Below the pieces are notes generated by a model, which saw only the letters and a list, made by a program, of their open reading frames with translations, made no database searches and was not told where the DNA came from. Below, one piece after another: positions 1-64,000 of a stretch of 64,000 bases of DNA. The stretch's first letter is position 1; every line of letters starts with the position of its first letter. A program made the translations under genes and the position numbers. Source of the stretch: Tubiluchus corallicola (taxonomy: Eukaryota > Animalia > Priapulida); NCBI GenBank assembly GCA_030141605.1, contig JAQGDQ010000643.1, positions 1 to 64,000 on the forward strand. Reading direction: 5' to 3'.

Positions 1-1330
1 CTGTTAATTAATTATTTTATTACAACTGATTAGTTAATTAATTTAAATTGGTGATTAAATGATTACAAAACTTCTCTATTTCCTTTATCGGAATAGATGT
101 ATAAAAAGTTTAAAAAATAGTACAAAAATGTGTTGGAAATGTATGAAAATTTGGCACGGATGCCATATACTTTCAAACTAGTAATAAAAGTGCCTGTAAA
201 TATGTGGCAGCTTTTAGTTTCTTGTCTGTTCTGTATAAGAGGCCACAAATTTCCATCAATCTTTAAACTTACGTAATATGATGGGCGCATAGAATGGTCT
301 GCTGCAAAAAACGTCACTTTGCCTACAACAATCGCAAAAATTTTGCTCCCGTTTTTTCGTTTTACAGTAGTTTTTAGCGATTTTTTTGCCTTCCATTTCT
401 TTTTTGTGTTTACTCAAAAAAATTGTATTTACTTCAAAATGCTAAGTCAAATAAAATTATTTTAAAATAGATAAAAGTAAGAAAAAGAGATTCGAATAAA
501 AAAACTACATTTAGCCGAGGAGAACATAAATAGAATCATCAGAGAGAAATGATGTTGGGCAATTTCAGGTTTCGCTTCATTCCAACAGGATGCAGCCAGC
601 ACAAGGGTTCCCACAAAATTTTAATCTCTGACTTTTCCCTGACCAAATGAGCACTTTGATTTGAGAGTTTTGATTTTCCATTGATGTTTCATGACCAAGA
701 TAAGTAGAAATTGCATTACAAGTATACATATTCAAACATTTTTGTGTATGGACATTCACTGATATATGTGTTGGCACAGTTGCAGTAGTGCTAACGAAAT
801 TACACTAAACACATTAAATAAACTTTCTTAATCCAATCATTATTTCTGGAACAGAAATCGAAACTGGGAGCCTGCCATAGAAGAATTTTTGTTTGAACAC
901 AAATCCCTGAAAAATATGTTTGGAAAAATATCAGTTCGCAGTGATTATTTTTGCAACCCTATCCGATTTGCCTGACTTTTTTTGTTTTTTTTTTGTCAAA
1001 TTATATTTTTTCCTGACTTTCCAGTATAGCCTGTATTTTCAGGGATTTTCCCTGAGCCAGGTGATTAGCTCACCTCTCCAAAAACACCAAAGACAAAACT
1101 TATGTAAGGTAAGAAAAACTCCAATGCACAATAAAGAAAGTAACACAAAAATTGTAGTCTTTAATGTCTGTGCCAAACACATAAGAATGTTCTGTATCTG
1201 TATAAATTATAATACCCAAATTTTAAATAGATTTAATTATTTTTATCATAAGTTTATTTGCAACTTTTACCTTTTTGATCTCAAAGAATGTTAGTGTTTG
1301 TCATTTAAGCGTTTATGTAAAATTTGTAAC

Positions 1331-2428
1331 GTATAAGTTAGTGTGTATTTAATGTAAGTTAATGTGTATTTAATGTAAGTTAGTGTGTATTTAATGTAAG
1401 TTAATGTGTATTTAATGTAAGTTAGTGTGTATTTAATGTAAGTTAATGTGTATTTAATGTAAGTTAATGTGTATTTAATCTAAGTTAATGTGTATTTAAT
1501 GTAAGTTAGTGTGTATTTAATGTAAGTTAGTGTGTCTTTAATGTAAGTTAGTGTGTCTTTAATGTAAGTTAATGTGTATTTAATCTAAGTTAATGTGTAT
1601 TTAATGTAAGTTAATGTGTATTTAATCTAAGTTAGTGTGTATTTAATCTAAGTTAGTGTGTATTTAATGTAAGTTAGTGTGTATTTAATGTAAGTTAATG
1701 TGTATTTAATCTAAGTTAATGTGTATTTAATGTAAGTTAGTGTGTATTTAATGTAAGTTAATGTGTATTTAATGGAAGTTAGTGTGTATTTAATGTAAGT
1801 TAGTGTGTATTTAATGTAAGTTAATGTGTATTTAATGTAAGTTAGTGTGTATTTAATGTAAGTTAGTGTGTATTTAACGTAAGTTAGTGTGTATTTAACG
1901 TAAGTTAGTGTGTATTTAACGTAAGTTAGTGTGTATTTAACGTAAGTTAACGTGTATTTAACGTAAGTTAGCGTGTATTTAACGTAAGTTAGCGTGTATT
2001 TAACGTAAGTTAGCGTGTATTTAACGTAAGTTAGCGTGTATTTAACGTAAGTTAGCGTGTATTTAACGTAAGTTAGCGTGTATTTAACGTAAGTTAGCGT
2101 GTATTTAACGTAAGTTAGTTTGTATTTAATGTAAGTTTGTGTATATTTAATGTAAGTTAGTGTGTTTTTAATGTAAGTTAGTGTGTATTTAATGTAAGTT
2201 AATGTGTATTTAATGTAAGTTAATGTGTATTTAATGTAAGCTAATGTGTATTTAATGTAAGTTAATGTTTATTTAATGTAAGTTTATGTGTATTTAGCAT
2301 AAGTCAATGTGTATTTAGCGTAAGTCAATGGGTATTTAATGTAAGTTAATGTGTATTTAACGTAAGTTAGTGTGTAGTTAACGTAAGTTAATGTGTATTT
2401 AATGTAAGTTAATGTGTATTTAATGTGT
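1331..2428 (+). repeat. 21-bp minisatellite (GTAAGTTA[A/G]TGTGTATTTAA[T/C])n, about 50 copies
   Basis: Directly visible tandem array with blocks of variants (taat to taac and tgtg to cgtg around 1875-2110). Confidence 0.97.
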
Positions 2429-2638
2429 GTCAATCCCTGGAAGAGTATCATCTTATTGTACACTCCTATCTGGGACTTTGTGTCTTTTAAATTTAAAAAA
2501 AAATTGATGACATTTGTCCAAGATGATTGATTGATTGGTATTATAGGCAGCCATACTTTTTAGTCAATAATATGTCCATTGTCACTTCATTGTTGCATGT
2601 TCTTAACTTCGCACAATAACTCATTTGCATTCTTTCAG

Positions 2639-3727
2639 AAGATGACGCAGACACGAACTGGTACCCCAAACAGAAGATTTCCGTTGCAAAGAAGAAGCTG
2701 TTGGGAGCAAATCCGGCTCACATTACTAAGTAGGTGTTTGTTTCCTGGAAGAGTATTCTATGTGGTCAGGCCGTGTGCTTTGGCATTTTGACAGACATTT
2801 CAATTGTCATGCTACATTCCTAGAACATTTGGTTACTTTTCCATCTCATCTTCAGAATTTGTCTCCTCCCCCATTTAATTTTGTATCACCAAAAGAAATG
2901 ATGTTACTTCGTAGAATCTAATGACGGCACTTCATTCCTATTGTGGACTTACAGAACTAATCTTCTTTCACTGAGGTACCATAATCATTAATTGGCATCA
3001 CTGTCTTTTAGTTGCGAGCCGAAAATGTTAACGATGATGTATCGGACATAAAAATTGAATTCATTGCCTTTTTTAATACAGTTTGACACTTTATAAGTCT
3101 GAAGTCATCATTTGGTGCAAGGGTTACTCGATGCAGATGTGATTGTGGCAGAACCAAAACCTAGATAATTACCAAAAATAAATTTAGGTTGAAATACTGA
3201 ACCGGCAGAGGCGCCTCAAACATGTTAGATGTACATAGAGACTAGATGAAGATTCCCAATGAGGTGTAATGGCTGTACCAGTATAGAAAGTGAAACTGCC
3301 AAAAGCACTTTTCTTAACAGTCACCCACTCATTTACTAGCCAGACTTAGCACTGCTTAACTAGTTGCTAAGTGCACACTAAACCACTTTGCTATTGTTTT
3401 TTAGCTATCTATTCTTCTTTAAGACCCTGTTCCTACATTGATGTTAAATATACCTTTTTAATTTATTTTTAATTGTGGTTTGTAGTACTTTGAAGTTCTT
3501 TTTAATAAGGTCATTTTTGCAGGTCGGAACTTTCCCTAGGGCACAGGAGGCATTTTGCTTTCCAGCAGATGTGTTCCGTTTGCATGGGTGATCGCCATAG
3601 CAACATCCGTGCACAGGAACCCGAGGACGGACTAAGCGTTGAGACACAGGTTGCGTGCTTGCTGGATCAGGCCACGGATCCAAACGTCCTCGGCCGAGTT
3701 TGGGTCGGCTGGGAGAGTTGGATGTAG
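2639..3727 (+). CDS. PRKDC: DNA-dependent protein kinase catalytic subunit, last two coding exons (end of kinase region and FATC domain); upstream exons not identified in this window
   Basis: Exons 2639-2729 and 3523-3727 (ag/gt bounded, phase-2 join) translate to [97 protein letters not shown]. This matches the DNA-PKcs C-terminus as I recall it (NWYPRQKI...GANPA...[20 protein letters not shown]). Confidence 0.95.
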
Positions 3728-4475
3728 TTCTTGCGTGTGCACAAGTCTGTATTGATTAGCGCATGATACGTATTTCGTGATGGGCGATTAATCAATTAAA
3801 ATAATTAATTGAGATTACAACCACGTATAAATCGATATAATCGGCGCTTGGACAGTAAGTCAGTTAATCGAGAGCAAAATATACGTGTTGCACACTGACA
3901 AAAATGCATTGTTTTAGCACAAATAAACAGAACCTTGGGTTTTTTTCGTTTTTCTCACCTTACACAATGTGCACAATCGTAAACCACAGTTGCAAACTGG
4001 AAGCTTTAAATTCGTTGACACGTGGACGTGTACTTAGTCTCAGAGTAGTTAACGAAAAAGTGCTGGGTGTTTATAAAAATAATTTGTGAGTAGGAAAATG
4101 GCAGTACGTACTTTTATGTTATAACTAATATGTTATTAAGGGTAAAAATTATCAAAATCCACTAAACAATTAGAGACATATGCTACATAATCGGGTTATA
4201 AATTTCTGCTGGCAAAAATGTGAGGTATCGTCTTTAGCTGAAGGAAAGTTTTTTTTAATATACCTAATGTGTCACCATGTTTGCTAAAAATACAAAATAT
4301 AGTTCTAGTCTGGTTGTTTGAAAGTTATACATAGTGGTAACCATTTTGTGATTGTGAAACACCAATAAAAATATGTCGCTTTTGTATGTGACATGAAAAA
4401 TGGTCACGTAAAAATGACTTGCACAAAGTTGGAATATTTTTGAAATTTGACACTGCAGTATGATGAATGTCATTA

Positions 4476-4601
4476 TCTCTACTGTATCACTCTACTGAAT
4501 CTACTGTATCACTCTACTGAATCTACTATATCACTCTACTGAATCTGCTGTATCACTCTACTGAATCTACTGTATCACTCTATTGTATCTACTGTATCAC
4601 T
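4476..4601. repeat. 22-bp tandem repeat (CTACTGTATCACTCTACTGAAT)
   Basis: About 5-6 visible copies. Confidence 0.85.
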
Positions 4602-4709
4602 CTTCCACAAACTAGGCCTGGAAGTAATACTTAATTCTGCTTCTGTAACAGGAAAAACAGTTTTATTCCGTAATTTCTCAATGGCAATAATGAAACTAAT
4701 TTGCTAAAT

Positions 4710-4866
4710 TACACCTTCACAATTGGGTTCAGTTGAGTGGTGTTACGTAAAGTTATTACACATTGTAAACTTTTCCTTGTTTTGCAATACACCTTCACAA
4801 TTGGGTTCAGTTGAGTGGTGTTACGTAAAGTTATTACACATTGTAAACTTTTCCTTGTTTTGCAAT
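4710..4866. repeat. 78-bp direct tandem duplication
   Basis: tacaccttcacaattggg...gttttgcaa occurs twice back to back. Confidence 0.9.
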
Positions 4867-5314
4867 GTACTTATTTTTCTTTGAGACACCTGAATAGTTG
4901 CAAAAACCTACTTTTCTGTCAGATTTTTGTGCAAATTTTTGCAAAATTTCGATTGTACTGAATGTTTTGAAAATCCTTTTCTTATACGTCAGTTTAATGC
5001 AATCAAGAATAACATATATTTCAGATTTGCAGTTGTTTTATTAGTAATAATTGAAGTGCTAGTCTGTAGGATAAAATGTTGTGAACTATGAACGTGTGAC
5101 AATGAGTACTCACGAAAATGCTGTGATTAAACATGTGATAATAATGTAATAAATACATTTTTTCTTGTATGCCGTATCATACATTTCCAATGATTTTGTT
5201 TTATTAATGAACAAATACTAACTTATTTGTGGTCAAATCCAAAAAAAACAGCCAGAACTCACAGCAGTATATAAAGGCGAAAACCATGCCCATGAATCTA
5301 AAATGCTACTGAAG

Positions 5315-5845
5315 TAGGGTTACCACACGTCCGGGTTTCCCGCACACGTCCTCTTTTTAGGCCTCTGTCTGGGCGGGTTTTCAAAAAATCGGCAGTTTGT
5401 CCGGGTTTTGCCTCCGAGACAAAGAAAAGCTCGTTAATTTTCAATACAAGATGATGCTAACATCTCAATATGCAACCCTTGTAAAAGCTTTGTGTACATA
5501 TTTACTGAACAAAAGTAAGCAATGAGCACATTACTATGGGTCACACGACTCACACCGCTGTCGATACTCGGCGAATTCGCTAATGACTTAAAATGACGTC
5601 AGCCTCAGGGAGCCATTTTGTTTGTTTTTATGTGAATTTCTTTAAATTTGTATAGTTTCGCTATTTTGCAGTTTTGAGCAACTGGTAAAGGTTAATTAGA
5701 AAGCAGCAATTACATGTAGGCCTATTTGTATAATTTGCATTTTATTTTGCATTGTTTTAATAGACCCTAGACTGGTCATTTTTGCCTACTTACAAGTGTG
5801 CGAAAATGTGTCCCCTTTTTCAACTCGGACAATATGGTAACTCTA
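5315..5845. mobile_element. Non-autonomous DNA transposon (hAT-type MITE)
   Basis: TIRs tagggttaccacacgtccg / cggacaatatggtaactcta; perfect 8-bp TSD tactgaag at 5307-5314 and 5846-5853. Confidence 0.85.
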
Positions 5846-7903
5846 TACTGAAGCAAAGATTTAATTTGATTACATAAACAGTTGGACTGGCTTACAATCT
5901 CCACATGGTTGGATTTGCTACAACACATTTCTCATGTGGACGACAGACAACTAGTTATAGAAAATTGAATTGAAAATCAGTATTGCATACTTGCAAAACA
6001 ATTCCACAGATAAGAAACTCAAGGGAAAAAATGCTGGCATATAAACAGCTATTTAGCATTAAATTTTAGGAATTGGATCATAAAATGTGGAAAGTAGCAG
6101 CAAAACGATTATTATGAACAAATTGTCCTTGGGAACCTGTGAAGACAGGTTCTGGGAGCATGTTCTACAGAAATAGCAATAAAGGTTACCTTATAATTCA
6201 TATAGCAACTGATCCTTAGACGAGAACTACAGTGTTAAAATAATATCATTTTATTGATGAATTTTTGTACAATTACCTGTCTACTAACAAAAATTTTGTA
6301 GCTAGCTTTCTAAACCAGACTTTCATACTTTGCACATGCACACACTTTAAATTTGTTATTAAAATGCCACACTGCAGAGTGCCGACACCTGCTCGATGAT
6401 TGGTTAGCTTGTCAGGTAGTGGCGCACCTGGTGGTAGCCATGGATACGTAAACAAAGTTCATTATAATTGCCTCAAGCGGTAAACGTGGTGCTGTTTGTG
6501 TAAAAATTAAATAAAAGAGTACATTCTTGGCTTCTTATGGTTACGTCAATGGTTTTTAGTGACGTCTGTGTTGTACTATGTTAGTTTTATAAGGCTTTCA
6601 GCTGATGTGAAGAAAACGTACTTTAATCTTTAATACCGGTAGTGTTTAATCAAATTACGTGAAGCATAATCATTAAAGTACGATGGAACACAAGAACTAG
6701 TGCAGAAAAATGGAGTAAACAAAATATGTAATGAAATATGAGTATGTGACTTAATAGACAATATGGCTCAAAAATATAATAAAACTTAATGATAACTGTG
6801 AAACAATGAGCAAAATAATTATAATAAAGTGAATATATATGAAGTGAGAAAAGCATAATATGTTTTTGCTTGCATATTTTGTTTCCTTCACTAATTTATT
6901 ATTTATGTTTTTAATTTTTCTTTTGGTCTGACTTTTTTCTAGTTTGTTTTATGTTTTAATCGGTTAGTTAAATGCTTTACGTATTTTGTTAATCATCATT
7001 TCATATTTTTCATATTTTAATGCTTCTTTGTTGCATAGCCTATTTAGTTATTTCGCTCTCTCAAGTTTAATTTCTTTCCCTAAAGATTTATGTTAACAGT
7101 TGATTTTCTTAACCTACTTCATAATTATATTACACGGTTGAATTAGCAGCGCTATAAATTTTTTACAAGTTACACCAACCTGAGAAGGGTAGCTGACTTG
7201 ATGACCAATTGGTCTTTCACTACCCTTTCTCCTGCACCCCCCTAACTCTTTCTTTTATGCATAATTTATCCTTTTTAATTAATAACTATAACAATAACTA
7301 CTTGTATTCTTGTGTGAATGAGGAGATAAATAAAATGTCTATGTCTATGTCTTTCATAAACTAACTTGGCAAGGACAATTATTAGGTACCTGGTGTATGC
7401 ATAAATGAACCTTATACTAAAAGATTCATGAAATGGCTAAGGTTTGTTGTAAAGACTAAAACTTCCCCCAAACATTTGAAAGGTTGGTTGTACTTGGTAT
7501 ACAAGTAAAATTTAGTGACTAGTATATTTCACTCTATAACTCATTAAAATTTGGCTATTAAGTTTTTATGGAATTTATTTTTGACGAAGCTCTGGTATCA
7601 TAAGTTCATAGTGCTAATTAGTCATGATAAGTCATAAACCATTATTTCACATTACACATTTACAATCATTAGAAAGTAACACCAATTATAAGAGATGTTG
7701 GTGTAATAAATTGTAGCTTGGATTGTGCTTTGAGGGAGACAGATAACTTAATTTTGAAACTATTGTAATAGCGTAACATTTTTGCAAGGACGTGACATTT
7801 TTTTTATGATGTGATCACTTAACAAACTTTTTGAAATATACATCCAGAACATTAGCTAGTTGCTCACTTGAAATAAGTCTGTGTCGGGGAAACTTTGAAC
7901 ATA

Positions 7904-10900
7904 ATGAAGGCTGTCGTGAAGAACTTGGCGCAAAGGAGAATAAGTTTTTCCCAGTTTCCCGGATTGCGGCGTTCCAGTTCCAGTAGAAAGACCTCTGAAG
8001 TGTTGCAAACACCCGCGTAAGTAACAATTGTTCATTAATTGAGTCGCAGAGTGATGCGTAAGTAACAATTGTTCATTAATTTAGTCGCAGAGTGATGCGT
8101 AAGTAACAATTGTACATTAATTGACTCGCAGAGTGATTGAGTAATTAAAAAATTAAATATTTACAAAATCAAATTTTGTTCAAATTTTCCTGATGTATGC
8201 TCTTACAGTTTTCATTGATTTTAGTATTTTTTTAAAGTTAAAGAAATATGAAAAGTTAGAACGTGGTCTGGATTTGGTTGCATCCCGACTTTTCACATTT
8301 TCTGCTTTAAAGTTTAGTATCAAACTAATTTAATTAATTAATTACTTCTGCATAATAATCTTGACATTAAGATTATAATAATTAAAATTTTGCACAGTTT
8401 ACAGTAAAGCTTTTTTTATTTCTGTTCATTTCAAAACGAAGCATTATATTCCAGCTCTGAAGTTGGCATTACAAGCACTGTCCGACTGAGTGATCTACTT
8501 CTTTTTTACAGGGACTGTCCGTTGGAGGACTTGCTAGCTACTGAACATTTGGAAGTGATATGTGAACGTTTTGAACAAGCTGGAGAACACGTATTGTACA
8601 GCGAGGGAGTCCGGACCCGAAAAGTGGGCCTGGACTGCAGTGAGTTTGTTGATGTGATCAGTTCTTGTCTGAGAACAAACATCTACAATGGTCATTTGCA
8701 GAGAATCTTCAGAAAGGTTTACTGTCATTAATTAATTAGATTATGACTGTGATTTCCAGAGTTTATAAACCATTGCAGTTAATTTTAACAATTACTATGC
8801 ATTGTGGTTAAAATTAATCGTGCAAGAAATAAAAAATACAGTTAAATTTAATCGTGCAAGAAATAGAAAAATACAGTTAAAATTATAGGTACACACTAAA
8901 TGACTTTAACACAATTTTATTCAGTTTAACTGTAGCTGCATTTAATGATCAGAGCATGTCAGTAATTCCGAGTTTCCATTTGTTTATAGATGGATACAGA
9001 CGGAAGTGATGTTGTTACTTGGCAGGAATTTTCTACATATCTGTTGCTGCAGTATGAAACTCGAGCCCCCCTCCCGCCTAACCGACTTTTTGTCCTTGAA
9101 CCTAAAATGAAGCATGTGTTGCATAATAAGGTAAGTAAGATTTTACAAAATGTCTAACGGCGCGTCAGACTAACGAGTTTTCTTGCAAAATTAAGTTGGC
9201 AAGTAACTCAGGAGCATGTTCAGACGGGAAAACAAAACTTGCTGTTAGTTACTCTTCAACAGTAAGTGCGAACTGACGCTCACTCCTCCATTTGTTGCGA
9301 GAAGTGCCGAGAGTAACTCACCGAGGCATTTACGCTAGACAGTAACTCGCAGTAAATCAACTTGCAAGCAACTCTTGGAGAGCTTGCAATAACGTGTGAA
9401 CGTGTGAATGTTTACAATAACTTGGCGACAGTAACTCGCAATGAAAGCAGTTCACACTTGCGAGTTTGCTGTCTGCGAGAAAATTTGCGACGCAAAATTT
9501 GCTAGTCTGAACGCATTGTAATTGTAATCATTATAGAGTGAGTGACTGAGATTTGCCGATTCTATGTAGAATAGAACAGTTGATTTGTGTTTTTAAATGT
9601 GTGTGTTAAATTTCTACATTGTTTTATACTAGAAATGAGCTTGTTGCTTTTTTATTGCAAGTTATATTATGCTTGACCACATACTTCTCATAAAAACAAC
9701 ACTTACTTTTTTGTGTAAAATAACAGTGTAAATATTAATATTTAAATTTTCTTTTGTCTACTGTATGTACAGTACCTTTGTTTTTGTTGTGTACGTCATC
9801 AAAGTTTACGCTGATCTGTATTTATAGATGACGATTGTGACACTGCAGCAAAACATGTTATCCATTTTTTCTTAGATTTTGTCAAGGAGTTAATCATATT
9901 TACACGTTGCAATGAGTACTGTGTGTGGTCGTCAGCTGTAAAGTCATTCTTGAAATAATTGAACAATTGAAGGTGGTTAATTCACTTTGTCTCTTTACAG
10001 CGAGAAGTAACGTGCAAAATTTTTCCTCTGGATATCCCATCTCGCTTCGCAACTATTTCCAAAGTAAGTTATGCATGACTAATTAATAGCATCGAACATT
10101 TGAATTCGATTCAAATGAGTTTTTTAGTTCGAATTCGATTCAAACCTAAAACTGTAGATTTGAGTAATTCAGCACTTCAATCACATACGTTTTTTATCAT
10201 TAAAACGATTGAAACATCACGCAATTAGCATAATTTAGCTGTGATATCCATGCAAAATTTTAAATTATTAGTAGTTTTACTGCAGAACAAAATCGAGTAA
10301 TGTGCATAATCTTTGTAAGATTAATTTTTACTGGTGGTTTGAAAACTTGTCCGAAAATCTTTCGCTCTCTCAATTCAAATTCGAAATAGTGAAGTTCGGC
10401 TTCGATTCGAATTCGAAAGTCATAAATTCGGTTCCATTTGAATTCGATTTCTGGTAGAGAATGCTCAATTGCTTGCCCCTACTAATTAACTTATTACTTT
10501 CTTATTGAGCGAACGACTTTTCACAGTGTGTTATTGCTAACTAAACTACATTTATTCACATTCATTCTATTATCCCGTGTAAAGCACTAACCAACAAGAT
10601 CGTCAGCAGTATAAGCAGCTTCTTCCTCACCTATTTCTGCAATTATTATTTGATAATTCCTTGCACTCAGTAAACAAATTTCAAATACCAATTAAATGTT
10701 CTTTTCAATAACCAGTGAATACTTGCAGAAACTTTACTTTAGTTAAAACTTTAATTTGCAGCATCAAAACTTTGTATGCAATAAGGCAGTACATGAGTGA
10801 TAGAAAACGGTGTTTGCTCCTGTTTTAAATTCAGCAAACAGATTTCTTTACAAAATCGTGAAGAAGTGAAACTGTTTCTTGGTAGCGATTTGACTTACCT

Positions 10901-13900
10901 GATCATTGGTGCTAACAGGTAAGTGGCTTTGCAGATTCTGAAACATGTATGAAGCCAAGTAAATGAAACTTTTCAACTTGGATGTTCATGAATCACAGAA
11001 TGAACATTTACTCAACATTTACAGACTGTATTTACTTCGTAACAATGTTTTCTTTTTACTTTATCTATTTTAAGGATGGCATGCTCGGGGTGTGGTCAAA
11101 AACGCTTCATTTGGAAAACAAACATTATCTGTACAACAAGGAGAGTGCTGAGGGTCACAAGATGTGGGTAACCGACGCCACCTACATGGGTGACGGTCAT
11201 CGGCTTGTCATAGCAACCATGGCACGGAGTCTGCACTTCTTTGAGACTAACACATTCACAGAAGAATTTGACTTGTTTGGTGAGTTTGTGGGAGGTAGAA
11301 GAAGCAGGATGGCCCCGTTCGTCTGACGGGAGTGGATAAATATGTGGTTACGACATCTAAGTACGAAGCCTTGGCGCATACATGAAGGACAGTTGGTTAA
11401 TCCACTATTTGGTTAGTTTTCTTCCCCTAGTACCTGTGGTGGCTCGTGTATAGGTCCCGCTGCACTCCTGTTTTCACTCATTATTATCGATAATATTCAA
11501 TATAATAAGTTTAGTTCTGGTGTGGAGAACCAGAGGGAAGTACAATTTGCTTCACAGCCCAAGCAACGTGGTGTTTGGCTGTTGTGCGCATGTGGCCATG
11601 TGCATATGTTTGAGATAACATGCTGTACGCTAGCGTCTGCTGCTAGGTAGAAAAGTACTGTCTCCGAACACAGTAACAATTGCCACGTGCTTACTGTGTA
11701 CCGTCACATTCTTGGATGTGATAAAGTATAAACTTAGCGTGTGTGCTTAAAACATAAATGATTTAATAATAGACGCCTTGCATTCCCAAGAAATAAGTTC
11801 TGTGACTGTAAGTGAACTACAACTGCTTAATTTTTCACAGTTGTCTCTCCGTGAGAAAGTTGCAGTTAAGAAAAAAGGCCATTCAATAGCCGATCTTCAA
11901 ATATATCTGCAATATTAAAATTACATATGTTAGTTATGTTTTGCACAGTATTAAAACAATATCTAAAAATTTTCTGAAGCAGCACCCCCACTAATTTTAG
12001 CTATGAATCGCCACTGCCTAGTACGTGACAAGTTACTGAGATACTCGGGGCTAGATGGGGCAGCTAGGAAGACCTATTTGAGTGGTAAATGACTTCATAA
12101 ATGACATGAATGGGATTTGAACCAAGAACCTCTGGATGTTTCTGCTTTGACAGATTCGTGAATTTTAGTTTTGCTGGTTGCATCATATTTCTAGAATAGA
12201 CTTTATTGTTTGGAGGTGAAGCCTACAGTTTAATTTTTTATACACACACATACAGCGTACCAACAAGCAGCATTAAATATTTATAAATGAACTTTGAACT
12301 AACTTACTAGCAGCATTTTTCTTATATATATATATGTGTATATAAGTTTATTTATCATTATAACCAAAAGGTTGAATTACAGCACAGCATAAAATTACAA
12401 AATATAAAGAATGAGCAAGATAGAACATACAGCAACAACCACTGTTACACTGTTACAATATACATGAATGAAATAAATTAAAATGAGTGAAATTAAATAA
12501 ACCAAATGAGGTCAAACTGTTCTTAAATCTTTCTGTCTTGCACCTAGGTAAGGGGAACTTCAGAGTGCTATGTCTGTGAGAATGGGCGTCTGGCATCTAT
12601 AGTGTAGATTATATTATTAGGATGTTGAATTGATAAGAACAACTTTTTACAAGAGTTTTCGTGACGGTTAAATAAAGGGTGAAGATTGGCAAAAATAGAG
12701 CATTTACGTAGTTTATATTTGGGAAAATTATTTTCAATGCATGTTTTTGAACAGTTTCAAACTAATGTTTGGTGAGAGATTTTGGGAGAGAAATGAGTGC
12801 CGTATTTGACAAGTGTTTTCAACAACTACCCTAATCAGTACGTTTTTATCATAGAATTAGGAGATGTAATGTCTATTGATTCTTAACTATTGTCTATATA
12901 AATGTAAAAGTTCATTATTATTTTCTGAGGTCTGACATCCACTGCTCACAGCCTTGACTACTGGTATGATGTTCGGGACCCCGGCAGCGAAGGCCACTTG
13001 CTGTTTGGAGACGAATCCGGAGGCTTAAACATCATTCACTTTTCTTCACCCATAGTCAACTTGTTCGAGAAGCCATTTACTAACAAACCTGATGTCTGCA
13101 GAATTTACATGCAGGTAAGAAATCACCAGACGAAATTGATTCAATTATGTAGTAACTGTATTGGTGCAAAATTTTACCTTTAAAAGAAGTAGCTTGCAAA
13201 CTGTATGTGGCACAGTGCCCTCTAGTAGCAGAAAACATTCACTGCTTTGTAGTCTCTTTTTACCAATTTTCTAATTGTTTAGGATATTATAGCAAGAAGA
13301 ACCCAGGAAAAATGTATAACACTTACCTGTTTACCTGATGTACACCTAGAACTCGTTAGCCAGGTGAAATTTATGTACGCACCAGGTAAAACCATATCAT
13401 GCTGTGTGACTGCCAGGTCTTCCCTTGTTATCACAGATGTAATTAAAAAACAGAAGCTGTACATTTTTGAATTAACCAAGGTATGATTGTCACTTACTAC
13501 CAATAATTGTAAAACTTTCCTTATTTTAATTGAGCGCATAACTTAATAAACAGATGGTATTTTTTTCGACATTTCTAGTTTCCTGCAGTTCAAGATTTAT
13601 GTTTTCTATTTCTCTTTGTTTGAATTTTGGAATTTATTTTCGTTATAGTATAGATGATATGCAGTTTTTTCATCCAATGTAGCAAAATTTACTAACTTTA
13701 TTAGTGTTAAGCAATATCTGTGTTATGCAGTAAGTGTGAAACCATTTGTATAATTAGAATCTAATCACTGTAGTTTTTTCTAATCTGTAGGCAATAAAGT
13801 CATAGGGAAATAATGTAAATAAAGTCATAATGAAAAAAGTCACAGGAAAAAATATAACCCTAGCCCTAACCATAACCTCTAACCTTAACTGCTAACGCTA

Positions 13901-16900
13901 ACCCTAACCCTAAACCTAACTGCTGACTCTAATCCTAGCCACTAACCCTAACCCTAATCTTAACTCTAACCACTAACTGTAACCCTAACCACTAACTCTA
14001 ACTCTAACCCTAACCATAACTGCTAACTGTAACCCTAACCACCAACTGTAACTCTAACCACTAACTCTAACCCTGACCATAACCCTAACAATAACTGGTA
14101 ACTGTAACCCTAACCGTCACCTCTAACCCTAACCCTAACTCTAACCACTAACTGTAACCCTAACCATAACCCTAACCTTAACTGCTAACCCTAACTCTAA
14201 CCCTAACCATAACCACTAACTGTAACCCTAACTATAACCCTAACCACTAACTCTAACTCTAACCCTAATCTTTATGCAACCTTAAGATATTCAACAAAAC
14301 GTGATTTTTTCACTTATGGGTAGTCATCATATATAAATTATACATAAGTAGAAGTTATGTACAGCCAGCTAATAACTGATTTGAAATATTATCCGTTTTA
14401 TTACTTTAATTGTTTGTGCTAGTTAAATAAATTCTGACTGACTTGAATATTTTTGTTTGATTACCTGATTGTGTTTCCTAACCAAAATGTGATTTTTTTT
14501 CCAGCCATCATAAATTAACTGTGGCGTTATTCCTGTGACTTTTTTCTTAGCCAAATTGTGACTTTTTTATTGACTGTTATTACCAGTTACCTTTTTCAAC
14601 ACAAAAGCAAGCTGGAATTCGGCATTCAGCAATTGGAGGACCTACTCATTGTCAGTAGTCACCCATTCATTCACTGTTCAGGCTTGGCATTGCTTAACAT
14701 CAGTCGCTGAGCACGTATGGTAACACTATTCATCTCTCTGATTTACTGTTCCAGGGCATCAACTGTTTTGACTTTAGCCAGCAGTTGAAGATCCTTGCAA
14801 CCGGTAGCAACGATCACCTGACTAGACTGTACGTCCCGTATGTTCCGTCCATGCCCGTAGCAATCCTACGCGGCCACAGCTTGCCTGTCATAGGCGCCGT
14901 CATACACGACAAGCGTAAACTGGTCCTGAGTTATTCACAAGATGCGGTGCTCAAAGCTTGGGATATCAACGTAAGTGACCACTGAGCTATTCCTATTACT
15001 GCTTGCCATCCTGCTAAACACAAATGAATAAATTAACATGTTATTGTTGCGTTGACAAAAGGTATAACAGTAGAACACACTTTAAACATTTATTGATATA
15101 GAAATTTCAACAGAAATACAGGTAAAAAGATGTCTGCATATAACATCTTGTAACTGCCAACAAGTAGACCAGAATGTAGCGAAACTAGAGCAACTCATTC
15201 ACTGTTAGGTTTTGCTCATTTTTAGAATAGGTAACAAATAGATAAAAACCATATCTAGTACATCGTTTTAACTTCGTTTTTATTTAAAACGTAAAATACA
15301 AATATGATAAAGCAATGGATTTTGTAAATACAGTAGTCATTACTTGTATTTTAAAAAATTTGTTCACATATGTATTCGACTATCTGTTGATTATTGTTTA
15401 CCGGTCTCGACCAGCTAGCGCCATCTATCCACTAAAAATACAAACTCATACATACACTAATAGCGGTTTTGCAGGTTATTAATCTAATTGCAAATTAAAT
15501 GTAGTTTTTTTTATGATTTTCACTCATTCACAATAACATCTATATATTTGTGTGTACCTAATAGTGTAACAAAGTACAATTTGTTGAATGGTTTTATTAA
15601 GTTTTCAAAAGTATAATAATTTAAAGCGTTAACCACTTATAAAATTCGTGAGGTGACATGCATACCTGCAAAAACAATGATTGACATTTGAACAGAACTG
15701 TCTCGATTTACTTTATTGTGATAACTAATGGTGTATATGATTACACGGTTATTTTTCTTTACCACAGGAACACACTTGTCTACAAAGTGTTAGCCTCAAA
15801 TATCCAGCTATACATCGAGAGCGCGCCACTCGACATGGACCGTTTCCTCTTCTGTGTGTGACCTCTCAGGATTTTGTATTTATTGCCTGCAATGACTACA
15901 TTACTCGGCTACAAATGGGTACCTGAGTTTCGCAAAGTTTGTTATGTTCCACGTTTTGCGAGAAAAAACTATTATGGCAGATAATAGTAGCATTTCTTTT
16001 TGTAACTCATTATCCTGCTGTGATTTAAAAAAAATTGTTATTAATTGTTTAAAGGCCAAATACAGTTTATTTTACGAAGTTTCAGTTTTACACAAAAACA
16101 GAATGAAAAATGCTCTAACTAAGATCTCTTCTCTTACTTGTAACATTTTCTTGGTGGTTTGAAGGTATCATTTCTGAAAAAAGTCTCAAACTTGATTTCG
16201 AGCTTTTTGCTTATTGCTGATGCCGGCAAATTTCAGTCCTTAGTTATGGCAGCATGTCACGTTTCGCACGCTGTAGCGCACGTCTGTGCGGAGGTTATTG
16301 TAGAGTCTAGAGACATAATCTCAAAGTTATTACTGCATTCAATTATTTAGTTAAATAATTTTAAGTTTATTTAAAACAGGGAGTTCAAAAAAGCTTTTTC
16401 CAGTTTTTAAATTGGCTAAAGCAGCATGTGGCCTAAAGCAGGTAAATTGGCTATGCAAAAGAACAGCATATTTTGCTGTGTAGCATTATTTACACATTAA
16501 GCATCATAGAAATGACTCGGTATTCAAGGAAGCCATTGACAACACAGTTTTTTAACCAGCGATTTTCCGTAGTTTCGCAATCAATCAATCAATTTCACTC
16601 CAGCAATACATATACAATACATCAACAACAGTATAGGTAAAAGAAACGTTGATGAAGTCAAATTAACCAAATAAAAGAGTTGCTGTATGACATCTTGAAA
16701 GCTTGGCTTATTAAGGTGGCAGAAATGAGTGAATGAAAGAATGTTTACGGTTAGTAGACATGATGGAATGGAAAAAAATAGTAAGATTAGGGATAGGAAG
16801 AAGGAAAAGAGGAGAAGAAATGACCACAGTGTATGTTTAATTTACATAGAGCTGTATTAAAATAGCATTATAATTGATTGGAGGCCATATATTGCGACTG

Positions 16901-19900
16901 CATGAGACATGGAAGCATTAAAATTGTATTATAAGTGTGAATCAAAAATGGTCCTTTTCAAGTACTTTTTGAAACTATAAGCAAAACCGAACGAACTGTT
17001 TTTGGAAGAAATGCAACTTCGAGGTCCGATTTCATTAGGAAGAACTGAAATTAATAAAATTAGCGTCACATTTTATGTTACGATTAGCTCTTTTAATTAA
17101 ATAAAACTTGTTTGCCGTTTGCTATTTATTTGTTCATCTTCTTACTCGTACTAATTTAGTCATTAACAGTCTTCATATTTACATTATAGCATACCATTGC
17201 GAATGTCCAAGGTCACGTGAAAACGACATATTGGTAAAAAATAATAATGCAGTCATTTGGTAAGCTTTGTCTGAACAAAAGTGCTCAAAGTGCTCTGAAA
17301 TATTTGCAGGCGACAACGAATCAAATTGGAACAGCATTCAAGGAACGACGGAAACGGCGCCGATTATTGCCGTCTGTCACAGTTCTCTTTTCCAGCAGGT
17401 AACGTCATCTTTTAACAGTGAAAGTGATTATCTGCTGCCATGTTACTAGCTGCTCTTTGACTTCATGTGTAGCTGTTTTACTAACTTATTAATGATAACA
17501 ATAATCTTTATTTAAACTAGTCAAACAATTTTACAATTTACAGAAAATAAAGTTTGTGGATGCCAATGTTAAATGAAATGATAAAGTTTAATATAACCCA
17601 CACGTTACTGTAATGAGGCACATGCTTGGTCTAAGAGGTAGTAAGCTGTCTTTAAGTGACTGGTTTACTTGAATTTTGGCCTCTTAGTATAAAACTGGCA
17701 GGTAGTTATTGCGCTAAATTCTGCACCTTTCACACTGCAAGAGATTGTAATACATTGGTGCAGTACAAGATGGTAATTAGCAACTCAAGGGCAGTGCCTA
17801 TTTATTAGGTTGATAAATGTGGCAGGACGGCAACTTTGCGCATCATTAAAAATACTCTCTAAGATGCGAAAAATGAACAGGCAGAGGTGTGTCAGGTACT
17901 TTCGGTTCATAAACATCCACTCTCAACTGCCCAGGACGCTGCATATCCATTTGCTAATCAGGTGCAGCATTGTTTAGCTTTGGGAAATAAGTGCTTCCCT
18001 GTGGCCAGTCATTCTTCTGATTCCAAATTTAAATTATCATTGTTTTTTGATGCAAAGGATAAATTTTTCACCAAGTATGACAGTTTGTTAACATTAGGAA
18101 ATCCTCATTTTTATTCAACTGTATAATTCACATGATAATGCGATCTGGACTCCAGAAGCTGGAGGTTTAAGTCTTTGTGGGTGGATCAATAGAACTCTCG
18201 AGTCTTTTTAATTTACCACTAATCTGTAAATTAATGATTTTTTTATTTTAATGTAGATCGTCATAGCAACAATCGAAGGATCCATAAGTGTCTATAATGT
18301 GGAATCTGGCAAATTAGCACTCGTCATACGTGATGTACACAACGGTAGAGAGGTCACGTGTATCGCGATTAGTGAAAGACGACTCGTTACCGTTGATAGG
18401 AAAGGGTTTGGCAAGGTGTGAACATTTGAGGGTCTCATTCAGTGAAATGTGTGTCATTTTTTGTTTAGCTTTAACCAAACTTAGACGTATTGAAACTTCT
18501 TGTCAGTTTGCGTAAGATATTGTTGTTTATTTATTTCACATCAATACAAATACACAATTAATACATTAAAAGAAACAAAAAGTTATCAATAATTCAATGA
18601 ATAACAAACAGTAAGATACATAATAGGAAGCAAATTTTGGAAAAAATGATTTAAACTGTCTTTGGACGTAGGTCAATCTATGGTAAACAAAGATAGTGAT
18701 ATCACTACTTCCTTTAATACTGATGTCTAAACAACGTTATGTACAGCATCATTACAAATATACTAACTTGACTCTCAAAACACTGTGGGGTTGAAAGATA
18801 AACAAGAGAATTGTCGCTGTTGTATATTGCTTAGTAAATTCGTATACAGTTTACTTTGAGCACATAACTAGTTTAGATATACCATAGTTTAGGTTTGCTA
18901 TATATACAAGTGTAAATGTGTTACGGGCAATCAAAAAGCAGGGCTTGTTAGATTGTCCCACACTGTGAAAGAAAAAAAAGTAATCAAAATTATCTGAAAA
19001 TTTGAAGTGAATCGTATGATAAACAAAACATTAGTGTTACAGAATGGAATGGTGTAATGAATGAAGCTCATATATGAGATGATATAAAAGATAGATAGAT
19101 AGTTAAGATAAAATAATAGACAAAGATAGAGAAAAAGAGAAGAGAAATGAAATAGAAAGGAGTATTTGGCAAGAAAGGCAGAATGGCTTGAGACCCGCAT
19201 CTTTGACGGAACTAAATTTGTACATCTGCATATTGAGTAGCCTCAGCATAGCTAAAAGGGTGGTAATTTATTTGTTGGTTGCTTATCAATCTTGGTGTTC
19301 TAGTAGGATAACAAATTGAGGTGGTATTGCGGGAAAATCTGCTGAAATTGGGAAAATTCAGGAATGATGGGATGGATTGCGAATCTTACAAAAGAAGAGT
19401 GTATCTGCCTCATTTTGTGATCTGTTGGTTGTGCAGTTTTGTTCTTCTATTTTATTGATATACTTAGACAGGCTGGAGACAGACAGACAGACAAACAAGC
19501 AGATGGGCAGAGACACACACACACAGACAGATCCGAGTTGCTTTTGTTATGATAAAACATGTTTTTGTTTCAGGTTTGAAAGAACTCTAGGATTGCAATT
19601 TTATACATATTGAACATGTTTTCAGGTGTGGAACCTTCAAACTGGGCAGCTGTTGCATGAGCTGCCACCTGTGAGCAAAGGTGATGTCATAACGGCTGTC
19701 ACATTCCTACCGGAGAAGGATGCTGTGCTGACTGTTGGTTCCAGCAAATGTATCAGCACATATCACTTACCAACACATGATGACAAAACTGAGAAGGTAC
19801 CACAGTTTTGTTTGCATTTGTGTACCTGTTAAGCTGCATTCAAACCTTAAGACAGTAACTGAGCAAGTAGCTCCCTTGTGGATGTTTCTGATTATGATTT

Positions 19901-22900
19901 GCATTCACCACACAGCAAAGACCTTTCCGAGTTCTGAAATCTGTTTTATTTGATATCGTCCTTGCAGGTCACGAGAATTGTGGGCAGCACCTCGTGGAAA
20001 GGCGGTCGTCTTCACAACTCTCGAATCACCTGCTTGTCTGTCTGTCCGCCCGTTCTTCTGGCGACGGCATCGAGTAGTGGAGAGATAATCGTATGGAGTG
20101 TCGTGTCCGAGCAACCATTCGTCACGCTTGATTGCAACCAGGATGAAATAAACAAAGAAAGTGAAAGCAGGTGTTTGAACCTAAATTTTTGTCTTATAAA
20201 ATTGCTTTCTCAAATGAGTAATACCAATAATTAGAGATACCCTCTATGCTTAGTTTAGAATAAGTGTTTAGGTTCAGTAGCAAACGGTCTCATTTAAACT
20301 AATTGGATTTTGAGACAAATTTCTACAGCGAAATTATTATCCAGCTGTGGTACAATAATTATTTTACCACAAAAATTGATAATTGTGACATTAGTACTAT
20401 TCATTAGTAAAGAGAGAATTAATTACCCTCCAAAACTTTCTATAAAATTTCACTTGTAGTTCAAGCAGTCATTCTGTTTTCATTTGTCCAGTTTCTTTGT
20501 TCTTTGTCTCTTCTGTTTGTGTTCTTTTTGTTTTTCTTTCTTTCTTCTTTTACTTTTATTTTTATTAACTTGTTTTATTAGCATTACAAAAAGTAAATAA
20601 ATACTACTTAAAGTGGTTTTAAGTCAATTTCGTATGCAATACAATGAAATGAAGTTTCCTTCGAACAGATAACATTAATAACATTCAAATAAGATTCAAA
20701 TAGCCTCGCTCAAGAATAACACTAAATCAGAGATTTTCAAAGATATATTATTTAAGATTTGACGTGGTTTGATCTTGGCTACTTCAGAACTGTTTTATAT
20801 ATAGTGCAATAACTTATAATGCAGCTACAATGCATTAATATTCATCGAAACAGGAGTGAAAACCTGCGTTAACTATGATGGTGCAGTGCCTGTGTAGCAT
20901 AACTGTTAATTTTTTTTGACAGGTCGACTATTGATGCTGTAGTAAAGCAAGTGTAAAAGCAGGTGTTAACTATGACGGTGCAGTGCTTGAGTAGCATAAC
21001 TGTTAATTTTTTTGACAGGCCGACTGTTGATGCTGTAGTATTCATTGAAGCAAGAGTAAAAGCAGGTGTTAACTATGACGGTGCAGTGATTGTGTAGCAT
21101 AACTGTTAATTTTGTTGACAGATTGACTGTTGATGCTGTAGTATTCATTAAAGCAAGAGTAAAAGCAGGTGTTAACTATGACGGTGCAGTGCTTGTTTAG
21201 CATAACTGTTAATTTTTCTGACAGGTTGACTGTTGATGCTGTAGTATTCATTGAAGCAAGAGTAAAAGCAGGTGTTAACTATGACGGTGCAGTGCTTGTG
21301 TAGTATAACTGTTAATTTTTCTGACAGGTCGGCTGTTGATGCTGTAGTATTCATTGAAGCAAGAGTAAAAGCAGGTGTTAACTATGACGGTGCAGTGCTT
21401 GTGTCCAGCCAACGAGGACATCTTGCTTTCTGGGCAATCAGTGGTGATTTTCAGCTCCTGGGTACTATAGCTTCCATACTATAAATGTTGGCATTATCTC
21501 TTGCATTTACTTTGGTGTTCTGTAAGTGTGGATTGAGCGCTCATCGACGGGGTGCAGTGTAAACAGTTGCGGCAGGACAGGAACTTAACTCACTAAGTAA
21601 AATAATTTATCAAACTATATCAAAAGTAATAAATAAGATGAAACACTGGGCCAGCACAGGTTTTTATGTCTATGTAGGAACTATATCGCCTCTTTCAACA
21701 AGTAAATACCACGGGTTATATGGCATATATAGGGTCACCCATCCATTTACTGGCAGGCAGTATGTTGCCTAACTTCAGTGCTATGTTCACTGAGTAACCG
21801 CTTTGTAATTCATCTGGCCGTACATTTTACAAATATTTATTGTCCTACACTATTGACCAAAACTAGTTGCTCTTATCAAAGTGATAGCAGTTTGAACAGT
21901 TCTCATACTGGACATGTTCTACATTGTTACTTTAGGATTGCCGTATATTAGGCAGGTATTTGAAGTGTGTCGTTAACCTGTAGTTGATCTGTAGCTTTGC
22001 TAAATATTTGATGAAATTTGCACACACGCATGTGAGAAATATCAGTAATCAGGAGAATAAGACAAATCCATATAAAGCTTTCACTTTCAACTGCATGAAA
22101 GTCAGAAAGGCTGACCGGGCGGGGGTGGGGTGGTCTTTTATACAATATGGCACTGAGTGGCTGAAACCTAATCTAGCTTGTTCTCGATCATGATACTTGA
22201 AGATAAGATCCTGAAGCAGAAGAGTTGTCTTAGCCCTGTTCCATGGGTATGCATTCTTCCCCTACAAGGCAAACTGCAAGATGCAGTACAGCAGATAACA
22301 CTGCACAGAGACGGTCACCCATCCATTTATTGCACAGACTCTGTATTGCTTAACTTTAGTCACTAAATACACACTGTAAATACTCAACTCTTTGCTTGGC
22401 CTAGTTGTTACCCTGTGTTAGTTTAAAGCTTTCTTAAGGTCATTAAAATTTTTAAAACGACATTTGCCATATGTAGGTACATTTCGAGGTACAGAAGAGG
22501 GTGAAGATCACAGCAGCGACCTGATCTGCAGTCTCTCTTGCACACCACATGGTGAACAGTTGCTCACTGGTGACTCAAACGGACGGATATGCATCTGGGA
22601 TATTTCTAAATACTGTATCACGCAACAAGAGGTACAAACGTTAATGACTTTAATGTTAATACTGTACAGTGGTGGCTCATGTATAGATACTGTGGTGTTG
22701 CAGCGCCCCCTGTTTTCACTCGTTATTATCAATAATATTCAATGTAAGTCTATTTTCTTTAGTTCTTTCTTTATACTTGTACGGAACCAGAGTATGTGAG
22801 GATAGTACTGTTTGCTTCACAGTGCAAGCAACATGGTGTTTGGCTGTTGTGCACATGTCTGAAATAACACGCTGATGGTATGCTGCACTGTCTGCTGCTA

Positions 22901-25900
22901 GGTAGAGAAAGTACTGTCGCTAACACAGTTTCATTTGTCACGTGCGTACCGTGTACCGTCATATTCTTGGATTTGATGAAATGTAGACTCAGTGTGTGTG
23001 TGCTTAAATTATAAATAATTTAATCATGGCCGCCTTGCATCCCCAGGAAAAAGTTCAGTGACTGTAAGTGAACATCAATAGCTTCATTTTTCATAAATGT
23101 CTCTTCATGAGAAAGTTGCAGTTAAGAAAAGAGGCCATTCAACACCTGATATTCAAATATCTCATCCAGGAATAAGCAACAACAGAAAGTATATTCGTAG
23201 CTTTAATTCTAAATGGTCCCAACGGAAAAGTTGGCTTTGCAGCTGTGATGTAAAAATGCATTGTTTTGCTTTCCGTGTTTGCTGTTTGGAGGTGACGTGA
23301 CATGGACAAAAAACATTAAAATTAATTACATGTTTGTTTCGTTTTACACAGTATTAAAAATGGCTAAAAATTTTCTGAAGCAGCACCCCCACTAATTTTA
23401 CGCATAAGCCGCCACTGATACTGTATCAGTAATAACTTATTATATAGTTCCTGATTCATCAAAGAATAACCGTGTTTATTAAACCAAATTTCTTTTTCTT
23501 AACAGATTATATGTATAGCAAGATGATACCAACCAACCAACCATCCAACCAACCAACCCACGTACCAACCAACCAGTCAATCAACCAAGCAACCAACTAT
23601 CCAACCGAACAATCAACCCACCCACCTACCAACCAACCAATCAATCAACCGAGCAACCAACCAACCCTCCTACCAACCAACCCACTTACCAACCAACCAA
23701 CCACCATCCAACCAACCAACCAATCAATCAACCGAGCAACCAACCAACCATCAAACCAACCAACCCTCTTACCAACCAACCCACCTACCAACCAACTAAC
23801 CAATCAACCACCATCCAACTAACCAACGAACCAACCAATCAATCAACCGAGCAACCAACCAACCAATCAATCAACCGAGCAACCAACCAATCAGTAAACC
23901 AACCATTCAATCTTTTGACCTATCTACCAACCAGGCAACAACAACCAACCAACCAAGTAATCAACCTAGCAGCTCAGCAGACACCTAACCAGTAAACTAA
24001 TACAACAACCAACCTGCCTACCAATGTTATTCACCAGCTAACATAATAAACATCCAGCCAATCAGCCAAGAACCGACCCGATCAACTAGTTAACCAGTTT
24101 CTTTTAATGAATATTGTACTATTGAAAAATATCAACACCTAGACAGAGGAAACATCAGCTAACTTAGTGGCTTCTTGGTTGGGACATTCAAGTCCAGTTG
24201 TCAGTATTATTGGGATGCTGATGGAGCAGGGATTGTTCTATGTGACCGGTTGTTCATTTGATATGACCACCAAGCTGTGGAATAACTCAGGCGGGCTTAT
24301 CGGCGTGTTTGGTCAGGTAAACTTTATCATTGTTTGGCATGATAATGTGGGGGTGAATACCCGAGTGGTCGCGTGTGCTTTGCGACTAAAATTAAGGTAT
24401 GTGGTGGCTGGTCAAAGAATGGCTGAATGATTGCTTGCTCTGGGTGGTTTCTGGTTATTTAACTCGTTTGTGTACACATCCGAACTGATCTGATAAGGCT
24501 CTGCTGATTCATTGTGTCATCTTAGAGGCATAAGCTAGATAAATCAGATTCGTCAGATGTTCCAATCTCAATACAAACGTCTATTGTTGCTTTTAAATGC
24601 CAGATTCTGACTTGCAGTCTGCCGAATTGTTTTGCCGGTACAATAATTTTCTCATTGAGGATGCTTTTAGCGGCAATGATGATTTCCAGCTCCTTGCTTT
24701 GCTTAACTACAAATGGCTCCTGTTAATGTTATTACTAATTTTTCTTACCGCTTAAGGCAAGCATTAAAATAGGAGTCTACTGTGTGCTTACATTTGCTGG
24801 CATACTGTGATACAGGGTTTCTCATTAAACCACATATAATTCATTGCCAACCAAAATTATCTAACACATTAATATACTGGACTGCTGTCCACTTTTAACG
24901 GAGGCAGGACGGATGGCACCGCGGCCCACACCATGCGGCATGTCTCAATTAAGTCGCTCAATGCCTTAACCAAAACAGAACCCGAATAATAGAGTCGAAA
25001 TGACAATTTATTACTAAATATTACACCCTCAATAAGGAAACAAACAGCTTACCTAGAAGAACAGAGTTTGTGGCAAAGCCTGTGAAATGTGAACAGAGCT
25101 GCAATGAAAGACACGACCACTGACCAGGGTCTACAGCAGACCTTCCCTTTTTATAAGCTCGGGTGTGCACGTGACTAGTGGCTTTTACTAACACAAGGTC
25201 AGAATACGAGTCTGTGCTAGATAAAGCCACGTTCACATGCACACCTGAGAAGTCTACTGTATTCCCCTGCCAGTATTAAACCTCATCTCATCACAGCCCT
25301 GCAGTACAATACATTAATTACAATAGTATATGGCATTTTGTAATGATAATTTTAAGTGTGTACATATGTAGCAAAAGTAATATAATAAAAACGTGCTGTC
25401 ATTTTGTTTTAAGGCTCTTTTAACCCAGGTTAAACTATTTTTAACATTAATTCTACCTTTTGTGATTATAATTCTCAATTCATGTACACATATTATTAGC
25501 AAACTAGTGTGGCAAAAGTAAAAAACAGAAATATGTTGTCAATGTACTCTTGTCCTCAGTTAAACCATCGGTCACTTTGGTCACTTGACAGGGCAGTTGG
25601 AACATGCATTCTCGAGACATTGTAAGAAAGTTAAATGTGCAGAACATTGCTTACTCAAAGTTGCAAGCATCGCAGCTGAGACATCAGAAACTGACCAACA
25701 AGCTGGACGACACGGCCGAGGTGGAAGAAGACGAAGATTGGGAACAACTTCTTGATAATCCGGAGTTTGATTTTACGGCAAAGGTGCGGCCATGTTTGAT
25801 TTTAGAGCACGCAATGATCTGATATTTTGATTTTTAATAATAAATGCATTAATTTAGTTGGTATGAAATTACTCAATTCAGTTTGAGTTATATTAATATC

Positions 25901-26844
25901 TACATACACAGTAGATAATGTGGGTAGTTGATTTTTCGTTTTCTTCAGGCTGCTTTTAATTACATCAGAAGGCAAGGAGAATAGTCAAGTAGTTATGGTG
26001 TGTGCTTAAAAACCAAAGTTAAGTAATACTGAAGCTTGTCAGTTGATGAATAGCTGACCAACTGATTAGTGGATTCAGTACTTTTTCTGAAAATTTCTAT
26101 TTGTCATCCTGAGTTTAGTTATTTCTCCTGCTGACAGAGGATGTATTTGCATCCAGATGTGGCAAAGGCACCCTTCTTGGTTCAGTGTCTCATTTTAGAT
26201 GATTCGCTGTGATAAAAAGCGATTTGGTAACCTATGCTGCATCAAATAACCGTCATTTTGTGTTTCTTGCACCAACTGTGTGAATTTCTTTTATTCCTTG
26301 TCTTTAGGTGGACATTGGTATAGCAGCAGAAAACTTGTTATCTGCAAGGTCACAAGCTTGGTATGCAAGAAGAAAATACGCTGAAAAAATTGACAAGGAA
26401 TGTATGTTTAAAACTAACATGCAGTGCGCGCCTTACCGAGCCTTGCAACTTCAGGTGTGTAATGTTTTAATGTTCTCTGCTCGAACAGAATCAATTGCAA
26501 ATTAAATTTACGCAAAAAAACTAAAATGAATTGAATTTTTGTCATCTTGTTTGCTGCTACACAATAACAATAAGATTTTTTGGTTTTTGTCTCAGGAACT
26601 GGCACCTATAATTATGCCAAGTGACCTTCCCGGTATGGTACGTGATAGACAAAGAAAGGAAGAAGCCATAGCGAATGAACTGACGACTGTCCAGCAAACT
26701 GTAGCACTTCCAGAAACTGGAAAACCATCTCCTGGTACACCGGAAACTATCGTAAACAACGCGATGATGGCCATCCAAAAAGCTCCAACTCGACCATTGG
26801 CTAAAAGGTCTTTTCTCAGAGTCCCGCAAACTAATCTACGGTAG
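7904..26844 (+). CDS. EF-hand plus WD40-repeat protein (WDY / EFCAB8 / WDR49-like family), 19 exons, ~1049 aa
   Basis: Phase-consistent GT-AG exons: 7904-8016, 8512-8716, 8990-9130, 10001-10063, 11075-11279, 12930-13114, 13283-13480, 14755-14970, 15768-15918, 17310-17398, 18257-18415, 19626-19796, 19968-20170, 21328-21461, 22477-22631, 24143-24316, 25592-25783, 26308-26454, 26596-26844 (3150 nt). EF-hand FRKMDTDGSDVVTWQEFSTYLL; WD repeats such as LRGHSLPV...LKAWD and LLTGDSNGRICIWD. The exact orthologue is not determined. Confidence 0.88.
8015..8137 (+). repeat. 41-bp tandem repeat x3 starting at the exon-1 donor of the WD40 gene
   Basis: gc|gtaagtaacaattgttcattaatt...cgcagagtgat at 8015, 8056 and 8097. 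Confidence 0.9.
9158..9518. mobile_element. MITE, possibly PIF/Harbinger-type
   Basis: Imperfect TIRs cggcgcgtcagactaacga / ttgctagtctgaacgcattg, with TAA on both sides; GC-richer than the flanks. Confidence 0.55.
10086..10480. mobile_element. Probable MITE remnant rich in TTCGAA/GAATTC motifs
   Basis: Subterminal ttcgaattcgattc clusters at both ends; flanked by the direct repeat actaatta (10078 and 10481). Confidence 0.4.
11434..12016. mobile_element. hAT-type MITE, family A copy 1
   Basis: TIR c(a/t)gtggtggctc...gaatcgccactg; 8-bp TSD cctagtac on both sides; internal homology to the copies at 22667 and 27257. Confidence 0.88.
13785..14592. mobile_element. Inverted-repeat element with an internal degenerate (TAACCC)n tract (13855-14270)
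   Basis: Left end has aaagtcacagg-type motifs and right end has their reverse complement cctgtgacttt; the middle is a telomere-like CCCTAA array. Confidence 0.6.
20830..21403 (+). repeat. ~103-bp tandem repeat of the intron13/exon14 junction of the WD40 gene
   Basis: Acceptor ...tgacag| at 20922, 21018, 21121, 21224 and 21327, each followed by the first ~76 nt of exon 14. Confidence 0.93.
22667..23417. mobile_element. hAT-type MITE, family A copy 2
   Basis: TIR cagtggtggctc / aagccgccactg; perfect TSD atactgta (22659-22666 and 23418-23425). Confidence 0.9.
23528..24095. repeat. Degenerate (AACC)n/(AATC)n microsatellite
   Basis: Directly visible; it produces the spurious PTNQ-rich ORF. Confidence 0.93.
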
Positions 26845-27256
26845 AGCTGATGGTAGTGACATCTATATGCTGCTGACTCACTGGTTTACGTAACAAATAG
26901 TCGTGTGTATTTCGAGAAACTGACACCGTTGGTGATCATCACTCACAGTTTAGAAATGTGAACCCGTGAGCAGAAAGCGTAAGCTTCTCTTAAGCTACAT
27001 GTTTCAAATCATTTCATCGAATATCAAAAAGCGAGTTTATTAAAGATCAGGTTGACATAATTCGAAGCTGTAAACGTGTAGCAAGTATTATGATAATCAT
27101 TACGAAAAACAAAACATAGATGATGTTTTGAAAATCATTTTTAAACATTTAGGTTTTCCCGACGACTCGGTGAGAAAGTGATTCAAGCAATTGTTTATTT
27201 TGCAAACGATAATAAATGTAGTTTTGTTTTTGGCCAGACAAAAGCAGAATCATGCG

Positions 27257-27764
27257 CAGTGGCGGCTCTTGTATAGGCACTGTGGAACTGCAGCACACCC
27301 TATTTTTACTTGATAGTACCGATAATATTCAATATAATGAGTCGTTTTTCTTGTTACAATTCTTTCATTATACTCGTACAGAACAGGAGCATGTGACGGA
27401 ACTGTGAACTTCACAGGTCCAGTACTGTGCACTCACAACTCCAGCAACGTGGTGTTACGGCTGTCGTGCGCATGCACACTAGGTAGAGAGAGCACTGTCA
27501 CTCACACAGTGTGTGTTGTTAGTTGGCAACGGAAAAGTTGGCTTTGCAGCTGTGAAGTAAAAGATGGATGATTTATAGATGTATATTTAAAGATACATAT
27601 TTAAAGATGTATAAATATTCGTATGCTTGTTTACTTCAAATTACATTTACAAATTACAACATTAAAATTACATGCGTTTTGTTTCATTTTACACAGTATT
27701 AAAACAATGGTTAAAAAGTCTCTGAATCAGCGCCCCCAGTAATTTTAGGTTTGAGCCGCCATTA
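27257..27764. mobile_element. hAT-type MITE, family A copy 3
   Basis: TIR cagtggcggctc / gagccgccatta; degenerate TSD atcatgcg / atcgtgtg. Confidence 0.82.
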
Positions 27765-29399
27765 ATCGTGTGTACACTATACAACAAAATTAGGCAAAAT
27801 TTACTTTTTATGTCGTCCTGCACAAATTAGTTTAGCATTTAGTCAAACTTGAATGCTGATGCAATCAAAGCAAATACAGCAGGCGCCATTTATTAGACAC
27901 GGTTACTAGAATCAGTCGCTTGACTCAAAAATATCTAGTAAGGGCTGTTCCTATTCAAATGTATATAAAAACTGTCAGTAATTGACTCAAATAACTCCGC
28001 ATAATTGACTCAATATTTTTTCTTCACATACTTAAAATAAGACACTTGTGTGTGACCAAAGAGGTTTTACTACTTTTACGCCATCTTTACTTTGCTTTTG
28101 TGCACTATAATATACATAGAAACAGTCATGTTAAGTACAGCATTGTTTGTAAGCAGGTACACTTATCATATGCACTAACATGTTAGCGTAGCGGTTTTGC
28201 TTTGAACCTGTCGCCCGCTGGTCCGCTGCAATTAACCTCGTTGTTTCTGGAAGTTAAACATTTAATGCCCAGTGGTTTGCTTTTGAAGTTCCCCGTTTTT
28301 CACAAGGTCATCACCAACGGTATCTCAAGCACTAGGGGACTAGGTGTTTTGTATAAATACATGCAGTATACAGCAACAGATTTTCAATGTTTTTATCAGT
28401 ATGAGAATTTTATCAACCAACTTCTTTATGAAGCCTTGCACGAATTTTTGTAATTTTTAGTGGTAATAAATCTGATTTGTGCGACATTTTCATTTTTTTT
28501 TACTTTAATTCTTTTCTAAAATTCATTTATGGATTCATTTAACGATTTTGCAATGCATGTCACGACTCATACTTCTATAGCAATAATAGGCTACATCTGT
28601 CGGCTAATTGGTTCAGTCATTTAATTCGGTCAAAATACTTTCATCCCAAAGCGAGTCTATTAAGCGGCGCCTACTGTAGCTCATATCTAACCAACAACTT
28701 GTGACCTGTAAGTCAACACATGTAAATAAAAATGTAAATTCATATACTCTATGACTGCTTTGTTTATAGTCTTATTTACATACCTATAAAGAGTTAAATA
28801 CTGAACAACAATATGGGATAATGCAAGCAAAAAATTTATTACCAATTTGCAGGCATTTATGTAAATTTTCATACTACGTTAAACAAATAGTAACAAACAT
28901 CTTATAATCTCAGATAATCTTGTATAAACTTAATTAGTATTTTACAGAAAAGCAAAATTCGATGAAAATCTGCAACTTTTTCACATAGGTATCAGGAATA
29001 CTACACCGTATGATGATTTAAGCATCGGAAATTTAGCAAAAAACAAACAACGAAATTGTAATTGTGAAATGTATAAACACAATATTATAATACAGCAATA
29101 AGAAATGTCATCAAAAACCAGCTCCCACACTGATTTTAAATAATTTAATAACTAAATATGATTAATATGACTAAATATGATTAATTAAAATATTTTAATT
29201 AGACATTTGACACAGCAGCAAAGGTGACAGTCACAATCACAGCAGCCAAGAAATTTATTGCTTTACAGTAAACAGATGACGGTGTATGCTCTATTACATT
29301 GCTTGGCAGCTAGACTCGTTATCATCTGCAATAAATGAAAAGGCAATGTAGCCTAGACTTCCCATGGGGCAAAATCACCATTAACACTTAGTCAAAGTT

Positions 29400-29900
29400 T
29401 ACTATGACCAATTTAGATCAGCCATTCATAAGTGTTTGCAAGAAACACTCCAATCGACTCTGAAAGAATATGGGATTGTATTACTGGGAAACTTCAAGGC
29501 AAGAGTTGGTGATAGTCGAGAAATTGAGGGACCTGCCTTAGGGCCTTTTGGCAGAGGAAACTGTAACGACAATGGACAGAGGTTATTCATTTGTAAAAGT
29601 TTAAGACCAAGCTCGAGTTTTCGGGATTTTCATCATACTGTACCCTGATTGCATCAGATTCTTTGTTGATTGCATCATACTGCTAGTGGTTTGAAACAGT
29701 ATCTTGAAACAGAAACGTGTCTTTAGAACGCAAATAAAACCTATGAAATGCAGCAGTTAGTTGACATGAGACACATGAAAGGCTTCTACCGACGTTCTAA
29801 AGACACTCAGCGGCCCAGCATCTGCCTATTTTGTTCCAGTAAAAACAAAAGCTAATACGCATTAACAGATAAGGCTGATGTTTTACGTTCAATTACATTT
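29400..29900 (+). mobile_element. Decayed LINE (RTE/CR1-like) endonuclease fragment
   Basis: Translation IVLLGNFKARVG...GPFGRGNCNDNGQRL resembles the GDFNARVG and N-NG-RLL motifs of APE domains; frames are broken. Confidence 0.6.
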
Positions 29901-30450
29901 TTTTCCAAAAGTTGACCACCACCATTCCTTGAAGTTCTCAGTCTCAGAAGATAATTAAACACACAGAAAGAAAAATAACTGGGTAGTGTAAATTGTGTGT
30001 TAAAAATATTTTGAATTATTTCGAGTAGATTTGGAAAGAAAGGGTATCCTTTTTATTAATTTTTTGAGTTTAATCAGACCTGGCAAACGATGTTGTGATT
30101 ACTGTTATATACTGTCTGCCATGTTTCCAATTCTGGTGCTTCTTTGCTGTACGAAAACATAAATTTTAGATAATCTAATCTAAAATTTTTTTGTGCCATT
30201 TCATGTTTTGTCAACAGTTATTTAAGTAATGATAATATGAAGTCAGACAAAATTATTATATTTTGTTAATAAATGGCAGACTTGTAGTTGTCTTTGTCTG
30301 ACATTTGACACAGTGAACGTATTACGATTTACAAAAGTAGATTTGTTTACGTAAGAATCAATATGAAGTATTGGTTGTGACAACCTAAAGCATTACTGGA
30401 ATAGTGAACGAATGCAGCCGCCTATGTGAGCTCACACATAAAATCAATAC

Positions 30451-33400
30451 TTAATCAAATGAAATGAGCTGAGCTTCGGAACCTTGCTGCTGCTGTTGTT
30501 GTTGCTGCTGCTGCTGTTGATGCTGTACTGGTACTGCCTGTCCGTACATCATTTGCGGAAGAGCTGACCCACTGCCCGACACATGCAGGCCTTGTTGCGG
30601 TGCAGGTCCTGGCGGTCCTTGCCCCGGAGGCACCTGTGCTGGATGCCCTACCTGACCTTGTGGTGGAGGCATTTGACCCGGATGACCTTGCATCTGCCCG
30701 GGATGGCTCTGTGGTACCTGCCCAGGATGCACTTGTCCTGGTACCATGTGTGGTGTAGGTTGACCAGCATGTGGTGGCATTTGACCTTGTGGCGGCATTG
30801 GTTGGCCGGGGCCCATTTGACCTTGAGAAGCAGTTTGTCCAGGATGTCCCACCGGTGCGGCTTGCATCTGCGGAGCCACTTGTCCCTGCGTTTGTCCGGG
30901 AATGGTTTGCGGCGGTGGCATTTGGCCTGGGTGGCCTTGGGGAATGCCTTGTGGCTGTTGTCCTTGCATCATCATTGGAACTTGAGGTCCTCCATACTGA
31001 CCGCTAGGTGGCACTGTCTGTGCCGAACCAGCAGACACCATTCCTTAAATGCATGAATTAAATGAATTACCCGAAATACATGAATTAAAAAGCGATTTTT
31101 CACTAGAAATCAATAATGCACAACTGCACAAACTACTTTAGTGTCACTAATCTGCAAAACAATCAGAGGTTCTCCATAATTAATGTATGAAAGCAGAGAA
31201 CATTACAGAAACTTTAAGGTTGTATAAAAAATGGCTAAACAGCAGTTGACAGAATATGAAAAGATCAACTATGAAAATTCTCATCTTGTAGTTTCGGTAG
31301 TCACATCTGACACACAAAACAAAAGGATTAGAAAACACAAAACAAGACAAAGCAAACTGCTTTTCAGGGATGACGACCCAAGGTGGTGAAGGCACAGTAT
31401 GTGGAAAGAAAGTACAAATCAACAAAGCTTGTAGTTTCGGTAGTCACATCTGACACACAAAACAAAAGGATTAGAACCACAAAACAAGACAAAGCAAACT
31501 GCTTTTACGGGATGACGACCCAAGGTGGTGAAGGCACAGTATATGACAAGAAAGTGCAAATCAACAAAGCTTGTAGTTTTGTTATAAAAAAATCAAACAA
31601 GCAAGAGAGGAGAGGTAAAAGAAATGAAGACAAAAATGAGTGGATTCCTCAAAAGAGACATAAGTTGGAAATTGTGTAGGAAAGGTGTAAGGTAAGACAG
31701 AGTACTGTGGCAAACTATGTAATTGTAAGACCTTGCACACTGTATGCTGGCATGGGCCCAGCTTGAGTACTGTATCCAAGAGACTGATAAGGCGGCGGCA
31801 GCGGTGCGTATCCTCCTACATGGTGTCCATACGCCATTTGTGCCTGGTCATAACCGGCTAAAATAAATCGAGCCAAAATGTCTTCAATAGATTTCAATTA
31901 CGAATGAATAGAATACATTACTGGGCATTGTTTACGTTCGTTGGTTCTCCAGCAAGTCCTCATTGCTGCATTGATTTTTTTTACCCGGAGATGTGTGTTG
32001 GTGCAAATAAAGTTGACTTATGCAAATCAGTGCACAACACTTGAGCAACGTGTTGCTCAAATAAATTTACAAGACAAGTTTTCAGTTAGCATCAGTGAGC
32101 AACATGTGTTGCTCAAATAAGTTTACAAGACAAGTTTTCAGTTAGCATCAGTGAGCATCACTTGAGCAACATGTGTTGCTCAAATAAGTTTACTAGACAA
32201 GTTTTCAGTTAGCATCAGTGAGCAACACTTGAGCAACATGTGTTGCTCAAATAAGTTTACTAGACAAGTTTTCAGTTAGCATCAGTGAGCAACACTTGAG
32301 CAACATGTGTTGCTCAAATAAGTTTACTAGACAAGTTTTCAGTTAGCATCAGTGAATGAATAACTTTGTACGCAAAATTCTGAATTTCAAACAGTAGAAT
32401 GCAAGAACCATGTTATATAGCTAGTTTGATAGCTGTAACCAAGCAGAGTCATTTTAGTACTGACCGACTAAAAATAACTAATAATTATGTACCGTGAAAA
32501 GTACCATATTTGGAACAGTACGACAGATTAAATTCAAGAACAATGGCCAAAAAAGCTGAACAACATTGCTTGCGCTTTGAAATAGGGAACAATTAAATGT
32601 ACAACAATTTCACAAATTTTTAAGCTTTTGTCAATTCAGGTAATTTCTTTTACCAAGGCTTCACAGGGACAGATATTTTTTACTACAAAATTTCTCCCTC
32701 TTAACCACAACCCTAGATACATAAAAAAACACTGATCAAATATTGTCTCGAAACACAAAAATTGTTAATTAATCTGATTTGGCAACACTAGGTAATTCAT
32801 TCCCTAAATAAAAACTAGGTCAATTTATTTAGGGAAATAAACAATAAAAAGAAAACTGGTTTTTCTGACGATTGAGACAAGGGCAGCAATACATTTTTTC
32901 ATGAGACAAGATGCAGATCATGCAGAATTTTGACATCAACTCAGGGGCTAATAAAATTGTTCGCCTGAACTTGAAAAACAAAAATGTATTTCATGTTGTC
33001 GCTTGACATTTACATTTCTGTTTGGTTTGCATCAATAACGTTGTTGTTACCTAGGGAACAGAAACCCAGAAATAAATCGGCAAAATGTGCATTGATAATG
33101 CAACTCATGTTAGTATGTAGACTACGCTGTATGTAGACTTACCACCCATGTGTTGAGGAGATGATCCGGGTGGAAGGGAAAATTGTGGAAATTGTCCATA
33201 TTGCTGCCGCATGGCGTACTGATGCTTCTGCTGCTCGATCCTCATCTGCATCTCTCGTTCCTGCTCCTGCATGCGCTGCAGAGCAATCTGACGCTGGTAT
33301 TCCAAATATTCCTATGACAACAGGTATGATCAATATAACATTCATATTACTTACTTAGGTATATGGAGGTGGTGAGGACGTTTAATCAAATGTGGATGAA

Positions 33401-36400
33401 AATGACATTCTGAAAAGCAAAGAGCCTTTCAAGGTCATTTAGAAATGAAGTGACAATTTCTGTTGCTTCAAGAAAAAATTTAACACTAATGCCCTTTTGT
33501 TAAATTCAATTTTTTTCTTTGCTCGATGATGGGCAGAGGAGTTGTGCGTGCGAATGAGTTTAATATTGAATAGGAGCAACAACATGCAGAATGAAGAAAA
33601 ATACTTTTCATTTTGTCCCTCAACATATTGAACAGAGAAGCATTTACATGCGTCACGTTGAGCAACGTTGGCGGTGACATTCTACGGAACAGAGAAGCAT
33701 TTACATGCGTCACGTGAGCACCCTTGGCGGTGACATTCTATGGAACAGAGAACCATTTACATGTGTCACGTAAGCAACCTTGGCGGTGACATTCCACGGA
33801 ACAGAGAACCATTTACATGTGTCACGTAAGCAACCTTGGCGGTGACATTCTACGGACAGAGAAGCATTTACATGCGTCACGTGAGCAACCTTGGCGGTGA
33901 CATTCTACGGAACAGAGAACCATTTACATGTGTCACGTAAGCAACCTTGGCGGTGACATTCTACGGACAGAGAAGCATTTACATGCGTCACGTGAGCAAC
34001 CTTGGCGGTGACATTCTACGGAACAGAGAACCATTTACATGTGTCACGTAAGCAACCTTGGCGGTGACATTCCACGGAACAGAGAACCATTTACATGTGT
34101 CACGTAAGCAACCTTGGCGGTGACATTCCACGGAACAGAGAACCATTTACATGTGTCACGTAAGCAACCTTGGCGGTGACATTCTACGGACAGAGAAGCA
34201 TTTACATGTGTCACGTGAGTGACCTTGGCGGTGACATTCTACGGAACAGAGAACCATTTACATGTGTCACGTAAGCAACCTTGGCGGTGACATTCTACGG
34301 ACAGAGAAGCATTTACATGCGTCATGTGAGCAACTTTGGTGGTGACATTCTACGGAACTGAGAAATGTTCAGGGTAAAAATCTGATCATTTGAATATAAT
34401 AATTAACACGTCAGCTAAGAAAAAACTATACCACTAGGAACATAAAAAATTATTTATGCATGTCTCCACCAGGGGAGTAAAACATTTACAGCATCAGGAA
34501 ATATAAAACTTAGCCTTAATATCTGAAGTGTGTAAAATACTCACCTGTTTCTTTTGTCTCATGACAGCCAGTTTTTGTGCCATCTGTATCTGCCGCTGTC
34601 TTTCCGCCTCCTCGGCTTCGCGTCGCTTCTTCTCTCTGTACTCCTCCCGTAACGAGTCGAGAGCCTCCCGAGCTGCATTCAGCTGTGTAAGCTTGTCTTG
34701 CAGACCTTCGTAATAAGCTGTATAAATCAACCAAAAAAAACCACTAATTAACTAGTTGAAGCCTGTGTGAGCCAAATGAGTCAACAAAAAACTTCAAGTT
34801 CCTAACCCTAACATTCTTAATTGCAGCTGTTTGCAAACCCAGTTTTTTCTCCCTGGCTTCTTATTTGTGAAATTCACTAATAGAAAATTGTTTCTCTGGT
34901 AACTAAAACTCAGCACCTCCAGAAAATTATTAACAGGTGTTCTCTTATCACTCTCACTAGTTTACGAGAATTGCATCTTTCTGGACATCCATGTATCCAT
35001 GGTATTACCTTCTTGGGAAGATTTGTGACACTGAGCAACTACAGACCTTTTTGGGAAGATTTGTGACACTGAGCAACTACAGACCTTTTTGGGAAGATTT
35101 GTGACACTGAGCAACTACAGACCTTTTTGGGAAGATTTGTGACACTGAGCAACTACAAACCTTTTTGGGAAGATTTGTGACACTGAGCAACTACAGACCT
35201 TTTTGGGATGATTTGTGATACTGAGCAACTACAGACCTTTTTGGGAAGATTTGTGACACTGAGCAACTACAAACCTTTTTGGGAAGATTTGTGACACTGA
35301 GCAACTACAGACCTTTTTGGGATGATTTGTGATACTGAGCAACTACAGACCTTTTTGGGAAGATTTGTGACACTGAGCAACTACAAACCTTTTTGGGAAG
35401 ATTTGTGACACTGAGCAACTACAGACCTTTTTGGGAAGATTTGTGACACTGAGCAACTACAGACCTTTTTGGGTTGATTTGTGACACTGAGCAACTACAG
35501 ACCTTTTTGGGATAATTTGTGACACTGAGCAACTACAGACCTTTTTGGGGTGATTTGTACATAAATTTCAAGCAACAGTAAAGTAAGAGACATACATCTT
35601 GCCTCGTCCTGCTCTTGAATATACTTCAACAGCTGTGGATGCATGGCGCTGATCGTCATGAACAGCGACTGTACCGTCGTGTCATTGCCGATGTGTCGTC
35701 CACGGCTAGAATTACTCTTCATGCGGTTGACGAAGATCTCGATGCTGCGACGTAGAGCGCTCGTGAACTCCTCCACGTCTTCTACTTCACCGTTCTGGAA
35801 CTTCTGCAATAACAGGTAATTATGCACTAGCTGCTGAGCAGTTTGCATGTATTTATATTTTACATCAACACGTCACATCTGCATCAACATTTTACAACAA
35901 TTTTTCAAAACCAAAAAACATACACAACTTTCTTTACTTTTCAATGAATAAGCACGCAGATAAAGTCGAAACTGTGTGCTATAGTAAATGCTCTTAGTCT
36001 GTTTAGCAATGATCAATAATGCGCGGACATTCCAGATACTTCTGTCTGCCACCTCTCACATGATAGTAGGCTAGCACAACTTACTTACATGTACAACCTA
36101 TAACACTGTAGAAGGACGGGTGACAACAATGCCTGGAACAGCCGAGAAATTTATCAAACTCAAAGACAATGGATGTTCCAAATAGCGGGCAGCACAGGGA
36201 GTAGAAAATGAACTTCGAAATACACCCCTCCCGTTTCATCTAGTAACCATCTCTCCCAACAAAACCCTCAGCATTTTGTAGACCGTTTCGTCCTCTTTCT
36301 GCAAGTGTGCTTATTTTTTTCCCAGCATGCCCAAACAGTTGCACAAATATAGTTTTTCTAGAGGCTGTTTGAGCAGTTTGTTCATTCAATCAAAAAAGTC

Positions 36401-39400
36401 CAGAAAAGCTTCTTAACCTTGTATGAATTTAAATTATGTTAGCAACTTAAGTTTTGGTGAATGAAAATAAATTGCTACAGAAATCTTGAACACATCAGCA
36501 ACACGGCAAGTTGGAAAATAACGCAGAAAAACCTTCGCATACGAAAGTGCATTGTACAGCATTGAACCGATGAACAAATGTCAGACAAGACTAGTACAAT
36601 GAAGCACAGTGTCTTAATATTATATTTTATTTTAGTTGTTATTTTCATGCTGAAGAAATATGAAGTTATAGAACTGTAAGGTTGTTGTAAAACCCAATCA
36701 AAGTGCCAACGTATCGAGAAGTAATGTTTCAGAAAAAAGCTTATACAGTATGGCTTACAACTAGTAGACATGTGGTAATTCTGCAATTTATATTAAAAAT
36801 GCTAAACCGTTTTTCTAACTTGCCTACTGATTTGCACTACTCACACACCGAGGAGAGATGAGGACTCTAGTTATCTAACCACAGTTCATTTGAGAAAATT
36901 GTGCGCATCCCATTAATTCAGCTACAAGAACTGCACAAACTAATGCATAACTGATGCATAACTAATGCATAGTGAAACATTAACTGAAATATAGCCTAAA
37001 AATCTTCCCGATCTTTTTACAAAATTCATTAGACTTCTGCTAGCGATCTAAGGTCACAGTTGTACTAATTTTAGTAGAATGTGTGCCAGTAGCTCTACGT
37101 GCAATAACGACAGCTAAATACAGTGGAGATCAAAGAAAATTGTCATAAATAGATAACCAGTACCTCTTGAATGGTCTTAACTGCTGGTGGACCTGTGTCG
37201 ATCTTCTTCACTTCGGTTTCGCCCTTCTCTTCATTCGTAGGAGCAGAGGGGCTGCTGTTTGGCTTCATCTCGCCACGCTTCTGTTCCCAGTAGTGACGGT
37301 TCAAGTATTTAGCAAGTTCTGGATCCATTTCTGGCAGAGAATCCATCGATGGCGCCGACTCCTAGTAAGACGTGAATATTTTTGTGGCTTCATAAATTCA
37401 TGAACCTTGTAGCTACCACAACATGATTTCATTAAATAATAGTATTACTCTTTTTGTGACACTAATGCGTGTAATAAATTGAAATTGCTGAACTACGAAA
37501 AGAATCAAATTTAGGATATAATTAAAGCTAAGAGATAAAGGTTTTCTGCCTGATGTACTTTGATCACAAAACTAATCATTTACATTTTTGCCAGATTCAC
37601 AGCAATTTAAACATACTTAGGGCATAAGAAACCATGAGTACTTTAAAATCACAGGATAATGTAAAATCAGAGCAAACAAAAGTTCCAGGGACTGCTATGT
37701 ATAAGTATGTAGGTTACTTACGGCGGGAACAGTTGCTCCGCTAGCAGGTGACGTTGACAAAATTGCACTCGTTTGTTTCTAAAAATGTGAAAGAAATTGT
37801 AAATTTCATCTACAGGCCAACAATTTATAAAATGCTTCAAAATACTTTGTTGCTACAGTAATTTCAAATAAAATTGCTAAGGTTTTTATGCATATTTACA
37901 ATCTTAACATCGTGTAACTTATTGGAACCTTAACAAACAAAAGCACGTAGTTTTTTCACTCATGGATATTTGTAGTTCCAACACATTACCAATGCATAAG
38001 AAACAAGTATTTTGCAGCAGGTGAATGTCTCACACATTTGAGCCAAGTGAAGATTGTAATACAGCATTACTGAATAATGTCCGCAAAGTATTTTGCACTA
38101 GATCAATGTTTCACACATTTGTGCCAAGTGAAGATTGTAATAGAGCATTACTGAATAACTAGCAAAGGCCTCGCAAAAAATTTTGCGTATAAATACACTT
38201 ATAATCAAAAATACGCGAACATCCTACATAGTCCTCATTTATAACACAAAGCGAGCTGCAGCTTTTACTCAATTAAAGTTATAAGCCTATAGACAGAGTA
38301 TAATGGATGACGTCAGAACAATGGCTTTGCGTCAGCAGTTTTCCAAGCGAAAATTGCCGAAAATAGAACATCTAATTAACTCGTCGGTACTCCTCTTGGT
38401 GGACATGTACTAAAATATAGCCCTGTTCTTCCTCTTTCTAAAGAGCTGTATATCTCCTTTCGAGAGTCCCACCAGGCACTGCTATAATGTTTTTTCCGCA
38501 GGCTGTTTGGTCAAAATTTCGAAAAAATCGCGAGTTGGGTCCGGGAAAACGTCCGTTACGGGACGCCGTGGCCCTCTCGCGAATTCTAAATATGCCTACT
38601 ACACCCATCACTGAACGGGCTATCTATCCATAGCCAACACCACCCATGGCCCGTTCCCGTTCTTCAGATTTCAACGTATAAGTTTTACAAAAAACGGCCG
38701 ATAAATGGCCATTTTGGAGGTTTTTCGCCCCCCGCCCCTCCCGGTGGGCCCGATTCGAAAAATAAACCCCCAATGGCACGACACTAGATCGAGACCTTTC
38801 ATTTGATGTATAGATTGCCGCAAATGCTGCCGTCGTCCGAGCTGTAGCCTCAAATCTTATATATATATATATATACCAGCAGAATTAATATATACGATGT
38901 CCGCAAAGTATTTTGCACCAGATCAATGTTTCACACATTTGTGCCAAGTGAAGATTGTAATAGAGCATTGCTGAATAATGTCCGCAAAGTATTTTGCACC
39001 AGATCAATGTTTCACACATTTGTGCCAAGTGAAGATTGTAATACAGCATTACTGAATAATATCCGCAAAGTATTTTGCACCAGATCAATGTTTCACACAT
39101 TTGTGCCAAGTGAAGATTGTAATACAGCATTACTGAATAATGTCCGCAAAGTATTTTGCACCAGGTCAATGTTTCACACATTTGTGCCAAGTGAAGATTG
39201 TAATAGAGCATTACTGAATAATATCCGCAAAGTATTTTGCACCAGGTCAATGTTTCACACATTTGTCCCAAGTGAAGATTGTAATACAGCATTACTGAAT
39301 AATGTCCGCAAAGTATTTTGGCGATGACTGCCAACGCAAAAGTATAAATTCTACCACGACCAATATGGGCCTATAATACTTCTGAGAACCAGTCTTTATT

Positions 39401-42400
39401 TGATGATTAGACAAGCTGTCCACTATGGTTCCCTAGGGTATCAACACATTTGATGCATCAAAACAGTTATTTATGATTATAATATTTTATTCTACAAATA
39501 TGACATCTCACCATACCATTTGATAACTGCTAATCTAGTAATATTTCGAATTTATACCACCATATACGACGATCTATTATACATCGATGTATTCCCTTAG
39601 CGCAATGAAGTAATCTCGCATCAAAAAATTAAATCTGTACACTTTAGTATAAAAATACTGATACTAGTGGTGGAACCATGCGGAAACCCACCGTCTACTG
39701 TGAAATCACTTTTTCTAACAATCGCTCAAAAAGCCTCGTGCTAAGATTAAGCAATATCGGAAATGACGAATTGAAAGGTTGAAATTTCACAAAAATTTGA
39801 CGACTTCAGATAGTTTGCACGACTCCGCAAAAACACTATCCCATTTAAAATATAGGGAATGACAAATCATAGATAATAGGTAGTAAGGTGAACTCAGTCA
39901 CAGTTACACAAAGAAACACAAAACTTTGAGCTAATAAATTATCAAGCTCTTTGCTGACTGCATGATTTGGTGAACAGTCTCAATGTCATGTCTAGCATGT
40001 GTTCTACCGATCTGCCCATCTTTTGCACGATGAGCATTTCAGTGAAGCAGACAATGTTGCTCACTTAAGTGTGTTTCACCGAAAATATATAAAAATGAAA
40101 ATATGCAGAGATAACATCCCTTTCCAGATTTTTAAAAACTTAGACAGCGGATCATTTTCGAGTTGTGGTCCGAAACCGGGTTGTGCTTTCCTCTAAATTC
40201 TCTTTCACTTTCACTCTGTATCACTTTCTACCTGCTTGCCGTTAATAATCACATTGTCAGCTAGCATGAAAATGCAACATTGACTTACCTTCTTGGTTTG
40301 CTCCTTGCTCTCGGCTTCACTTTTAGAGAGGGCAATAGCGAGTGCCAGTTCCTCTTCCTCCTGAAGTTCTTGCTCTGTTTTACTTGGTGTAGTCTGAAAA
40401 CCCACGAAGCGCATGAATTACTTCAAAGACACAATCATAATGGCAAAAGCAATTAGACACAGACTCAGTTTCTTGATATTATACAAAAGATATATGTGAG
40501 AAATTGCTTTTGGACAGTTTAAAAGTTTAACAACATATATTTACAGCATCAAGCATTAAAAACCTAAATGACAACACTCAAAGATAGTTAACGTAATGAC
40601 AAATGACTCACAGCATTAAAAGCTTTAATGTCTGAAGGTAAAAATAAGAACTTTCATCCTGCTCTAAGTGTGACATTTAACAAACACTTAAGGTCTAGCA
40701 TTATCTGCCATAATTTTACTTTGCAGGAGCAGAATGCAATTTTTGTAAAATCACGCACGATAGCAACAATTTTTCAATTGTCTGTACAGGGAATTTTTTT
40801 ATGAAGTATATTATATTAATTTCTAGTCAGCAGCAGACTAACTAGCTTAACTTTAGGAATTCTCACATTTTCCAGAACATCTACAATAATATCTAAAACT
40901 AGCAAAGGCCACGCAAAATGTTTTACATATAAATGCACTTATATTGCGCAAACGTTCTACATAGTGCTCGTTTACAGTAGCAGCTTTTACTGTATATGTA
41001 TATGTATACAGAAGTAAGAACAGAAACGAGCATTAGTGCATACGTATATTTAATTTCGGGGGTATGGCTCAATATATTTATTTATTATACGTGTATATGT
41101 TTATATAGAATACATCTATATATATATGTATATTATATTGTTACTATTATATTATGTTATGTTACGTTACATTACATTATATTATATTAAGCCCACAGAG
41201 ATATACTCATGCTAGTTTCTGTTCTTCTGTACCATTTTATTTTATGCTGAATAAGCATAATGCTGCAATATGTAGCACTGTACACTGATATCGTGCAAAT
41301 GCCAAATTGGTTTGCATGCAACAGATATAAATAACATGCAACCATGCATTAATAAGTCTTAAACAGTTAATAAACAGCCAAAAGTTGCAACAAATAATCT
41401 GGACAGGAAACTGTAAAGATTTTATACTAAGTTGTACAAATTTAAAGAAAAGTTATGAAGGTAAATGATAATTTTACAAAATTTACACGTGGCAAAATCA
41501 TGCAGTTGTAAAGCAAGGAGTTACCTTAGCTTTTGGAGAACTTTGTGGAATCCGTACCTTGAGAAAATTTACAACAGAGTGAACCTCACCAGAGATTAAT
41601 AACATATGCAATTGTGTATGTTACGCTACTAGTATTTAGTACAAAAATTTTAACCACTAGACAGTGAAAAAAACAGTTAAAGGAAAATCCAGTCCTCGCA
41701 CAACATTTATTGCATTTTAATATAAAATGAAAAATATCGAAATCACAACACAATGTATGCGCTTAAGAATGCGAAAGATGTTTACCAAGCTGTGCACAAA
41801 GTATTTGCAGAATACGTTTAGTAAGGTATGATGCTAACATTAATGAAACTTCGAAGTCACACACCATGGTATCTTAGTATAAGAAAAATTTAACTAAAAT
41901 TATCAGCTACAATGTTCTACTTGCCTGTCTTGGATAAGCCATTGTTTTTGGATCCTATCTCTCATAAACACGAATGCTGGTATGACTATAGATGTCTATT
42001 TTCTATTCAAATCATTGCGTCACAGTTTTCAGTTGGTAGTTTCACAAATTGACAAAAACTTTATAATTTAGAATTCAAAAAAGGGCCAAAACAATGCGAA
42101 CAATCCAGCACTTGAGTAGCTTCCAAATGAACAAGATCAAAAACTTTGAGAACAATTGTGAGAGGAAAACAATGGTTTAACAATGCAGTTAGAAAATCCT
42201 GTGTATGAAGTTTTGAAAAATTTAGAGACTTGACAGGCAGCTTTCTAAAAATGCTTTAGAATGGGCCAACAGCAGGACAAGTGACTGAGTCCGATGCAGT
42301 ACTTGCACTTGATGAAATAGTTGGCCACATAATGAACATTAATATAGCTTCAGCTTCAAGTTCAGGCTTAATGCTTCAGATATTTTTGTCTCATTGCCAA

Positions 42401-45400
42401 AAAAGGTTATCATTTAGCTATAGCAATAATTCTCTTTTTCATTATCACATTATTTAGCATATTCTCTTTTTCATTATCTCATAAAGAAAGTTTATAGCAA
42501 AATTAACATTGTTACCAAATAACACTCAGTTAAACTTCTCTTTCTCCATATCACCTTGCCAATTTATCTCTTCTCTTTCTCTTGATCATAAAATGACAAA
42601 CAATTTGATTTTCATGAAATTTCCACCTGCATAATGGATTTCCCTTCAACTGCAGAGCACCAATTCTTGCTCTAACCAGCAACCTAGATGTCTAAGTATC
42701 ATACATCCAAACTTCACATTGAAGTTGAGACTTATTCCTACTATATCTAATGGCTGTGGGAAACCTGTCTAGCTGATATTTACAAATAAACATACCAACA
42801 ACTTCACTAACTTTGCTTTCTATAAAATTGTTCAATTCCTTCTGTGACAAATTCATGTCTGTTAACCTATTAAGACATTGCCTAGTTAAAGGAACACAGG
42901 ATGATTTTTCATGTACTACCTCATTTTCAAGTCCGATAAAAAGTATATATTTTACCACAATAAATACTACAAAAGTGTTTCTGATAATTAAGTAATAGAT
43001 AAAAACTTAATCAACGGTGGGCGAGCCCAACTATTCATAACATCACAAACTAACGTAATTTTCAACAGCAAAAATATTCCACGAGTGTCTTGCAAAATGA
43101 TTTCCCTAATAATTACAAGCTTATCCCACTTTAAAAAGAATGCTTCCCATCGCTAGCAAATATGTTATATGAATTCCATTTCTTTGGACAGGTATTGACA
43201 TTCTCACTTTTCTATTTAACCCCGACTAAAGTTTACAATTCCCCACACACAAAAAATTAGTTCACTGAGCGGATTAGGATTAGGGTTACGATTACGGAAG
43301 AGTTAGGGTTACCGTATTTCAACTGGGAACTCCTTCCTTAACCCCTTAGCTCGAGTGACCACTGGCATTATTTGGGGCAATCTGCTTAAAATGACATTCA
43401 CTTGAAATTTACCATATTTACAGTACTTACTAGTGACAAATCATTGCAGCAAAGTGTATCAGTTTCCATAATAGCACAGCAAACAACACAAAAGCCATAC
43501 AATTCATCACAAAGACTAAATTAGTAAACAACACATGTAAATTGCTTCTCATTAGTTGCACAGAGTTCGCTTAGTCATAGTAAAACAAACAATTACTGCT
43601 ACTTGCAGGACTGTAACAACACAACGATATATTGTGATATATTTTATTATGATATGCATATCACCAAGCGTATCGTGATGATCTGAGTCAATGATATTAA
43701 GCAAATTATTATGCATCTGATTATATGTTGATAAAAATGACGCGAAGTAATTCAAGCTGAAGCTGTGGAGTGTACTGTAGATACCTCTCAATTAGTGCAG
43801 TGAGCAGTAGTTGACTTAATACAGGCACTGCTAGCAGCTGATGTGGTTGAAAACCCAAGGTGTTTAATCTCTAGTAGCTAATTACATTGTTTACATATAA
43901 ACTTGTGAAATAGCAAACATGAACCAGAAGTCACTTTTAAGCCTAAAGTATTGATCTGTTTTGCTTTTCTGGTGACTTACAATGCAAACAAGAGCTTACA
44001 CATTCCACAAGTAAGAAATAAAAATCAAACAGTTTGTCGAGTTATTTTCGACCCTAAAACTGTTGACTGATAAAATATCTTTAGCACTTATTACCAAAGG
44101 CTTAATCTAGTTTTTTATAAAGCCTGCAAACATCAACTCACGTGTAAAAATTCCTCATTAGTTCCTAATCAATGACAGTTTGTTTGGAGCACCTGTTTCA
44201 CTGCTGCTGACTGCATTTTTACAAGAACATTCCTATGGTCACTTCTCGGTCCTCTTATATTACCAACGGCTTAATCTAGTTTTTTATACAAGCTGCAAAC
44301 ATTAACTTATGTACATCTTGATGCAAATCATAGAGTGAGGTTAGTATCGTGACCTAGGCATGTTAACGATAACGATGCGTATCGATAATTATCGAAAATC
44401 GTATCGATACGAAACATTTGTTTTTATCCTTATCGTATCGAGGTTATTCTAGGTATATCGTTATCGTATCGATTTTGAATCACATAAAATCGCTTCACTT
44501 TACTTTTTAATTTACTTACAGAAATTAACTAAAAAGGTGGATTAAAAGAATTATTTAAAATTATAAGCTTGCCAGACGCATGGAGTTGCACTTTCGCTTT
44601 GCAATAGCGATTATCTTTATTCTGATTCTGAATCATACAGTGCACCGTATTTTTTGGTGTCATCATCCAGGACGTGAAATTATGCAGCTCGCACAGATAA
44701 ATCTTTGTATAGTTGTAATCTATGCATCTATCGCAGCTTACTTATTTATGGATCATCACACCATCATGTAGTAGTGTAATGAATACATAAATCCGCCTGC
44801 CAAAATATGGTAACTTATTGTGTAACTTACGGTTAATTGTGTAACTTGTAGACACCCTGCACACGACATTTCAGTCCGTCATCACTGACTGACTGTTTAA
44901 CAGAAATCAGGGCAGATAAACAGTACAGTGGAATTGATCACAATCATTTTAATTTTATTAGTAAGGTTCAAAAACATTCGCCATCTGTAAGTACTGTAAA
45001 CGAAAGTACGCATATTACAGCTCAACTTCAAAAACAGTCACCATCTGTAAGTACTGTAAACGAAAGTACGCATATTACAGCTCAACTTCAAAAACATTCG
45101 TCATCTGTAAGCACTGTAAACGAAAGTACGCATATTACAGCTCAACTACAATTTTGGCTAAACATTTGAAAGAGGTAAGCGTCAGAGATAATATATATAA
45201 ATGTAGTTGCTAAGCGATTCATTCCAGCTGCCTGGCTTCTTAGTTCTTGCCTTGCAAGCAACAATGGGCTGGTTTGTGTGAACGTGAACAGTGTGTTAAA
45301 TTTTGTATAATAATAGTTAGGTATTATGCTTCTTTATTAGACAAAGACACAGAAAACTTTTGTTTCATAACTAGCAGCCATTTAAGTGTACAGCACTTCA

Positions 45401-48400
45401 TAATTTTAATTATTAGAGATACTTTTTCTGTTGCTGCAGAAATTTTGTAAGTTCAGTATCGTTTTTATCGCTTGAAATAATTTATTTTATCGTATCGCAT
45501 CGTCTAAAAAGTGGATTGTCGTTATCGTATCGTTGGAAAAAGTGTCGTTACAGCCCTCGGTACTTGACTAACAAGCAGACAGTAAAATTATCCATATTCA
45601 TTTTAGTAACCACAGAGAAACCCACAACTTTACAATAACGAATCTAGCACACACAAATAATACTGACGACAACAACAACAACAATGTAATTAACACATAA
45701 GATTAAACACAAACAAGACGCATGAAAATATTAAAGATTTATTAAGAGATGAGGAATACCTGTTGCTGCTTTGTTAGAGGACTAGACAAATATTCACCCG
45801 GTAATTCACCGTCTTTTGAAGGTGCAGAAGAGCTAGAGTCACTAAAAGACAAATAGAATGCTTAATGATTTCACAAGGCAGTATGCATGCTCACACATCT
45901 CTTACAATGCTTTTGCAAACTTTTCACACATCTTTTACAAAGCTTTTGCAATCTTTTCACACATCTTTTACAAACTTTTCTTCCTGAGGCTCACTAGAGG
46001 AACACGTTGAACAAAAAAACTAAATTAATTAAAAATGGCATATGAGGCACCCTGAACATTTGACATTTGTTTTCACTTGACGCATTTTTCGTTTTAACGA
46101 CGATTTTCTTGACATGCACAAAGCAATTTTTACGTTAATAAATTTTTTTTACCTAATTTGAAACATTAAAATGCTACTTGTTGCATAATTCTGTTCAAAA
46201 GTACTGCTAATAATGTAAATCTAAAACATACAATATTTAGGTTTTTGTCTCCAGGCAGACAGGTAAAAAAGACTGCATCTTTGTCAAGCGCGAGGTCTAT
46301 TTGCGACTTCCACTTACATTGCCTGCTTGCCAGGGTAAAGTACAAACTTTTAATGAAATTGACTAAAAGACTGTTACCATAGCAACTAAAATGAGTGTCT
46401 AGACAAAATTTTCCCAAGGCATAGTTAGCACACAGGCTCAATTTCAAGGTCAACCATTTGCACGTGTGCAAGTGCGTTTGCCACATTAGTCAAAGAATAG
46501 AAAAACTGTAAATCAAAACTCACGTATTCTGAGATAATAAACTATAAAAACCTATAAAATATAAATGCAGGACACTATGTATATTGTATGTTTATGTAAT
46601 GTGACTTCAGTTATTTAACTAACATAGTTATCAAGCTTTGCAACAATGTAAAACTGTAAAGAAATGACATCTGCAGCAGCAGCAGCGACATTTACTGCAG
46701 GAGTAAATTATATAAAAAAAAAACAGAAACTGCTACTGGTGTTTCGCCCTCAATCCTTATTTTCAAAAATTTAAAAAAGGCGTCCACAATGAAGTCAAAC
46801 AAGAGGTACCTACGTGTTTATCTTATCATAGCAAGCGTCGCAAACTCGCACTTCCCTCTCGATACCAAACCTGGGAATCGTGCACGCCTTGGACGAACAC
46901 TTGCCACAGAATACTTGACCACAGTTTCGGCAGTGGTGCTGCACAAAAAATCAAAAACACATTACTAATGCAAATTTTAAATCAACGGAATTTACATGAA
47001 AATGCAGAAGGCACAAATCATAATTTTACCATTACAGCAGACACTGTATTTTACCGTGCCATAGAACATTGAATGGACAACAGCGAGCTGCTTCTCTGAA
47101 ACAAGATGAACAAAAAATAGCTGCTGCACCAGATCAAAATGCTAGTCATAGTATAAGGACAGCAGCAAGTTATCATGCTACCTAGTGTTTAGCACAAAAA
47201 CCCCAGTAATGAACTTGAAATTCTGAATTTAAAACATATTTTGTGCCACACAGAAGTGCCGTACTTTCATTTTTGCTTACGTAATCGCGTGACATATGAA
47301 CGCGAAAAAGGTTCCTGGTATTGCAAATTTTATCCATCGAGGACGTCACTCTTAACTACCACTGATAGTCTTTAATTAAGTAATTAATTAATTAAGAGAA
47401 CGTTTACTTATCAGAAATGTTAGAATTTGGACCGTAAGTGAAATGAGGTATGGTCTGGAAAACTGCAATGTTTTCTTTTAAGGTAAAAATAGATTATTTT
47501 AATGATAAACAATGGGTAACATGAAAGCTAGACGAGTCAGTTGTTATAAGACATAGTGCATGAAGGGTGACGCCCTATACAGTTAAAAAATGGTGACTTA
47601 TCTTGTCAACCTATGCTGGCAATACTCACTTTTCTCTGCACCATCGTGAACGTAACGCGGCAGCGGTGGCATACGTCGCCATCTGCCCATTCCGGTGCTT
47701 CGTCAGCTGCAAACATGGCATCACTTTCCTAAAACAAAACCAAAAAAGTAGAGTTTAGCTTACTCTCACTGCATAAGTAATGTAGCCATTATGCTGTTCT
47801 CGCTGTAAAAGAAAATATATTCACACGAGTAAGTTGAATAACTACACAATATGCTGATTAATTGCTCTGTTCAGTAACTGCATTACATTACTGCTATAAT
47901 CTTGAATATCTATCATACATACGTCTGATACATACATACATCCTACATATGTCTGGCAAGCTGGAAACCTATGAATGTACAATGTGCACTTCACAGATGA
48001 AAAAAATAGAATTGGGCAGCAGCAATGCACTTTTGAATAGGGAATTTGATGGATTTTGAATGGCCAAAAGTAAAAATATGGTAATATGGGAAACCTTGAG
48101 CTGAGGAAAATTGTATCCTTCAACTTTCATCAAATTATACGTGTCCTGTACAATTCGGTATTGCGTTTTATTCCGGAATGCATGAGACCAGACCTGTAGT
48201 AACTCCAACACTTTTGCCTTGACATTATCTTTTGCAACCTGGAAAAAGAACAGCAGTAAACGACTTGGAGCAAGTAAGTAATAAAAGTGACCAACTTCAA
48301 AGACATTGCTATTCTAATTTAATAGAAGATGCTCTCATAAGCCAAAAGACTGCTGATATTCCACAATCGAAGCTTGCATTTATTAAAACTTGCTCGGAAA

Positions 48401-51400
48401 ACTAATTTTTTGTATTCATATTTTTCCCTTGCCATTTCTAGATGCAGAACAACTGTTTACAAATCCAGTTTTTTCATTGAGTTTCTTTTATGTATTCTGT
48501 ACCAGAAAAATTGTTTCCGTTACCCGCTTCGAGATGGATGTCAATAGGTACCTTCCATCACTAGCGAGTTAATTATAAAATTGCATTTTTCTGGACTTGT
48601 ACTTACACTTTTTATCTTTCGACTGTAGCGGCTTGCCCTAGCTCTGGCTAAGATAACTTGTGTAAAATAGATTAAGATTTCTGTAATATTACAAGGTATG
48701 AGAGGCTATAAATTTATGCATCTTAGTAAAAAAGGAACATAAACTTTCGGTCATTTTTCTTTAGCATTGGCTTACACTTTTTATCTTTCGACTGTTGCGG
48801 CTTGCCCTAGCTTTGGCTAAGATAACTCGAGAGTAAAATAGATTAAGATTTCTGTAATACTACAATGTATGAGAAGCTATGAATTTATGCATCTTAGTAA
48901 AAAAGGAACATAAACTTTCGGTCATTTTTCTTTAGCATTGGCTTACACTTTTTATCTTTCGACTGTTGCGGCTTGCCCTAGCTTTGGCTAAGATAACTCG
49001 AGAGTAAAATAGATTAAGATTTCTGTAATACTACAATGTATGAGAAGCTATGAATTTATGCATCTTAGTAAAAAAGGAACATAAACTTTCAGTCATTTTT
49101 CTTTAGCATTGGCTTACACTTTTTATCTTTCGACTGTTGCGGCTTGCCCTAGCTTTGGCTAAGATAACTCGAGAGTAAAATAGATTAAGATTTCTGTAAT
49201 ACTACAATGTATGAGAAGCTATGAATTTATGCATCTTAGTAAAAAAGGAACATAAACTTTCGGTCATTTTTCTTTAGCATTGGCTTACACTTTTTATCTT
49301 TCGACTGTTGCGGCTTGCCCTAGCTTTGGCTAAGATAACTCGAGAGTAAAATAGATTAAGATTTCTGTAATACTACAATGTATGAGAAGCTATGAATTTA
49401 TGCATCTTAGTAAAAAAGGAACATAAACTTTCAGTCATTTTTCTTTAGCATTGGCTTACACTTTTTATCTTTCGACTGTTGCGGCTTGCCCTAGCTTTGG
49501 CTAAGATAACTCGAGAGTAAAATAGATTAAGATTTCTGTAATACTACAATGTATGAGAAGCTATGAATTTATGCATCTTAGTAAAAAAGGAACATAAACT
49601 TTCGGTCATTTTTCTTTAGCATTGGCTTACACTTTTTATCTTTCGACTGTTGCGGCTTGCCCTAGCTTTGGCTAAGATAACTCGAGAGTAAAATAGATTA
49701 AGATTTCTGTAATACTACAATGTATGAGAAGCTATGAATTTATGCATCTTAGTAAAAAAGGAACATAAACTTTCGGTCATTTTTCTTTAGCATTGGCTTA
49801 CACTTTTTATCTTTCGACTGTTGCGGCTTGCCCTAGCTTTGGCTAAGATAACTCGAGAGTAAAATAGATTAAGATTTCTGTAATACTACAATGTATGAGA
49901 AGCTATGAATTTATGCATCTTAGTAAAAAAGGAACATAAACTTTCGGTCATTTTTCTTTAGCATTGGCTTCTCACTCTGTTCAGTAAACTCATAATTACG
50001 ATTATAAGTAATGATCAATTCAAACTACTTACCTTAGCCAGTTCTTTCATATCTTCCATAAATGGCTTCGTGGCCACCTCATTGTGAATGACGGAACCAC
50101 AGTTTTTCACAACAGACTCCAACAACTGCAAGCAGAACCATACATCAAATTATGAGAAAAAAAGTTGACTTTAGTGTAGTCAAATGGCTTTACATTAGCG
50201 GATTCTAACCTAGCTAAACTTACCTGGAGCGCAAACATGCCCACATGTGGATTTTGATTAAACATTTTCTTCTTGATGCCCTGGAGGGCATACTTTGGCC
50301 TGAAAAAAGAAAACACATTAATCCAGCTTTTAAACTACAAACTATCAACTTTTTAAAACGTAACCTAAAACAAATTCATCTACTAGCATGAATCACACAA
50401 TCTAACACTTTAGCATCTTGTGGTAACTATAGCAACAGTTCGTCAGCAACAGCCTGCTTACAAACAAATCTTATTGATTTGAAATAGCACTATTGCAAAT
50501 CATGTATAATTGCATTTTTATACCATATACAAGTAAGTACTGCTTAGCAAGAAACAATAATCTTTAAAAGACACATAGATAAGCCCACTTTAAGAATAAA
50601 ACCTACTAATAACATTCACTTAGTTTGTTATGTTATGTTAACCTATGTAACATTTACGTCAGTCTTGATTGTGAAAAATGAAATCAGGTGCCAAAAATAA
50701 GTCTCTCTAAGTGTGTTAGCTTAGGGCGTTGTCATTAAGCATCAGTAACTATGGCTAGGATATGGATGGTTGCCGTAAGTAATTTATGCAACAACGCAAT
50801 CTTTGTAGCCATAATAACTACCTTTAGAGTATTTGGCACTTTAAGCTTGTCCTGTTACTATTGTTACTGTTCTTCTGAAGAACTTTAGCACTGCTGTGAA
50901 GTTTAGTTACTAATCCCAACTTGCTTAAAAAGCATTTTAAAGGACCAAAAATGGAGGTAAGAAAAACTGAGAGAAATATAATATAAATTGCAAACTTACG
51001 CTACATCTCCCTGTCGAATCTGGTCGCATATTTGAAGTATGGCATCCCAATCTGGTTCTAGCAGCAACTGACTTGTAGCTTTTTCTGAAATGCCAATTTT
51101 AATTGTCATAATGCTTCATCACAAGAAAAACCGTTCAAAGCCACTAATCAGACTTAGTAACCCTACACCTACACACAACTACAGTGAACTCGATTTGACA
51201 TTGTAATTAATATTTAATGTTAAATGTACATTTAACTGCCTCAATGTTAGAATAGATAAAACTGTTTCAAAGTTGACTGGAAAAATTCACAGCGTAAATA
51301 AAAAATCATTGAGCCATGCGATTTAAATTACGCTTTGCCGTGATCACAAAAAGCTACGTGATAATGTACTACTATTCATTTCATATTAAAGTTTAATGTT

Positions 51401-51507
51401 TCAAGTGTGGTACATAGCAAGCCAAGTCCCAATGAAGAGGGATGAATTAACGTTATAACAAAACACATACCTAGTTGTCTATCGAAGTGTCCGGTAGGCC
51501 GAAACAT
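30451..51507 (-). CDS. HGS: Hepatocyte growth factor-regulated tyrosine kinase substrate (Hrs, ESCRT-0)
   Basis: Exons (minus): 51507-51471, 51084-51000, 50299-50224, 50125-50033, 48238-48095, 47728-47630, 46938-46814, 45841-45760, [41557-41525 candidate], 40393-40289, 37778-37722, 37361-37164, 35803-35596, 34717-34545, 33311-33143, 31857-31732, 31043-30451. VHS ([21 protein letters not shown]), FYVE ([10 protein letters not shown]...RKHHCRNCG), UIM ([16 protein letters not shown]), PSAP motif, coiled coil (YYEGLQDKL), P/Q-rich tail and C-terminal clathrin box LISFD. Confidence 0.97.
31286..31580. repeat. ~143-bp tandem duplication in an HGS intron
   Basis: ttgtagtttcggtagtcacatctgacacac at 31286 and 31429. 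Confidence 0.88.
32035..32355. repeat. ~67-bp tandem repeat containing the hairpin TTGAGCAACA-TG-TGTTGCTCAA
   Basis: About 5 copies visible. Confidence 0.9.
33630..34360. repeat. ~56-bp minisatellite, about 13 copies
   Basis: gaacagagaa[g/c]catttacatg[c/t]gtcacgt...ggcggtgacattc repeated. Confidence 0.95.
35013..35558. repeat. 38-bp minisatellite, about 14 copies
   Basis: ttgggaagatttgtgacactgagcaactacagaccttt repeated. Confidence 0.95.
38006..39320. repeat. 81-bp minisatellite split by a Helitron
   Basis: About 2 units at 38006-38158 and about 5 units at 38898-39320. Confidence 0.92.
38159..38897 (-). mobile_element. Non-autonomous Helitron (739 bp)
   Basis: On the minus strand it starts TC, ends CTAG, has the subterminal hairpin cgcaaaa-ttt-tttgcg, and is inserted between A and T with no TSD. 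Removing it restores the repeat unit ctgaataa|tgtccgc. Confidence 0.88.
40899..41000 (-). mobile_element. Truncated 3' end of a second copy of the same Helitron family
   Basis: ctagcaaaggccacgcaaaat...ataaatgcacttata...gcagcttttact matches 38159-38270. Confidence 0.7.
44353..45558. mobile_element. MITE-like element with CGATA-rich subterminal inverted repeats and an internal 60-bp x3 repeat (44965-45147)
   Basis: taggcatgttaacgataacgat at the left end versus atcgttgg...gtcgttacagccct at the right end; no clear TSD. Confidence 0.55.
48602..49972. repeat. 171-bp satellite-like tandem array, 8 near-identical units, in HGS intron 4
   Basis: Unit starts (cttacactttttatc) at 48602, 48771, 48942, 49113, 49284, 49455, 49626 and 49797. 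Confidence 0.97.
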
Positions 51508-51917
51508 GGCTTAAAACTGGATTCGCTTTGGAATCTTTCAGAGCAAAAATGAGTAAAAAGCACCTGACAATTTCGCTAAGGTACTGTACAGTATCGTCAC
51601 TATCGTGACGTCATGGGCAAACAGCATTTACCAGACCGAACAAATCGCTAAACGATCATTTATTAACGATCGAGTAAGGTCTGTCGTGTGTGTACAGTGC
51701 AAAGTGGATCTGTGTGATTTTGATAGTTTCTGATTTGTAAACTTTTCGGAAGTCATTCACGAGTTTCGCTTGCAACTCGTCTACCGGGTTGATTTAAGCA
51801 ATGATGCAGTGTGTTAAAATTTTTAAATCTGAAAATTTAAGACTATAGCAGCAACTTGAACTTCGTGTCGGAAAAAGGATGACTTGATTAGTACCGTAAT
51901 TTAGTATTCCAATCATT
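51508..51917. promoter_or_regulatory. HGS/ABCC1 bidirectional promoter, left copy
   Basis: 410 bp between divergent ATGs (HGS 51507 minus, ABCC exon-1 copy 51918 plus); CpG-richer; perfect CRE/ATF palindrome TGACGTCA at 51606-51613. Confidence 0.75.
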
Positions 51918-51971
51918 ATGCCTTACCATGACCAATATACTCTTAGTCAGTTTTGCGGTTCAGAATTTTGG
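51918..51971 (+). other. Duplicated ABCC1-like first coding exon (MPYHDQYTLSQFCGSEFW|gt)
   Basis: Identical to 58872-58925 with an intact GT donor; it faces the 3' end of the retroelement. Confidence 0.85.
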
Positions 51972-52412
51972 GTACGTCACTATTCGTTTAATAGAATAGA
52001 TTTCCTTACCTAGTTTAGTGTTGTGATGTTTATGTAACAGGTAATAAAAGTATTAGTAGCACGAGATATTTGAGATATCTTCATTCAAAACTTTTTAACA
52101 AAGGTTAGCATGGAAGTGTGTTACACTATGCAATGAATGAGCAATCGGCAAGGGTGATTGCAGCCCAGACCCCCAAACAAAGTATTCCATAGTTATCGCT
52201 ACAGTGCTCTTCGGAACCAAGAAATAAATAAATATATATGTCCAGGACCAGAATGATAGAATGTATTTGGTAATTTATATTCTGTATTTGCATTTAGTTT
52301 AGTTTAGGGGGGCAGTGGTGTCGGGGAGATTGTATAGGATGGAAAAATCCCACCCCCCGACACATTGCTGAGGCCTTCGACAGGCCCATTGCAATTATTC
52401 ACTGCTATACGT

Positions 52413-55400
52413 CTATTGGTCGTACTCGGCAAGCCTTCCAGCTTGCTTCAGATACGCCGCTAGTTTTTTCAGGTTTAAGTTCTCTACAACTGCTCTAAGT
52501 GTTGTATTTTTATTTCCCAGACATTTGATACGAGCACCCTGGTAGGCGGTGCATCGTCCCACGTGATGGTCCGGTGTTTCGTCTTCCTGACCACATTTCG
52601 GGCAAATCGCGGATTGTGCTCGACAAGTGGTTTTTTTATGTTTTTGGAGATTACAGTGTCCGGTTAGGACCTGTATAACCATGTTGAGTTGAGTTCTACT
52701 GAGACTCAGGAGCCTATTGCAGACTCGGGCCGAGGCCCAGCCCACATGTTCCTTTGTTCTCTTGCAGTCCTCACGATTATTCCACGACGTTTCCCATTGT
52801 TTTAAACTCCATCCCTTAATCGCGTAGACACAGCTAGCGTAAGGGACGGGCAGATAGGGTTCTGGTCCCTCCGGAGAGAGCTCAGATCCCTTTTTAGCAA
52901 GTTTGTCTGCCTCTTCGTTACCATGTACTCCTTCGTGTCCAGGAATCCATGTAACCAAGACTCGGTTTCTTTTTCCAAGTATGTTCAAGTTTTCAACACA
53001 ACGTAAAACCGAGATAGATTTTACTGAATTGTTTTCAGTAGCTTTAATAGCCGCCTGGCTGTCTGACAGGATGACTATTGATTGATTCTGGAGTCCTTCC
53101 GAAGACATTATCTCCGCCGCTTGTGAGATGGAAACTTCTGCCTGGAAAACAGTACTCAATTTCCCAAGATAGAAGAACTCCTCCAATACTCTGGACTCAG
53201 TCGGATACTCGATACGTATACCTGCACCGATCCTTCCGCCCAGTTTGGAACCATCGGTATAACACCTGACACAGTTCCTATCCATTTCGCCTTCCGATTT
53301 GATAGCGATTTCTATTTCCTGAATCTGGCATTCGAAATTTCTTTCGAACACGCGTGTTCTTTTTCTTAAATCACCCGGCATATGCAACAGTTGGAGGTCG
53401 CGCCTATAGCTATGGCACACATCGATATGACTTTTAGACTTACCAAAAGTTCCCACGGTCTTCGCTGTCCAGAGCCCCGCCGTATCTATACGGTATGACC
53501 CTCGGACCGCCTCCGACCGAATGAACTCGTCTATTGGTGTGATATTCAACAACATCTCCAATGCACCGGTAGGAGTACTTGGGAACGCTGAAGAAATCAT
53601 TAAGCATGCTAATCTCTGTACTTTCTGGAGCATTTTCCTGAGGTACATTTTTTCCAACCCGCTGACCCAGGACACACACGCATACGTCATGAAAGGACGC
53701 ACCATTGCCGTGTATATCCATTTCATGATCCGCGGTTGGATACCCCACGTTTTACCAACAATTTGTCTACATTGCATAAGTGCCGCCGTCGCCTTGTTGG
53801 TGACCCGTGTTATATGGCTCTTCCAAGTCAGTTTACTGTCTAGGGTTACCCCTAGCAGTTTCGCTTCATTGGAGAGTTGGAGCTTCTGTCCATTCATCCA
53901 GAGATCCCCAATATTTGGATTTCTCTTGTTTGTGAACATGATTACTTCGGTCTTACTACTGCTGAATTCTAGTTCAGTTTTCCTGGACCATTCAGCAGCA
54001 CTGTTAATTACATTTTGCGCCCTCCTTCTGACCGTCGATACGTTCGCACTAGCTATTAGTACTGCCAGGTCGTCGGCATAGGCTTGTGCATAAATTCCAT
54101 TTTCTTCAAATTCCCTAAGCAGAGAGTTCAATACACAGTTCCATAGCACGGGAGACAGTATTCCGCCTTGGGGGTTTCCCTTTACTACTTCCCTCTTTAC
54201 CGTGGCATCACACAGCTCTACTTGGACCGTACGGCACCTTACCATGTTCTCAATCCAGCGGATAAGAACTGGCGATACCTCAAGTTCAAGCAATGCGGCG
54301 GATATGCTATTAAAAGAAACGTTATCGAATGCCCCAACAATATCCAGAAAGACACCTAGTGAGAGCTTCTTTTTAGCAAGCTACGTTCAATACGCTGTAC
54401 ATACTCGTGCAGAGCAGTTTCCGTGGAAACGCCTGCGCGGAAGCCATACTGCACATTGGATAGTCTTGCTTGTAATTCAGTATCCTCGTTCAATTGATAG
54501 AAGACTATTCTCTCCAACCATTTCAGTTGAAATGACGTTAATGTTATCATCCGGAAAGACTTGACTTCTAAATAGCTATTCTTTCCGGGTTTCGGCAAAA
54601 ATACTCCTTTCCCTTCCTTCCAGGATCTCGGTACATGACCATACCTGAGACATGTCTGGAAAAGCATGAGGTAGTGTTTTTTAATGTATTTCCATCCTTT
54701 CTGCAACAGGACTGGATATATACCATCCGGTCCCGGAGCCTTGAACGGTTGGAATTCAAACAGTGCCGCTTTCACTCGTTCTTCCGAGCAAATGGAAGCG
54801 ATGAATTCCTCATCCACGGTCGCGCAAACAGGCAAATCCGTGGATGTGTCTGGTTCCGTTACTCGACTCCCTGGTGATAGGGTGTCGAGGAGCCGGTTTA
54901 AAGTTTCCTCCGGTGAACTGGTTAATTTACCGTCTTCTTTATACACACAGCTTAACTGCGCTGCTTTATTTCGGCGGAGGATCTTTACCAACCTAGCAGT
55001 TGGTGCCTGATCTTCCATCTTTTCCGTGAAACTCCGCCAGGATTGGCGTTTCGCCTTCCGGACGGCGTTTTTGAATATAGACTGGGTTAGCTTTCTTGTT
55101 TCCCAGTCTCGTTGATTTTTAGTCTTAGTGGCTCTCCTGCAAGCCCTGCGCGCCTCCTTGCGGAGACGGCTTAGCTCCGGATTCCACCATTTGTTCCCAT
55201 CCTTCTTCCTTTGCCTACGTAATGGGCAAGCAGTTTCATAAGAATGAATAACAGCAGCCTGAACTTCATCAGCCAAATCCTCAATATCCTCATTGGAGGA
55301 CACCTTGTATTCCCGGTTCAGTTCTGGAAGTTTATGCTCAAGTTCTTCCGCATACTTTTCCCAGCAAGTATGGCGGATGTTCCTGATAAGTGGGTTTTCT

Positions 55401-56201
55401 TTTGAAATACTGCTTTTCACTAGGAATCTTATATACATGTGGTCAGACAGCGATGGCACGTCACTGACATACCAATCGCATACTATGTCCCCTGCATGCA
55501 GATTCCTCAGTGTCAAGTCTAGCACCTCTTCTCTTGCTTTTGTTCGGAACGTTGGTTTACGGCCAACATTACAGAACTCAAGATTAGCGCTTGCACAATA
55601 CTCCAAGAGTTCCTCACCCCTGTCGTTGACATCGGTGGAACCCCATAACGTATGATGCGCATTAGCATCAGTCCCCACAATAATTGGAGTTTTATCACCG
55701 TCCCCGAATGATATCAGTTCCCTGAGTAACATAGGGGGAGCCGGTTGATCATGCACCATGTATGCCGAGGCGAAAATGAACTCATCTCCATCCCGGCACA
55801 CATTTTTTGCTTTAACCACCACAATGTCTGTATTCGAGAACACTGGAAGTAAAAAGCATTTTAGGTTAGGAGTGGCATAAATGCACGCCCGAGGCCTTTC
55901 TCCATTCCGGTTTCCCTGGAAACCGTCCTCGGAGTTTACCCCTAACTTCCCCACCGTGCGTCCAGGGTTCCTGTACAAAGACTAACCCGGTACGTATGTG
56001 TTTTACAACATCCTGCAAGTTGTAACTCGCAGCTTTGCTTTTGTGAAGATTGATTTGCCAGCACTCAATACCAGAGACACTTTGTGCTGGCTTCTCACCT
56101 ATTTTCTCCATAGTGTCCCCGGAAATAACATTCAATCTACCGTGGGTATTTCCACTGAAGACTGTCTGCGGCCGGGATTTTACTTTAGCCCCTGTTCCCA
56201 T
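52413..56201 (-). pseudogene. Retrotransposon ORF2 (APE endonuclease, reverse transcriptase, RNase H, CCHC knuckle) with two frameshifts
   Basis: QINLHKS..VQEPW..DANAHH..SDH (APE); QGGILSP and AYADD (RT); YTDGSK..FQAE..SDSQAA..WIPGHEGVHGNEEADKLAK (RNase H); CPKC..ETPDH..C. Frame breaks near 55925 and 54380. Confidence 0.93.
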
Positions 56202-56213
56202 ACTTTTCTGTAT

Positions 56214-57608
56214 TTACGTTTCCATACTGGACTCAGGTGCCTTCATCTGCGATTGCTCGACAGACGGCAGCTCCTTTGTTCCAGTGGCAACGTCGGGGGT
56301 TTTTCCACCCTCGGTACTCACTTCTGGACCCTTATCCACCGTTTGAACAGGTGTTTCCGGTTCCTTGGCTTTCCCTTGGTTTTCCTTTTTCTTTTTGGAC
56401 TGGAACGTGACTCGTTTGCATCCGGCGTACGGAGCAAACTCCAGTCGTTCCAGACCTGACAGGGACGGTTTCCAGACCGCTACTACGTGTAGCATTCCGC
56501 CGACCCCTTTTGACCCACCGCGGACCTCCATGTGCTTCCGTTGGAGTTCCGAATTACATCGGTCCACCAACATCAGCAGATCCTAGATTTTGATATCATC
56601 CTCATCCGGAATCCAAACCCCGAAGGTCCTTGCTGGCGGAAGATCTTTCGGTCCTCTCGCCTCGTACCCCGGGTGGCCCACAGATGGGTTTTCAATGTCC
56701 AGGACAAGCTGTTTTGCCCACTCCAGGGTTTTCTCGTCCTTGCACACGACATGGACTTTACCTTCATGTAGGTAGGTCCTCTCAATGCGGACAAGAAACC
56801 CCGGATCCGTTCTGAGAAGGACACGGTTGATCCCCGACTGTATTGCCCGTAAATCCGAGCCGTCCAGAGGGTCGTCTCCCGCGTCCTTTTTTGTAATTTT
56901 AAGGTGTTGGCCGCCAGACTTCACAGCCTTGGCGTATGAGGCCTTACTGCTTCCTTCTGTGCCTTCACCCTTTTGACCTTCCTCTCCCTTATGCCCCGCT
57001 TGCCCGGAGTCACCCCGGGGTCGCTTCACGTTCGAGATCGGACTTGGAGTTGAGAGAGCGCTGCTCGTTCTCTTTTTCACCACCGATGGGTTAGGAGTGG
57101 GAGCCTCCTCCTGATTGGCGATCGACATAGCCGACACACCTTTCAGAAGTCGTCTCTTTTCCTTCTTCCGCCGGTTTTTTTCATGATTTTTCCCCATCGG
57201 TTTCGATTCCTCGGGCTTGCTGGGCTCATTTGGAGCACCAGGATTCCGGGTATCTACTCCTTCTGGGGCAGGTACGGTGTTCAGAGTATACTCTGACAAC
57301 GCCGAACCTTTACTGGTCTTTGTAGTCCATGGATTCCCTTTTTCAGAGACTTGCATGTCCTCAGTTTCTTCCAAGAACTCCATAATTTTCGGCTGTTCTG
57401 GTTTCAAATCTGGTTCACGGGAAGATCCGGCTTTCACCGGCTTGTTCCCTGCAGCTTCGTTTAAATTTTGATGACGGGAAGATCCGGCTTTCACCGGCTT
57501 GTTCCCAGCAGGTTTTAATTTTGTTAGGGTAGGGAGCCGTGCTGGACTCGATTTTTCTTTCTCGTTCATTTCATAAGTTTGTTGGTTTTTAAAGCGGGTA
57601 AACTCCAA
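56214..57608 (-). pseudogene. Retrotransposon ORF1 (basic, gag-like) with one in-frame TAG at 56583-56585
   Basis: ORFs 57608-56583 and 56573-56214 are in the same frame; SYAKAVK and LEWAK...LPP..VWIP resemble LOA-type ORF1 (DUF4780-like, from recall); short internal repeat AGNKPVKAGSSR x2. Confidence 0.8.
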
Positions 57609-58079
57609 CCCAGGAGCCGACTGGCACTCACCAGCCCCCTCCGACCGGAAGAGATCAGGGACCTAGTACTGACGGACTTGTCAACGAAAGGTGGCCTCGG
57701 GAATGCCCCCCCAACGCACTCGCAGGCCCCTATCCAGTCGCCAACTGGAGCTACGAGTGCGAGGAGATTTTCACGAGTTGACGGAGGCAGCCCTCCCAGG
57801 TGGCTAGACCAGGAGCGGGCCTCTAGAACTACCTCGTGGCCGCGGCACGGAGCGCGTTTTAGACCTGTACCCTCCTTCACGATGAGATTCCGTCATAGGT
57901 TCCTTTCCCTCCCCCGCCTTTAGAGACAAGGTTCATGACAGCCGGTGGCCTTTGGAGGACAGACTCAGATTACGGAATGGGGAAGACTTCGGAGAAAACA
58001 GGCTTCTCGCTTTCGCTTGTTCCTGAGTTCCTAATTCTCCCACCACGCCCCATCCTTGTTCATTCCCCAGCAGCCAGGG

Positions 58080-58170
58080 TGTTCCTAGTCAGCCAGAATC
58101 ATTTGATAACCCTCGGGTCCATCATCTGTTGCCCGCGCGACACCACGTGGAGGTCAGGAACATGCCGCGC
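58080..58170 (-). ncRNA. HDV-like self-cleaving ribozyme at the element 5' end
   Basis: Minus strand GCGCGGC-AU-GUUCCUG-ACC-UCCACGU-GGU-GUCGCGC-GG-GCAA-CAGA...UCUG-GCUGAC-UAGGAAC. P1, P2, P3, P1.1, P4 and the J4/2 C-N-R-A motif all map onto the HDV double-pseudoknot. Confidence 0.88.
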
Positions 58171-58171
58171 C

Positions 58172-59248
58172 TGTTAAATGTACATTTAACTGCCTCAATG
58201 TTAGAATAGATAAAACTGTTTCAAAGTTGACTGGAAAAATTCACAGCGTAAATAAAAAATCATTGAGCCATGCGATTTAAATTACGCTTTGCCGTGATCA
58301 CAAAAAGCTACGTGATAATGTACTACTATTCATTTCATATTAAAGTTTAATGTTTCAAGTGTGGTACATAGCAAGCCAAGTCCCAATGAAGAGGGATGAA
58401 TTAACGTTATAACAAAACACATACCTAGTTGTCTATCGAAGTGTCCGGTAGGCCGAAACATGGCTTAAAACTGGATTCGCTTTGGAATCTTTCAGAGCAA
58501 AAATGAGTAAAAAGCACCTGACAATTTCGCTAAGGTACTGTACAGCATCGTCACTATCGTGACGTCATGGGCAAACAGCATTTACCAGACCGAACAAATC
58601 GCTAAACGATCATTTATTAACGATCGAGTAAGGTCTGTCGTGTGTGTACAGTGCAAAGTGGATCTGTGTGATTTTGATAGTTTCTGATTTGTAAACTTTT
58701 CGGAAGTCATTCACGAGTTTCGCTTGCAACTCGTCTACCGGGTTGGTTTAAGCAATGATGCAGTGTGTTAAAATTTTTAAATCTGAAAATTTAAGACTAT
58801 AGCAGCAACTTGAACTTCGTGTCGGAAAAAGGATGACTTGATTAGTACCGTAATTTAGTATTCCAATCATTATGCCTTACCATGACCAATATACTCTTAG
58901 TCAGTTTTGCGGTTCAGAATTTTGGGTACGTCACTATTCGTTTAATAGAATAGATTTCCTTACCTAGTTTAGTGTTGTGATGTTTATGTAACAGGTAATA
59001 AAAGTATTAGTAGCACGAGATATTTGAGATATCTTCATTCAAAACTTTTTAACAAAGGTTAGCATGGAAGTGTGTTACACTATGCAATGAATGAGCAATC
59101 GGCAAGGGTGATTGCAGCCCAGACCCCCAAACAAAGTATTCCATAGTTATCGCTACAGTGCTCTTCGGAACCAAGAAATAAATAAATATATATGTCCAGG
59201 ACCAGAATGATAGAATGTATTTGGTAATTTATATTCTGTATTTGCATT
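58172..59248. repeat. Right copy of the 1077-bp duplication, including the second bidirectional promoter (58462-58871; CRE 58560-58567)
   Basis: Matches 51218-52294. Confidence 0.97.
58425..58461 (-). other. Duplicated HGS first coding exon ([12 protein letters not shown]|gt)
   Basis: Identical to 51471-51507 with an intact donor; it lies about 250 bp upstream of the retroelement 5' end in the same orientation. Confidence 0.88.
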
Positions 59249-62200
59249 AGTACCTATTAATAGAGAATTTTTGCTGCTGTCAAACAACAAAAAGTTCTGA
59301 TTCTGAAGTAACCTCACTACAGTCACAGTCAGAATCAACACAGTAGGCCTACGTTTCGCTACAGTCCCTGACTCTACAGATACATTTTTGAGAACGTAAA
59401 TTACTTAGATTCTGACTTTAACAAATTTACAATCAGCTGGTGACTGTGGAATGCGTTCTAGAGAACAGTTAACTCTAGACTTTTCTACGATGATTGTGAT
59501 GTCACTTCTGTGGCCAAAGTTATGAATAACTCTTCTGTGATTGCAGTGGAAACTCTCTAATATAGCGGTGTTTCAGTATGTAAAAATTTAAGCAATTTGT
59601 GTTTGTATACTATACATACATACTAGTTACACAAGTATAATATACACAGTAGGGAGGGTGATAACCTGGTATTCTGTTAGATATACTAGATGTAGGACTT
59701 TCTTATCTATCTGTAAAGTACACTTAGGAACCAGATTTGTATTAGGCCGATAGCCTGTTAATCAGAAAGTGTTTACTTAATACGCTGTACTGTCTGCTTT
59801 GCTTTGTTAACTATAAAGCATGTACTGAATTCATGCTTTATTTGCTAACTTTTCTAATCATATGGAATAGTATTCGTTATTTATAATTAATGGTGAGCCT
59901 TTGCATGTATAACCCGTAGTTCTTCACCTTCAGTTTGTTGTTTTGGGGGATTGAGAGCGGGAGATAGAGAGTTAATTTATTTACTTTGATTTTTAATTCT
60001 TTATTTTGAACTTAATTTCATATTATAATTTACATATATACAACGTACAATATTATAAAAAACAAAAACCAATACATACAAATTACACAAATTTACATAA
60101 ATACAAAAGTTGCAATAATAATCTGCACCACTGCTGGCTTATGTGTGATGTAATTTTAGCTTCGCTTGCTGGAATTTTCTGACATATTAAATTTTACTGG
60201 AATCAGATTTTTTCGTTGAAGTTAATACACGTTTTCTATGTAATGCATCGAAATACGTCACGTGAATTTCAATACAGGCAGGCAGAGAGAGGAGAGAGGG
60301 AAAGAGGAGGAGAAGAGAGAGAGAGAGAGGAGGGAGGGAAAGAGGAGAAGAGAGAGAGAGAGAGTGAGTGAGAGAGAGAGAGAGAGAGAGGTGGGAGGGA
60401 AAGAGGAGGCAGAGAGAAAGAGAGAGAGAGAGAGAGGAGGGAGGGAAAGAGGAGAAGAGAGAGAGAGAGAGAGAGAGACTGAGTGAGAGAGAGAGAGAGG
60501 AGGGAGGGAAAGAGGAGGCAGAGAGAAAGAGAGAGAGAGAGGAGGGAGGGAAAGAGGAGAAGAGAAGAGAGAGAGAGAGAGAGAGCATGAGGGGAAGTTT
60601 ATTAATTTTTTATTTGTTTTGTATTTTTAGAATGTGAATCTGACATGGAACACTGACCAGCCAGACTTGACTCCATGCTTTGAATGGACGTGCCTGCTGT
60701 GGAGTGTTTGTTTTTTTCTGGTGCTGTTTTTTCCAGTCCACATCGGCTCCGTGTTGCGTGCGAAGGATTCGCCCTTAGAACATAGTTGGCATAACATATC
60801 AAAATCTGTAAGCAAAACATCTGCAGTATATAAGAAATACAAATATTAGTTCAAAATCTTTCATTTTAGAATTTGTTACAATGTTTAATCATGTGACTGT
60901 TCGTTTTTTTGTAGTAACTAATAGATTGCTAAGACGTTCACTTGTTGTATGTTTTCAGATTGTTACCGTGTTGCTGTTTCTAGTTGCCTTTATAGAATAT
61001 TCCTACAGTTTATACCAGTGGAAGCAGGATATCTATGTACCAAATGAAGCGTTCGTTTCTCCAATTATTTTAGCAGCATGTTTCGTAAGTTAATCGCTCT
61101 TTATAAAACTTTATACCAATACAAAAATGACAAGGTCTATGATGAAGGTTTCAGCAACTTTTAAAGCAAATTTTGTAAATATTTATCAAATTCAAAATTG
61201 GCTTTCAAATAATGAAGTGCGTTATTGGTATTTTGTCCTTTGGGTTCTCTATGGCACAATAAGTTTTTAGAGATTAGCAATGGAATATTAGCAGATATGA
61301 TTTACTGTAACTGAAGTACCAACAATGTGTTTACATAATATTTAAGCACCTGATTGCTGTCTCATTTTTTTAGTAAGTAGAGCATTTCTCACGTTTTTAA
61401 ATATCTAAATTAGCCTTTGATCTCCAACATTTCTGATGTGGATGTTTTATAGGGTTCGGTTGCTAGCACAGCACCCAATTCTGGTTTTAGACTGTTTTAA
61501 GACAAGTATGGTTAGCTATGAGGTCAATGACAGCAGACTCCAGCATGTTGTGTCTGGGATATAATCATTTTCCAACATTTCTTCTTTTCAGATACTGATT
61601 CTGTACATGATCCAGTTCGATAGGGATCATGGGGAACGTTCCCCGGGATTGCTTTTCCTTTTTCTTTTTCTTTTGGTCGTACACGGAGCTGTTGTACTTC
61701 AGACTGACATTCGTACCATCATTGCTGAGGTAAAAGTAGCAGCATAAACCAAAAAGTGCTCCAAAAATCACCACCATGTAAAGTACTTAACATACACGAA
61801 TGGTTAAACATACGATTTTGCAGGGCAGGGCTATAGACAGCAGTTTCGCACGGCGATTATCAGTAGCTCAGCTCTGATGTAAATTTATAGCTTAATGTGT
61901 GCTAAATATTTTCATCATTTGCAGAGCACTTTTGATGCTAGTGTTTCAGTTATGCTATACTATACATTTAAATAAATTATTGCTCCTGTACTGTGCAGAA
62001 AGACTTAATTTGATGAGCTGACTTGCGAAACAAATTATGTGACGTACAGCTAACATGGCTGTTCTTCTTTTAGCTACATTTTATCAAATTTCTTATGCTA
62101 TTTTAGTGTTTTAAGTTGGTGTAAAAGTACTTATTAGAATACTTAGTTCTTGCTGTTTTCTTTGAACTGCTTTGAAGAGAAGTTTGTATCATGTTACTTA

Positions 62201-63530
62201 GTGCGATTGTGTCATAGTGCATAATTATTTACATTGTAATTTGTAAATGTCAGTGGTACCTTGATACTTTGGTGATGTTGTAGGTACCAACATATTGATT
62301 ATTGATTCGCGTGTTATTATTGTGTTGTTAATTTTTTTATGTGAAAAACTAATAAATCTGGTGCTTCAGTACTTCAGGTAAACTTTGCAATGTGGTAATA
62401 AAATCTTAGGGAAATTTTCTACCTTTTCAGCTGTGCAGATGTAGATTTACGATAAATGCCGACAAGTCATCATTGATTATTTTTCAATGTTAATACAGTC
62501 AATTTATTAACAAACAATATACCATTTTTTAAAATTTAATCGTGCAATACTGTATAAGTTGAGATGCATCGTTCAAAGTCATAGTTTTGATTTCTACTCT
62601 CGTTTTCACACACAGAGTTAATGCTTAATTATGCAAATACGCTTTTCTGGGGCACTCTATTGCGGAATAAATTTTAGCCCGCTAGAAATTTTATTTAATA
62701 ATAGTAATTGTGCATGTAATTGTGATATCATATAATCGTCGCAAATAAGCAAAATCGCTTTGACGTCGTTGCGTCTAATTAGCGTTCAGACATTTGAATC
62801 ATTGTATTTGGCGTAGTGACCGGAGAAAAATGTTTTTTTCAGGGCAAAAACCAGGACGAGTTTCGATTTACGGTATTTTGCATTTACTACTGTCTGGTGC
62901 TGGTTTTGTTTGTGCTGAGCTGCTTTGCTGACCCGGCTGATCCGGTTGTTGTGCCCGAATTTACCGAGGTTTGTTCATGCATTATCTGTCGTTCATGTCA
63001 TTCCGTTGACAAAGGTAACAAAGTGGTCACGACGTGTTTTTTACTGCCACATTTAAGCAGCGTCGAGGCTAGTCAGTTAATAGATAAGTGACTCCCGAGT
63101 TTAATATTGTATGCGATTTCATTTGCCATGCTGATTCTGGTTGTTCACCTTGTAAAAGGGCTTACATGCATACATGACTAAGATGTCTCTGCTGGTTCAG
63201 AGATGTCGCACCGCCCCAAGTTGCAGCACGTTGCTAGATGTCTCGTCACAACTAACTGCATTAAGTCGGTCTTCCCAGTGAGCGCTGGCGTTCCGACCTT
63301 TATAAAAGATACGGTACTTTAAAATCATTAAACTACTTAATGTGTTAACTATGTCCATTTCATTATAACAATATACGAAATTTGTGTGTTAGGTTAGGCA
63401 TGATGCTCATTAGCTACTTGCTTATAATAGACAGATTATAGTGTGATTTATTGTGTTTTCTTCTGTAGAGGCCATGCCGGGAGAAAAGGACGTCTTTTCT
63501 AAGCCAGATAACCTACTGGTGGTGTACAGG
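58872..63530 (+). CDS. ABCC1: ABCC1/MRP1-like long ABCC transporter, exons 1-6 (TMD0 and start of L0); gene continues past the window
   Basis: Exons 58872-58925, 60631-60807, 60959-61084, 61592-61729, 62843-62968, 63469-63530. FCGSEFW|NVNLTWNTDQPDLTPCFEWT... and RPCREKRTSFLSQITYWWCTG match the MRP1 N-terminal motifs; the exact paralogue is uncertain. Confidence 0.88.
60280..60585. repeat. (GA)n-rich polypurine compound microsatellite
   Basis: Directly visible. Confidence 0.95.
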
Positions 63531-63992
63531 GTAAGCTGTGTAGAAATAACCATGTGTTACTCTATGCTTCTTAACTTCATGTGTTTTTTCGTGTGATGTG
63601 CACAGAATTCTTACGTTGTACAGGGTAAGCTGTGTAGAAATAACCATGTGTTACTCTATGCTTCTTAACTTCGTGTATTTTTCCGTGTGATGTGCACAGT
63701 AATCTTACGTTGTACAGGGTAAGCTGTGTAGAAATAACCATGTGTTACTCTATGCTTCTTAACTTCATGTATTTTTCGTGTGATGTGCACAGTAATCTTA
63801 CGTTGTACAGGGTAAGCTGTGTAGAAATAACCATGTGTTACTCTATGCTTCTTAACTTCGTGTATTTTTCCGTGTGATGTGCACAGTAATCTTACGTTGT
63901 ACAGGGTAAGCTGTGTAGAAATAACCATGTGTTACTCTATGCTTCTTAATTTCGTGTATTTTTTCGTGTGATGTGCACAGTAAACTTACGTT
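63523..63992 (+). repeat. ~94-bp tandem repeat x5 starting at the ABCC exon-6 donor
   Basis: tgtacagg|gtaagctgtg at 63523, 63617, 63711, 63804 and 63898. Confidence 0.95.
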
Positions 63993-64000
63993 TTGTTTTC

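Follow-up and report, generated by a model that had tools for sequence, protein, structure and literature searches.

How did a single LINE come to lie between two copies of the region from which two host genes start, and what would this arrangement mean for those genes? In the window (the whole stretch analyzed, 64,000 nucleotides from Tubiluchus corallicola), two direct copies of a 1077-bp unit occur at an offset of 6954:

51218 to 52294, no strand: left unit copy, running on into HGS intron 1 and exon 2; matched exactly by a contig in run X2
58172 to 59248, no strand: right unit copy, running on into ABCC1 intron 1 and exon 2

The two copies present only two mismatches, at 51592/58546 and 51792/58746, and their identity ends sharply on either side. 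Both ends of the LINE adjoin the copies exactly (the tail meets the left copy and the 5′ end the right one), and the geometry of a target-site duplication, recognized in an earlier sequence-only reading of this DNA, is therefore confirmed. The unit–LINE–unit arrangement is a real natural allele of an unusual sort, and the type of event behind it is known already.

Exon 1 of HGS and exon 1 of ABCC1 are both contained in each copy:

51471 to 51507, minus strand: coding part of HGS exon 1, left copy (ATG at 51507, donor at 51470, native intron of 386 nt)
58425 to 58461, minus strand: coding part of HGS exon 1, right copy, placed by the offset of 6954 (donor 254 nt upstream of the element 5′ end)
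51918 to 51971, plus strand: coding part of ABCC1 exon 1, left copy (ATG at 51918, donor at 51972), pointing into the element in antisense
58872 to 58925, plus strand: coding part of ABCC1 exon 1, right copy (native intron of 1705 nt)
51002 to 51084, minus strand: HGS exon 2, outside the unit, matching human HRS (E = 2e-9)
60631 to 60807, plus strand: reading frame of ABCC1 exon 2, outside the unit, matching MRP1 (E = 2e-5); the 3′ limit of the exon is not fixed
51508 to 51917 (58462 to 58871 in the right copy), no strand: putative bidirectional promoter with 5′ UTRs, CpG-rich

The first exons are named by their position and by their splice phase with the next exons. The 410 bp between the two ATGs are read as a bidirectional promoter because the observed/expected CpG ratio is 1.3 there versus 0.42 in the left flank, and because of a CRE-like TGACGTCA site at 51606, within a short inverted repeat and identical in the right copy. 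Transcription of HGS would start in the left copy and that of ABCC1 in the right copy, neither crossing the element; the two native introns agree with the element-free path already proposed for each gene.

The LINE fills the gap between the copies:

52295 to 58171, minus strand: full-length, decayed, LOA-like non-LTR retrotransposon (5877 bp)
52295 to 52308, minus strand: 3′ tail of the element, (TAAAC)n repeats after a run of C
52413 to 56075, minus strand: ORF2, with APE endonuclease, reverse transcriptase (RT), RNase H and a C-terminal CX2CX8HX4C motif; frameshifts near 55921 and 54380
56214 to 57662, minus strand: ORF1 frame, with an internal stop at 56585–56583 and ending at the stop 56216–56214
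58171, minus strand: extra base at the 5′ junction, absent from the target and from the other element copies seen

The match of ORF1 to DUF4780 is weak (E = 0.003, below the cut-off), and no link between DUF4780 and a retrotransposon was found in the papers searched. In ORF2, the domains are PF14529 (APE, E = 6e-19), PF00078 (RT, E = 4e-22) and PF00075 (RNase H, E = 1e-11); no RLE endonuclease was found beside these three. The ORF2 of close relatives has 1250 amino acids and is wholly covered by the three ORF2 pieces of the element. The nearest named proteins are uncharacterized and 34%–43% identical, and neither the protein cluster look-up nor the Atlas gives a clade name. No labeled reference element is among the hits. 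We take the element to be LOA-like from its domain order, RNase H downstream of RT being common to clades besides LOA. With one stop and two frameshifts, this copy is dead and unable to make its proteins; other copies of the family do not have these defects. Among the coding differences listed with respect to other copies, 20 of 27 change the residue, and the decay looks neutral. The family comprises about 16 full-length and about 40 total copies per diploid genome. Flanks of other copies are seen on the tail side (five) and on the head side (three), unpaired, and the related metagenome loci come without both flanks. There is no microhomology at the 5′ junction. A cap-derived origin of the extra base at 58171 was considered and dropped, since an RNA cut by a ribozyme has no cap.

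Such a ribozyme is predicted at the very start of the element, a feature that the sequence-only reading had missed:

58080 to 58170, minus strand: HDV-like ribozyme fold, predicted cut 5′ of 58170
58170–58164/58141–58135 (P1), 58162–58155/58087–58080 (P2), 58154–58152/58144–58142 (P3), minus strand: ribozyme helices

The modeled fold has the nested double pseudoknot with a 7-bp P1, P2, P3, the CC/GG pairing of L3, P4 and the catalytic C. The predicted cut site is the 5′ end of the element: P1 begins at 58170, where other copies also end (in runs X1, X3, and X4), and the ribozyme region of this copy agrees with the family majority. A custom HDV descriptor, drawn up with this sequence already in view, gives one match in the 128 kb of window strands and none in 400 Markov copies of the element. 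The Rfam scores are under the gathering cut-offs (RF00094, 31.9 of 50 bits, E = 0.016; RF02682, 27.3 of 44 bits, E = 0.009). Plain folding of the 5′ end, a method that cannot form pseudoknots, is no better than for shuffles (z = 0.02). Relatives of the element are found at 12 metagenome loci, none giving both element ends, and the search of genome contigs yielded none. Because Rfam gives no HDV-like match in the 8 of these 12 loci scanned, and the core pattern none in 5 of the 12, the fold is without covariation support. Since the cut is predicted at the family 5′ end, a host promoter upstream could release a unit-length RNA.

Does the allele coexist with an empty one? In run X2, a single contig corresponds exactly to the 1077-bp unit, with a depth of 282.4 versus 178.4 for the right flank, a ratio of 1.58 (contig depth is not copy number). 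Haploid depth comes to 93 by the flank, and to 96 or 146 if the unit is counted as three or two copies; the surplus path at the unit ends has depths of 88.4, 89.1, and 88.9, each about one haploid depth. Branching at both ends falls exactly at the unit limits, and neither flank has a second neighbor. Since the flank contigs are unbroken over 51217/51218 and 59248/59249, this sample gives no sign of a haplotype that has an insertion at one unit end alone. Three runs of the sample all have, at 51592, the base of the right copy and, at 51792, that of the left copy, as fits a 2:1 majority at both sites. X2 thus fits a heterozygote of filled and empty alleles, with the unit at about three haploid depths, a 3:2 ratio to the flank and 2:1 alleles; the data are public short-word DNA contigs, with the unit–element junctions deduced from contig ends and bin arithmetic. 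Single-copy depth over the unit, which the earlier reading had set against its own proposal, is not what X2 presents. The empty site would hold one unit copy, as assembled from contigs and not from one molecule. In run X1, one contig of 2231 bp (depth about 10) comprises left flank, unit, and right flank; an empty allele or low depth would give such a contig. X1 and X2 picked different bases at heterozygous sites of the left flank. Sample S1 is possibly the same as the source of the window.

No fewer than 20 sites (0.34%) set the element apart from its family. About seven differences would then be expected between the unit copies, and two are observed (P = 0.02, or 0.006 with five indels). Run X3, from another sample and covering the unit in part, shows at 58746 the base of the right copy, so that the copies have not simply drifted from one identical pair. 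The element looks older than the difference between the copies suggests, probably through exchange of sequence between the copies and empty alleles, since one of the two differences resembles a standing polymorphism. The proposal that the two promoters have become separately evolvable is for the same reason doubtful. The low difference between the copies was also considered as proof of an origin on the same chromatid, and dropped, X3 itself being only about 0.5% from the window here. Of the 13 C/G-to-T/A changes in the element, six are at CpG (21% expected, P = 0.04), an excess that fits decay either in a source copy or in the present location.

We consider it probable that one insertion of a full-length, ribozyme-led LINE made the duplication of the HGS/ABCC1 start region, in an allele apparently segregating alongside the empty one. 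The endonuclease would nick ABCC1 intron 1 (52294/59248), with reverse transcription primed from the element tail. Instead of joining beside the nick, the finished cDNA would attach to a break in HGS intron 1 at a distance of 1077 nt, either on that chromatid or on its sister, and fill-in would copy the stretch between nick and break. Afterwards, the element would decay neutrally, and crossover or gene conversion involving empty alleles would probably renew the unit copies.

An old element between similar copies would also result from two insertions of the family in the same orientation, one at each unit end on different haplotypes, followed by unequal recombination into unit, chimeric element and unit, the copies then coming from two alleles. 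The base shared with another sample at 58746 is in line with this, as is the 0.19% between the copies, near the 0.3%–0.6% between X3 and the window here; and the family is polymorphic, with an X3 copy cut at 58094 that has no branch in X2. However, two insertions within 1.1 kb are required from a family of about 40 copies, neither parent allele is visible in the X2 flank contigs, and a sense element with its ribozyme, inserted alone in HGS intron 1, is likely to be harmful. We regard this origin as unlikely. Similarly improbable is a young event in which an active relative acted in trans on the RNA of an already decayed element and copied it, the long duplication arising at insertion, possibly via a break on the homologous chromosome. 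The mismatch in age then disappears, a helper protein could come from the copies without stop and frameshifts, and the family-majority ribozyme region is consistent with it; but no source copy sharing these defects is seen (popped bubbles would hide one), and the CpG excess does not distinguish between the two places of decay. Two haplotypes joined through the repeat by the assembly, with one unit per chromosome, are very improbable: no record seen runs through both copies, and X1 has its 2231-bp contig, but the unit depth in X2, the branches exactly at the unit limits and the flanks without a second neighbor stand against it.

With the single insertion as the preferred origin, transcription can be predicted. 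The right HGS promoter faces the element in sense, as had been read, and would enter it, with the ribozyme cutting 254 nt past the donor; the predicted ribozyme strengthens the case for this promoter feeding the element. The notion of a spare promoter is thus upheld in its orientation, yet it could supply RNA only, the proteins of this copy being broken. The left ABCC1 promoter would read the element in antisense, and splicing past it (an intron of 8659 nt) could give a normal ABCC1 mRNA; with interference or silencing possible, the earlier view that the insertion costs neither gene may not hold. Recombination between the unit copies would excise the element without a scar. More speculatively, and in our view doubtful, a promoterless ribozyme-led LINE gained host repeats that resemble LTRs and hold a two-way promoter. 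Transcribed from both ends, it would be a source of dsRNA silencing the active family and offer a second route to the mRNA of ABCC1, a drug-efflux pump, hence the allele would have outlived scar-free loop-out; an APE-only family would then make kilobase duplications habitually.

Apparently, this is a natural heterozygous allele in which one insertion uncoupled a shared promoter, and its empty counterpart, carried by the same animal, is a built-in control. The allele bears on the persistence of kilobase target-site duplications in animal germ lines, on whether opposing host promoters make a single LINE copy a source of silencing, and on whether doubling the first exon increases the output of the MRP1 pump. 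If the spare promoters are silent in RNA, it is a curiosity of structural variation.

The rarity of such duplications at LINE insertions had been overstated, with precedents in human and chicken cells and in Dualen of Chlamydomonas. In Chlamydomonas mutation-accumulation lines, heritable insertions of Dualen-4b_cRei have duplications on both sides, with a median of 900 bp, described as a habit of the family and ascribed to its two endonucleases, RLE and APE (PMC9977147). In contrast, only APE is found in the present element, in an animal host, in a single case and with a two-gene promoter as the unit. For L1 and ZfL2-2 in cultured cells, a 1228-bp target-site duplication is reported in 1 of 25 wild-type DT40 insertions, and the largest duplications reach 1.6 kb in repair-complemented cells and 5.3 kb in those deficient in NER; a second nick at a distance is proposed there, followed by loss through recombination between the copies (PMC5223499, PMC2666801). 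The sizes are similar, but those elements are engineered, whereas the present allele is natural, apparently old and apparently segregating, with a full-length element. In a tumor, one L1 insertion bridges both ends of a tandem duplication, proposed to occur via a sister-chromatid break (PMC7058536); here also one insertion joins the ends, the tumor case being somatic and of 22.6 Mb. According to one review, HDV-like ribozymes are carried by baggins, RTE, R2, and L1Tc, with baggins and RTE having no promoter of their own and being freed from host transcripts (PMC6765202). The present element likewise has an HDV-like fold, as a prediction, at its first base. Finally, the LOA clade (LOA, TRIM, Bilbo, Lian, CiLOA) is described with APE, RT, and RNase H downstream of RT (PMC2790886), and the likeness of the present element to it is this order of domains.

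Self-comparison of the window gives a direct repeat of 1077 bp (the unit), placed on either side of a non-LTR retrotransposon (LINE). The main features are:

51218-52294: left unit copy, with exon 1 of HGS (minus strand) and of ABCC1 (plus strand)
52295-58171, minus strand: the element
58172-59248: right unit copy, with the same two exons

The unit copies mismatch only at 51592/58546 and 51792/58746, with no similarity past either end in that comparison. The 5877 bp between them have 49% GC vs. 32-36% in the surroundings. Each unit contains two short head-to-head coding exons, 410 bp apart, both with a GT donor on their 3′ side. Beyond the unit, the following exon of HGS matches human HRS residues 14-40, and that of ABCC1 matches MRP1 residues 19-54. 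The interval between the head-to-head exons is CpG-rich (CpG observed/expected 1.3 vs. 0.42 in the left flank) and probably holds a promoter between the divergent genes. Between the start codons, a short inverted repeat at 51597-51613 (and 58551-58567), with two TGACG half-sites overlapping the full TGACGTCA, could be a two-directional site for both genes.

In an HGS intron, a 171-bp sequence is repeated eight times in tandem (48602-49970, 98% alike). At 50585-50882, also in an HGS intron, the other haplotype of sample S1 has 20 substitutions and four gaps in 296 bp, far above the 0.4-0.5% nearby. Repeat pieces lie within ABCC1 intron 1 at 59279-59400 and 59992-60167; the latter, with a depth >10,000 in DNA run X2, is likely a SINE or MITE fragment. 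Minisatellite arrays are numerous in the window, their periods ranging from 2 to 94 bp:

Minisatellite arrays
1334-2426
33630-34364
35007-35561
38897-39320
60284-60585
63523-63992

In the element, ORF1 has a weak DUF4780 match, and ORF2 has APE, RT, and RNase H with a CX2CX8HX4C motif at its terminus, a domain order consistent with the account of the LOA clade in PMC2790886. ORF1 carries a stop at 56585, and ORF2 has frameshifts near 55921 and 54380, located with intact 1250-aa relatives that span its three pieces at 59-70% identity. These lesions are absent from other element copies in the runs examined; the copy between the units is dead. A 54-bp internal duplication lies near the ORF1 start (57401-57511), and the 3′ tail repeat varies between copies, (TAAAC)n at 52295-52308 and (TAATC)n-like in some others. 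X2 indicates ~40 family copies per diploid genome, of which ~16 are full-length; in X3, from another sample, an unbranched 4058-bp contig suggests near-identical, recently active copies. Family insertion sites vary between samples.

A feature beyond the sequence-only reading is a putative HDV-like ribozyme: the first 91 nt of the element can form this fold with every helix present. Rfam HDV-like matches (E 0.009 and 0.016) are both under the gathering score. A descriptor, composed after inspection of the element, matches once in the whole window and never in 400 randomised element strands. The predicted cut (58170) coincides with the start of other element copies.

Read-derived support comes from four public DNA runs of two samples, all as contig sets; X1, X2, and X4 are from S1, possibly the source individual of the window. 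In X2, a single contig of exactly 1077 bp represents the unit at a depth of 282.4, and another single contig (59219-60042) covers the right flank at 178.4. The right flank puts haploid depth at 93, and the heterozygous pair at 50627 puts it at 81 and 106; the unit contig gives 96 at three copies and 146 at two, depth not being strict copy number. The unit contig stops exactly at both limits and so has a second neighbour at each end; by bin arithmetic, the extra path over the unit ends is 88.4, 89.1, and 88.9. Both flank contigs run past the unit limits unbroken, which excludes a lone insertion at either end in S1. X1, X2, and X4 have the right-copy base at 51592 and the left-copy base at 51792, the pattern expected from a 2:1 vote. 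Given the unit depth, end paths, unbroken flanks, and base pattern, S1 most likely carries one filled allele (unit-element-unit) and one empty allele (a single unit). One X1 contig passing flank, unit, and flank fits the empty allele, but low depth too. Among the contigs (32 of 1617 and 24 of 129) and loose ends (21 of 82 and 18 of 48) listed, no contig spans both unit copies or is a junction contig. The target-site-duplication (TSD)-like structure is real, with support from X2 contig depth, end paths, and unbroken flanks that exceeds that of the sequence-only reading.

The element and the unit copies differ in apparent age. At at least 20 element sites the entire X2 depth has the other letter, with four clear indels and a fifth partly shared. 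This divergence predicts ~7 differences between the unit copies vs. two seen (P = 0.02; 0.006 with five indels). Among the 40 of 102 difference rows listed, 28 are in the element; omitting 52343 (3′ UTR), the remaining 27 comprise 20 residue-changing and seven silent differences, which is what neutral decay gives. X3 is likely another individual, as its truncated element copy is missing from X2's graph. It has the right-copy base at 58746 (one contig of depth 8), which could stem from a filled allele, and the S1 empty allele has the left-copy base at the equivalent position; the unit copies are therefore not a clock. We prefer exchange of sequence between unit copies and empty alleles, as expected for an old polymorphism, together with promoter constraint. 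Alternatively, the age mismatch may reflect a crossover between two insertions, or a recent insertion copied from a template that was already old.

For the insertion, we infer a first nick in ABCC1 intron 1, where priming on the element tail would start reverse transcription, which would proceed to the ribozyme end, with one extra base added at the 5′ junction; the cDNA would be joined to a break 1077 nt off, in HGS intron 1, before fill-in. Both breaks are a few hundred bases past the divergent start codons, a position at which, speculatively, DNA could be left accessible by transcription. HGS would keep its native first intron (386 nt) and 787 nt upstream of ATG, and ABCC1 its own (1705 nt) and 700 nt. 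The two spare promoters are predicted to point toward one another, with the element between them. A sense transcript would be cut 254 nt past the HGS donor, giving an element-length RNA without a working protein, and the antisense transcript could splice to ABCC1 exon 2 across 8659 nt. Possible costs are double-strand RNA, polymerase collision, and read-through over the working promoters.

In the titles and abstract starts surveyed, few of them from subscription papers, we found no LINE flanked by copies of a bidirectional promoter. The duplication size itself is already known at LINE insertions; TSDs are normally tens of bp at most, and there are precedents for much larger ones. These are ZfL2-2 (1228 bp in 1/25 insertions; PMC2666801), L1 (maxima of 1.6 kb and 5.3 kb, and a predicted loss via recombination between copies; PMC5223499), an L1 insertion in a tumour that bridges a 22.6-Mb tandem duplication (PMC7058536), and Dualen of Chlamydomonas, at a median of 900 bp (PMC9977147, which also cites a 126-bp case for R9). 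HERV-K is described with 250 bp (PMC5488345), and a human genome survey is described as limited to duplications of 5-30 bp (PMC2912911). Ribozyme-led baggins and RTE elements are described as promoterless and released from host transcripts (PMC6765202).
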